Source: Lama guanicoe (taxonomy: Eukaryota). From it: a stretch of 64,000 bases of DNA. The notes under the pieces were generated by a model. The model had not been told where the DNA came from and ran no database searches. It was given only the letters and a program-made list of their open reading frames with translations. Shown here in pieces: positions 1-64,000 of the stretch (position 1 is the stretch's first letter; each line of letters opens with the position of its first letter). Position numbers and translations under genes: made by a program. The stretch lies in contig MU057069.1 in NCBI GenBank assembly GCA_013239625.1, forward strand, positions 1,546,018 to 1,610,017, read 5' to 3'.

Positions 1-117
1 GCGTCATTTACGGCAGCTTCAGAAAGAGTGAAGTCCCTAGGAACTGCCCAAAGAGGTGAAGGGCTCTCACTCTGGACCCTGTGAAACACTGCTGAAGGGA
101 GTCAAAGGGGGCAGAAG

Positions 118-232
118 CAAGTGGAAAGATACCCCATGCTCATGGCTCAAAGACTTCATGCCTTTAAGATGACTGTACTCCCCGAAGTGGTCTGCAGATT
201 CAGTGCAGCCCCGATCAAAATCCCACCGTTTT
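118..232 (+). mobile_element. Old L1 ORF2 fragment
   Basis: aagtggaaagatacccc atgctcatgg...agattcagtgcagccccgatcaaaatccca resembles the L1 ORF2 RT-region consensus. Confidence 0.65.
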
Positions 233-299
233 TTTTTAAGAGGGTATTAAGTCATTTATTGATTACACACGATAATGGACGGTACACAGGCTTCATTCC

Positions 300-590
300 C
301 ATCTGTAGCAAATGCTTTATGGTTCTGCTCGTACGAGGAACTTAGAGGAGTCAAGTCCATAGAGACAGACAGTGGTAGGGTGGGGTCCAGGCGCGGGGGG
401 AGGGGCGGGTGAGTGTCTAGCAGGGACAGGATCTCAGTTTGGGACAATGAGAACCTTCTGGAGATGCCAAGGGTGTTGGCTGCCCAACAGTGCCAGGTGC
501 TTAATACCCCTGGACCGTACACTTAAAAATGACGAAAATGGTCAATTTCACATTGTGTCTATTTATGTCTATTTTACTACAATAAGAAAA
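300..590 (+). mobile_element. L1MB/L1MC-type 3' end
   Basis: atagagacagacagtgg...tttgggacaatgagaaccttctggagatg...gtacacttaaaaatg...A-rich tail. Confidence 0.7.
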
Positions 591-2184
591 GTCACCAAAA
601 CAGAAGAAAAAGTACGCATAGGCCAGTGTCCTCGCGCAGTGGGGACTAGAGGGCTGGGGCTCGGCGACCATGTGGCCCTGTCACCGTGGTGGACAGGAAA
701 CAGCACCCAGGAGGGCAAGGGAAGCAGGTCCGAGGCTCAGGGTATCTGGCGGGGCCGGGACCGAGCCAGGGCCACGCGGCGCCCCGTCCTCCCTGGGCCT
801 CGGGCTGCCCTCCCGCTGCTGTGTCCCAGCACCCCGCTCTTGCTGGCCAGTGGCTGGATGGCTGCGTCATGGTTCCTGCCGGGGCAGGACCCGAACCACC
901 TGGAGCTGGTGGAGCAGGTACAACCTGCCTCGTGCCCACCGGCTCTGATGGGAAGGCACGGGGCTGGACCCAGGCAGGAGGGTTTTTAAATGAAAGCGTC
1001 CTGGTGATTCCTACCTGCAGCCAAGGTTGGGACTCAGCGGCCTATGACTCCCCGTCTCCCTGGCCCTGCGCCCTCTCTAGCTGCAGGGGAGAGTGGGGCC
1101 CTCAGGACTTCACACCATCTCTGGCTCCTTTTTTCTGGCTTCTCTAGTCCTGTGTGCTCTGCTTGAAGAGGTTGGTGTTGTCTTTCGGGGTGGGGGGTGC
1201 CATCACTCCTCCTCCCTGGGTTCCATGGCACCAGGGCCTGGGGACCCAGCCAACTCGGAGTTCTGTGGCTGTTCTCCGCCTCCCTGTCCTCGGGCCGAGG
1301 ACGGTGGAGGGCTCACCTCAGGCTGCCAGTCTCCAGTACGTGGCACAGGGACCTTGGGGTTTCATTTTGCCTTCAAGTTACCAAGGAAGCTAGTTTGGTA
1401 GCCTGCAGGCCAGTCAGGTGTAGTCTGTGTTCCTCGCGGCCCTTTTTCTGCCTAAGTGGGGAGAGGCGCAGCGTTCGCACCTGTTCACACCCGTCTCTCT
1501 GGTGGAGGGGGAGCCGCTGCAGCCCGCGTTCACAGAGCATGTAGGACTTGGAGCAGGAGACGGTGGTGGCTCTGAGCAGTGCTGGGATTGACCTTTTTTT
1601 CCACCTGGCTGCTCTGTGCCCACCTGCCTCCCTTGCACCCAGTAATCCCAAAGGTTCGCCTCACATTGCTGGGGCATGTCGCCAGATGAGCATCCTGCCC
1701 ATTCAGACCCCGGCCCCTCCCCTCATCGCCCAGCAGGAAGCCGCCTCCAGGCTTCTTCCCTCACTCTGGACTGTGGGGGAGGCGGGAAATGTGGCCACGT
1801 TTCTCCATTCCCACCAAAAGGATGTTGCTGAATGCAAAATGCTCAAGCCAGCCCTCTTGTGCCTTCTGCTGCTGACTGCTTCTGAAGTCACTATATTTAA
1901 CATCAAAGTGGAGCAAGCAGCAGCGGGAACCACGCCGCTGGACCGTGAGGCTCCTCCCCGAAGGACTGCCTCAGATTTCAGACGGCCTGGGAGAGCTGGG
2001 CGTGGGGGGAACAGGCCGAGACAGAGCACTGACATTGCTGTCAAGCCGACCTTCAGGGCAGCCTGGCCCCCAGCCTGAGCCAGGCAGGAGGCAGCCTTTT
2101 CTGAATGGAGAAAATGCCATGGCAACAGCATCAGGAGGACGTGCTCTCTCATGCTGCAGGCTTAATGGGAGCTGTGTCTGTCCG

Positions 2185-2300
2185 GCTCAGCCCCACCCAG
2201 CCCAGCCCAGCCTTGCTCAGCCCTGCTCTGCCCTGCTCTGCCCTGCTCTGCCCTGCTCAGGCCAGCCCTACCCAGCCCAGCCCAGCGCAGCCCAGCCCCT
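2185..2300. repeat. Pentamer simple repeat (CCCAG/CCCTG/CTCTG)n
   Basis: cccagcccagcccag...ccctgctctgccctgctctgccctgctc. Confidence 0.85.
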
Positions 2301-4039
2301 GGCCATCAACATATCATCAGAGACCTCTGAAAGGTCAGCCCTTCGCTGCCTGGGTCACCGGTGCTTTGACCTTTACCCGTCCCAAGGGCCAGCTGCCAGG
2401 AACGACTTGCCCGCTGCTCCCTGGAGCATGTGTTTCTGCTGTTGCACCAGGATTTATCTTAGGTTTTGACAATTTCTGTGATAAACGAAATGAGACTGAA
2501 CTTTGCATCCTCTGGCCTGGGGACAGGACCGAGTGAGGGACCCATGTGAGTAGCCGCAGCTGCTGGACGATCAGACCCAACTTTGGTCCCATTGCAGGAA
2601 TTCTCTTACCAGGAGAGAAAAATAAGAACTGGTCCCAGCCCCTTTGTCAGGCTCGCCTCCCTCCTCTGCCTCAGCCGAACACCCGCAGATGGTTTACGTG
2701 GCGTTTCCAGCAAGATGAGAAGAAGCATTCTTTTGGGGCTGGTTCTTTATAATCAAAACGAGTCTATATCTTTTAGCTTGAAAACCCAGAGTCCCCGTAA
2801 CTGAATGGAGAGCGCTGACCCCGAGGACAAGTCGTTGGGCCTTTGAGCCCTTGCCGGTACCATCAGAGGGGGAGCGGGTGTCAGGTTACTGGGTTCCGCG
2901 GCTGCACCGAACTTGGAATGAGGCTTCACTGCTTTCCTGTTCCCTCTGTGGCCCCGCCGAAGTGCAGTCGCAGTTTCTCCCCCAGGTCTGGGCGATCCCC
3001 TGTCCCCGTGCTGTGGGGGCAGACTGCCAGTGGGGGGTGGCCCTTGGGCCGGCTGGCCTGTCCATTTGCTGGCTCCGAAGGGTCACAAATAGCCCTGTTA
3101 GGAGGCTGCTGGGTCGGTGGCTGCAGACAGCCTCTGCTGGGCGTGACCCCTGCAGGGAGTCACCTCGCCTGGGAGTGGACACCTCGAAGCAGAGGGCTGT
3201 TCAGAGAACCAAGAGAGCAGGGGCTGGAGGCCAGGCCACCTCACCACGGGCAGAAGCTCAGGAGGCCGCCTGGCACGTCCACCGCTGCTGGGTTCCAGGT
3301 GCTTGCTCGGCCCTCAGCCTGTCTCCTCTGTACTGGACCGTGCTTTGAGCCATTCTGCCTGGGGGCCTGGCCCTCCCCGCCCCTCCCACCCTGGCTGCCC
3401 TCCTCCTCCAATTTCTGCACCTGCCCTGGGGTGGGGAGCAGCGGCTCTGGCTCTGGTTAAGGGCCCCCGGCACAGGGCCCAGCCCGCTGCACACGTGGGT
3501 TCATCTGAGGCCGCCTCTCACCCTTGTGGGTGTTTTTTCTCCTTCAGTGGGTGAAGAAAGAGCCTTTGGGTGCCAAGGGTGCAAAAGTTGACGATACATC
3601 CTTTCTGTAAAAATTACAGCAGTGAGGTTTCTTGTGTGCAGCCTGGAGGCTGTGGCTCACATTTTGAGCAGCAGTTACACCTGGGGAGCGTGATGTCACT
3701 GCTTGCACACACAGGCTGTTTGGATGTGTGAGTTCTGGGGTGTTGTGTACGAAACAAGTGTTACTTGTCCGTGGTTGCGTCCAGTGAAACAAGGCCACTT
3801 GCAGCCTGTGCAGAGGCCATGTGTTTCACTGCTTGCGTGTCAGTGGAAGTGTGGGCTGTGTGAAGCTTTTGTTAGAAGGGTGGTGATGGTGCCCCTCTCG
3901 CGAGCCGCACAGTTGGGGTGGGGCAGGTTTGGAATTCATCTAAGACATCAGTGCCCTGTCCGAACCCCGCCTGAGCTCACAGCTGGGCCATGTCTGCCAA
4001 TGCCCAGGCTTCTGAAATCAGACGTTGGTGCCACCAACT

Positions 4040-4130
4040 CAGCTGTGTGATCCCAGCCAAGGACCCAACCTTTCTGAGCCTCCTTGCTTCTTTCTAAATG
4101 TGGGAGAGACTAGTGCCTACCTTAGAGGCA
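4040..4130 (-). mobile_element. MIR fragment
   Basis: gctgtgtgatccc...ctttctgagcctc...tctaaatgtggg...agtgcctacctt. Confidence 0.55.
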
Positions 4131-4134
4131 CTTA

Positions 4135-5200
4135 AAATTTGTTTATAAATTGTGTTATAATACGCGTAACAAAACCTGCCGCCTTCACCATTTTGGGTGT
4201 TAATACAGTCACATTGTCATGCAGCCATTCTCTAGACCTTTTTCATCTTGCGAAACTGAAACTGTCCTCCTTAGGCAAAAAATCCCTGGCAGCCATGATT
4301 GTCCTTCCTCTCTATGAACTGACTACTTCGGAAAGCTCAGATAAGTGGAGTCATGCAGCGCTTGTCTTTCTGTGTCTGGCTTATTTCACTCAGTGTCATG
4401 TCCTCAAGGTTCACTCTTGTTGTAGCAGGTGTCAGAATCCCTGTCCTTTTCAAGGCCGAGTAATATTCCACGGCACGTGCGCACCACAGTGTGCATCTGC
4501 TCACCTGGGGGTGGACGCTTGGGCTGCTTCCACCTTCTGGCTAGCGACAGTGGTGCTGCTGTGAACGTGGGTGTGAGAATCTCCCTGAGATCCCACTTTC
4601 AGCTCTTGGGTATGTACCCAAGAGTAGAGTTGCTCGATCGTATGACTGTTCTCTTGTTAACTTTTTGAGGACACTGTCCTATTTCCCGCGAGGGCTGCCT
4701 CATCTCACATCCCCACCAAGCGTGCACGAGGGCTCCAGGTTCCCCGCAGCCTTGCCAGCACTTGCCACTTTCTGGTTCTTTGACAGCAGCCGTCCTCGTG
4801 GGTGGGAGGTGCTGTCTCACTGGTTGGATCTGCACTTCCCTAATGATTAGTGACACTCAGCGTTTCTGCTGTGGGCGTGTTGGCCTTTTGTGCACCTTTT
4901 GGAGGAACGTCTGTTCAGGGCTTTCGCCCCGTTCAGGTGGGGTTTGCCGTCGGATGGTGAGGGCTCTTGCTTTGCTGGGAAGGCTGCTGACTCCTCATCC
5001 CTTCACAGACGTCCTCTGACTCTGCAGGCTGCCGTCTTGCTGTTGACTGTGTCCTTTGATGCAGAGGAGGTGTAGCCCTTCCGCAGCCCAGTCTGCTGTT
5101 GTTTTCTGGTGTGGCCTGGGTCCTCAGTGTCACAGCCATGAAGCCACGGCCACACCCAGTGTCACAACGCTCTCCCCTTGTGTTCTATTCTGAGAGCTCC
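4135..5200 (-). mobile_element. Old L1 (L1MB-like) 3' portion, antisense
   Basis: tgtctggcttatttcactcagt...aaggttcact...ttccccgcagccttgccagcacttg...tgcacttccctaatgattagtga. Confidence 0.8.
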
Positions 5201-5397
5201 AGCTCTTGGGAGTTGGGACAGGGTCACGCAGGCCCCTGCCCCCACTGTGTCCTGTCCCAGAGCGAGTCGCCCCGCGCTGCTGCTGGCACTGCCCACCTGC
5301 TTGCGGGGAGGATACGGTGGGTCTGGTCCCTCCGGCCCCCTGCCAGGGCCCCTTGCTCCAGGAGAAATGTCAACCAGTTTCCTTTCTGAATTCACAG

Positions 5398-5482
5398 AAA
5401 AGGCCACAGATGGCTCCCTGCAGAGCGAGGACTGGACGCTGAACATGGAGATCTGCGACATCATCAACGAGACGGAAGAAGG
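5398..5482 (+). CDS. TOM1L2: TOM1L2 exon 2 (VHS): (E)[28 protein letters not shown]
   Basis: cacag|AAAAG ... GAAGG|gtgcgt; 85 nt. Confidence 0.96.
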
Positions 5483-8400
5483 GTGCGTGGGCCCCCCACC
5501 CCACCCCAGGGCGGGTCAGCTCCCGCACTCACCGCCCACCGGGCCTGCGGGGCTCGGGCTACATGCCGTGTTCCATTTCTAGTCTGTTTGCTTCAGCGTT
5601 GATGAGCCAAGACCCTGCATTCTCTGTCCTCTTCCGTCCACCTCCCTGCCCAGCTCCCCAAAGGCGCTGCTTGACGTAGAGCAGTGACCACCTCTTTGAA
5701 TAACCTGCTTTTAATCACAAGTGAAAATGAGGCTGCTAGGTTACTCGGCCCCCAGTGGTCATCTGTCTCTGCAGCCAGACCCCGCCACCTCCTGCCCCTT
5801 TGCAGACCTGGGGCTGCGTCTGCCCTGCTGGACGGGAGGGGGCCCAGGGTGAGGGGGCCCATGGGAGTGGGGAGTAGGGAGGTGAGCGTTAACCCCCAGC
5901 CACCCCTGCATCCCTGCGCTGCCGGGTCTGTATCCTCTGCTGCACCACCGCGACGTGGCATTTACGTTGCTTCCACACTGGCCACTGTTTGATGCTCTGT
6001 CCACACCACCCTCTCTTAAACCACCTCCAGATGGGGGCAGCCCTGGCCTTGCCCCGTGGCGCTGTGTTGACCAGCCTGGCCGTGTGTAAACTGGGGACCT
6101 GCCTCTGCAGGCTGGTTCTGCTTTCATGCAGCGAGTCCTTACTGGGTGCCTGTCTCGGGCCAGGCCCCTGCCCGAGACGGCGCAGTGACCAGGAGCTGAC
6201 GGTCCAGAGTGGGGAGGTGGCCCCTAAACAGGACACTTAGAACACATCTGGGGCAGCAGGTGACCACACTGTGGGGGGCTGAGCTGGGTGGGCACCTGTA
6301 AACCGCCATCAGGGAAGGCCTCGCTCAGGTGGGCCCAGGACAGGACGTGAAGGTGGTGGGGCTGAAGTGTGACGGTGCTGCCCGGAGGACTTCCCAGCAC
6401 GGGTCCTGGGACAGAGCAGGGAGGTTGAGGGACACACGTCCTTCCACGGGGAGGAGCCTCTCACGGTGGCCGGGCTCCTGCCCTTCCCCGTGGAGGGTCC
6501 CGGCCTGCGCTGTCACTCCCGCCCGTGATCTCTGTGCGGCCGGGAATCTGCTTTGTTCAGTTTGTTGCACTCCCAGCACCGGGACGGTTCTTGACAGACA
6601 CCTGTTGGGTGGGTGAGTACGCGGATGCGGCCTGGGGAGCTGTCTGAGGAGCAGGACAGGCAGGTGAAGGTGGGCACAACCCTGTGCAGCAAGTGCTCCA
6701 TGAGGGCCGGGTGCAGCTCGGGAGAGCTGGGCGCAGGGCTTCCTGGAAGAGGTGACATCCAGGTGGAGGCCTGCAGCCCATGTGGGCTTGGCCAGGCGAG
6801 GAGAGTGGACAGGCTGGACAGTGGGATCAGGGGCCTGGCACCACCAGCCTGGGTGACCCTGTGTGGGTCTGCCTCCCGCGCCTGTCCCCTCATTTATAAA
6901 ACGAGCCCCAACGGCAGGTTGCTCGTGTCACGAATGCCCTTGCCCTGCTGCCCCCTGAGCCCCTGCTGAGCCCTGGGCTCCACCCTCAAGCCAAGGGGCA
7001 GCCGTTTTAATGTGGGGGAAACTGAGGCTCCGAGTGGTTTGGTCACTGGCCGAAGGTCTCAGTGCAGTCAGGAGGGGCCAAGGCAGGAGGCTAGCCTGGC
7101 TGACCGGGGCCCAGCCGCCAAGCTGTGTCTGCCCTTCAGTTGTTTCGAGTGTCGTGTCTGGGAGGCCGTGGTCCTGCGGGCTGTCCCGAATACCCAGGGC
7201 TCAGCTTGCCTCCAGCCGGGCCCCTGTGTGGCTGTTGCTCGTGTCCTGGGTCCTTGTCATGAACTGGAGTGCCTGGCTGAGCAACAGGGCCAGTAACAGG
7301 GCCTCACCCAGGCCTACGTAATTAGGGCCCAGGCATTTGGTACGTGGATTTGGTAAACGCTCCCCAGTTGATTCTGAGGAGGCTCTGGTGAGGGTCCCCA
7401 CCTGGTCACTTTTAGGACCACCTGGGACCTTCCCCAGCTCCCTGAATCCTTGTGCCCCAGCCTCCAAGCTGCGGGGGCCCAGAGGAGTAGCCCCAGGTAG
7501 ATGTAGTGGAGCAGGGTGACCGCTGTGGGGGGCAGGGAGGTGTTCAGGGTGGCGGAGGGGGCACAGCCGTGCCCTCCCTGGGTGGCGGGTGCAGTTCTGG
7601 ATCCGAAAGACTAGGCGGTTCAGTAGCACTGGAAAGAAGGTCTCTTCTAAGTGTGGGGTCTAAGGAGGCTTTGAGGAGGCTGGAGATGGCCCAGGGGCCG
7701 GATCGGAGGCCCCGACCTTTCCTCCAGGAGCTGCCGGGCTAACTTCTCCCGCTCCGTCTCTCCTCTCCAGTGTCCCCAACCCTCCTCCTGTCTGATCTGC
7801 TGCTCAAAACTTTGTGCTTCTCCAGCAGAACGTTGGCCTCCTCTCTGCAGCCTCTCCCCCGGGGAGGGAGAGGAACACTTGCTCTGTGCTCCCCCAGTCA
7901 CTCTCAGGCAGCAGCTCCTCAGGGGGAGGGGTTCATTCTCACTCCACCCAGGAGCCCGCTGGCTCCGGTTCCCTCCACCGCCATCACCCCCCACCCTGGA
8001 GAGCCCTGAGCGCCCTGCCCTGTCCGTGATCGCAGCCCCTGGAACCCTTCCCATTCTTCTGCTCTGTGGAAGTTCAAGAGTAGAGGGATGAGCTGGGACT
8101 GAGGGATGGCAGCCTCGGGTCAGGAGAGAGAGAAGAATTCAAGCCGTGCTCCCCCGGCCTGCAGCTGCTGACTTTCACCGGCTCAAGTCCCCGGAGTCCT
8201 CAGCCAAGAGCTTGTCAAGTCCCGCATTTGCAGGACTCAGCCTCCCTGTTCGGAGATCAGGGACCCGCGCCCCGTCAGCCCTTCCCCTCGGGAGCCAGGG
8301 ATTCCTGCCAGGCAGCCCTGCTTCAGGTCGGGGGTGGGAAGTAGGTGGCCCGGGCCTTAAGTTTCCTCCGGGAGCCTCGCCTTGCTGCCACGAGTCTCTG

Positions 8401-9489
8401 TCTGAGTTGGGCTGGTCAGCGGCGCCTCTCCCCTCCCCTCCTGCACCTTCCTCACACACTCTGGGAAGGGACTTCGTTGTCTGGTAAATAGATAGTAACT
8501 ATTTGAGAACTGCAGCAGCAGGAGGCCCCTGACGTACGAACCTTCAGCTTTGGAAAGACCCAGCTCATACTCACGCTGATGTGTCGGTTGTGGGAAGGCT
8601 GGAGCCCCCCCTGTGGAGGCAAAGAGCGGGCCCCCAGAGGGGTGACGGGTCGGCGGGGCAGGGGCTTCATGCCAGAGGTCGCTCCTGGCCCCACAACTTT
8701 GTTGACTCCCAGCTTAGAAGTAATTAAATAAGATGTTAGACACAAGGGCTGCACCTAACAGGCGCCCTTATTGGGCTGGCGGGGACCCACCCTCACAGCG
8801 GTACCTGGGCTTCAGGAAGAGCCGTCCCGCGAGCCGAGCAGGCAGCTGGTGAAGCGCAGCCTGTTCTCTCCATTACCTCAGAACACCCAGCTCCTTAGGT
8901 TTTGAGGGGACTTACTCAGGCTTCTCAGGGAGAAAGGGGTTCCAGGAGCCGGGCAGGCTGACCTCCAGGCCTGGCCGCTCGCTCCTTTCCCTGCAGCGAG
9001 CCCAGCCTGGGGCGCGCTAGCGCTGTTTTGAGTGAGTGGTGCCTGCGGGTGCTGCAGAATTCAAAGGGCTGCAAAAGGCGATGCAGTGGACAGCCGCCCT
9101 GCTCCCGGGCCGCCCGGCGCCCTGCCTGGGGACCACAGTCTCCTCCCGGGCTGCCCGGCGCCCTGCCCTGGGGCCGCAGTGACCTGCTGTCTGCCGCGGT
9201 CTTTGTGTGGCTCTGCCCGGCTCTGCAGACGCTGCCCACTATGTCTCAGATGCCCGAGGAGTGCCTTTGTTCTTTCCTGCAGCCGCGCAGTGTCCTGCTG
9301 TGTGGTGGACGTGGTTTACTTTGACCTGGTTCACGTGGACGGACGTTGGGTCTGTTTCCAGCCTCTCGTACCTGCAGACGAGCTGCGGCAGATACCTGTG
9401 CCGGGCTGGCTGACATGGATGGGCGTGACTCGGTAGGAAGGGGCCCCAAAGTGGGATTTGCAAGGATCGTAATCCGTCCTCTCCTCCAG

Positions 9490-9568
9490 GCCAAAGGATG
9501 CCATCCGAGCCCTGAAGAAGCGGCTCAACGGGAACCGGAACTACCGAGAAGTGATGCTGGCGCTGACC
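9490..9568 (+). CDS. TOM1L2: TOM1L2 exon 3 (VHS): [26 protein letters not shown]
   Basis: ctccag|G ... ACC|gtgagt; 79 nt. Confidence 0.96.
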
Positions 9569-10659
9569 GTGAGTGCTGCCCACAGCCGGCGGGAGGGCGT
9601 CTGGGAGGCACAGCCCGGGCAGCACGGCTGGCGGGTGGCTGGGTGTGTGCGCTGCTGGAGGCTGGCGGTGCCTTCTGCTGGTGCCCTGGGCTGGTCCACC
9701 CTCTGAAACGGGGGCCTTCACCTGGTAAATACCTCCAGCAGAAGATGAGGTGTGGGCAGCCTTGCCCAGGACAGAAGCCCAGGGCAGAGAAGCCTCAGGC
9801 CTGGGTGTGGGCCCCTTGCGGCCCCCAGCCTGCCATGAGGCACCAAGGCCGCCGCTTCCTTCTGACGAAAACGCTGACTCCCACCAAGTACCTGCCCAGG
9901 TGCTAACTCAGGTGCTCCCACTAACCTTCCAGAACAGGTTCCTCATCCCCTTTGGCAGATGAAGAAACTGGCTCAGAGGGGCCCAGAGGGTTGCCCAGAC
10001 CTCACAGTTCCTGGGGTGCCAGACTGGATTGTGGGGTCAAAACTGAACGTCACCACGCAGGTTCTTGGGAAGTCAGCCAAGCTCCTCCTTTCGGGAAGGA
10101 ACAGGCCAGATTTTTGCCCTTCCTTAAAAAGTCAGAAAATGAAGACAGACAGCTTCAGGTGTTATTTCTGTCTTGGAAGCGAACATCTTTTCAGATGTGG
10201 CGAAAACCGGGCTGCAGTGAGCTCCTGCCATAGAAGCTTGAACAAGCCAGCAGGTGGACTGATCTGTCGGCTTGGAGAGTGAACGACTTATCCAAAGCAG
10301 CTGTAACTTGCTCCTTTTAAAGCGGAGAAGCCATTTGGGTTTTTCCCCCAAGTGTAAACCCAAGACTAATAGGGGAGCTCTCTGCCGGGGGGTTGGGTTT
10401 GAATAAGACCAGCTGAGGAGCAGGGGTAGAAGACTTCTGTTTTTCCCTCAGAATTTGAACCGCAGCTTTCACTCGGCCCAGAGTGATGCCCAGAATGGAC
10501 TGTTTTCAGTCACTGTCATCACCAGGCAGTGAACTCTGAACACTCCGGCGGTTTTCCTGGTCTCTGAACCGCATCCAACTTCGCGGTAACCGCGCCGGGT
10601 GGAGACCTCTCTGGAGGGGCTCTGCCTTTGGCACCGCACAGCCCGTGCTGGTGGCCGGG

Positions 10660-11650
10660 TCCTAATTGTATGGTTATAGTGATGAGCAGTGACGCTGAGC
10701 AGCTCTTCCTGGACCTGTTGGCCACATGTGTGCTTCGTTGGAGAAATATCTGTTTAAGTCCTTTGCCCGCTTTTAAACCAGACGCTTTGTGTTCTTGCTG
10801 TTGAGTTGTATGAGTTCCTAGTGTATTTGGGATGCTAACCGCCCGTCAGACAGATGGTTTGCAAATGCTCCCTCCCGTTCCGTAGGTTGTCTTTTTATTC
10901 TGCCGACTGTTTCCTGTGCTGTGCAGAAGCTTTTTAGTTCAACGGAGCCCCACTTGTGCGTGTTTTTATCGCTGGTGCGTTGGGTGTCACATACAGAAAA
11001 CCGCTGCCAAGACCCAAGTCAGGGAGCCTTTCCCTACATTTTCTTCTAGGGGTTTGACAGTTTCAGGTCTTACCTTTAAGTCCTTCATCCATTTCGAGTT
11101 CATTTTTGTGAGAGCTGTCAGAGAGGGGCCAGCTTCATTCTTCTGCGTGTGAATGTCTAGTTTTCCCAACATCACTTAGTGAAGAGACTGTCTTCCTCCA
11201 CTGCGTAGTCTGGGCTCCCTTGGCAAATGTTGGTTGACCATATGTGTGAGGTTTTATTTCTGGGCCCTCAGTTCTGTTCCCCTGGTCTGTTTGTCTGTTT
11301 TTATGTCACCGGCACACTGTTTTGATTCCTATAACTTTGTAATATAGTTTGAAATCAGAACGTGTGCTGCTTCCAGCTTTGTTTCTCTTTCTCAGGATTG
11401 TTTTGGCTGTTCAGGGCCGTTTATAGTTTCTTACGAGTTTCAGGATTTTTTTTCTGTTTCTGTGAAGTCTGTGGATGGCTTTGGGTACTGTGGACATTTT
11501 AACAGTATTAATCCTTCTGACCCAAGAATGTGGGATTCCTTTCCATTTACTTTTGTCTTCTTTAATTTCTTCTATCAACGTCTGGTAATTTTCAGAGCAC
11601 AGATCTTTCATCTTGGTTAGATTTATTCCTAAGTATATGTTTATTTCAAC
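10660..11650 (-). mobile_element. L1 ORF2 fragment, antisense
   Basis: Minus-strand peptides [36 protein letters not shown] and [23 protein letters not shown] are typical of L1 ORF2. Confidence 0.9.
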
Positions 11651-13358
11651 GTGGTCAGGTCTTTGCTGCAAATCCCACGATGCCTTTGGGAGACCCGTGA
11701 GACGTGCAGACCCGTTCTTCCCCCACCGCAGGCCCAGCCTGGCACTCGTGGGCGCATGTCTGCTGGCACCGCTCTTCCGCCTGGGTCTTCATTCTCCCTG
11801 TCAGTTGATCTCAGTGCCCCCGCTTCCGGTGGGGCTTTCCTGACTCCGCATCTGTCCCCACCAAGACTGCCTAGGTTTCCCCAGAGAGGAGCTGCTCGAG
11901 GCTCTGAGGGGCTGTCTGCTCAGGCTTTCCTGTATTTCTGATTGCTTGGAGGCGCCCCTTGACTACTCCACGAGCATGACTCCATTCCGGAAAATTCCCA
12001 CCACGTCCCAGGTCCTGCAGCCCCGGGGCAGAGCTGCCTTTTCCCCGAGCAGCCTGCAGTGGGCCTTGCCAGCTGGGGGGGCTTTGCATCTCTGGCTCTG
12101 CTGGCTCTGTGGCCCCACTAACGGTCCGGGGTGTTTCAGGGACCACGTGAGGCAACAGGAATCGAGCAAAGGTTGCCTGTCAGAGGAGGAGGAGGGCGGG
12201 CCCTGTGCCTGGTGCAGCTCCGAGGAGGCCCCCTCCTATTTCTGGTCCAACCAGCACTTGTACAGACACCAGTTTCTCCAGCTTTCCAAGCCTCTTAACT
12301 CTAAAAAAACGGGATGACAACCTCCACTTAAAGAGAATTCATGAGTGTTGAGGATGGAGTGAAATCACATGCAATGTGAAAGAGTCTCTCCTGGGTCAGC
12401 CGTGAGGTCGCCTTCAGTTGTGTCACCGTTAGGGACTTGTGTGGCCCTGCTTTGCCCAGGTAGAGCCCCGTCGTCTGACCCCAGCCCCGAGGAATGGCTC
12501 CCCAGGTCACCAGCGGTCAGCTAGTTTGGGCAGAGGATACGTGGAGCCGTCAGCAGTGTCCCTTTGCTGGTGACGTCGTTCCCCGGAGGCAGTCCCCACT
12601 AGGGGACGTGGCATTGGCGGTGCCAGCCTGGGGCTGGATTTGCAGAGAGCCGCCCGCGAGGCCCGAGGCTCCCTCCAGTGGTCCCCCTGGATCCCAGGAC
12701 CCCCACCCTCCGCACCGGGCTGTGAGGACAGCAGGCCTGTGTTGCAGACACACTCTCACCCTGACTGCAGTCCTGCCTCGGGGCACAGGCCCCACTTTCA
12801 GCCGGAGAAGCTGGCTCAGACAGACGGCCCTGGGCCCTTCAGGCAGAAAGCAGTGGGCCTGAGCTGCAAGTCCACGCCGGCCGGCCGGCCAGGACCCACA
12901 AGCGCCTCACTTTCCTGTGTGGCTGAGGCCTATGTAACTTACTTTTCCAGGGAAGGGAGGAGGGGCAGGGTCTGAATTGAACGTGGGCCTTCAAGGCGCA
13001 CCGACCACACCGGGGTGAGGATCCTTGGCCTGCTGCTGTGGATGCAGCAGCAGGTGTGGGGGCCATGGGGTGTGAGTGTGTGTTTGCTCCCTCATGTAGG
13101 GAGGCCTGGCCAGGACTTAAACGCTCATGTTGGCCCCACTGAAGCACCAGCCTCCTCCTTGTGCAGAGCTGGTACCCCAGTCAGCAAGGAGCCACCGTCT
13201 TCCTGGATGAGGCCATGTGGGGACGCCTGTGCCCTCTGGGTCTGACTCCGGAGGAGACATCGGAATGGCCTCCAGGAAGAGGAGGGGGTGCCGAGAACCA
13301 GCTGCTCCTGGGAGGGACTCCCCGGTGCTGACCCCTCTCTCCGTTCCTCCCGCGTCAG

Positions 13359-13508
13359 GTGCTGGAGACGTGCGTGAAGAACTGTGGCCACCGCTTCCAC
13401 GTCCTCGTGGCCAACCGAGATTTCATCGAAAGCGTTCTGGTCAAGACCATCTCCCCCAAGAACAACCCCCCCACCATCGTACAGGACAAGGTGCTCGCCC
13501 TCATCCAG
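13359..13508 (+). CDS. TOM1L2: TOM1L2 exon 4 (VHS): [15 protein letters not shown]...QDKVLALIQ
   Basis: gtcag|GTG ... CAG|gtaggt; 150 nt. Confidence 0.97.
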
Positions 13509-13639
13509 GTAGGTGGCTCGGCCGCGTCCCGCGCGGAGGCTGCTCAGGTGTGGCCTCCTCTCAGAGGGTCCTCGCGCTTTCCCATCATTTGGAGGAAAGA
13601 ACGGAGGCTTCTGGGTTTAAATCCCTGTTGAGACATTCT

Positions 13640-13882
13640 TTTTTTTTTAAACATTTTTTTTATTGAGTTATAGTCAGTTTACAATGTTGGGTCAAATTCC
13701 AGTGTCGGGCACAATTTTTCAGTTACACATGAACATACAGACGTTCGTTGCCACGTTCTTTTTCGCTGTGAGCTACCACCAGATCTCGTATGTATTTCCC
13801 TGTGCTACACAGTATAATCTTGTTTGTCTATTCTGCATACGCCTGTCAGTACCTACAAATTTTGAACTCCCAGTCTGTCCCC
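13640..13882 (-). mobile_element. 5'-truncated young L1 3' end with 10-bp TSD
   Basis: polyT, ttttattgagttatagtcagtttacaatgttg...; flanked by GAGACATTCT at 13630-39 and 13883-92. Confidence 0.8.
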
Positions 13883-16800
13883 GAGACATTCTGACTTTCT
13901 ATCATTACCCCACTGGGGTAAAGCCCTCAGCGGTGGCTGTCCAGCCAGGTGACAGGCCACTGCTGGTGTTTTCTGGGCGCCTGGCCCTCGCTGCCCACAG
14001 GGGACAGGCCTCTGAGCCACCAGGGTCGCCGTGCAGTGGGAGGAGCCATGCAGAGGCACGTGCAGGGGCCGCACCACGGGGCGGGGTGGGGCGGGGTGGT
14101 CAGGGTTCCCTGAGGACGTGGCACTTCTCTTGGCCCCTGTAGGGTGACCAGCTGGGTGGGAGGGCAGAGGGCAGGAGGGCAGGCAGAGAGCAGTGTGGTA
14201 GAGGCCCTCCACCCCCAGAGGGCGGCTGGCACTCAGGACACGTTCATTGTCTCTGGCTCTGTGACGGACGGCCCCAAACTCAGCACTTCCACAGCAAACG
14301 TGTATCGTCTCTTAGCGTCCAGGGAGCAGGTGTCCAGGAACAGCTCTGCTGGGTGGTTCTCCTGAGGTTGCGTCAGGGCGTCGTTCGGGCTGCCTCATCT
14401 GAAGGCCCGGCCACAGCCAGAGGAGCCACACCCAGGGCACCCCCCACGTGGCTGTTGGCAGGAGGCCTGAGTGTCTCACCATGTGGCCTCTTGAGTGTCC
14501 TCGTAACATGGCAGCAGGTGCCCAGAGTGAGGGGGACACTGCGGCGCCTTTTAGGGCCGCATTGTGGAGCCACGTGTCACGGTTTCTGTCGTGTTCCGTT
14601 GGTCAGAGGGAGTTCCAGCCTCAGGAGCAGGGGATTCAGCTGCAGACCTTCCCGAGGAGAGCGGAGGGTGTGGAGGAACGTGGAGCCAGGCCCTGGTGTG
14701 CTGAGAGGTGCAGGGGTCGCAGGCAGGAGAGGAGGCTGCGCTGTGTCCGGCAGGCGGTGGGGCGCGGTGACCGTCTCTTAGCCCCTGCCGACAAGGGCTG
14801 TGCTGTGGAGAGGAGAGACCAGGGCCTGCGGGAGCTGAGGGGAGGGGCGACCCCGGGCTGAGGCACAGGGCTGGGGAGCCGGGCAGCTGCGGGCTCTGGC
14901 TGTTCTTTCTCCTGCGCCCTTTGCCTGAAAGGCTACCCCAGCTCCTTGGCCTCCCCACAGCCTGGGTGGGCAAATGCCTGCAGTCTCTGGGCACATCTGC
15001 ACAAACCTGCGCGGTCTGGAGCCGTAGAGCCGTGGTCAGGAAGTCACTGTTACTCGTAATGAAGGATGAGCGCAGTTCGCCAGCCGCGTGAGGAAGGGGT
15101 GGTGGGGACCGGGCGGCCGGGCCCGCGGAGATCCTGGGGAGGGCAGTGCCTGGAGACCCCGACTCTGGGGACGGAAGTCTGGTCCCAGAGCATCAGCAGG
15201 ACATGCCAGAGCCTCTTTTTATCCAAAGAGCAGAACCCCTAGTTTAAGTCAGCAATTACTTATTGATCTGAAATTTGATGATTTGGAACTTGAGGAACAG
15301 GGAAGTGAGCAGTGCACATTTGCATGAGGTTTTAGTGTGGGCTTTGGTGTGCAGGCTGAGGGTGAAAGCATGACTCTCTCCCCTTGGACCTTCCTCTGGG
15401 TCTCCCAACCCCCAACTCCGGGGCTCAGGCAGGAAGAGGGAGGGACTGGGCAGTGGGGTGGACGCTCCACGGCTGACTGCTCGCTCCCGGACGGACCCTC
15501 TGCTTTCCAACGGGCAGCTTGCCAGCACCCGTCTGCCGCTCCCTGGCTTCAGGTCGGGGACCAGGGACGACCGGGCCAGCAGAGGCCCGGCCATGGAGTA
15601 CAGCCTTGACTCTCAGCCGGGCCAGCAGTCTAGGGGGCTCCCATGTTGTCACTGTCACCTCAGCCCGTGTGCCGTCCTCCTCTGCTCCTGAAGCTGGACG
15701 GTTAGGACGCTGAGTAACCATGAGAACGTGTTCAGCCTGACGGGACAAACACGGACGAACTGCCTCCTCTCTGCCAGGCGAGACCCAGCCGTGGGCACCG
15801 TCCCAGGAAGGAGCCAGAGGCTCGTGGCGGCGTCTCTGCGTCCCCCGCATCATAGCCTTCAGCAGGGAGAGCATACTCCGCTGGCAGCCCCGCGCCGGCA
15901 GGCACAGGGGTCTCGAGCGGGAACAGGAGGGGAGGGAGGCCGTTAACCACCGCTGCCTGGTCGGTTAAATGCCAGATGCCAACTCCGGCTGCCTGGGCCA
16001 AGGGGGCGTCTGTCCTGACGAGGCAGGCTCCCCAGGGCCCCCTTGAGCTCTTTGTCGCCCCATAGCAATAAGGGGAGGGGGAAACAGAAGAAAGGAAAGC
16101 AGGAAGCTTCTGTCACGCTTTTTCTCCCCAGCCTCCCACAGCGGGCTGGGAAACTGGTCTTAGACTCCAAAGTTTAGACCCTAAATGAAATGCTGGCACA
16201 TTTTGGAGCTGTGGTCACGGGACTCAGCTGGATGTCGGGTTGGGGGGTGCAGCTGGTGGAGGGTGGGGCTCTGGGCGCTCCCCTGGGGCCCATCCAGGAA
16301 GAGGGGTCGGCCAGGAGGGCTGTCCTGCCGCGGCGTTCAGCCCCGGGCAGGCAGGTTGGACAGGTGGACCAGGGAAGCCGGCCTACGGCAGGGTCTGTGG
16401 TGAGATGCTGAAGCGGGAGGAGCAGGTGAACAAGGCTTTTTGGAAACTGACCTCGTCACATCAGGCGGTCCGCTGCTTAGAGGCAGGGTGTCTGTGCCCA
16501 GGGAGGCGGGAGGCAGCCACACCCGTGACAGCGGCAGAATTGCAGGAGCGGCGCTGCCCTCTCCTCTGGGCGTGTGGCCGGGGCCCTTGGGATGCGCTCT
16601 TTTTTTGATACGTCCTGTAACTTCCGAAGAACAGAATTTTTAAAAGATGTTAGCAGTTTCATGGATCGACAAGTGGCCGTCTGTGGGTGTTTGTTCTCTC
16701 CTCTCCATTGGTGTTTTATTTAGGGACCTAGTGGGCATGCTTTCTGGTGGGCTTTTCCTTGCGGGCATGGAGGCAGGCGCTGTGGGCAGTCACCTCACCC

Positions 16801-17123
16801 GTCGGACAGGCGGGCGTCTCCGCTTCGGCTCCCTCATCTGCTCTGTCTGCCTGGGGCTCCGCCTGCTGGGCTGAGCGGAGGGTGGAGGCCGCCTGCTCCT
16901 GCCCTCACACGTCCTGCTGGCACAGCCTCGCAGGCCCTCCAACCCGATGTCGCCAGGCGTTGATCTCCTGGGATCAGGATGCTCTGCTTTGCAGGCTGAG
17001 CCTGGGTGCCAAGGTGCTGCTTCCCGGCTCCTCTCAGGGAAGCGCCACGTGCAGGATGGCGTGGAGGCTTGTCGGGGCACTGCGCCCCCCGGGCGCTCCC
17101 TCACCAGCCCCCTTTCCCCCCAG

Positions 17124-17258
17124 GCATGGGCCGATGCCTTTCGGAGCAGCCCCGACCTCACGGGCGTCGTACACACGTACGAGGAGCTGAAGCGGAAGGG
17201 GGTGGAGTTCCCCACCGCGGACCTGGACGCACTGTCTCCCATACACACCCCGCAGCGG
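17124..17258 (+). CDS. TOM1L2: TOM1L2 exon 5: [30 protein letters not shown]...HTPQR
   Basis: cccag|GCA ... CGG|gtgagc; 135 nt. Confidence 0.97.
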
Positions 17259-18283
17259 GTGAGCCTCCCCAGCGCCTGTCATGGGCCTCCTGTGGCCGCC
17301 CCATTTGAACTGTTCGGCTTCTCACCAGCTTTCTTGAAGCTCCAGGGTGTTTCTTTTTAATAGTGGAGCGGGGGTGGGGGTGTGCAGTGCAGGAGCGAGA
17401 CAGCTGGCAGGCGGTTACGTGGTGGGAGTGCCCCCCCCACCGTTGCTCCCTGAGTCTGGAAGAAGATAAAGATGAGTCGGTGCAGTTACTCTCAGGGAAA
17501 TGTCTGCTTGGCGGAGCCATCCTGGGAGGGCCTCCGCGCTGCCCTTCAGAGCCGGGTATGGTGTGCGGGCGCCCTCACAGCATCCCTGGCCACAGGGCAG
17601 GGGGCACCTTCCAGGCGTTTCACCGTGCAGCTCAAATGGACGGAAACTTCCATTTGAGCTGAGAGGGTCAGCACCAATCCAGACACCCTTGAATCCCGTC
17701 AGCCTCGGGATTCAAAACCTGGGGAGAGCCCGCTCAGGCCTCCCACAGCCTCGCTCACATCACCGCAGCCCTGCTTCAAAGTGAAAGGTGCACAGGCAGG
17801 GCTGTCCATCCTCTCACGGGGAGGCCGGAAGCTCGGGATCTGGGAAGCATCCGCCCCGCATGCCCGCCACGGGCTGGCCGTTTGCCATCTCTGAAGTGGG
17901 GAGGGTGGGAAGGACAGAGCCATGCAGGGAATTGCACTTCCCAAGTCTTGTTTCGGGGTGAGCCCTCCAGAGCACCAGCTGACACAGGACAGCGCTCTAT
18001 GTACAAACAGCGTTCGGTAAGTTGTGTAATTACTGTTTGTACTAGTCTCCTCGTAAAGGCCAAAAAGTCATCTTTTGTCACCAAGTAAGGATTCCTGACT
18101 AGCAAAACTTCATAGCAGCCCCTCCACTCAGATTCTGAGGTGGTCCTAGCGGTGGGACTGTGACCAGGGCTCTGCAGATGGCCAGGTGGGACGTGCAGCC
18201 CCGGGAGGGGAGTGCCGGGTAGGTGTCAGGCCAGCGGTGGGTGGGAGGCCTGGTGAACAGAAGGCTTTGCTGTTGCCGCACAG

Positions 18284-18418
18284 AGCGTCCCGGAGGTGGA
18301 CCCAGCTGCCACCATGCCCAGGTCCCAGTCGCAGCCGAAGACGAGTGCCGGCTCCTACTCTGCTCCTCAGGCCCCGGCTCTGAGTGTGACTGGCCCCATC
18401 ACAGCCAATTCAGAGCAG
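18284..18418 (+). CDS. TOM1L2: TOM1L2 exon 6 (linker): SVPEVDPAATMPRSQ...PITANSEQ
   Basis: cacag|AGC ... CAG|gtacgt; 135 nt. Confidence 0.95.
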
Positions 18419-19871
18419 GTACGTACACACTTCTGGGTCACAGGTGAGCAGGCCGACTATGCGCCTTCTACTCCGAGGACACAGGGCACTGTGCTAGGTG
18501 TCGGTGACATGGGTGTCAGGGCCTGGACTCTCTCCTGGTGGCTCGCCGTCGAGTGACAGCGTGGTCACTCCGAGGTGGGAGCAGGGCCCGAGTGCTGCAT
18601 GAGCCCAGAGTGGAGGCAGCCTTGGGGGCGGCACTGCTGAGGTGCCTTGCAGGGGGCGGGGCATGGCCCGGGGCATGGAGGGGCGGGGCGTGTGCTCTGG
18701 GAGCGGCAGGGGGATGGCTTGGAGGCTGGGGCAAGGGCAGGTCCGGAGGTAGGTCCGGGGCGGGGCAGGTGGAGGGTGAGCCCCAGAGCCCAGAGATGGA
18801 GCTGAGTTGTGAGCGCCCCGGGTGTCCCGCAGAGACGTTTCCATCTTCCTGTGCGAGGTCAGCCCGGGCTGTGGAGGCAGAGGCCGGCATGGAGCCTTCA
18901 GGAAGGGTACTCCTGCTTCACCCCAGACGCTGCCCACCTCCCTAAGCTGTGTCCTCGGGGGGCTGGTCCCGCCCCAGCCCCAGCCCTGAGCTGTGTCCTC
19001 GGGGGCAGGGCTGCCTCAGCCTCAAACTGGATTTTTTTTAGATGAGTCTGAACAATTGTCTTTAGATGAATCTAGAGAATTTCCATTAGTAAAAACTTGA
19101 GAATTGGTCAGACTTGGAAAAAAAAACCCCAACGTTTATATTTTTTTAATTCTTATTTAACATTTGTGACAAGTAATTCTTACGGAACCGCATTTGAACA
19201 GAGAGGCCTGGGGGCAGCTGAGGGGCAGACCACTCTGCCACGGGGGTCAGTGGGTCAGTCCTGGTGCCACCATTAAGAAAATGAAAAAAATAAAACACAG
19301 AGGGGTCAAGCGATCGCGCTGGTTAACGGAGCACGTGCATGTTTCCCTGCTGCCAGCTTCAAGGAGGGCCATGGTTGGGCAGGAGGTGGGCTGGGGAGTC
19401 AGGCCTGAGCTAGACACCAGCTCTGCTCCTCCCAGGGGACATAGACACCGAGCCTCAGTCTCCTGAGAGCAGGTCGGGACATGGATCCCTTGGTAGGGAG
19501 CCGGTGGGGTGTCTGCTGCCAGAAGTGCATGGTTCATGCTGGCCAGCCATCAGAGATCCTAGATTCCCGGCTGGAGTCTGCAACCACAAGGTTCCTGGAC
19601 GAGGGTCCTGCCCCACAGGGACCTTGGGGGCCACACTGTCCACCATGTGAACGCACAGAGACAGGGCCTGAGAGGTCCACTTCCTGCTGCAGGCCCCACA
19701 GTGGGAGAGCCGCTCTCCCCCACGTCCCCGGCAGCAGCCGCAGTGGTAGCCTGGCCCCCCAGTCAGGTCTTTGCCAGCTGCCCTCACCCTCACGGGCAGG
19801 CGGAGTGAGGCCGTGTCCTGCCAGGCGCAGGCTCACTGGCCTCCCCCGGCCTTCCTCCCCGGCCCCAACAG

Positions 19872-19988
19872 ATCGCCAGGCTGCGCAGCGAACTAGATGT
19901 TGTTCGAGGAAACACAAAAGTCATGTCTGAGATGTTGACAGAAATGGTCCCTGGGCAGGAGGACTCGTCCGATCTGGAGCTGCTGCAG
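19872..19988 (+). CDS. TOM1L2: TOM1L2 exon 7 (GAT): [39 protein letters not shown]
   Basis: aacag|ATC ... CAG|gtgagg; 117 nt. Confidence 0.97.
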
Positions 19989-20177
19989 GTGAGGGGCCTC
20001 GTCTTGTGGAAGCTCCGGGCCAGGGGCACGCAGGGAGGTGGGAGGTGGGGTGGGGTTGGGGCACTGTCCTCGAGAGGGGTTGAGCCCGTGTGGCCCACGC
20101 TTGGCCCCACAGCCCTGGGGGCCCTCAGAGTCCAGTCCCAGGCTCTCTTTTCTTTATTGTCCTTAAACACAGTTTTT

Positions 20178-20270
20178 GGGGGTGTGGGAGTAGCTCAGTG
20201 GCAGAGAATATGCTTAGCACGTGTGAGGTCTGGGCTCAATCCCCAGTACCTCTGTTCTAAACAAAACAAA
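20178..20270 (+). mobile_element. tRNA-derived SINE (camelid Vic-1-like)
   Basis: TAGCTCAGTGG A box, gctcaatccccagtacctc B-box-like region, A-rich tail. Confidence 0.75.
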
Positions 20271-23200
20271 ACTCTTTGTGCTGATTAGAAAGTGCCAGTT
20301 GCAGAATACATGCCTTTTGAAAGAAAAAGAAAGTCAAAGAAGAAAATAATAATCTTCTTTAGTCCCAGGGTCCACAGATAAGCACATCTTTTCTTTCCGA
20401 CGCTTTCCCATGTTTATTTTAAATGTGGGTGAGATGATATCCCGTGCTCGATTCTGCACATCTCTGTTCACCCAACATTACATCACAAATGCGTGAGGGA
20501 CCTTCAGTCTTCCCTGCGCGTGGGGTGAAGCAGGGGACCCTTTCCTTTTCCTGGCGCTGCGGGTTCCCAGGCTGATTGCCCACATCGTGGTTCCTGAGGC
20601 TCCGTAGCTAACAGGATGCCCTGTAGACCCAGGAACCTGGCACAAAAGGGCCCAGGAGCAAGGCTGGCCTGCGGGGACCCTGCCCCAGGCCCCACTTCCG
20701 GGTCCGCCAGACCCAGAGCTATCCCCACCCTGGCTCAGACACTCCGGCGTCTGTGGGAAGTGGCAGTGGCACTGCCCTCAGAAGCAGTGACCTTCTGGAG
20801 GGGGAGAGGGTTCTGGGAGGCCTGGGGCTGTCTCTCCAGCAGGAGGTGGGGCAGGTGGGCGTGGCAGGGCTGCCGGGCTCTGTCCCCTGAGGGCCACACT
20901 GCACTCTGCTTCAGGCTTGCCCCGCCCCCCCCCCAGGGCTGGGCAGGTCCCTGCTGCTTGTCTGCACCTCAGGGGATGAGGGTGGGCGGAGGCCTGCTCT
21001 GGGCCCCCCTCCCCCGCTCCCCCCACACAGAGAGAGCCCAGGGATGTATGGGCCGTGGTCCCTGGTCCAGAGATGTTCACAGCAGGCAACCCATCTCCCA
21101 CCACGAGGAGGGCCTCCCAGCCACAGCCGGGCTAGGACAAGTCCCATGTGCAGGTGCCACACTCTGGGGCACCGGCAAGACATCATCCATCGCTACCGCA
21201 TCAGCCTCCATCCCTGGCTTTCAGGGGCTCTTCCAGGCATCCCTCGAGGCACAGGAATCTGAGATGAGTCCCCAGACAGTCCAGAAACCCAGCGGGCCTC
21301 TGGAGGCAGCTCTGTGCTGTGTCAGCATCAGAGCTCCTGCTGACAGGGGTTTGCAGTGGACGGAGCTGAGCTCCTGGCCGCAGGAGGAGCAGAACAAAGC
21401 CAGTGTGCGGCAGACGGCCCAAGCCACCCAGACAGCAGGCACCCCTGTGTGCGTGTGCATGCACGTGTGTGTGCGTGTGTGTGTACACAAGCCCGTCAGC
21501 CAAGACAAACGGAACCTGATCCCTGGGCCTCAGCTCACAGTTTTCAAAAATAGGTTGCTTCCCATGACATTTCCCTTCCCTCTGTTTTATTCCGATTCCA
21601 AGCCGACCCACCTTCATGCTGTCGTATAAGTCAGAGGGAGGGCAGTGCTGGGCGCCAGTGGGAGGCTGTCCTTCCGACCTAGGAGGCTCAGGGGCGGGCA
21701 GCTCGATGTGAACAGACACGGCTCTTCAGGCCGCTGGCCTCGCTCCTCCATCATTCTCGACATTGGCCTCCTTCCCTCCACAGTCGGCAGCTGGCCAGGC
21801 GGGGTTTCCCAGGGGTCACTCGGGGCAGCACTGAACAGCAAGCTTCCGCTTGGGAAAAATGCCACGATCTGCTTGGAAAGGGACGGGGTCCGACTGTGCC
21901 CTGAGGACCCCTCTGTCGAGCTGGAGAGCGGCCAGATCGCTTTGGGTAGAAGCTGGCCAGGCTCGCAGTGCTGGCCGGGGCTATGGAAGCAAATGCATTT
22001 GTCACGATCCCAAGTGGTCACACCGTCGGAAGCGGCTCCCAACTTGAGTGTAAATTGCTGGGCAAGAGGCAGAGGAAGTGTGGAGGGGAGACTGGAGGTG
22101 TCGGCAAGGATGCCCGCCGCCGCGGCTTCCTGCCACTGCACGGTGCTTCCAGGGGTGGCCCGTTCTGCAGTCTGCAGAGCGGCAGGAACACTGGGCAGGG
22201 TGGGCGAGGGGCACTGAGTCCCCCGGGACAGTGTGGTGGGACGTCCCTGGGAAGGTGGCGGCTTCCCTCTGAGCTGGGGGGACCCGCCCGGCAGCTGGTC
22301 CAGCTCCTCCTTGTGCTGCCTCCCCCACCGCCTGCCTGTCGTTCCCTGGAGGCCTGTCTGTCTCCACACGGAACAGACTTTGGGAAGCAGCACAAGCAGC
22401 AGGAAGAGCCACAGCTTGGGCGACCCTGGGGTCATGTCCTGACGTTAGGCAGGTCACCTCACCTCAGAGCCTGGGGTGATCTCTCACCGCGGAAGGACTG
22501 GGCATCGTCTGGTGAATGAGCTATAGTGTGGGTGCAGCCGTCGGAGCCACTGTGACCACAGGCTGCTCCCCTTCCACGCACGGAGCTGAAGGCTGCCTCC
22601 TGGGACTCTGCCCTGGTCTGTCTGCTTGACCTGCAGCAGAAAACAAATTACTCTGTCATGTGGTGGGTCCTTAATACTTGCCAGTGGCCGCCAGCCCCTC
22701 CCACGGCCCAGTCTCTACACGGTGCTAGCTTGGCTGTTGGCATCGTCCCCACAGGTCAGCCAGGGGGTTCTCAGCAGGAGGCAGCGCTGGGAAACCGAGA
22801 ACTTCCATCCACTGAAGACCGTCCACCTCCCTCGCCAGCTGTTCAGCCTCGTCTTCCTCGTCGTGGGTGTGGGCACACTGGGTCCTGCCTGAAATTTGAG
22901 ACTGCCTCCCTGGGGGCTGGAGTTCTCGCCCTTAGCTGCGCCTGGGAGTCCAGCTTTCGGGATCTGTAAAGATTGCAGTGCCATTGTCTGTGCCCTCGGC
23001 TGCTCCCAGATTCCTCTCCAGCTGTGTCTTTACTTACTACCTGAGCCGGCTGTGCCTGACACGGGCATCCATTCCTGGCCACCCCTCATGCCCTGTAAGA
23101 AGCCCTGGCCCACGTTGTCTCTCGGGTGGCAGGTGCCTCTTACGTCTCACTTCAACAAAAACCAGGATGATGGCACCATTTCCTCTAGAGAAATCTCATT

Positions 23201-24815
23201 TATTCTGCATGTTTAGCCCGTTCGTCCCCTTTCTCTTCAGCAAAGACGTTCTCTCGCTCCCTCCCCTTTGCAGCTGTAGAAGACAGGTCCTCGGGACCTC
23301 ACTCCGCCCCTTAGAACTTGGAGAGGGTTCAGAGGAGACCTGTAAGGAAGATGAGAAGACGGTTTTGCAAGGTGGGGATGAGAACGTCCCTTGGAGAAAA
23401 GATAAAAGCGCTGGGATTAATTAGACTAGAAAAGAGGCTATTCTGTAAGATGCTCTGAGGAATGGAGGGCTTGTGCACAGAGTGGTGACCAGCTGGTCTC
23501 CCCTTCGTTGAGAACCAGACGCAGGGAGGCCAGGCTGAGACCTTCTGTGTCTGGGAAGTTCCTGCCCCAGCTGTTGCCAGGTGGAGGGGGAGCTGGGCCG
23601 GCCATGGCTCCCAGTGTCTTGGGACCAGGAGAAGGCGCCCAGCTGGGTGTGCAGAGGTGGTGTGAGGCAGGGGAGGGTCTCCCCGCTGAGCCAGCAGTGT
23701 GGTCAGCCGGTGGGTGGCGGGGGCGGCAGGAATCTTCACACTCTGGTCCTCCTCTCCTATTCCGTCTCTTTTTTTCCTTCCTGTTTAATATTTTTTAAAG
23801 ACAGTAACTTAAAAGGTTGAAGCAAGGAGAAGGTAAAACTTTCTGTAGAGACCCCTGATTCATGATGAGACCCTCCAGGCCTGTGTTTCGGCAAAGCTCC
23901 TGGGGGGGCCCCTGGTGCTGGTCCAGGCGGTCCTGCCCAGCACCCCAGCCGAAGGCCACAGGCGGGAGGCCACGTGCTGGGCCCTCGGGTGTCATCCCGC
24001 CTCCAGGCGAGGCCTGAGAAATCACCTAGTGCTTCCCAAACATTCGGGAAAGTCACGGAGCCCTTCCTCCACAAGAGAAGCTGCGGTGTTTGCACACAGT
24101 GTTCAGCACACACGGAAGCAGACCCACCCTGGCTGCTGGGGGGCCCGGGCAGAGCGTCACCTCTTCCCAGCCCTGGCCCTTCATCCCGCTCTGGGAGAGA
24201 GGCCCAAACAGCTAATGATCAGTCACAGTTGCCTGCTGCCTGCCACAGGGCCCGTGCCCACAGGGAGGCCGGGCCCAGCCCTGCCCTCTCCTGCTTCAGG
24301 TGGGAGCTTCAGGTGTGTGCAGCCTGCGGAGGGTCGACCTGGTTCTCCTCTGGATCGGGGCGCCGGGCTTCCGCTGTTTGGGGTGGGCTGGACCGGTCTT
24401 CCCTTTCTGGAGGCGGAGGCGCCCTGGGCGGTCTGGGGCGGCTGGGGAGTCGGTGTGTTCGTTGGCAACCCCAGAAAACACCTGAGATGCGCTATGGTCC
24501 GCAGAGGATGAGGCCAGCCTGTCCCAAGTGACAGGAAGGCCTGTGGGGCTTTTGTGCAGGAGGAAAAGCAGGTGCGGGTTCACGTTCTCAGGCTTTGTAG
24601 ACGGTTTGTACAGACGTGCTCTGCGCCCGCGGCGTCTGTCTCCGGAGGAAGCCCCGCCTCGGGCGGGGGAGGCGGGGAGGGGCTTCCACCTGCCTCTAGC
24701 ACACTTGTGGGCTTTGTGGACGACCCCCTTGGTGGCTTCTCGGAGTGAGCACGCGTCTTTGGAAAGCACGCGGAGGCAGGCGGAAGCGTGGGGGTAGCAG
24801 GCGCTTGTCCCCTAG

Positions 24816-24949
24816 GAGCTGCACAGGACCTGCCGCGCCATGCAGCGGCGCATCGTGGAGCTCGTCTCCCGCGTGTGCAACGAGGAGGTCACGGAGGAGC
24901 TGCTGCAGGTCAAGGACGACCTCAACAACGTCTTCCTCCGATACGAGAG
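24816..24949 (+). CDS. TOM1L2: TOM1L2 exon 8 (GAT): [20 protein letters not shown]...NNVFLRYE(R)
   Basis: cctag|GAG ... GAGAG|gtgggc; 134 nt. Confidence 0.95.
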
Positions 24950-24969
24950 GTGGGCGGGGCGGGGGCGGG

Positions 24970-25041
24970 NNNNNNNNNNNNNNNNNNNNNNNNNNNNNNN
25001 NNNNNNNNNNNNNNNNNNNNNNNNNNNNNNNNNNNNNNNNN
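24970..25041. other. Assembly gap (72 N)
   Basis: N run after a G-rich tract 20 nt into TOM1L2 intron 8. Confidence 1.
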
Positions 25042-26364
25042 CTGCAGGCCGCCCCCCGGGAGGGAGGACCGGGCACCGGCTGCAGCTCCTGCGCCTGCGC
25101 CTCTGACGGCCCTCTGCGCGGGAAAAGGACTGACGGGGAAAGTCTCCACCGAGGGAAGAAGATTTGCTCTTACCCCCTCTTTAAGAGAGCAAGATCTCTC
25201 GCTTCTCTGGATGTTCAGAGGCAGGCGGGGTGCGGGCCAGATGTCAGGGTGCTGCTGCTGCTGCGGGAACACAGTCACTCTCGCTCTCCTGCAGCCAAAT
25301 CCTTTTTGGGTTCGAGGCAGCAAACATGCATATACCTTTCCCTTCCCCATGTGGTGCCCGGGCAGTGTTCCCGGGGGCGGGTTGACAGCAGGCAGGTTCT
25401 GCCGGTCGCTCTGATGGGCGGCCGCCCCTGAAAGCGCCCCACCAGGCCACCCTTCTCCCGTGGGCCAGGCCCGGACACCCCCTCTCAGGGCTGTCGGCTG
25501 ACGGCTGCTGTCCTGGCATTCCAGATGCTCGCCTCTGGGACCTTGGAGGGTGACTTGGCGGAGGCTGCCACAACTCTGGGCTTTTCTCAGCTTCGACTGA
25601 GGCGGTTGGGGTGGGTGGCCGGTGTCGGTCTGATGGATGAAGAGACCTCGGCGTAAGGATTTAGCCGTCCCAGCCCGTGGGGGAACAGGAGCAGACACCA
25701 GCACCTGTGGTCTTGCGGGGCGGTCCAGTCCCTCTGCCCTGAATGGGCTGCCTTTCACCTGCTAGAGCCACACGGCCCTTCTGGCGCGGGCATTTTCGGC
25801 CCCAGTGTCACAGTTCAAGCAGAGCCGGGGCCAGGGGGCCTCTGTTGAGACCACTTGTCCGTCACAGAGGGCTGGGGAGGTGCTTCAGCCTTGGAAAGTC
25901 TCAGGGGGCCTCTGGGCACTTGCTCCTTTAGACACTGAGGACAAAGCACAGCCCTGCAGGCATCACCCAGGTGTCCCCCCGGGGTCCCCCTCAGCAGGCG
26001 CTGACCCCAGCGAGGGTGCAGACTGATGTTGAGCAGGGGTCTCAGCAGAACCCCAGCTGGAGAACCCCAGGGGCTGCGGTGCCTGCCTGGCCCTCAGAGG
26101 GACCTCAGCCTCCCCTCCAGGTCAGAGGAGCACACGGCCCGGGCTGCGAGGGGCGGCGGGGGGAGCTTCTGCTGGCCGCCTGGATGTGCCAGCTGACACC
26201 TGCTCCAGGGATCCCCATGGGGTGGCAGGCACAGCGAAGGAGGTGGGCCTGGTTGGTCTCCTTTCCTGGAGCTGGGTCTCTGCTGGCCACCTGCCCTCGG
26301 TCTCCAGAAGCTCCTGGGGCCAGGGCTTCCCTCCCCCCTCACTCTGCCCTCCCTTCCCCGTCAG

Positions 26365-26413
26365 GTTCGAGCGGTACAGGTCGGGCCGATCCGCACAGAA
26401 TGCCAGCAATGGG
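26365..26413 (+). CDS. TOM1L2: TOM1L2 exon 9: FERYRSGRSAQNASNG
   Basis: gtcag|G ... GGG|gtgagt; 49 nt. Confidence 0.95.
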
Positions 26414-26691
26414 GTGAGTATTCCTTCAGGACTCTCGCCTCCGGGGCCAGGACACCTGCCTTGGTTTGGCCTCACCTCCGGTTTCTCTAACTGGGGTGAA
26501 AAATATTTGGGTGATGGAAGAGCAGGCTCTGGTGATGGGGTCCCATGAGGCGCTGGTGGCACGTCCCTGGCGGGAGGGTGACGGCTCCCGGGACCTCCCT
26601 GTCCTGGTGACTGAGGCAGCCCCACCTCACTAGGGTGCGGGGGTGGCCTGTGGGCTGGGCTTGCTCACACCAGGCCCACATGCCCTGACAG

Positions 26692-26815
26692 GTGCTGAGT
26701 GAAGTGACAGAGGACAACCTCATAGACCTGGGGCCGGGGTCTCCAGCCGTGGTGAGCCCCACCGTAGGGAGCACGGCGCCCCCGTCTTCCCTCTCCTCCC
26801 AGCTGGCGGGCTTGG
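26692..26815 (+). CDS. TOM1L2: TOM1L2 exon 10: [23 protein letters not shown]...QLAGL (clathrin-box-like LIDL)
   Basis: gacag|GTG ... TTGG|gtgagt; 124 nt. Confidence 0.94.
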
Positions 26816-28175
26816 GTGAGTGTCTCTAGCCCTTCTCTCTGTGCAAGGCCTGAGAGAGCCCTGCAGGGGGTCCGTGGGGAAGCTTGTTTCCAGGCCCAGC
26901 TTCAGTTCAAAACATCTTCCCCCGAACTTAAAGTTTAAATCTGTGTTGGAAAGCCAGGGTTGGGGCGGGCCCAAGGAACGGGAAGCTGCTTGCTTCTTAA
27001 AGAAAGGTGGCGGCTGTGTTGTATCTGGAATATTCCCTGTGGTTGAAGTGATTTCCTTCTCAGTGTCAATCAGGCCAAGGGTGGCTAATAGATTTCAGTT
27101 CATTGGGTGCTAGACACAAGGGTCCAGGAAGGGTGCCGAGGCCACATCAGGGCTTGGGCAACACGCTCTGGCTGCCTGATGGTGTCAGCTGCGTGCAGAA
27201 GCAGGAAGGGGTTTGCGTCCTCGAAGCAGCATCAGCAAAAGTGCTGCATCCTCTGGAGCCTGAAACAGAGACGCCGCTTTTCCACAGTTCATTGCCTTCA
27301 AGGTGTGGGTGCGACTTGAGGTCTTACACTTGCGGGATGGTGCCAATCTATAAAAATAAAGCTGCGGTTTTGAAATAATTAATGAGCGTGACCCTCTCCA
27401 AATCTGTCCTCTACCCTGCTTTTCTGTTTTCTTTTTTCTTAATATCTGTATTTCTACTTTCACTTCATTTCAGTTGAATTGAGCTTTTATTTAGTGCCCT
27501 GTCAGTTACTGTAACTCTGGCTTCTCGGTGTCTCATGTCTGTAGCCATAGGTTTCCCTGCTCTCAGCCCACCCAGCACGTGGCCACCAGGTTTAATTCTT
27601 AAAATTCACATTGAATTCTGCTGCCTCCTCTCTTTAAAAAGTCAAGTGTTTTTCCATCAGCTCCTTTACCTGGTGTTTGAGGCCTCATCCTCTGTGGCTC
27701 TCTCTCTGTGAGCCCCGTTCACATCACACCCTGGGCTCCCTGGCCTTGCACCCCTTACCCCTCACCCGCAGCCCAGGCCCCTGGTCCTGTGGCAGCTTCC
27801 AGCCTCTCCAGTGCCTCCAGCTAAGTTCTTGTCTCCGTCTGTTCCCTGACCCTGGGTACCCTGGAGGCCGAGAGCCACATCAGATTCACTCTGGTCCAGG
27901 CAGGGTTGGGCTCTGAACGCACAGGCGCCTGTGGAATCCTTGTCAAATAAACGACCAGGTCCTCAGCTGTGACCAGCCACCCGGAGTGCCCTGGGGAGGC
28001 CGGAGCCTGTGGGCCCGCCTTCTCGCCCCCGCTGGTTCCTGAGCGGCTTGGGGGTCCTTGGCTCTCCCCTCTCTCTTCTGCCCCCTCCGCCCAGAACTTC
28101 ACCCCACCTGGGTGGCCCTTCACCACATCAGATCCACATTCGTTCCTGTCACCCCCCCTTGTTCTCTTGTCACAG

Positions 28176-28293
28176 ACCTGGGGACAGAGAGCGTCAGCGG
28201 CACCCTCAGTTCCCTGCAGCAGTGCAACCCCCGGGACAGCTTTGACATGTTTGCCCAGACAAGAGGGAGCTCCTTGGCTGAGCAACACAAGAC
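28176..28293 (+). CDS. TOM1L2: TOM1L2 exon 11: DLGTESVSGTLSSLQQCNPRDSFDMFAQTRGSSLAEQHK(T)
   Basis: cacag|AC ... AAGAC|gtacgt; 118 nt. Confidence 0.95.
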
Positions 28294-29283
28294 GTACGTG
28301 GGGACCCTGTCGAAGGCTCTCGGGAGACCCTGGGGGGTGATTGACCCCCGTCTGGCCCCACACTAGCACGAGAGGCCTTTTGTTCGCCGGGTCCAGGACC
28401 TCTGAGAACTCTAAACTCTGGCTGTTGGGACTTGTCGGTAGGCGCGACGTGGAATGGGGGCCAGCACTCCACTGTGGGGCATGTGTCACGGCTCCTCCGC
28501 CAGTCACAGGAGTGGAGGGGGCTCTGCTGTTCTCTCTGCTGCCTCGTGACCTCGTCTGCCGGCAGGCAGGGCCCCCAGGGGTGCAGGCAGGGCTTCCCCG
28601 ACAGCAGCTCTGAGCACCGTGAGCCATGTGGATGTGGGGTAGTCGAATCCAGAATCCACAGCCCCTGCAGCTCTCTAGAACCCACTTTCAGCTTTCTGTC
28701 CAGCCTAAAGGCAGGTGAGGGACACTGTTCCCCACCTCCCCAGGGACCCAATGTCTTGACACATGGAGGTCTCTGAACCCCGTGCTCAGGACTCAGCGGT
28801 GGACCAGAAACCCAGGGCCTCATGCGCCCTTCAGCAAAAGCTGCTTTCAGAGTGATCCAGCGGAGGACGTCGGGGAGCAGAAGACAGCAGACCCGACCCC
28901 AGACCCTGAGACCAGCTTCCTTGTCAGATGTTGCTCAGGCTGTGCTTCTAAAACAAGGATTAATACCGCCTTTCCTCTGTCCAGCCCCTCCTTCTAAGCA
29001 GTGTCAGGGCACTTCTGCCGTCCTGCCGTTGCACCGTAGAGATGCCCGTGCTGTTACTTAGAAGAGGCACAGTGAGGTGCAGAGTCCCGACCCTGGAGGG
29101 AGGGCTGGCTGAGCCTGTGCTCAAACCCTGGCCTCTGGCTTCAGCTACGGCCGAAACGCTGAGGCCATGGGCAGCATTGTGCTGAGTGCTTGTGAGGAAG
29201 GAGGAAGGGGCTGTAGACGGGAAGTGACTGCAAGTCATTGCCCGTCCCCTGTGACCTTCCTGCTGGTGCTGTTTCATCTCCAG

Positions 29284-29359
29284 GGTCACCTACGAGGACC
29301 CCCAGGCTGTCGGAGGACTTGCCTCTGCACTAGACAGTCGGAAACAGAGCTCCGAAGTG
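29284..29359 (+). CDS. TOM1L2: TOM1L2 exon 12: VTYEDPQAVGGLASALDSRKQSSEV
   Basis: tccag|G ... GTG|gtaggt; 76 nt. Confidence 0.94.
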
Positions 29360-31428
29360 GTAGGTCTTTAATCTGTTTTTGTGCCTGGAGTCCTGCAGGG
29401 TGAGGGGAAGCTGGCTGGATAGTCAGGCAGAAGCTGGAGTGCAGGGAGGGCAGACCAGGATGAGAGCTGTGTTAGCTCATCCAGTCCTCGCCAACCCCCA
29501 CACGCCCGTGTCCACTTTCCTGTGACACCCAGGAGAAACTGGGCCCAGAGGCTGTCAGGCTAGGGGTACTGGGTGAGCGGCCGCAGGCAGGGCTGCTTCC
29601 CCAGGAGGTGCGACCGGGAGCCCCTGCCCTTCCTCCTGTGGTGGCTCCGAGTTCCCAGGGTGCAGGGCTTCTCCCCAAAGGCTGCGGCACCCTGGGCAGG
29701 CCGCGCCTGGCAGGGACGGCCCTGACGCAGATGGGATCCTGCGTGGTCCCAGCCGGCCCCTGCCGGTCTTCTGTCATGGGCCTGGCGAGGTAGGGCCCTG
29801 TTAGAAGTAGCTGATGGTCCGGGTGGGTTTGGGGAGCAGGGCCGGAGGGTGGAAGGGACAGGCGGTGGTGGGGAGGGCGCTCTGGGAAGCTCCATGTCTG
29901 GAAAGAGCTACGCTGAAGGTGGAGGTGCTTGGAGGTGGTGGATGGTGCTTGTTGGAGCCAAAACGCAGTCACGGTTCTGTAAGGTTGCATCTCACCGAAG
30001 GAAGAGGGTTTGTGCCTTAATGCTTCTCCTGAGATGGTTCCCTCTTTGCCTGAGAAACGTGTGTGGCAGCGAGTGAGTGAATGTATGTTGGCCCAACAGC
30101 TGCCTGCCCCCTGCACCCCTCCCCAAGACAGAAAGGGGCAGTGATCATCTGTCCACCAGAGGGGTCGGTGTCCTGAAGGCCAGGCCTTGGCCTCCCACGG
30201 CCCCTGTCCAATTGGCCTGGGCGGGCAGCAGGGCTGCAGTCTGGTGCCTGTGAGAAAGCTTGCCCTGGGGGAGGGACTCCTGGTCCCCAGTGCCCCGGTG
30301 GCCCAGCTGGCTGCGTGAGGGCCAAGCGGCCCTTTGTCTGCACTGGCCACTTGGGGTCACGGAAGAGCCAGCCCTCCGTACAACTCCCGAGACCCGGCCC
30401 CCCAAACCTGCGCAGTGGCCGGGTTCCTGGTCTGGTCCAGTAATGTGATCCCATTACTGGGGACGCGCTCCCTCCAACTGAGAGGGTGCCAGGCCGGCCC
30501 CTCCCCCCGACCACCCGCAGGGTCTTCTCCCACCATTCCCACTGTGTCCTGCTGCACCTCTGCTGCCTGCGTACAGGGCTGGGCTCCACGCTCAGGAATG
30601 CGGCCACTTCCGCCTTCACCCTTGGGCGCCTGGCCTGGCCCACCTGCCTGTCTTCAGTGTCTCCACCTGACAGGAGGCAGGCTGCTCAAGGGGGTGATCT
30701 GGAGAGCGGGGGTGAGTGTGGGCTGTATGTGTGTCTGTGTGTCTGTGTGCATGTCTACTGACTCACATGCGTCCTCAGGCCTGGACTTCAGGTTATCATG
30801 TTCCATATCCTGAACCACGCTGACCTGGAAATGAAAACTGGACCAAGGGAGAGACTAAGAACACAGTAAAGGGGAAAAAGTTGTATAACCACATCTCCAC
30901 AGGACCGCCAGATCCATAGTCTTACCTTTAAATACCTACATCATTTAAAAAAGGGCAGTATCCCCAAATCCAGCACTGAAGTTGAAAGTTTGGAAAAAGA
31001 ACACACAGGTAACTGAGAAGGAGGAAGAAGAGGGGAAAAAGGCAGAAGTAAGTTAGAAGAAAGTAGAAGTGATTTTGTAAAAGCTGGTTTTCTGAAGTCG
31101 ACCCTCTGGTGACCCCGAGAGCCCCGATCCTGAGTAGCAGCCGGGGCCGGCCTCCTGGGACCGGCCTCCTGGGACCCGGCTGACATGTCCCAGAGTGCGG
31201 AAATGTTGGCGTGAGTGCGTGTCACCCTGCTGGGGCTCCTGGTCACTGAACTCTTCTTTTGTCCGGGTGGGGGGAGGGGACAGCGCGGGGACACTGGTTT
31301 GCGGCTCCTCACGTGGCAAGGGACAGGCTCTGACGGAGGCCCTCCTGTCCCCACCATGTGCTCGGACCTTCTTTCGTGCGGGTCTGGCTCTGACTTTTCT
31401 TTCTGGGACTTTTCTGCCCTCGGCCCAG

Positions 31429-31494
31429 AAGAAAGGTAAAGATGGGGACTCTGACCTGGAGCCCTTAGACAGCTGGCTCCTGGCCCGCGGAATG
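31429..31494 (+). CDS. TOM1L2: Putative TOM1L2 alternative cassette exon: KKGKDGDSDLEPLDSWLLARGM
   Basis: Branch-like ctgac, pyrimidine tract, cccag|AAG ... ATG|gtgaga; 66 nt, phase 0/0, so it fits between exons 12 and 13. Confidence 0.6.
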
Positions 31495-34400
31495 GTGAGA
31501 GGTCGCTGGCTGCGCTGACCCCTGTCCACCCAGTGCGTCCCTGTCGCCTGCTCAGCCCTCGCGAGTCAGACAGTACAAGGCCGCTCCCTCCTGTCCGTCT
31601 CCTTCAGCCACGGACTCCAGCCCCAGAACCCCTTCCCTGGCTTTCTGCCGAGGTTCCGGCAGCTGCAGGAGTGAGGGGAGGGCCCTCCCCCTTTTACTGT
31701 CTCTGGAGCTCTGGGAAGTATTCACTTTTCCAGGATGAGCACAAGTTATTGTGGCTTTGGCTTGGGAGGAGAAGTCCTCTCCAGCCTGTGACCTTGGCAG
31801 TCCTAGGCTGATGGGGTTTTATAACGTAATTATTTGTACCCACTGTGTCCCCCAGAAGGATTTGAAACCTCTTAAAGAAACACACAAACACAGTAGGAAC
31901 AGAAGAAGAAGATGACCCAGCCAGGGGCGCTGGATATCATAAACGCGGTTACCTCATAGAGCCTTCGCGGCTCAGAGCCCTGGGAGGGTCTGTCCTGCCT
32001 CGTGATCAGGTGGCCCTGAGTCTGTGTCCGAGAGGGTCACTCGTCCCAGGCTGCCTGCGCTGGAGTGAGGATTTCCCCTCTGATGAAGCCATAGCCTCGC
32101 TGAGTGCCTCTGACCTAGAGACCAGAGGGCTATGTGCCTGGCGGGGCTGGAGCGGCGAGGATGCAGAGAAGGAAAGAGAAAACCAGTGCAGAGTGGTTCT
32201 TCTGGGTGGGTGGGGGGAGACACCGCACACACAAGGAGGAAGCATGACTGACCCCCAGGGACCACGTGGGCTGTGGCCAGGGGGAGGGTGTTACAGGACT
32301 GCGGTCCGCACAGGAGTCACCTGCCTAAACTAGGTGTGGCCGGCGCTCGAGGATGTGGGCCGCAGGGCTGTCAGAACCACGGGCCCAGGTGTCTGCCCAG
32401 CTTGGAACTGGTGACCTTGCACAGCCACACCCAGTAGTAGGAGGCGTCTCCCCCACCCCCAGCAGCAGGCAGCCTGGCACTTGCTGTCCCAGACCCCAAG
32501 GCCGTTCAGAGGCGAGGCTGGTCTGGCCCTGCATTTGTTTCTTCAGGGACAGACGGGGGCTCTGGCCCACATGTGTGGGTGGCCTTAGAGCAGGAGTCCT
32601 GGAGACCGTGTCCCCTGCACTGTCCAAATTGGGAGGGTCTAGCCGTGTGTCCTTGTGCCTCTTAATCCTGCAAAACAGGATACTGCCCACCGACCGCCCT
32701 GCGTGGGGCTCGGCAGCGGGGTGGCGTCCGCCCCCGCCCCGCCCCGCCCGGAGCTCCAGTCCCCGGCTTCAGGATCAAGCCGACTAACAGCTAACCTGGT
32801 GTCTCCTGTCTGACTGCAGCATCTCTCACTTTTAAACAGTGTATATTAATTGCTTTGCCTTACTTCCCATAGCTAGAAACCCTGTCTCCCCCAGTCTCCC
32901 ATGTACAGATTCTTTACTTGGAAACTTTTTGGACTGTTGCGTGAGAACACAGGGCTTTTAGATTCTCCCTCATGTTGGGGAGGGTGGAGCGTTGTAGGGG
33001 GGACTCGGGACCCCGAGCTCAGCACTTGCTCCTGCCACGCCGGAAACGGACAGCTAGGTGTCCTTGTGGGAGAAGCGGAGTGCGGGGTGTGAGTCCGGCC
33101 CTGGGCCCCTTTCCTGCGGAGGAGGCCCTGAGCACTGCCCCAGCCGCCTGCCTGGGCCACCTGGCTGTGCTTGCTTCTCCTGGCTGGCAGGCAGAGAGGA
33201 CTGTCTCCCACGTGCAGGGTGCAGCTGGGAAAACAACCTGCTATGAACGAGCATTAATCCCAACAGGACAGAAGTGGGTTAGTGAAAGTCTGCTTCCACC
33301 GGAGCCCGGGTTTGGAGTGGGGGTGGGCAGAAGTACTCAGGCCTGGAAGACCCCTAGACACAGCAAGCCTGAGGCTGCAGAGGGCGCCGGCTGTGGCTGG
33401 CCCCGTGGCAGCACGTTCCCCTTTGGGCAGGCGGCCCTATTGCCCCCTAAGTAGAGCTGCCCGCCTGCAGCCCGTGCAGGTCGGTGGATGGCCACGGCCA
33501 CGGCTGGCTTCCTCTGCGCGCGCCTGGCCATGGCCCCCACTCAGCCAGCCCCGCCAGCCTGTGCTCAGGGGAGGTAGTCTAGGTGCGGGTCTTCATCAGA
33601 GGGCGTCCCCACACCAGCTGCCTTCATTTTTCTCTCTTCGCATCTTTTCCCCTTTCCGTCTCCTTGCTCCAACTCAAGCTCTCCATCAGACCCCTTGCCC
33701 AAGTTGATGCTCACACTAGGGCTCACCTGGCCTCTCAGGGGTCAGCTGGGCCGGCCCTCCTCTGACGACTGAGAACACTGAGGCCTCTCCAGAGCCTGGG
33801 GACATGCCCAGGACTGGGGGCAGTGACAGAGTGACAAAGTCCAGCGCCATCTCCTCCAGGGAGAGGCTTGTTCATTCAGGCATCTCCCTCCCCTCCCGTC
33901 AGCTGGCCTGGGTGCTTCCTCCTCCCTCACGGTTTCCGTGGCTCCTGTTTCCCGGGCAGCGTGTGTGTCTGGTGTGCGTCTGATGCCCCCGTGGTGGGAA
34001 CTTTGCCCCAGTGTGGTGTCCCGCTTTGATTATTAGGCAGGCGGCTTGGGAGCCCCGGGGTTAAGGGCAGTCACTGTGGCCAGCCCATCCCTGTGTCTCA
34101 TGCGCCTTCCTGCTGCCCGCAGCCCAGCTCCACGTGAGCCACGCCTGAGGCCAGGCCCTCTGGCAGTCTGTCCAGGGTCAGTTCCAGTAGCTCTGACACC
34201 CCTGGTTTCCCTGGAACGCAGGGATTCGGGGTCATGAGTAGTGGGTGCCACCACCCTGTGTCCCAGGAGAGGAGATTGAGGCCCCCCTCTCCGCCCCACG
34301 CCCGGCGTTCCCGAGCACGACCCTGGGCCGCGCTCTCACATAGACACACAGCTCTCTGGGAGAAGCGGAGGAGAGGGAACCAGAGGGCTTCCGCCATCCA

Positions 34401-36283
34401 GCTTGGGGGGTGCTTTGAGGGGTGAGGAGCTTCTCGAATGTCGGTGTTTATTTATGAGCAAGCTGGCTCTCAAGATTCACCCGGAGGAGGAAGCCAGGGC
34501 AGCTCCCTGGGACCTAATATGAACAGTAACAAAGTGCGCTGAGTAGAACCCGGAGGCTTAAGGCCCATGAGCCCTAGTGTCTTTTGTCAAAAGCTTTGTA
34601 GCCGTGGACCCCTGGGGGGGTTCCTCCCAGGCGGGCTGAGGCCGATAGCCGTGGGGTCCCCATTCTGGCAGCTGGTGTCGGCGCGGTTCTTCTGCGGAGA
34701 TGCACTGACTTTCCACACTTGGTTCTGAGAACTTGGTGACGTGGCAGGCACCCTCCCAGAGGCCAGCGCCCTGGCTTAGAAGCATCAAGATAACGAAAGC
34801 TGGCATCTCCTGTCACAGGAGCGTGTCGGGCAGAAGCCCTGCCAGCAAACCTAAACCTGGCAGATCGTGCCCGGTGAGCCTGCTGCTTCCTGTTTGATGG
34901 GGTCGGGCTGCCCAGCGGCGTGTGTGCCCTGCAGAGGGAGGACCGACTTCCCTTGTCCCCAGGAGTCGTTTTAGGGTGGTTTGAACTCCTTGATGTGTTT
35001 TCATTTCAACATTCTTAAGTCCCCAGTTGGTCAAAGAAATAAAAAGGCAGTGTAGATTCTTCCTGATCTGATCGAGGTTGGCTTGAACCTCTGTGGAGTG
35101 CTCACGCTGGGCAGAGGAGGGGTCTGCGGCCTGGCTAGGAGACTTCCGCCCAGCTGGCCCAGACCCTCGGGGCAGGTTCCTGCTCCAGGGAGGCTGCGTC
35201 AGTCGGGCTGTGCCCCCAGCTCTCTGCTCTCCTGGCTGAGGTCCTGTTACTTGCTAGACTTGGCGAACACGAGGGCAGTCTTCTCACTGTGTATTTTAAC
35301 TTGATTCCTCCCCTAGATTGTGGTGTTGGGTGAGCCAGCTATAGACACATGCTGGCAATTTTTCTAGAAAGAGTGGGCTTGTGAGTGAGCCCCCAGAGGT
35401 ACTACACAGACCCAGCCTAGGTGAGGACACAGGTCACTGGCCAGAGCACGGTCAGCCCGTTTCTCTAGGCTGGGAGCCAGCATTTCGTTTATGGGGCTTT
35501 GAGGGGGTTGAAGGTTACTTTAATTCTTATCACATTATTATCTCATTACACCTGACAGCAGCAGAACTGTTCTAGCCAGATGCATTCTCCGGCCCTGGGC
35601 AGGGTGGCCCAGGCGTGGGCAGGGCCCAGCCACCACGAGGGCATCCTCCTTTGCTCAGAAGCCGGTTACCCCGCCAACCACTCCCCTGCTTTCTGTTGCA
35701 CTTCTGGTCTTTGATGCTGGCGCGTTGGAAGCTGGGGTGAGAGGAGGCTGCCGAACTCAGGGCGGCTTCCTGATGGTTCCACTGGAGAGACACAGAGATC
35801 ACCAGGCCCTGCGGTCCCTTTGGCCATCAGAGGCCTTGATTTCACCGTGTGTTTGTTGGTAGCAGAAGGTGCCTGCCTCTGTTGGCCAGGCCATACCGGC
35901 CTGGGTGCTCTCCCCACTCAGAAGTGCCCCAGGCCCCTGGGCACCGCCCCTCCCTGGGCGGACCCCTCCCGTCGGGGCCAGCCAGCAGGCACAGCGCGTT
36001 CCTGGACTGGAGGCTGCTCTGTGGCCCAGGGCTGAGTCAAAAAGTTGTCCACTTGAAGAACGCGTACTGCGCCTCCCTCCCCAGCGCCCCGCCAGCCCTG
36101 CTTCTAGCAGCCAGCACGCTCCGCCCTGCCCTCCCACACGTGCCTGTGCGCCCAGCCCGCTCTGCCCGCCTGCTCTGCTCTGTGTACCTGTGGTTCCGTC
36201 TGGGCTGCTTGACGACTGACGTGTCGGTGTTCTGTCTTCCCCGCCCGCTGTGGCTGCCTGCCCGCTGCTTGCCGCCTGCGCAG

Positions 36284-36343
36284 GTCCCCGTGGCGCAGCC
36301 CTCTGTCATGGACGACATTGAGGTGTGGCTCAGGACGGACCTG
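36284..36343 (+). CDS. TOM1L2: TOM1L2 exon 13: VPVAQPSVMDDIEVWLRTDL (myosin VI-binding IExWL motif)
   Basis: cgcag|GTC ... CTG|gtgaga; 60 nt. Confidence 0.95.
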
Positions 36344-36614
36344 GTGAGACTCGACTTTTCTATCTCGCGTGGGGAGTGGTGAGGCCGAGGCGCCTCTGAG
36401 GACAGGCCTCAGGGGACGGCACGGGGGCCGCTCCCCGGGTGGCGGAGGAGGGGGGGCCAGGCAGGTGCCCTCCAAGGTGGTCAGCACCTGCTCAGGCGTC
36501 GCCGAGCCGCCTGCCACGAGGCTGGCGGGACCCAGAGCTGGGCTTCGGGCCTCGGTCCTGCTGCCTGCATGGCACACTTCTCCCGTTACTCGACAGTCTC
36601 GGGGGTGTGTGCTT

Positions 36615-36745
36615 GGGTTCTTTTGTTTTTTGATTTTTGAGTTTTTTGTATTTTGGTTTTGGTTTTGTGTGTGTGTGGATTTTTTTTTTTTTGGTTTTTT
36701 TTTTTTTTGGTTTTATTTTGGGTTTTGGGGGATGTTTTTCTTTCG
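36615..36745. repeat. T-rich low-complexity tract
   Basis: ttttgttttttgatttttgagtttttt... Confidence 0.85.
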
Positions 36746-38127
36746 ATTGTGAAACATACACAGAGCCTTTTTTTCTTTTAATTGTGAAATACACACAGAG
36801 ATGAGCGAACGTGTATTTAAATTCACTGTCACCCCCTCCCCAGCATCTCCTGATACCTTGGATTTAATGGCCGTAGAGACCATGGTCTTTATCCCCAGAG
36901 ATGGGCAGGAGGGTTAGGACCTCATGCATCTGCAAGTGGCAGCGGGTCCTGAGAGAGGAGGGCTGCAGTGGCCGGTCCCGCTCCATGCCCCACAAAGCAC
37001 TCTGTGCAGGGGCCACTGGGCTGTTGGCGGGGTTGGAGAGGAAATGGCTCTGGGAGGGGAAGTGCCTGTCCAAGGCCATGGCTGGTCAGACCCCCTGAGA
37101 CCTGGAGTCCCTGTCCCCGGAGCAGAGCAGCTCTTAACCACAGGGTCGGCCTGGCTGGCCGTGGCTGCTGACAGCCTCACCTCACACCAGGACAGCAGAC
37201 CTCGGTCAGGGCCTCCTGCCACTCCAGGCCAGCTCCCCAGAAGGCCAGGCTTTCCGAAGACACTGCCCTGTAAGCAGCCACCCGGTGCCCTGCCCGGGGG
37301 AAGAGGTGCCCCATCGTGTGTTTCCCAAGGGAATGTCTGAAAAGGAACTGCTCCTCTCCCAGAAGCATGGCTGGGAGGCCAAGGCCCTCACCTCACAAAG
37401 GGGACCCACGGTCCACGGCAGGGATCTCCCAGCTGGACACACAGCGAGTCATTGGCAGAACCAGGAAGGCAGCCTGGCCTCCTTGCCTCACCCAGAGCAG
37501 TGTCCACTTACCCAACACCGTCTCCGCAGAGTTCCCAGTGGCCCCCACGTTCCCCAAACAAAATCCAGTCTGATCCACTCTCATTATTAAGAGATTCCAG
37601 AGCCTCCTGGGTGACAGAATCAGGGCCAAGGAGGAGGCTGGTGCAGCTCCTAGGAGGCCCTGGCCGAAAGGCCTCCTTCCTGTGCCCGAGCACCGCCAAG
37701 GTCCGGCCCTGTGCTGTGGGCTCCACAGCTCTGGCCCTTCCAGGCCTCACACGGTTCCCAGCTGCTGGTGCAGACAGTGACCTCCCAACACCCTGCAGTT
37801 GCCGGCTGGCTGAGAGGGGACGCTGAGTGGAGGGGCACCTGGTGGGCCCTGGGCACAGCCGGACAACCAGCCTGCACCTGATTTTGGATTTTTCTTTCTG
37901 GCCCTTTTGGAGGACCAAAACCTAGAACCTATGCCGCTTTTTTTGTTTGTTTGTTTTTGTTTTTTAAAATCAAAGTTTCTGTTTCTCCAGTAAGTCGAAC
38001 AGTACTTGCTCACGCAGAACCCTGGGGACAGGAAGTAGGAAGCTTTGCACCCTGGGGGTGCCGCTGGCTGCCGGGGGAGGCAGCAGGGCGGGCGGGCCTT
38101 AACGCCCTCTCTCTGCTCCTCCCACAG

Positions 38128-38164
38128 AGGGGCGATGACCTGGAGGAGGGCGTCACCAGCGAAG
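38128..38164 (+). CDS. TOM1L2: TOM1L2 exon 14: RGDDLEEGVTSE(E)
   Basis: cacag|AGG ... GAAG|gtaggc; 37 nt. Confidence 0.94.
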
Positions 38165-38883
38165 GTAGGCCTGGCAGCGGCGCCTCCCCAACATCCCCTC
38201 ATTTTGCTGCTCTGTCTCCAGGCTGTCCCCTGCCAGCCTGGGTGGGCCTCCCCTCTAGGGCTCCTCGGCTCCGTCCCACCCCGGCCTTGTGCTGAGGGCA
38301 GAGGTGTCACAGGGCTGGTGAACAGTGGGTACAGATTGCCCTCCCAGGTCTGCATGACCCCAGACTTATACCCCTGGCCAGTCTGTACCTGCCCCCAAAT
38401 GCCCAGTCTACCTGCAAGACACATGCCATGCAGTCAGCAGTGGAGGCAGCGGATGGGTCTGGGGGGGAAGTCCCTGTGACGGCCCCCCACCCCACCTCCT
38501 CTCACCCCTCTGCCCTCCCATTGCTTCCCCTAACTCTGCCAGGCCACCTGGTCAGACCCTCTGTGGGCACAGAGCCCCGCTTGGTGGGTGAGGGGGGTGG
38601 GTGCATGTTTCCTGCCAAGTTTAAGGGGGAACAACCCCTCCAGCTCTCCCAGTGCTGGTCTGGACCATGGAAGAGCTTCAGGTCAGTGGTGGGGCAGGAA
38701 TCACAGCTGCCCCCTCCCACCCGACCCCACCAGCTTGTGGCCCACTCTGTGTTTCCCTGGCAGTGGCGGGCTGGGGAGCGGGGTGGTTGGGTCCTCTGTG
38801 GGTAGCAGGTGGGAGGGGACTGTTGTACCCTCGATGGGGCCGAGCCCCGACCAATCCCAGCCCGGCCTTATTTTGTATTGCAG

Positions 38884-39032
38884 AGTTCGATAAATTCCTT
38901 GAAGAAAGGGCTAAAGCTGCCGAAATGGTTCCCAACCTCCCCTCTCCCCCAGCGGAAGCCCCGGCCCCAGCCTCAAACCCCTCCAGCAGGAAGAAGCCAG
39001 AGCGCTCAGAGGATGCCCTCTTCGCCCTGTGA
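38884..39032 (+). CDS. TOM1L2: TOM1L2 exon 15 coding part: [22 protein letters not shown]...SEDALFAL*
   Basis: tgcag|AG; TGA at 39030-39032. Confidence 0.96.
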
Positions 39033-42000
39033 GCTGTCCTGTGGTCGGGCTCCCCAGGTGGCAGGTCACCTCTGGCTTCCTGTCCCCACCAGCCCCACCC
39101 CCCCATCCCCAGCCCCGACTTGGCCCTGGTGTCTCCATGGAAACGCCACTGTGTTTGCTCCCAGGCCTCCCACCAGTGAGGGCCAGCTTTAGCTACCTTC
39201 TCTGTGGGCGATGGGACGGTGTCAGTGCAGCCACAGCCCCTCGCCCTCGCCCTCTGCCTCTCCCACCCACGAGCACCCTCTGCGTTTCCTACCAGGAAGA
39301 GCTGGCAGCAGGGGAGTCCCTTTGGGACTGTTCCTGAGCCCTTCCTCTGCCACCTGCCCAGAGAAAGGGGTCAGACCCCAGCCCCTTCCCTCACCCCTGG
39401 GCCTCTGCTTGGCTCAGCAGTTCCCCCCGGCTCCCCCACCCCAGAAGCTCCCCTGCACCACCCCACCTCTGTCCCAGAAAGGGTGAGTCTCCCTCCCTGG
39501 ACTGCTGCTCCCTGGAGAGTGTCGCACTTTAGAAGGCTCTGGGGGGCGCCCTCGGTGGGGTCTCTCATTGAGCTGCTTGCCCAGGCCCACATCCAAGCCG
39601 GCTCAGGAGCCAAGCCTGGGACCAAGGGGTCCCCCCGGGCCCGCAAGCTCCTGGTGTGAGGAGAGTGGGAGGGCAGTGCATCACTCTGGCTGGCGGGCCC
39701 CTGGCTGGTCAGCTCTGCCTTGGTGACCACACTGCAGGCCCCGTGCGGTCGGCCAGTCCGTGGGGGGGCAGGCACTGGGAGGGCTGGCTCTGGCCTGCTT
39801 GGGAGCTTTGTGTTTGTGAATGTGCTTCAGCCTGGCCTGTGGCAGCCTCTGTGCCACCTCCCAGGCACAGCGGCAGGGGGTTTGCACCAGGCGGAGATCC
39901 CAGTGACCTAGCAACCTCTCTCGAAGAAGGCCCCTGCACTCTCCTGCATGTGGGCCTCAGCCTCCCCTGCAGGCTGTCCTGACAGCCTGACCGCCTCCGC
40001 CCCACCCCCTCACATCCTGGGTCCTCACTGTGTCACCGTCTCCCTCTCTGGTAGGGGCAGGCAGTGGTCCAGGCCCCCCCCCACCCTATGCTCTTGTCCG
40101 GCAGGGCAGTGGCTGCCTCAGCTGCTTTACTCCAGCTTGGGGGCCCCTGGCCCCGGGTCATCGTTCAGCACATGCCGCCCGAGCATAGGGGCAAAGTTTG
40201 GCCGACTCTGGCTGTTCCTGGCCTGTGGTGTGGTCAGCCTTGCTTACCTGGTGACCCAACCTGGCAGACAAGGCTAGGCCTGACACGCGGGCTCCAGGGA
40301 AGTATTTAGGATGAGGCTGAAGGGCCGTGTGCGGCACCAACAGGGCAGTTGCAGTGGAGGGTGCAGCCCTGCCCACGCCAGAACCCACACCCAGCCTGGC
40401 ACCTTGCAGACTCCTCCAGAGTCGCTCGGGGTCTGGCTGGGACCCTCACTCTCCAGTCCTCAGAGGACGCCCAGAAAGCTTCTTCTTGGCACTCAGGTGA
40501 CCTGACCCCAGCCCTGCCCCCGGCAGCACCTGCCAGGCCTGCACCATCCCCAGCCCTGCTCCCGGTCAGCCTGCACCTCCCTCCTCAGCGTTTCCCAAGG
40601 GCAGGGCCCTGAGGCCAGCTTGGATGCTAAGACATCTGAAGTCGGCTGGCCTGACACCGGCTGCAGAGAAGGGGGCTGGGATGGCCCGTGTGCCCAGCCC
40701 TATGGCACAGTCTGGAGGGCGTGCCTGTGCGAGCGGGTACCTTGCCAGCCTGTGGGGAGGCAGCTGGGCCTCAGGTGGTCTGTCCTGCAGAGCCGCGGCA
40801 CCCCTGAGCTAGGCCTGGCGTCCACTGAGGGAGGAGCCGGCCTGCTGCCCCTGAAGGGCTAAGCCCCAACCTGGAGGCTGAGATGCCCTTGACAGGTGCT
40901 TCAGCCCTTCCTGTCCTGAGGCCGTAGACGCCCTGGGCCCTCGTGCTGGTACCCTTCCCTTCCGTCTGGGGTGCGTGGCCATGAGGCTGCCTGCCTCGGA
41001 CCCCTGGCCAGAGCCTCCCGCCTGGGAGAAGGAGACCCTCAGAGCCACCAGCCTCCCCTCCAGTGTTAGGGATCACCGATACAGTGTGTTCTTAATTACA
41101 CTAAATCATCGCTGGGATTCCTTATAAGCACTAATTATACCTGATTATAGGTTAAACTATTTATTTTGTCAAAATATTTTCTTGAGGATGTGTTTAACCT
41201 TTTCTGTGTTCTTTGTGTGCTGAGGTGTGAAAACTAACCATCTCCCGTCTGCCTTTCTGGCCAGTGGGCAGCAGCAGATGCACTGTGTGCAGTTCCCCCC
41301 GGGGCACCGGTGGGCCTTTGGCCAGCCTGCCCCAGAGCAGCCCCCGCCGGGGCCCCCAGGCACCAAGCAGGCCGAGCAGGCTGGGCCCAGCCAAGACCCG
41401 ATTGACCTCCTTGTCGGCGGGACAAGGGGCCACAGAGCTGAGCGGTGTGTTGCTGGCCCACGCTGGAGGGAAAGGGGACTGTCGTCCGTTGTCTGTCCTC
41501 CTGTCGGTCTGTCTGTCAGCCCCTCTGTGTGAGCGACCATGCTGTCTGCCCTGGACCGGGCCCTGGCTCACCACCCATCCCCTCCTCACCCAGAAGTGCA
41601 GAGCAGGGGGGCCTAGGGAGGCGTGGGGCCTGCGCTGTCACTCAGGGCCTCAGCGGGAGGGTGGGGATGAGGGCTGGGTGGCCGGGTACCCACACTCGGG
41701 CTCCTCCTCCTTCCTGCCACTGCACCCCCACTTGGCCTCTGCACGCTTCTAACTCAGTCAGGCACAGCCTTCTGGATAGTTGGAGGGGGCTCAAGCCAGC
41801 AAGGGAGAGCTTCCAGGAACCCCGCGCCCTCCGCCAGCCTGTGAGTCTCTGCCCTGCCTGCTGTCAGGACTCTGGTCCTCTTGTGGGTCCCCTACGTGGG
41901 AAGAGCCAGCTTCACCACCCAGGCTGTGTGTGTGGGCCCAGAAGACGCCCCCGCAGTGCCCACCTCTCCTGGTGCCCAGCTCCCACCCTTCCTGTGCTTG

Positions 42001-42310
42001 GGGTGCCCAGGGACAGCTGTCAACCTGGAGTGTCACCATGTCTCTCCAGGCGATCCTGGAGAACGGGAGATGGATATTTATTTCCTCAAGTTTGCACTTA
42101 ATTTGTGAGGGTTCTCAGGTTTGCTGTCTGGCTGCCCCCAGCCTAGCGCTCCATCACTGTCCTGTGTCTCTTCGGGCGGGGCCGGTCTGGAGGGCGGGTC
42201 AGCGGCACCAGAGCGGCCGCCCACCTGCTGCCTCTGCTGCCAGATAGTGTCTCTCTAGTTTGGGACCCTGCATGTGAAATACTCCACAATAAACAAACAA
42301 ACAGACTGTT
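39033..42310 (+). other. TOM1L2: TOM1L2 3'UTR
   Basis: Stop codon to AATAAA at 42288, followed by a GT-rich downstream element; end is approximate. Confidence 0.75.
42288..42293 (+). terminator. TOM1L2 polyadenylation signal
   Basis: AATAAA followed by tgttcctgtgtgatctctgttgcgtg (GU-rich). Confidence 0.8.
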
Positions 42311-44289
42311 CCTGTGTGATCTCTGTTGCGTGGGCTGTGACTGTCCACAGGGCATGCCAGTTCTCTAAGCAGAGGCTGAGAGGGCCCTGCTGGACGGAGC
42401 AGCCGGGCAGCTCACTCCCTCCCCCACACCCAGGCGCTGAGCCGCCCCTGTCCTAGGAGCCCCCCACCCCCTGCCTGTCGCCATTTGGCCGTCCTGCATC
42501 CTCCGGCCTAAGGCCAGCAGGGCTGGGAGAGTACTCCGGGCAGGACAGCCATGGGGGAGGGGCCTCAAGGTCCCTGGGGGGCCCTCGCCAAGATGCATTT
42601 CTCTCATACATGAACAGCCACTTCTAAAAAGGCCCAGTTAGTGGAGAAAGAAGTTTGGGAAATGCTGGAGTAGTTAGACAGTGTCAGGACTTCTTTGTTC
42701 AAGATAAGGGTAGTCTGTGGCCCAGACCTCTCAGTTAGAGAGGGCATGCCTATTGGAACTTCCTTGGTTGTGGCAGAAAGATGTTTGGTTTAATCAGAAA
42801 GAGGCATTTATTGGGTTATGTAGCCAAGGAAGTTCAGGTATTGCAGGTTCCGGCACCGCTGGCTCCAGGCGCCTGGGATTCGGTTAGGAATCTGCCTCTC
42901 TTCCTCTGGGTTGCCTCTTCCACCAGCCCCAGGCTGACATCCTACGAGCACAGAGAGCTGCTGCTTTCCCAGTGGTTCCACCAGAAGTCCCAGAACATGC
43001 CCTGGGAAACCAGACTGTGAGCAGAAGGAAGCTGAGCCAGGGAGGCACACACAGTAGCTGGTCACTGCAGTGTGGATGGGCATGCCTGGGGCACAGGCTT
43101 GGACAGAGACAAGCTTCAGGACCCCTCTTCCAGTGCTCCCTCCCCAGCCCTGGGCCGCCTCCCTCTGGGAGCGCCCAGTGGGGCTGTTTTCCGGGGGGGG
43201 GGCAGAGTGTTAGCACCGTGGGCCCTCTCATGGCTCACGGCCCCCTGCCTGCCAGTTCCCTGCTGACACACCAGAGGAAAAGCCTCTGCAACCTGCCTCT
43301 TTTCCAAGGAGAGGGTCTCTTTGGGGTCCTCGGGCCGGGGTGGGCAGACCAGAGGCCTTAACCAGGCATGACTCACCCAGAAGTGCCATTTGCTGCAGAG
43401 GAACCCCTTCCAGCTCTTGCACAGTGGCCTTCAGAGGGTCTGAATGGGCTCCAGGCCCAGGCCCAGGCCCTCAGCACTTAGAAATCCAACTCTGTGGGAC
43501 ACACCGTTCCCTCCCCACCCCTCCCCTGCCTGGGACTGCAGGCCTGGGGCAGGTCCCTGAGCTCCAGTTGTGTGAAATGGGGTCATGGGGAGTTAGCCGG
43601 CTGCCTCCAGGGGCCTGCCTGGGTGGAACCCAGGAACGGAAGGGACTGGGAAGCTCACAGGCTCCTGCTGTTGCCTGCTGTCACTCACTGCTGCTCAAAA
43701 GTCCCATGTTTCAAGAAAAGCCAGAAATCCAGCCTACAGGTAAAAATCTACATTTGATAATGAACTCAGAATCATAACCCGTGTAGACCTGGCTCTGGCC
43801 CGCAGGTGTCAGATGAAGCCCCACTCTCATTGTGCAACAGACCTTCTGTGGAGGGTCTACTGAGTGACTTGATCGGAACAGCTGACCAGAGAGGCTCAGA
43901 GAGGGCTAGAAACGGCTTGTCCAGCACACAGCAGAGGTCAAACGGGAATGAGAATACCGGGTCACCCAGGACCAGAACCATCCACATCAGCAGCCCTCTG
44001 GTTCCATGATGCCCAGACAGAAGTCGGGGGAACCCACTGCTCTCTCCCAGCTCTGTGCTGCCTGGCCTCCTCAGCCACGAGCTATGGCAGAATGAAGGAC
44101 AAATGGCCAGGCGGGTGGCAGGGGGGCTCCGGGAGTGGGAGGGGGCTGAGCAGCTTGCTAGGCAAGGCCCAGTGCCGGCAGCCCTGGCGACTCCCGTGCC
44201 TGGCCCGCCACCCACCCCTGAGCTCAGGCATTGAGAACATGACCGCGCTGGACACCTGCCTGAAACGCCTCTGAACCCACAGAAGATGC

Positions 44290-44700
44290 CTCTGCGCCCT
44301 TTGGACGCCCAGGGCGGGAAGAGGCAGATGCGAGCCGGGCCCCCCAGCCGGAACAGGAGACTAGGCCCGCCGGGAATCTGGCGGAACGCGGGATCGGGCC
44401 GGGCCTCCGGGCTGGGCGCCCGGGTCAGTCCCGCGGCGCACGTGACCCGGCCGCTGGGAGCTGGGCGCTGACGCTGCGTCACCCCACTCGGGGCAGCGCG
44501 CCCATTGGCTGCGTAGCGGGCCGGGGCGGGACTCGTCCGCACCACGCCCCCAACCCGGCGCGCCCGCTGCTCTACCGCGCCCACGTCCTCGCGGCCTCGC
44601 TCTCCTCACCTGTGAAATGGGGCTGCCGTCCTCCTGGGGAGTAAGAGGTTAACGCGGCACGCGCCCGGCCCTGGCGGGACCCTTGAGGGGCTCCTTGAGG
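44290..44700. promoter_or_regulatory. CpG island with E-box, SRE, inverted CCAAT and GC-box cluster
   Basis: CACGTGAC 44439-46, GTCACCCCAC 44478-87, ATTGG 44504-08, GGGGCGGGA 44523-31. Confidence 0.7.
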
Positions 44701-45124
44701 GGAGGGGCCACCAAGAGAAGCAGCTTCCCTGGGGAACAGAACCGAAGAATCGAACAGCAGCCCCCAGCCTGCTTCCCCCACCCTCACCTGGACGAATACC
44801 CTTCTGGTCTCAGGCTGCGCAGAGAAGTGTGTCTTTGGCGGCCAAGACCCCCTCCCCGCTCCCAAGACTGTGCCCGACGCGGGGGTGGCCGGGGTGGGGG
44901 CTTCAGCCAGGCTTCACTGGACCTGGCTCGCTTCTAGTCTGGGCTGCAGGTCTCCGTTGTCCTGGCTTCACCACCCACCCCACGCAGTTATGCGTGCATA
45001 TTGACTGAGCCTGCTCTTGACATATGCGGTAAACTCCGCTAAAGGACAATGAGGCAAGTCTATTGTGACCATGACTCCAACACACACACTGCTGCCTCTG
45101 CAGAATAATGGCAGGAAGGAGTGT

Positions 45125-45190
45125 TCTCATTTTACAGAGACTCAGAAAGGTGAAGTAAGTGGTTGTAGGTCACACAGCAAGCAGGTGAAA
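45125..45190 (+). mobile_element. MIR fragment
   Basis: tctcattttacagagactcagaaaggtgaagtaagt...aggtcacacagcaag. Confidence 0.6.
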
Positions 45191-46269
45191 ACCTGGACTG
45201 GCCTCCTGACTCTGAAGAAAGTGATCTTCAGGCTTTCTCTCCCCAGGAAGGATGTTGGAATTTTCAGGGAGGTCACCAGATTCCCAAGGCCTCCTGGGTG
45301 CTTGGCTCCTACATGGGGTGGTGGGGCCTGGTTGGGAGGTTGAGGAGAAGTGGGATCCCTCTGTTCCCCAGCAAAAGTTTATCTGAAGGGCCAGGCCCTG
45401 GGGGACCCCTAAGCAGGGCCATTTAGGGGGCAGATGTGGTTTGGAGACTCCCATCCCCACCCTGGGTCCTGGCCACCCCTGTTCTGGGTAATTTTCCACA
45501 GCAGCCACTTCCAGGAGGGGAACAAAGAGCCCTGCATGTCCAGGCTGAGCCCCAGGGACTTGGGCCTCCAAGGCATCTCTTGGCCTGGACATCCCCCTTC
45601 CAAAGTGCACCACTAATTTTACTCCCTCAGAGGGCGTGGCCACACAGGCTATATCTGGAGTCTGAGCAAGGCAGTGCTGAGGATGGCTGGACTAACTGAG
45701 GGGTGAGGGGGCAGGCTAGGCGGGTCTGGGGATCCAGACCTGTCCCCTTGGCTGCCCTCCACCGAGGGTGCCTCTCTCTGCTTGCATACCGACAGGGACA
45801 GGGAGCTCACTGCCTTACCACTTTCAGTCCCTGAATGTTGCTGGACAGGCTGGACTTCTCCCCAGCCTGGCTGCGTCCTCTGACCTGGCCCCAGCCTGAC
45901 ATGATCCAAGGCTAGGTGGCCCAGATCTGAAGCACAGTCTGCCTTTTCCTCATCCCAGCTGCTCCTAGGGACCGGCACCATGATGGGAGGCAGACAGCCC
46001 TGGGGTCGGCCCTGTTGTTGCCCCTGAGTGGCAGGTTGGCTCTGTGAGTCCGCCTGTGCTCCTGGGTATGGAGGTTGGCCCACCCTCAGCAACTGGACTA
46101 GGCCCCCAAGCCCCTCTGTGATCCAGACTCAGCTGTGGAAACCAGGAAACCAGATTAAGTCAGCCTCCTCCAGGCTCCGCCTGGACTATCCCCTCCGAGG
46201 AGGCCCATCTCACAGGCCCAGCCCGGCGGTGATCAGTAATGTCCCAGCCAGCCTAGGCAGAGGCATCAA

Positions 46270-46350
46270 GCCCCAGTTACAGCTGGGGAAACTGAGGCAC
46301 AGAGTGGTGATGTAACTGGCCCAAGGCCACACAGCTGGTATCAGAGCTAT
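46270..46350 (+). mobile_element. MIR fragment
   Basis: ttacagctggggaaactgaggcacagag...ggcccaaggccacacagct. Confidence 0.7.
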
Positions 46351-46481
46351 AACTTGGACCGGTCCATCTTTTAAAGAGCCACATCGCAGGAGTGAGGTTT
46401 GTCTGTTCACCCCCCACCCCCGCTCCAAGTCAGAGACCTGTGAGACGGACCCACTCCTGGGGCTAACACTCGGTCCCGTAG

Positions 46482-47474
<993 letters not shown>

Positions 47475-48254
47475 TAGGAAACCCACGGATATTTCGTTAC
47501 ATCTTGTGTCGGCGCGGGGGCGGGGGGGACAACTTCGGGTAGAGCGGTGGGGTGAGACCTGAGAGTCAGCCCCAGGACCTGCTGGGAAGGCTGTCTCCCC
47601 GCAGAGGGCCTGGCAGAGTTGGAGATGCGCAGGAGGTGAGGCTGCGCAGGTGGGCTAAAGCGGACCCCTTGTTGGCCAAGGGAACGGAGGGAGCAGCCGC
47701 CCGGCCGGCATACATCGTGGAAGCACCACTTCGGTTGTTCTATAGAGAAGGGATTTGGGGGCGACTGTGCAACAGGGACCTGTTAGGAGGCTGTTACTCC
47801 ACTTGCTGATGGGGAATCCAAGCCCCCAGCAACTTGCCTCCATGGTTGCTATCCAGTTTCAGCAACGCTGGCTCAGTTACACTGGGTTGGTGGGGAAACA
47901 GGCCAAGAGCAGGGGAGTCAAACCTCCCACAACCTGGATAGGGGTGGACTTGTCCATGGAGCCTGTGGCCACCCTTGGGTTAGCAAAATAGACCCATCTA
48001 AGCCACCCACTCCTGCTCTACTGTAGCCTTGCAGATTAACCCAGCTGACAGGGCCAAGAGTCTCCAGGTCCCAGGAGGAATGAGGGTTGAGAGGAGGGTG
48101 AGGCAGGCCTGGAGTGCCAGGATGGGGAGCTGGACTGGATCCTGGAGGCAGTGGGGATCCTAGGGGGTGGGTGGGGCAGGACAGTGCCATACTTGAATTA
48201 CATGCCAGAAGGTCCTTCTGGCTGTTGGGGTGGAGGGTCCCAGCATGAGTAGGG

Positions 48255-48470
48255 AACACTAATTGAGCACTTACTGTATGCCAGGCATTGTGCTGACCAT
48301 TGAGTCCGCCCAACAACCCCAAGTATGTAGACATAAGATTTTCATCTTACAGACGAGGGTCTTGAGGCACAGAGAGGTTAAATGACTTGCCCCAGGTCAC
48401 ACAGCCAGAACATGGCAGAGCCAGAATTCAAACCCAGGCTGTGGACTCCAGAGCCCACAGCTCTTAACTG
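48255..48470 (+). mobile_element. MIR (near full length)
   Basis: ttgagcacttactgtatgccaggcattgtgct...gaggttaaatgacttgccccaggtcacacagc...gaattcaaacccaggc. Confidence 0.85.
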
Positions 48471-50414
48471 GGCTCTTAAAACTGTATGTGTATATGTAGG
48501 GGTGGGGAGGAGGGGTGTACAATAGAACAGAGAACCTAGCAGGGTGCCCGCATGTGGGAGTATGCTGGGGGCCTGGGAGCGTGGCATAGACGGGTTGAGG
48601 TCATGTAGCTGCCTCCCCATCCCAGCGCCTTTGAGTCATGAGACTTAGGGCTGGCATCTGGGAGCCAGCCAAGGGCCTTGAGCCCCACTAGGCCCATGTG
48701 TCTTTCTCAGCCACACCCTCTGTCAGGTGACCAGATCTCCAGGCGGAGCTTTCACCGGGAATCCTGGGTTAGGTGGCTGAAGGCCCTAGCCTGGCCGCAG
48801 TGCACTGTGACCTCTGGTGAGCTCCGTCTCCTCTCGGCCGCCTTTCTTGCTCTTGCTTTGAGGTCCCTCGTGGCTGTGGGTGGAGGATATGTGGGAGTGG
48901 CCCTGCACAAGTGCCTGGGTTTATTGTTAATTCTGTGGCAGCCTTCACCTCCCTGCTGGTTAGCTCATCAGATCTGGCACATGCTTCTTGGTGTGGAAGA
49001 GGCAAGTGGCAGTGGCAGGCTGGTCACAGTGGCCACATCCCCCATGGGGCAGGCCTGGCTGAGGGGTGGCTCTGGGCTCTGGTGGCAGCACCGCTGGCAT
49101 CTCCTCTGCCTGGGCTCCTGGTGTTCACACTGTCTTCACACCCCAGGTGTCTGCCGAGCTAGGCAGCTGCCCATGTCCCTGGTGCTGGCATCAACCACAG
49201 ACCTTGCCTCCTAGGGTCCAGGCCACCCTGGTGGAGAGGAACATTCTGCCACACGTCTCCCCATGGTTTCTCGTGCCCATATCTCTCCCTGGTCCCACAA
49301 AACACCGGTCGTCTTTAGAAGACACAGCTTGACTCCTTACTGCCCAGCTCCCGGCTCCAGCACGTGGCTCCTCAGGCCCCTGACCACCATGGTTCCCCAG
49401 TGCCCCCAAGATAAAGCCCCCTCATCTCAGCAAGCCTGCCTCCTGTGAGGGTCCCCCCGCAGGTCCCACGGCACAGGCCTTCCCCGCCCGAACGCACTCT
49501 GCCCTGGTGTCGGGCCCCCTCCTGAAAGCCCTCAGGTGGAATCTGAGAGAGGCCTCTTCCAGCGGACATGTCCCGCTTTCCACTCCTTTTCCTGCCTTTT
49601 GGTACTGGCCTGCCTGACTCAGGGCAGCCAAAAGCAGAGGGCCCTCCCTGCAATGCCCTCTCTGATCGGCAGCAGGCCACCCCGGACGCGGAGACTTGGA
49701 GATGGAGGCTGTAAGACTGGCTGCCTTTTGGCCCTCACACCTCTTGGGGGACGGGGAGGAGCGGGCTGGGAGTGGTCTGGGGAGGCAGGTGGCTGGGAGT
49801 GACCTCCTGCCCGATGGTCACCTCACTGGACACAAACATCCTGAGGGACCTCGTCAACCCCAGGCAGGGGTCACTGCCGGGCAGAGGCCTGGGATCTGGA
49901 CTTTGCCCCCTGAGAAGTCCGACCTGGTGGGAACTGCTGTGCCAGACAGAGGAAGTGTCTCGGTCTGTGTCTCTTGCCAGCCACAGGCCTGTGGATGTGC
50001 CCTCTGACCCCGGGATCTGACTGGGCTGTGAGACCCATGTCTCATGTGGCCCCACAGGGGGATTGTGTCAGGGGAGGGGAGCGCCTTCAAAATGGGCTTG
50101 GGGCTCCTAGGGAGGGGGCTCTTTGAGGCTGGCTCCAGGTGTGTTGCTCCCTTGCTGGGTTCAGGACATGGTGGGAGATGGGACAGGCCTGGGGGTCTAT
50201 CCCCTTCCCCGCCCGGGAGAGTGTGTGGCCTGGAGAGGCCCATTCTGACCTGGAACCCTGTTCAGGCCCCCCCCCCAGCTAACTCCTAGGTTTCTCCTAG
50301 CAAGCCTGTCCCTCCCAGTCACACCCCAGGCCTGCCCTCCTGGGGCTCTGGGGTCCCCATCCCCCCTGCAGCTGGAAGGCTGGAGCCCAGGGGCCTTCCA
50401 GGTCTGCCCCTGCT

Positions 50415-50540
50415 GTGTGACCGTGGACGAGTGGCTTAACCTCTCTGACCCTCAGGTTCTCATCGTGTCCCTGGTGTAATAGTAGAACTGGCTTCCTGGA
50501 ATTGTGGGCATCAGATGAGCTCATTTAGGTCAGGACACAC
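50415..50540 (-). mobile_element. MIR fragment
   Basis: gctgtgtgaccgtggacgagtggcttaacctctctgaccctcaggttctcatc. Confidence 0.65.
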
Positions 50541-52349
50541 AGTAGGCCCTCAGTCAGTGCAGTTAGGACCATCATCACCTAACCAGGACCTGCTACCCAA
50601 CACGTTTAGCTAAACGGATGTTGACAGTGTTGGAAGAGCCTGTGTTGGGAAGTTTCTGGGATGTTCTGGGCTACAGTTCCAAGTTCTGAGCATCCACCAT
50701 TTGGTGATTCTCTGCATGGGAGACAAGGTGGGGCTGGGTAAAGCCAGTGGGGGCCCCGGTGCCCAGCAGGGACTGCTGTTCAGGCAGAGAACCTCCTGGA
50801 GAAGGTGTTTCTAGTTGGGGAAGCAGGGTCAGAGCAGAGCAGGTGTTCCTCAGTCTCTGGCCATAGCTGATGGTTTGCTGCACAAAACCCCTCCAGGCAG
50901 CCTTGGGAATGCAAATTACAGCACCTTTCAAGTTCCAGTCACACAGTGGTGGGAACTAAGGAAAGCGACCAAAGGTAAATAAAAATAATAAAACGCAGTG
51001 CTGGTGCTGCTCTCAGGAAAGGAGACACGCTGCAGGAAAGGTTGTAAAGGGGCTTATTTTTCCAGAGAGCAGCCCGGCAGCTCTAAAACAGCGTGCTGCC
51101 TTTGAATCAACACACACACTTCAGGTTTAAAACAGCTGCGGAGGAACAATCCAAAAGGGGAAAAGAGGTATTTGTGTAAAGAAATGCACAGCACTGTTTA
51201 GACCAGGAATGGGGCTCGGCAGGAGGGGACTCCCCCATGTTGCCACTGCTTCAAGCCCGTGGGTTGTTTTTCAGACGCCAGAAGGAGCATGTGCCCCGAG
51301 CCCACGTGGGGGAACACGGTGTTGGAAGTGGTGCTGGCCAGCATTTTGTTGAATGGCCATGTTCAGGGTCACTTGGCCTGTGTGAGGGGGAACTGGGGTG
51401 TGGACTAGTAAAGATGAGAGGAGCATCTGAGAAGACACTGGAGCAAGTTTTAAGAGAGGAATAGGAATTTGCAGGTCGACAAAAGAGACTGGGAAGGGAC
51501 TTCCTGGCAGAGGGAACCTCCTAGGCGAACAGGGCAGTGTGGCGGCGACATTCAGCAGTGAGCAGTGCTCTGAAAGTGGACTCAGATGGCGGAGACCAGC
51601 AGGGGTGGGGCTGGCAGCCTATACACCCCTCCATCTGGTCCCTTCTGTGCTCGGCCCTGTGGTCACAGAGCTGGCCCCGGCCTTGGCCCTGCCCTGACAG
51701 TCCCCTGACAGTGATGATTAGGAAGGCCTCCGAGGGGAGACTTCTGCTGGCTGAGCCTTCGAGCCGGGGCCGAGGTGCATGGGCTCGGGCGTTGGCAGGC
51801 CTGGGTTTGTGACCCAGATTCTCCACTTGGCAGCTGTGGGGCCCTCTGCACCTTAGTGTCCTTGTCCATGTAGAGGGCTCACGCCCAGGTACACCTGGGG
51901 CCCCGGTCATGGGCCATCCCATTCCAGGAAGAGCCAGCATGTGCACGCACCCCGGGCAGCCCTGCACACACAGAGGGCAGCCTGTGCCCCTGTTGCTCAC
52001 AGCACCGGCTGAGGACATGTGGACCTGCAACCTGGGTCCTCGGGAGGCTTGAGGGTGTGCCAGTGGGAGCAGCAGGGATGGGTGGCAGGCTGGGTGCAGC
52101 CCGGCTCCCCCTCGCTGTCCTGTGCCCTCCACCAGGGGACAGAGGCGGAGCCGTGCTGCCGTGCTGCCGCTTCGCACCGCTGGGCGGTTTTCACAGCTGT
52201 GCAAATTTTGTAACCTGCTTGCATGGGACACTTTGTAAATCCCTTTCCTGCCCATTTCGTGAGAATTGGTGTCCTTGGCTCAGGAGACAGACAAACGTGG
52301 GTTGGAATTCCAGCTCTTGGCTGCCTCCCCGACCCCCACCCGCTTGGTT

Positions 52350-52690
52350 CCCTCTGTTCCAGCCACACCGGCCTTCTCGCTGTCCCAACATTACACCAAG
52401 CATCCTCCTACCTCAGAGTCTTTGCACTTGCTTTTCCTTCTGCCCAGGACATCCTTCCTCCCTCCTGGCCCATGCCCTCATTTCATACTCAGATGTCACC
52501 TCCTCAAAGAGGCCTGCCCTGACTGCCTCAGTTCCTTCATGGTGCTCGTCACCACTGCACCTCCATCACTCCAAGTGTCTGCAGACCATTGGTCTCTGTC
52601 ACTGGAACATAAGCTCCATGAGGGAGGTCTCCATGCCATGTTCCTGCACCCCGGTGCCTGGCACAGGCCTGACACACAGTAGACACTTAG
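52350..52690 (+). mobile_element. L2 3' fragment
   Basis: ttccagccacaccggccttct...cagatgtcacctcctcaaagaggcct...taagctccatgagggagg...cctgacacacagtagacactt. Confidence 0.75.
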
Positions 52691-54946
52691 GAAAGGGCAG
52701 TAGATATTGTCAGAGAAACAGATCTGGGCTTCATGGACCAGGCTGTGTAGGGGAGGTGGTGAGCTCCCTGTCCCAGGAGGCATGCAAGCAGAGTTTGTTG
52801 GGGTTTGAGGCCTCATGAAGGTTGGATGGGCTGTAGGCTTCTCTGATGGTCAGAGCTGGGCTCCTGCAGGTTCCTGGTGTGGGGCTCTCCCAGGATTTCC
52901 ATCAGGGCCTTACAGAATAAACAGGCCAGAGAATAAAAGGTGCCCCACATCTGCCTTCGGAGGGAGGTTTGAAGGCAGAGCCAGGGAAGGCAGGAGGAGG
53001 TTTCAGGTTTCCTGTCAGGGTCCTGATAGAATCAGGGCAGGAGAGGAAAAGAAGGAAGACAGGCTGAGGAGGGGCAGGGAAGGTGAGAGATGGGATGGGA
53101 GGCCAGGGGGCCCACTGAGGCCGAGCCTGCACCTCTGTTCTTCCATGTGTTCACAGCATGCACACAGGAGCCACCTGGCCTTCTGAGTCTCCCTTGTGCG
53201 GGAAGCTGAGAGAATGGGCCACACTTTGGGAGCCCCAGCTAGCCTTTCAGACCCACTGTCTTGGCTCTCAGGGACTGGGGTGAGGCAGGAGGGGAGCATC
53301 CTTAAATTGTGCACTCTGGGCACCTCTCTCACCTCCTAAAATGCCGCACTCCAAGGCCAGGGGTGAAGGCTCAGAGAACGGGAGTGACCTGCCTGGCATT
53401 ACACAGCAAGTGGTGGTGGAGGGAAGGCCATCCCCTTGGCTGTGGGGCTGGCTCTCCACTGGCCACCCCAACTCTTAGCCCTGGCACCCAGCTTCTGCAG
53501 AAATTGGTGGGCAGATCTGGCTCCAGGGGAGAGTGACATGGGGGCCGGTCAGGAATGTCAGGATGTGGCTGGTCCCTCCACATGCCACCAGGTACCTCTT
53601 ACCTGCTGTTTCTTAGCTTAGGTTGTGTCTCTCAGGCCAGCCCTCCTCTGGAAGCCTTTTCTGACCCCCTGCCTGCTCAGTCTGGGTAGGATGGGGCAGA
53701 GCACAGTGATGTGAGAAATGAGAAACAAAAGAGCAAGAGAGGAGAGAAGGGCAGAGAAGGATGGGTGGGGAGGGGGCAGCCAGCCCTGGGCCCTGCCCTG
53801 CAGTCTCAGGCGGGATCTGACCTGCTGTGTTCTGGCTCAAACACTGGGGTCACAGTGAGGAGGGGACATTGCCATGAGGTTTGAATTCGGGCCTCAGTGT
53901 CTTCCAGTCTCAAGTTACACAGATGAGGTCAAGGCCTTTCCAACAGCAATGCCGTGTTTGTTTTTTGGGGGTGAGGGAGGGCGTGAGCACCCCTGGCTGA
54001 GGAGAGGGAGGTGTAGGGTATCAGGGGAGAGGTCTGTTGCCCTTGGCACCCCTGCAAGGCCACAGAAGGACTCAGGCAAAGGGGGAGTGGGTGTCAGGGG
54101 AAGAGGAGGTTGGTCACTGTCCAGCCTCCTGGAGAAGGAGAGCCACCGGGGCGGGCCGGGTCTCCAGCTCCCCCAAACCACCTGCTCAGTTGGCCACCAA
54201 GGCTGCAGGAGACCAGGAGAGGGAGGCTGGCCTGGGTCTGGGAGTTTGCTTGAGCACAGAAGCCCAAGTTGGTAACCTGGGCTGCTGGCTAAGCTCTGTT
54301 CATCTGTGTCTGGGTGTTCAACTTTAACCTTACACAGAAGGGGAGATAAGCCCAGGTACCCCTTCAAAGACCCCCGGAGCCTGTCACCCCAGGGCTTCCT
54401 CAGCTTCTGTCCCAGGAATTGGGTTCCCTCTTGGCCTCCCCCTACCCTCCTCTACAGTGAGAATGTGAGCCAGACCCCCCATGCCAGACCCAGCCCCCTC
54501 TGCAAAGGGACACCTGTGTGGAGTCAGCTCTTGTTGTTACTGTCTGGTTGTGCACTTCGGGGTAGGGGTTTCCCTACCTCACTCTGGCACTTACGTGCTT
54601 ACCCGGCTGGCCAGGTCCATGGGGTGGGGCGAGGCCCCATGCCAGGCTGCCCCAGGAGGGGACGGTCCCCACACCCACAGCCAGGCAGCCCCGAGCTTAA
54701 TGAAGCGCCTGCTGGCACTGAGCGCCGCACTCATTATCCCGTTTTCTTGTCCCCGTGGATGCCAGGGACATGTGCTTGTCCCATTTTCCGGGGGCGAACT
54801 GGGGCTTAGCGCGGTTGAGCCCCGCTCAGGGTGTCAGCGAGCCATTGATTTCGCTGCGGAGTGCTGGGGCGGCCCGGCCCGGCCCCACGCCCGCTCCGCC
54901 GCACCTCTCGGAGGTGCTAACGGAGGTGGGGGAAGCTGGGGGAACG

Positions 54947-55013
54947 TGACCGCCAGTAACCCCGGCGGACGTCGGCGCGGAGCGGGTTAAGGACTGGCGT
55001 CCGCTAGTAACCC
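54947..55013 (-). promoter_or_regulatory. SREBF1: SREBP-1c promoter LXRE1 and LXRE2 (DR4)
   Basis: TGACCG ccag TAACCC 54947-62 and CGTCCG ctag TAACCC 54998-55013, matching the known paired LXREs. Confidence 0.9.
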
Positions 55014-55058
55014 CGGTCCGATTCCGCGTCGCGGGCGCAACCCGAGCCTCTCGCCGTG

Positions 55059-55218
55059 GGGGCGGGGCGGGGCCGAGGCGGGGCCCCAGGAGGAGGTGGC
55101 GCGGCGCTGATTGGCCGCGCGCGCTCACCCCATGCCCGGACCGCGGCCCCTGGAGGGCGTGGCTGGCCGGCGGGGCGGGGCTGGCGGCGGGCGCTCCGGG
55201 CGCTCCGCGGCTTTAAAG
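55059..55218 (+). promoter_or_regulatory. SREBF1: SREBP-1c proximal promoter: Sp1 boxes, NF-Y, SRE, TATA-like element
   Basis: GGGGCGGGGCGGGG at about 55060, ATTGG 55110-14, CTCACCCCAT 55124-33, GGGGCGGGG at about 55172, CTTTAAAG 55211-18. Confidence 0.88.
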
Positions 55219-55303
55219 CGCGGCGGGACGGGCAGGTGAAGTCCGCGCGCGGAGACCAGCCGCCTGGGCGCCCCGAGGGGCGCGGGCCGCGGGCCGCGGA
55301 GCC

Positions 55304-55322
55304 ATGGATTGCACATTCGAAG
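55304..55322 (+). CDS. SREBF1: SREBF1 exon 1c coding part: MDCTFE(D)
   Basis: gccATGG; GAAG|gtattt; diagnostic SREBP-1c N-terminus. Confidence 0.95.
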
Positions 55323-56702
55323 GTATTTTTTTGGAGGATCCCCTTTATCACAGAGCTTCCATCTCCGCCGCGGGGTCCCCATCCCCTGTGCCCCTGGGAA
55401 CTCCAAAAAGGAACGGGCCAGTTCCTGAGGGAAGGTGTAACCGCTCCTGGCTCTCAGGGGAGCTGGCGGACCCCTCCCCAGCCTCAGTAGTTACCCCTAC
55501 CTTAACCTCCAGAGTGACGGGGTGGCTTCCCCACATCCTCTGCTCCGCAGGGAAGAGGGCCAGTTGTCCTCTGTCTCCTGGGGCCCCCTTCTGGAGGCGC
55601 ATCCTGGGCTTACCAGACAGACAGCGGGAACCCTGGGTTCCGCCAGTTCTTCTTTCGGAGCCTCAGTCTCTCCATGTGTCAGGGGGGCTCATGAAAACTG
55701 AGCTGAGGGAGGTCCTGCAAGTGGAAATCCTCTATGCCTGTGCTCCCTGCGTGAACCTGGAGGGCCCGCGAAGGGTTTCTATTCAAGGACCCAGCAGGGC
55801 TGAGCCTGGTTCCCCGATCTCATGCTGTTGGGGGCCACAGGAAGGACCCCTCCAGGAACTTTCCTGCCTGGGCACCTGTCAGTGGGAAGGAATCAAGCAA
55901 TGCTGAGTCCCCTGTCCGTGCCACTGCCTGCCCAGCAGCCCTGCCAAGAAGGGTCTAACCTTTTTTGTTGTACAGATGAGGAAACTGAGGACCAGTGAGA
56001 GGGAGCTCCTCATGGCGGGGTGGGCAGAGCCAGAAGCTCAGGCTGGGTCCCGCAGGTTTGCTTACCGGTCCTGCAGGGCACTTTGACCCAGTGAGTGGCT
56101 CCCTCAGTGGGTTAGAGGGCCCCAGGCTGACCCAGTCAGGCTGTGAGTCGCCAGCTGGGGGAGAGGGCCTGTGGCCAGCCTGGGGCTGCAGCAGGGAGCT
56201 TGTCCCAGTCTGTACGAGGAGCAGAGAGTCAGGACAGACAGCATTTGCTTTTGTAGAGAGGAAACCGAAGCCTGAATGGCCGGTCCCGAGGCCACTTGGC
56301 TGCAGACAGGATCTGGGCTTGTGCCCAGAACACACAGGGACACACTGCGTGGCACACATGTGGCCAGCGCCTGGCAGTGCCCCAAGCCTCGGTCTATTCC
56401 ACAGAGAAATGGGTTGGCGAAGGCAGTTGCCGAGTCGGCAGTGGTGGGTCCGGGCCCCAGCTCTGCCTTAGCCTCAGCAATGGGCAAATTGGTAGGCCTC
56501 AGGGGGCCTCCCCTGCCTGGAGCTGACCTTGTCCAGTGCTGCAAGGCTGTCTGAGGCACCAGGCAATGCTCCGGGTGTCACAAGTGCCCAAGCTTGGGCT
56601 CATGATGTTGCTCCCACATGTATCCCTGGGTGGTTGGGGCGAGGGTGGGGTGCAGCTGGGCCACCCTCTTGGCCTCTGCTCACCCAGCTTCTCTCTCCAC
56701 AG

Positions 56703-57134
56703 ACATGCTCCAGCTCATCAACAACCAGGACAGCGACTTCCCAGGCCTGTTCGACCCCCCCTATGCTGGAGGCGGCACAGGGGGCACAGACTCCGCCAGT
56801 CCCGACTCCAGCTCCCTGGGCAGCCTGTCCCCACCTCCTTCCACCATGAGCTCCCCTCTTGAAGGCTTCCTGGTGGGGGCCCAGGCCACACCCCCGCCCT
56901 TGTCCCCTCCCCAGCCTGCACCCGCCCCACTGAAGATGTACCCATCCGGGCCTGCCTTCTCCCCTGGGCCTGGGGTCAAGGAGGAGCCACTACCACTGAG
57001 CATCCTGCAGGCCTCCGCCCCACAGCCCCTGCCCGCGGCCCTCCTGCCCCAGAGCCTTCCAGCCCCAGCCCCACCGCAGTTCAGCTCTGCCCCTGTGCTG
57101 GGCTATCCCAGCCCTCCTGGAGGCTTCTCCACAG
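56703..57134 (+). CDS. SREBF1: SREBF1 exon 2: [18 protein letters not shown]...PPGGFST
   Basis: cacag|AC ... ACAG|gtaagg; 432 nt. Confidence 0.97.
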
Positions 57135-57493
57135 GTAAGGGGGCATGTGGAGGGAGGGGGGCAGCAGGAGCCAGGGAGAAGGGTCTGTGGTGGTCAGTAG
57201 AGGAGCGTGCGGGCCTTAGAACCGGGTCTCTGCCCTGCTGTCTGAGGCGCCCTACTAGGAGTGTGTGCCAGTGCCCGAGTTGCTGGGTGAAGCACTGCCT
57301 CCCACTCTCCTGGGGTGGCGGGGGTGGCTTACACACTTGCATCAGAGCCCCAGGCAGGGGCTGTCCAGATGGGAACCGGAGGCCACAGAGGGCAGTGACT
57401 CACCCAAGGTCCCATGGTGGTAAGGACCCAAGGGGCGGGTTAAAAGCAGGTTAGGGTGGCCGATGTCCGCAGCCCCAGCCTTTACCTCTGCAG

Positions 57494-57681
57494 GGACCCC
57501 TCCAGGGAATACCTCGCAGCCGCTGCCTGGTCCACCGCTGGCTCCCCTTCCGGCGGTCCCGCCTGTCTCCTTGCATACCCAGGTCCAGAGTGCGGCCCCC
57601 CAGCAGATGTTGACAGCCACAGCCACGCCCATGGCGGCTCCAGGAACCACCACGGTGACCTCACAGATCCAGCAGGTCCCG
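57494..57681 (+). CDS. SREBF1: SREBF1 exon 3: GTPPGNTSQ...SQIQQVP
   Basis: tgcag|GG ... CCG|gtgagg; 188 nt. Confidence 0.95.
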
Positions 57682-57766
57682 GTGAGGGGGTCTAGCCAGG
57701 CATCAGGGAGGTGGCAGCCCTGGGCCCAGACCCGAAGCCCACTGCTGAGGCCTCACCCATCCTTAG

Positions 57767-57904
57767 GTCCTGCTGCAGCCTCACTTCATCAAAGCAGACT
57801 CACTGCTCCTGACGACCATGAAAGCAGACGTGGGAGCCTCCGTGAAGGCGGCAGGCATCGGCTCCCTGGCCCCCGGCACAGCCATGCAGGCAGCACCCCT
57901 GCAG
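57767..57904 (+). CDS. SREBF1: SREBF1 exon 4: [16 protein letters not shown]...AAPLQ
   Basis: cttag|GTC ... CAG|gtgggc; 138 nt. Confidence 0.95.
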
Positions 57905-57993
57905 GTGGGCGGCAAGTGGGCGGCCCGGGCAGGGTGGGGGCCTGGGGTCTGCAGGCCTGCATGCCTGCCTGCTAACCGCGTCTGGCCTTGCAG

Positions 57994-58215
57994 ACCCTCG
58001 TGAGCGGTGGAACCATCCTGGCGACAGTGCCGCTGGTAGTGGATACCGACAAGCTGCCCATCAACCGCCTGGCAGCCGGAGGCAAGGCCCAGGGTTTGGC
58101 CCAGAGCCGTGGTGAGAAACGCACAGCGCACAATGCAATTGAGAAGCGCTACCGCTCTTCCATCAACGACAAGATCGCTGAGCTCAAGGACCTGGTGGTG
58201 GGCACAGAGGCCAAG
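57994..58215 (+). CDS. SREBF1: SREBF1 exon 5 (basic region/helix 1): [17 protein letters not shown]...[34 protein letters not shown]
   Basis: tgcag|ACC ... AAG|gtgcgg; 222 nt. Confidence 0.97.
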
Positions 58216-58822
58216 GTGCGGGCGGGGCCCCCCACCTGGCAGCCCTGGAAGGAGGAGAAGGGTGGGCTGAACCAGACAGGCAGGGCCTGCGCCTTCCGAC
58301 TTCTCTGGCCCGGGAGCCCCGTCTGTTCAGCCAGGCTTCGTCAAGGCCCTGTGCACCATGGGCTCTTCTGGGCACTGGGGGTTCAGCGGCAGACACACAG
58401 AAACCCTGCTGTGGCTCCAGGGGGGTGCCAGGGGTGCCAGCAGCCGGGGCGGGTAAACATTAGGGTGTGCCCGCTGGAGGAAGGGAACTGAAGCAGAGTG
58501 AGGGATGGTGAGAGTTGAAAACCTGACTTGGGTGGTCAGGGAAGGCCCCACACGGGTGACATATCACAGGAGGTGAGGTGCGGAGATGGTGGCGAGGAGG
58601 ACAGCAGTTAGCCAGGTGCTGCTGTTTGTGTTTTACCTATTAATCTTCATGCCCTTCCTGGGAGGTAGGTTCCACTAGGGAAGTAACATTCCACGTGGAA
58701 GGAATAGCAGGTGCAAAGGTCCTGAGGCAGCCGTGTTGCAAAACAGCCCTGCCCCTTTTGCTTAGGTGCCCACTTGTCTGCCCTGACTGGCCACCTGTGC
58801 TGTCTCCTTTCTCCTCCTGCAG

Positions 58823-58937
58823 CTGAATAAATCTGCTGTCTTGCGCAAGGCCATCGACTACATCCGCTTCCTGCAGCAGAGCAACCAGAAACTCAAGCAG
58901 GAGAACCTGAGTCTGCGCACTGCTGCCCACAAAAGCA
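58823..58937 (+). CDS. SREBF1: SREBF1 exon 6 (helix 2/zipper): [38 protein letters not shown]
   Basis: tgcag|CTG ... AGCA|gtgagt; 115 nt. Confidence 0.97.
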
Positions 58938-59162
58938 GTGAGTCCCAGCTTCCTTGCTCCCTTGGCTCTGGTCCTGCCTCCGGCCCTGTCCCATCCCTGG
59001 TCTCACCTTAACCTCTGACCCTACGAGGGCCTTTCACCCCTTCTTTGGCCTTCAACTGGCCTTCAGGAGCTAGGCCAACTCCCAACTGCCCCCAGGCCCT
59101 GAGCTCTGATTTGGGGTGTGCTAGAGCATGTAGCTTTTAGCCTGCTCCTTTCTGGTCTACAG

Positions 59163-59383
59163 AATCTCTGAAGGACCTGGTGTCGGCATGTGGCAGTGGA
59201 GGACACGCAGACGTGCCCATGGAGGGCATGAAGCCAGAGGTGGTGGACACTCTGAGCCCACCACCCTCAGACGCCGGCTCACCTTCCCAGAGCAGCCCCG
59301 TGTCCCTTGGCAGCAGGGGCAGTAGCAGTGGTGGCAGTAGCAGTGACTCAGAGCCTGACAGCCCAGTCATTGAGGACAGCCAG
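59163..59383 (+). CDS. SREBF1: SREBF1 exon 7: [13 protein letters not shown]...[11 protein letters not shown]...[13 protein letters not shown]
   Basis: tacag|AA ... CAG|gttggg; 221 nt. Confidence 0.95.
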
Positions 59384-59615
59384 GTTGGGTCCCACAGTGT
59401 TGCCCCCTTCCTGTCACCCCTCGATATCCTCTGGGCCCCAGGACTGGATCAGGCTCCTGACACGTCCCACCTCCCAGTTTATAGACAGAGAAACTGAGGC
59501 CTGGAGCCGTGTGGGGTCCCACAGTAAGGCCAGGTGAAGCGTGATCCCTCCTTCCCTGAGCCGAGCTCTCTGGGCCACTCCAGCCCCGGTCTCACTGCTC
59601 TGCCCACCTCAGCAG

Positions 59616-59817
59616 GTGAAGCCTGAGCAGCCGCCGTCCCCATACAGCCAGGGCATGCTGGACCGCTCCCGCCTGGCCCTGTGTGCCCTCGTCTTCCTCT
59701 GTCTCTCCTGCAACCCCTTGGCCTCCCTGCTGAGCAGCCGGGGACCCCCCGGCCCCTCCGATGCCGCCAGCATCTCCCATGGTCCGAGGCGCAGCACGCT
59801 GGGCGCCGAGGGCAGAG
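59616..59817 (+). CDS. SREBF1: SREBF1 exon 8 (DRSR, TM1, lumenal S1P site)
   Basis: cagcag|GTG ... AGAG|gtagga; 202 nt; [22 protein letters not shown]. Confidence 0.96.
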
Positions 59818-59947
59818 GTAGGACAAGCCAGCTGGGGCGTCGCTGGGAGAAAGGTGGGAAGGGGTCTCGGGATGCAGACCCTAGGCCTGTGGGCTCAGGA
59901 CTCTGGGGTTGCTGGGAGCCATGTCTGCAGCCCCTGTCTGCCCCCAG

Positions 59948-60126
59948 ATGGCCCTGGCTGGGCCCTGTGGCTGCTGCCCCCGCTGGTTTGGCTGGTGAAC
60001 GGGCTGCTGGTGGTGCTCTCCTTGGCACTTCTCTTTGTCTATGGAGAGCCAGTCACGCGGCCCCACTCAGGCCCCTCTGTGCGCTTCTGGAGACACCGCA
60101 AGCAGGCAGACCTGGACCTGGCCCGG
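59948..60126 (+). CDS. SREBF1: SREBF1 exon 9 (TM2): [18 protein letters not shown]...[14 protein letters not shown]
   Basis: cccag|AT ... CGG|gtaagg; 179 nt. Confidence 0.96.
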
Positions 60127-60394
60127 GTAAGGGGCTGCGCCCAGGGGTGGGGGTGGGCGGGGCAGGGACCCCAGGCCGTGTGTCGGGGGGTGCTGGGCCC
60201 AGCATGCATCTGCCCCGTCCACCCATTCTAGTCTACTTCTCTGACCCCCACTGACCCCTGGGGCCCAGCTCACGCTTCCGGGGACACTGGTGTCACAGGG
60301 AGAGCCCCAGGTGGAGTGCTCTTCAGGGCTGGAGGGGTGGCATGTGTGGAGGGGCTCCGGCGCCACCTTTCTAACCCAAGAACCTCATCCCCAG

Positions 60395-60656
60395 GGGGAC
60401 TTTGCCCAGGCTGCCCAGCAGCTGTGGCTGGCCCTGCGGGCTCTCGGCCGGCCCCTGCCCACCTCCCACCTGGACCTGGCCTGCAGCCTGCTCTGGAGCC
60501 TCGTTCGCCACCTGCTGCAGCGTCTCTGGGTGGGCCGCTGGCTGGCCAGCCGGGCCGGGGGCCTGTGGAGAGATGGGGCTCTGCAGGCGGATGCCCGTGC
60601 CAGCGCCCGCGACGCCGCCTTGGTCTACCACAAGCTGCACCAGCTGCACGCCGTGG
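60395..60656 (+). CDS. SREBF1: SREBF1 exon 10: [11 protein letters not shown]...[12 protein letters not shown]
   Basis: cccag|GGG ... GTGG|gtacgc; 262 nt. Confidence 0.96.
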
Positions 60657-60668
60657 GTACGCGGGTGA

Positions 60669-60908
<240 letters not shown>

Positions 60909-61050
60909 TGATGGGTTGGCAGGGACAGGGCCGATGGCTCTCTAGCGAAGAGCTGCTGGGAGAAGCAGTTGGTCCGAGGGAGGGCTGCCCTCCGGCGGGG
61001 GTCTCAGCCCAGGGTTGGTCCTGGTGTGACAGCCCACCCCTCCCCCACAG

Positions 61051-61219
61051 CGCCTCTTCCTGAGGAGTGCCCGCCAGGCCTGCCTGGCACAGAGGGGCTC
61101 GGTGCCGCTTGCCATGCAGTGGCTCTGCCACCCCGTGGGCCACCGTTTCTTCGTGGACGGGGACTGGGCCATGTGCATTGCCCCACGGGACAGCCTGTAC
61201 AGCGTGGCCGGGAACCCAG
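61051..61219 (+). CDS. SREBF1: SREBF1 exon 12: [39 protein letters not shown]...VAGNP
   Basis: cacag|CGC ... CCAG|gtgcct; 169 nt. Confidence 0.95.
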
Positions 61220-61673
61220 GTGCCTTCTCCCCCTCTGCCCCCCTTCCCCTTTCCCTGGCCCCATCCTTCCTCCCCCAGTCCCATTCCTCATGCTCATTCC
61301 TGTCCAGTCCCTGGTCCCCTGCCCCTGCCCACCCTGTCTGTAGCTCTGCCATCTGCTGTTGCCACGGGGGCTGTAGGGATGGGGAGGCCTTCCTGGCTCT
61401 GTCTCAGCTGGGGCTCTTCAGAGGCAAACAGGAAGACAGGGATTTGGGAGCAGGTGGTTGGTCTGGGAGGTGCTCCCGGGCAACATAGCTGTGCAGTGAC
61501 GGGGTCAGGGAAGGGTGTGTGTCCAAGACAAGCTATCCTGTCCGAGGGCAGGGATGGAGTATTAATCCACCAGCTTTCATCTATCTCAGAGCCAAGCCCA
61601 CCCATGCCCAGGAAAGGGCCCAGGAGGGGTAGGGCCCCTTCCCACTGCCCCACTCACCCACTCCTCCCCACAG

Positions 61674-61782
61674 TGGACCCCCTGGCCCAGGTGACTCAGC
61701 TATTTCGTGAACATCTCTTGGAACGAGCACTGAATTGTGTGGCCCAGCCCAGCCCTGGCCCTGGATCGGCTGATGGGGACAG
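61674..61782 (+). CDS. SREBF1: SREBF1 exon 13: [26 protein letters not shown]...DGDR
   Basis: cacag|TG ... ACAG|gtgagc; 109 nt. Confidence 0.95.
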
Positions 61783-62064
61783 GTGAGCGGCCCTGTGTGC
61801 CTCACTAGGCCAGAGGCCCTGACCCTGGCGTCGGGGAAAGGCTCTGTCAGGCACCCGTGTAGGTGGCCAGAGCTGGGCTGCTGTCCACTCACTGTGTGGC
61901 CTCAGGTGCACCCCAGTTCCTCTCTGGGTCTCAGCTTCCCCCTTGGCCCAGCAGCAGGAGACAGCAGCACTTTCTGGAGCCAGGAAGTCAGGTTGTGCTG
62001 TGGGGGTAGGTGAGGAGGGCCAGTGCCCCTTCAGGACACTGCCACCTGTCCTCTCCTGCCACAG

Positions 62065-62177
62065 GGAGTTCTCAGATGCCCTCGGGTATCTGCAGCTGTT
62101 GAACAGCTGCTCCGATGCAGCTGAGGCCCCTTCCTGCAGCTTCTCCGTCAGCTCCAGCATGCCCGCCACCACCACCG
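62065..62177 (+). CDS. SREBF1: SREBF1 exon 14: [19 protein letters not shown]...MPATTT
   Basis: cacag|G ... ACCG|gtgagc; 113 nt. Confidence 0.95.
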
Positions 62178-62276
62178 GTGAGCCCCCAGCACCCCCAGCC
62201 CCAGCTCCACAGCCGCTTGGCCTCGGGTGCTCTGTGGCCGAGTCTCAGGGACCCCTCCCACCCCCTGTCCCTGCAG

Positions 62277-62409
62277 GCACAGACCCAGTGGCCAAGTGGT
62301 GGGCCTCACTGACAGCTGTGGTGACCCACTGGCTGCGGCGGGATGCAGAGGCGGCCGAGCGGCTGTACCCGCTGGTGGAGCACCTGCCCCGCGCCCTGCA
62401 GGAGTCCGA
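62277..62409 (+). CDS. SREBF1: SREBF1 exon 15: [22 protein letters not shown]...LQES
   Basis: tgcag|GC ... CCGA|gtgagt; 133 nt. Confidence 0.95.
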
Positions 62410-62556
62410 GTGAGTGTGCCGCCCCTGCCAGTCTTTGTTGGGTGTGGTTGGGGTCCCCGCCATTTTCTTCCCACGAAGCCACAACGAGGACAAAGGCAGC
62501 TTAGTGAGGGCTGGAGACCTGGTCTGACCACCACACCTCTGCCTTGGCCCCAACAG

Positions 62557-62722
62557 GAGACCCCTGCCCAGGGCGGCTCTGCATTCCTTCAAGGCTGCCC
62601 GGGCCCTCCTGGGCCGCGGGAAGGTGGAGTCTGGCCCAGCCAGCCTGGCCATGTGTGAGAAGGCCAGTGGCTACCTGCAGGACAGCCTGGCTGCCACACC
62701 AGCCGGCAGCTCCATTGACAAG
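62557..62722 (+). CDS. SREBF1: SREBF1 exon 16: [15 protein letters not shown]...[12 protein letters not shown]...SSIDK
   Basis: aacag|G ... AAG|gtgagg; 166 nt. Confidence 0.95.
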
Positions 62723-62949
62723 GTGAGGGGTGGGGCTGGGGGCCTGGCTGGTCGTTCCCCTTGGGCTGCAGACTGCAGGGTCAGCCCAACAGCACAGAAT
62801 GGGGAACCCAGCTGACCTCGCTTGCTGGCTAAGGTTCGAGCCCAGGGGGGAGCAGGTGCCCCTACCCTGGTGGGGTCGGGATGAGCGCAGTGGCAGGGCC
62901 CTCCTTGGAGGCTGCTCCCTAGGCAGGTGGGGGCGTGGGGGCCTGGAGA

Positions 62950-63043
62950 GCGGGCGGCCCCGCGGTGCATTGCTGTTGCATTGCACGTGTGAGGCGGGTG
63001 CAGTGCCTCGGCAGTGCAGCCCGGGGCCGGCCCCTGGCACCGC
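62950..63043 (+). ncRNA. MIR33B: pre-miR-33b (5p 62965-62984; 3p 63001-63022) in SREBF1 intron 16
   Basis: GTGCATTGCTGTTGCATTGC and CAGTGCCTCGGCAGTGCAGCCC arms form a hairpin at the known intronic position. Confidence 0.97.
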
Positions 63044-63111
63044 GGGCCCCCACTCTTCCCTCCCTGAGCTGGAGCCCCTGACCCCTGCCCTGCCCTGCCT
63101 GTCACCCCCAG

Positions 63112-63312
63112 GCCATGCAGCTGCTCCTGTGTGACCTGCTCCTTGTGGCGCGCACCAGCCTGTGGCAGAGGCAGAAGCCACCTACACCTGCCCAGGCCTC
63201 GCAGGGCCCGGGCGGTGGGGCCCAGGCCTCTGCCCTTGAGCTGCATGGCTTCCAGCGGGACCTGAGCAGCCTGAGGCGCCTGGCGCAGAGCTTCCGGCCT
63301 GCCATGCGGAGG
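63112..63312 (+). CDS. SREBF1: SREBF1 exon 17: [18 protein letters not shown]...FRPAMRR
   Basis: cccag|GCC ... AGG|gtgagt; 201 nt. Confidence 0.96.
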
Positions 63313-63407
63313 GTGAGTGCCTGGGCCCCTGGGCTTGCAGTGGGGACTAGAGGCGAGAGGCAGGAGTGGGGGCCTGGCCAGAACCTCACCTGGCTCCTCC
63401 TGCCCAG

Positions 63408-63519
63408 GTGTTCCTACACGAGGCCACGGCCCGACTGATGGCAGGGGCCAGCCCCGCGCGGACACACCAGCTGCTGGACCGCAGTCTGAGGAGGAGGACA
63501 GGCCCCTGCAGCAAAGGAG
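63408..63519 (+). CDS. SREBF1: SREBF1 exon 18: [37 protein letters not shown]
   Basis: cccag|GTG ... GGAG|gtgaga; 112 nt. Confidence 0.96.
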
Positions 63520-63749
63520 GTGAGAAGGGCCGACCACCTAGGCGGGGAGGGCCCCAGGCCACTTGAAGGCTGCAGACACTTGAAGGCTGTGTAAGACAGA
63601 CGGGGACGGAGGGATGGGACGGCTCACCGGAGACCACTGACCTTAGTGGACACGCGACTGTGCGCTCGGGTCTCAGTCTGTGCTCTGCTGGGGGGCGGGA
63701 GGGGTCAGGCTGACGGGGGCGGGGCCGGGCCAAGCCCCACCCCGACACA

Positions 63750-64000
63750 GCCTCAGGTGCACCCCAGTTCCTCTCTGGGTCTCAGCTTCCCCCTTGGCCC
63801 AGCAGCAGGAGACAGCAGCACTTTCTGGAGCCAGGAAGTCAGGTTGTGCTGTGGGGGTAGGTGAGGAGGGCCAGTGCCCCTTCAGGACACTGCCACCTGT
63901 CCTCTCCTGCCACAGGGAGTTCTCAGATGCCCTCGGGTATCTGCAGCTGTTGAACAGCTGCTCCGATGCAGCTGAGGCCCCTTCCTGCAGCTTCTCCGTC
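63750..64000 (+). repeat. SREBF1: Exact direct copy of 61899-62149 (3' part of intron 13 plus exon 14 copy from 63916), running off the window
   Basis: 251 nt with no mismatch by eye; offset 1851. Confidence 0.95.

What the first reader, a model, noticed from the sequence alone, without database searches (positions are those of the whole stretch)
61899..64000. Apparent 1851-bp tandem duplication of SREBF1 exons 14-18 that would duplicate miR-33b
Seen: where exon 19 is expected, the sequence at 63750 restarts at intron 13 position 61899 and is identical for all 251 remaining bases. No N-gap lies at the junction (...cccgacaca|gcctcaggtgca). Inference: if the copy continues, the unit carries exons 14-18 and a second miR-33b hairpin near 64801. 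Exons 14-18 sum to 725 nt, which is not a multiple of 3. Exon 18 spliced to the exon 14 copy reads [12 protein letters not shown] (TGA 63951-53), deleting the extreme C-terminus or triggering NMD. A real allele would raise miR-33b dosage while uncoupling it from SREBP-1 protein. Perfect identity in a gapped assembly makes a scaffolding or haplotype artefact at least as likely.
Basis: partly seen in the sequence, partly recalled or inferred. Interest (0 to 1): 0.8.

Follow-up and report, generated by a model that had tools for sequence, protein, structure and literature searches.

The report
Probable false duplication in SREBF1
The last 251 bases of the window do repeat, letter for letter, a stretch 1851 bases upstream inside the alpaca/llama-type SREBF1 gene, but indirect evidence points to an assembly error rather than a real duplication of five exons and miR-33b, and the read test that would settle it could not be run.

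Summary
Observation confirmed. Window 63750-64000 equals 61899-62149 exactly (251/251, spacing 1851), with no N at the join. It is the only such repeat in the 64 kb. The unit would carry SREBF1 exons 14-18 (113+133+166+201+112 = 725 nt) and the mir-33 hairpin (62960-63024, Rfam 70.2 bits). Exon 18 joined to the exon-14 copy would read ...[14 protein letters not shown] (TGA 63951-53).

The host is a New World camelid: exons 14-18 are 100% identical to alpaca SREBP-1.

A metagenome scan found nothing.

Indirect evidence favours an assembly artefact, about 0.7:
- All six current alpaca RefSeq isoforms go from exon 18 to a normal exon 19.
- An older alpaca RefSeq protein ends by reading from exon 18 into this same intron, as if exon 19 could not be reached there. 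That suggests intron 18 is hard to assemble.
- The join follows a 74% GC stretch with G-runs.
- None of 14 DNA runs holds all sampled words.
- A real allele would frameshift a key gene.

A real, very recent duplication stays possible, about 0.2. The scan has noted many similar tandem duplications in this genome; none has been checked.

The parts
61899..62149 (+). Copy 1 of the exact 251-nt repeat. It starts in intron 13 and runs into exon 14.
   Evidence: 100% identity to 63750-64000
63750..64000 (+). Copy 2 of the repeat, cut off by the end of the window. It holds the 3' part of intron 13 and the first 85 nt of an exon-14 copy (63916-64000).
61899..63749 (+). Putative 1851-nt duplication unit (3' part of intron 13, exons 14-18, first 230 nt of intron 18). 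Only its first 251 nt are seen twice.
   Evidence: spacing 1851; exon map
63749..63750 (.). Join ...CCCCGACACA|GCCTCAGGTG... There is no N and no microhomology on the left side. The 100 nt before it are 74% GC and contain G-runs.
61673..61783 (+). SREBF1 exon 13, 3' part as matched (alpaca residues 797-833).
   Evidence: 100% identity
62065..62177 (+). SREBF1 exon 14 (113 nt).
   Evidence: peptide identical to alpaca XP_072794658.1
62277..62409 (+). SREBF1 exon 15 (133 nt).
62557..62722 (+). SREBF1 exon 16 (166 nt).
62960..63024 (+). mir-33 (miR-33b) precursor hairpin, in the intron between exons 16 and 17.
   Evidence: RF00667, 70.2 bits, E 1.6e-14, full model 1-69
63112..63312 (+). SREBF1 exon 17 (201 nt).
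63408..63519 (+). SREBF1 exon 18 (112 nt). Its last base is the first base of a split codon.
63564..63566 (+). TGA that ends the read-through of exon 18 into intron 18. The resulting tail ...[16 protein letters not shown] is exactly the C-terminus of the older alpaca RefSeq protein XP_015103074.1.
63951..63953 (+). TGA reached if exon 18 were spliced to the exon-14 copy (tail [12 protein letters not shown]).
   Evidence: The split codon G+GG was read by eye.

Best explanation
The repeat is most likely a false duplication made by the assembler, not part of the animal's genome.

The window comes from a draft, gapped assembly of a New World camelid (alpaca/llama type). A contig probably ended about 230 nt into the GC-rich intron 18 of SREBF1. 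I see two ways the error could then arise:
- The next piece overlapped the contig by about 1.85 kb, either as a second contig of the same region or as the other haplotype, and was butted on without merging.
- A gap-filling or extension step followed a chimeric read back to intron 13.

Either way the sequence restarts at 61899 with perfect identity and no N.

On this reading the animal has one copy of exons 14-18 and one miR-33b. Exon 18 splices to a normal exon 19, which lies beyond the window. There is then no change in miR-33b dosage and no truncated SREBP-1.

Shown: the exact repeat, its anatomy and the species group. Inferred: that the join is unsupported by reads.
For: (1) Every current alpaca RefSeq SREBP-1 isoform (X1-X6) runs from exon 18 into a normal exon 19 (...CSKGGAAAELEPRPTRREH...TVTSS). 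All six come from a 63.3-Mb chromosome, and five are identical to the window over exons 14-18. None carries the predicted [11 protein letters not shown] tail.

(2) The older alpaca RefSeq protein XP_015103074.1 (1074 aa) ends ...[21 protein letters not shown]. That is exon 18 read straight into intron 18, up to the TGA at window 63564-66. The annotators of that older build apparently had no exon 19 to splice to. An independent camelid build therefore also seems to fail within this same intron, as expected for a stretch that assemblers cannot cross.

(3) The 100 nt before the join are 74% GC and contain G-runs. Short-read coverage typically drops in such sequence and contigs end there.

(4) The join has no microhomology and the copies are 100% identical. 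This fits an unmerged overlap, although it does not exclude a fresh real duplication.

(5) Fourteen DNA runs, from 7 studies and 4 organism labels, hold 0.96-0.99 of the sampled 31-mers of 58001-64000. None holds all of them. The roughly 30 junction-spanning words would make about 0.5% of the sample. This is weak evidence.

(6) Published base rates. False duplications were among the most common errors in vertebrate assemblies. They are often at contig boundaries and are easily mistaken for exon duplications (PMC8081667). In older assemblies they touched 4-24% of coding genes. The copies are usually separated by a gap but are sometimes joined by read-unsupported sequence from wrong gap filling (PMC9516828). 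Published llama, guanaco, vicuna and alpaca assemblies are short-read or hybrid, scaffold-level builds with contig N50 of 36-92 kb, and alpaca chr16 is described as fragmented (PMC7331169; PMC6598621).

(7) Biology, from established knowledge. Including a 725-nt unit would frameshift SREBP-1 before the last 76 residues of its C-terminal regulatory domain, which needs to bind SCAP. A fixed allele would disable a key lipid regulator.
Against: No direct test was possible: no reads were laid on the join and no other assembly's DNA was seen. There is no N run at the join, whereas most published false duplications flank a gap. Perfect identity and sharp breakpoints also fit a very young real tandem duplication. 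The RefSeq protein evidence comes from other animals or builds; the window differs from both annotated alpaca proteins at residue 484. It therefore says nothing about a private or heterozygous allele in the sequenced animal. Normal gene models could also be drawn on a genome that really carries the duplication.
Confidence: 0.72

Rival explanations
1. A real, very recent 1851-bp tandem duplication of SREBF1 exons 14-18 plus miR-33b in the sequenced animal, most likely heterozygous or private. The duplicated allele would give a second intronic miR-33b per transcript. Its mRNA would be frameshifted, with the stop 12 codons into the exon-14 copy, and would be a target for nonsense-mediated decay or would lack the last 76 residues.
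For: The repeat is exact, in direct orientation, with clean breakpoints inside introns and no N at the join. It is the only such repeat in this 64-kb window, so the window itself shows no general assembly noise. Splice sites of the exon-14 copy are intact. Most documented false duplications flank gaps, and this one does not.
Against: No read, transcript or protein supports the join. All current alpaca isoforms are normal. The older alpaca model stops in the same intron, which points to trouble in assembly rather than biology. The allele would be a loss-of-function allele of a key gene. The prior for real, 100%-identical, exon-bearing tandem duplications is far below that for false duplications in draft assemblies.
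Confidence: 0.2
2. A duplication that is real and fixed in New World camelids, tolerated because splicing skips one copy.
For: DNA runs under four organism labels hold 96-99% of the words of the stretch. The locus as a whole is therefore shared, and a shared join is not excluded by that number.
Against: A fixed duplication old enough to be shared among species should have gathered differences, yet 251/251 bases are identical. Five intact duplicated exons would be expected in at least some annotated isoforms, but none of seven alpaca proteins shows them. No run holds all words.
Confidence: 0.03
3. The repeat is only a short spurious tail: a mis-extension at the end of a scaffold or at a filled gap, for example from a chimeric mate-pair read whose circularised ends mimic a tandem join. 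On this reading the second copy stops soon after 64000 and there is no second miR-33b even in the assembly. This is a sub-case of the artefact reading and is counted inside its 0.72.
For: Only 251 nt of the copy are visible. The 1851-nt offset is close to the 2-kb mate-pair libraries used for published llama, guanaco, vicuna and alpaca assemblies. The older alpaca model ends in this intron.
Against: Which assembly the window comes from is unknown. Nothing beyond 64000 could be read.
Confidence: 0.25

Closest known systems
False (homotype or heterotype) duplications in vertebrate draft assemblies (Rhie et al. 2021, PMC8081667; Ko et al. 2022, PMC9516828)
   Same: A near-perfect local duplicate beside its source, in a gapped draft assembly, inside a gene, mimicking an exon duplication. 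It sits where a contig would be expected to end (GC-rich intron).
   Different: No N gap separates the copies. Read depth, read-pair discordance and k-mer multiplicity, the features that define the class, could not be measured here.
Real intragenic tandem duplications (copy-number variants that duplicate internal exons and shift the frame)
   Same: Direct orientation, breakpoints in introns, a unit not divisible by three, and a predicted premature stop.
   Different: No junction-spanning read or transcript is known. The copies show no difference at all, and only the first 251 nt of the second copy are seen.
The SREBF1 / miR-33b host-gene arrangement (PMC4058878; pig: PMC3929038)
   Same: A mir-33 hairpin on the sense strand of an SREBF1 intron. 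Here it lies between exons 16 and 17, as reported for pig intron 16.
   Different: Nothing unusual in the first, certain copy. A second hairpin is only an extrapolation beyond the window.

Membership tests
SREBF1 (sterol regulatory element-binding protein 1 gene) | Exon translations match SREBP-1 orthologues in order and frame | tested here: met
   Exons 14-18 are 100% identical to alpaca XP_072794658.1. A local tblastn places residues 31-1074 in order at 56702-63519. Homologues are named SREBP-1 and carry PF00010.
mir-33 precursor family (Rfam RF00667) | Covariance-model score above the curated gathering score over the full model | tested here: met
   70.2 bits against 50, model positions 1-69 of 69, at 62960-63024 on the + strand.
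False assembly duplication | Half or very low read depth over both copies | not testable with these tools
False assembly duplication | Assembly gap (N) between the copies | tested here: not met
   There is no N at 63749/63750. The only N run is 24970-25041. The literature also allows a read-depth gap from wrong gap filling in place of an N gap; that was not testable.
False assembly duplication | Duplication absent from other, better assemblies of the species | not testable with these tools
The only indirect evidence is that alpaca RefSeq proteins from a chromosome-level build have a normal exon 18 to exon 19 join.
Real tandem duplication (CNV) | Reads or read pairs spanning the novel join; raised depth over the unit | not testable with these tools
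   The Logan word shares (0.96-0.99, never 1.00) are too coarse to decide.
Real tandem duplication (CNV) | Expression of the novel exon 18 to exon 14 junction | tested here: inconclusive
   No alpaca protein record carries the predicted tail.

The most novel reading that the evidence does not exclude
The duplication is real in the sequenced New World camelid. One SREBF1 allele would carry exons 14-18 and miR-33b twice. Each primary transcript would then yield two miR-33b hairpins while its mRNA is frameshifted and degraded or encodes an SREBP-1 lacking the end of its SCAP-binding domain. That would be a natural uncoupling of an intronic miRNA from its host protein.
Probability: 0.2. Interest if true: 0.55.

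Novelty: not a real feature. Interest (0 to 1): 0.15.

Why it matters
If real, the allele would be a rare natural experiment: miR-33b dose would rise while SREBP-1 output from the same allele falls, in a species group with unusual lipid metabolism. More probably it is an assembly error. In that case it matters in practice: this SREBF1 locus would mislead gene annotation (a truncated or frameshifted SREBP-1, a spurious second MIR33B) and any count of gene or miRNA copies. The scan's other, unchecked notes of near-identical tandem duplications in GC-rich genes of this genome should be tested together before any is read as biology.

Tried and rejected
The local tblastn used the two pieces either side of them. 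One search was a self-repeat scan inside the window, not a database search.

(2) The look-up of encoding contigs, meant to fetch the alpaca chromosome around XP_072794658.1, was closed.

(3) An exact look-up of ten window ORFs, including the one across the join, found none in the collection. This says little, because GTG/TTG starts translate as V/L by reference but as M in called genes.

(4) A word search with the exon 14-intron 14-exon 15 ORF found only ORFs of other mammals at 70% identity or less, and no camelid genomic ORFs. A third costly search for ORFs near the join was therefore not run.

(5) A metagenome scan for the 28-mer left of the join (63722-63749) gave 0 hits. A second scan was judged pointless.

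(6) Findings look-ups by place, words and sequence gave no note on the next window and no read-checked duplication.

(7) Homology to the left of the two breakpoints: none.

(8) A Camelus protein of 1209 aa was checked for duplicated exons. It only uses an upstream acceptor of exon 14, adding 10 aa.

Exons were handled one by one by reference, and the exon 18 / exon 14-copy codon was read by eye.

Human SREBP-1 proteins appeared in the hit list and were not followed up. No contig that I take for human was fetched.

Full report
**1. The observation**

The last 251 bases of the window (63750-64000) are identical to 61899-62149, with a start-to-start spacing of 1851.
- The identity stops sharply on the left: G at 61898 against A at 63749.
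- The 120 bases before each copy align no better than GC-rich DNA does by chance.
- No N lies at the join. The window's only N run is 24970-25041.
- It is the only direct repeat of 80 nt or more within 10 kb in the whole 64 kb. TRF finds no array.

What is actually seen is 251 nt of a second copy. The rest of an 1851-nt unit is an extrapolation beyond the window.

**2. What the sequence is**

Rfam places a full-length mir-33 precursor at 62960-63024 on the + strand (70.2 bits, gathering score 50).

The stop-free stretches around it translate to SREBP-1. A profile-free HMMER search with the contiguous exon 14-intron 14-exon 15 stretch returned SREBP-1 relatives. A word search seeded with one of them listed SREBP-1 of many mammals.

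The peptides of exons 14-18 are 100% identical to alpaca (Vicugna pacos) SREBP-1 XP_072794658.1. They differ at three residues from dromedary and Bactrian camel.

The exons, read from AG/GT sites, are:

| Exon | Coordinates | Length (nt) |
|---|---|---|
| e14 | 62065-62177 | 113 |
| e15 | 62277-62409 | 133 |
| e16 | 62557-62722 | 166 |
| e17 | 63112-63312 | 201 |
| e18 | 63408-63519 | 112 |

They sum to 725 nt. The left breakpoint lies 115 nt into intron 13. The right breakpoint lies 230 nt into intron 18. The hairpin sits between exons 16 and 17, as reported for pig (PMC3929038). TOM1L2 exons lie upstream, the expected neighbour.

The window is not either annotated alpaca build. It encodes L at residue 484, where both alpaca proteins have P. 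At residues 102 and 180 it agrees with the older alpaca protein, not the newer one. So it is a New World camelid assembly of another animal, species or allele.

**3.

This is correct as arithmetic. Exon 18 ends with one base of a split codon. That base plus GG from the exon-14 copy (which starts at 63916) gives G. The contiguous reference 63918-63953 then reads [11 protein letters not shown]. I did not build or search a joined sequence.

**4. Direct tests that failed**

- Fourteen DNA runs under four organism labels hold 0.96-0.99 of the sampled 31-mers of 58001-64000. RNA runs hold 0.24-0.39.
The cap then barred a second call beside those places.
- Exact ORF look-ups, an ORF word search and a metagenome scan for the 28-mer left of the join gave nothing from camelids.
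- No note of the scan covers the next window.

So neither 'reads span the join' nor 'other assemblies lack it' could be checked.

**5. Indirect evidence**

(a) The cluster of alpaca SREBP-1 proteins has seven members. The six current isoforms, from a 63.3-Mb chromosome, all pass from exon 18 into a normal exon 19 (...CSKGGAAAELEPRPTRREH...TVTSS). None has the predicted tail.

(b) The seventh member is the older XP_015103074.1 (1074 aa). It ends ...[21 protein letters not shown]. That is exactly exon 18 read through into intron 18, up to the TGA at 63564-66 of the window.
- A gene model ends that way when no exon 19 is within reach.
- So an independent, older camelid build also seems to break down inside this intron.
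- This is an inference from the protein. I could not see that build's DNA.

(c) The 100 nt before the join are 74% GC with G-runs. Contigs from short reads tend to end in such sequence.

(d) No run holds all sampled words. Junction words would be about 0.5% of them. This is weak.

(e) Base rates from the literature.
- False duplications were among the commonest assembly errors. They often sit at contig boundaries and are easily misread as exon duplications (PMC8081667).
- In older assemblies they touched 4-24% of coding genes. The copies are mostly separated by a gap but are sometimes joined by read-unsupported sequence from wrong gap filling (PMC9516828).
- Published llama, guanaco and vicuna genomes are SOAPdenovo short-read builds with 2-40 kb mate pairs (PMC7331169).
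- Alpaca VicPac3.1 is a hybrid meta-assembly with contig N50 of 36 kb and a fragmented chr16 (PMC6598621).

(f) From established knowledge: the C-terminal regulatory domain of SREBP-1 binds SCAP, and Srebf1 loss is severe in mice. A fixed frameshifting duplication is therefore unlikely, though a heterozygous one is possible.

**6. Against the artefact reading**

- There is no N at the join.
- The window shows no other such repeat.
- Clean intronic breakpoints with perfect identity are also what a brand-new real duplication looks like.
- The protein evidence comes from other animals or builds.

**7. Leads, not evidence**

First-stage notes on this same genome list more than a dozen near-identical tandem duplications of 0.1-6.4 kb in GC-rich genes: NHERF1, LAMA5, SKI, SEC16A, F7, CELSR1, PSD, RASA3, RNPEPL1 and FAM53B. 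None was checked with reads. I do not count them as support, but they call for one genome-wide test.

Earlier follow-up agents also called this an alpaca/llama-type camelid. My protein comparison confirms that independently.

**8. Verdict**

| Reading | Estimated probability |
|---|---|
| Assembly artefact (unmerged contig or haplotype overlap, or a wrong gap-fill or extension at a contig end in GC-rich intron 18) | about 0.72 |
| Real, young, probably heterozygous or private tandem duplication | about 0.20 |
| Fixed camelid duplication | about 0.03 |
| Other | remainder |

The first copy of the locus is an ordinary SREBF1 3' half with its ordinary miR-33b. Interest is low unless reads prove the join.

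- No N was filled.
- No letters of 58698-58733 were sent to a search tool.
- No contig taken for human was fetched. Human proteins listed were not pursued.

Noticed in passing
window 62178-62276: Intron 14 of SREBF1 is 99 nt, stop-free and in frame. Alpaca RefSeq isoform X5 (1182 aa) retains exactly this stretch ([33 protein letters not shown]). Many Logan ORF calls of other mammals also read through it.
   Followed up: partly
window 59610-59816 (residue 484); 56702-57136 (residue 102); about 57500 (residue 180): The window encodes L484 (GMLDRSRL), as camels do, while both annotated alpaca proteins have P484. At residues 102 and 180 the window agrees with the older alpaca protein (P, N), not the newer one (T, S). 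The window therefore comes from another animal, species or allele than the annotated alpaca builds.
   Followed up: partly
window 63408-63566: The older alpaca RefSeq protein XP_015103074.1 ends with a read-through of exon 18 into intron 18 and also lacks 15 residues ([15 protein letters not shown]) inside the exon at 60392-60658. It looks like an annotation casualty of an incomplete locus.
   Followed up: partly
window 24840-25041: A TOM1L2 exon (…[35 protein letters not shown]) ends just before the window's only N run (24970-25041, 72 N).
   Followed up: no
window 61880-61950: The left breakpoint lies in a stretch that resembles the core of an old MIR SINE (…CTGTGTGGCCTCAGG…CTCTCTGGGTCTCAGCTTCCCC…). 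This is a recollection and was not tested with a repeat library.
   Followed up: no
They lie in the conserved bHLH-coding part of SREBF1. I worked beside them afterwards.
   Followed up: no
same genome, other pieces (notes s1-861130, s1-856788, s1-859301, s1-859289, s1-858914, s1-859702 and others): First-stage notes list many near-identical tandem duplications of 0.1-6.4 kb in GC-rich genes of this assembly. None was checked with reads. A genome-wide census with depth would tell whether they are a systematic assembly error.
   Followed up: no
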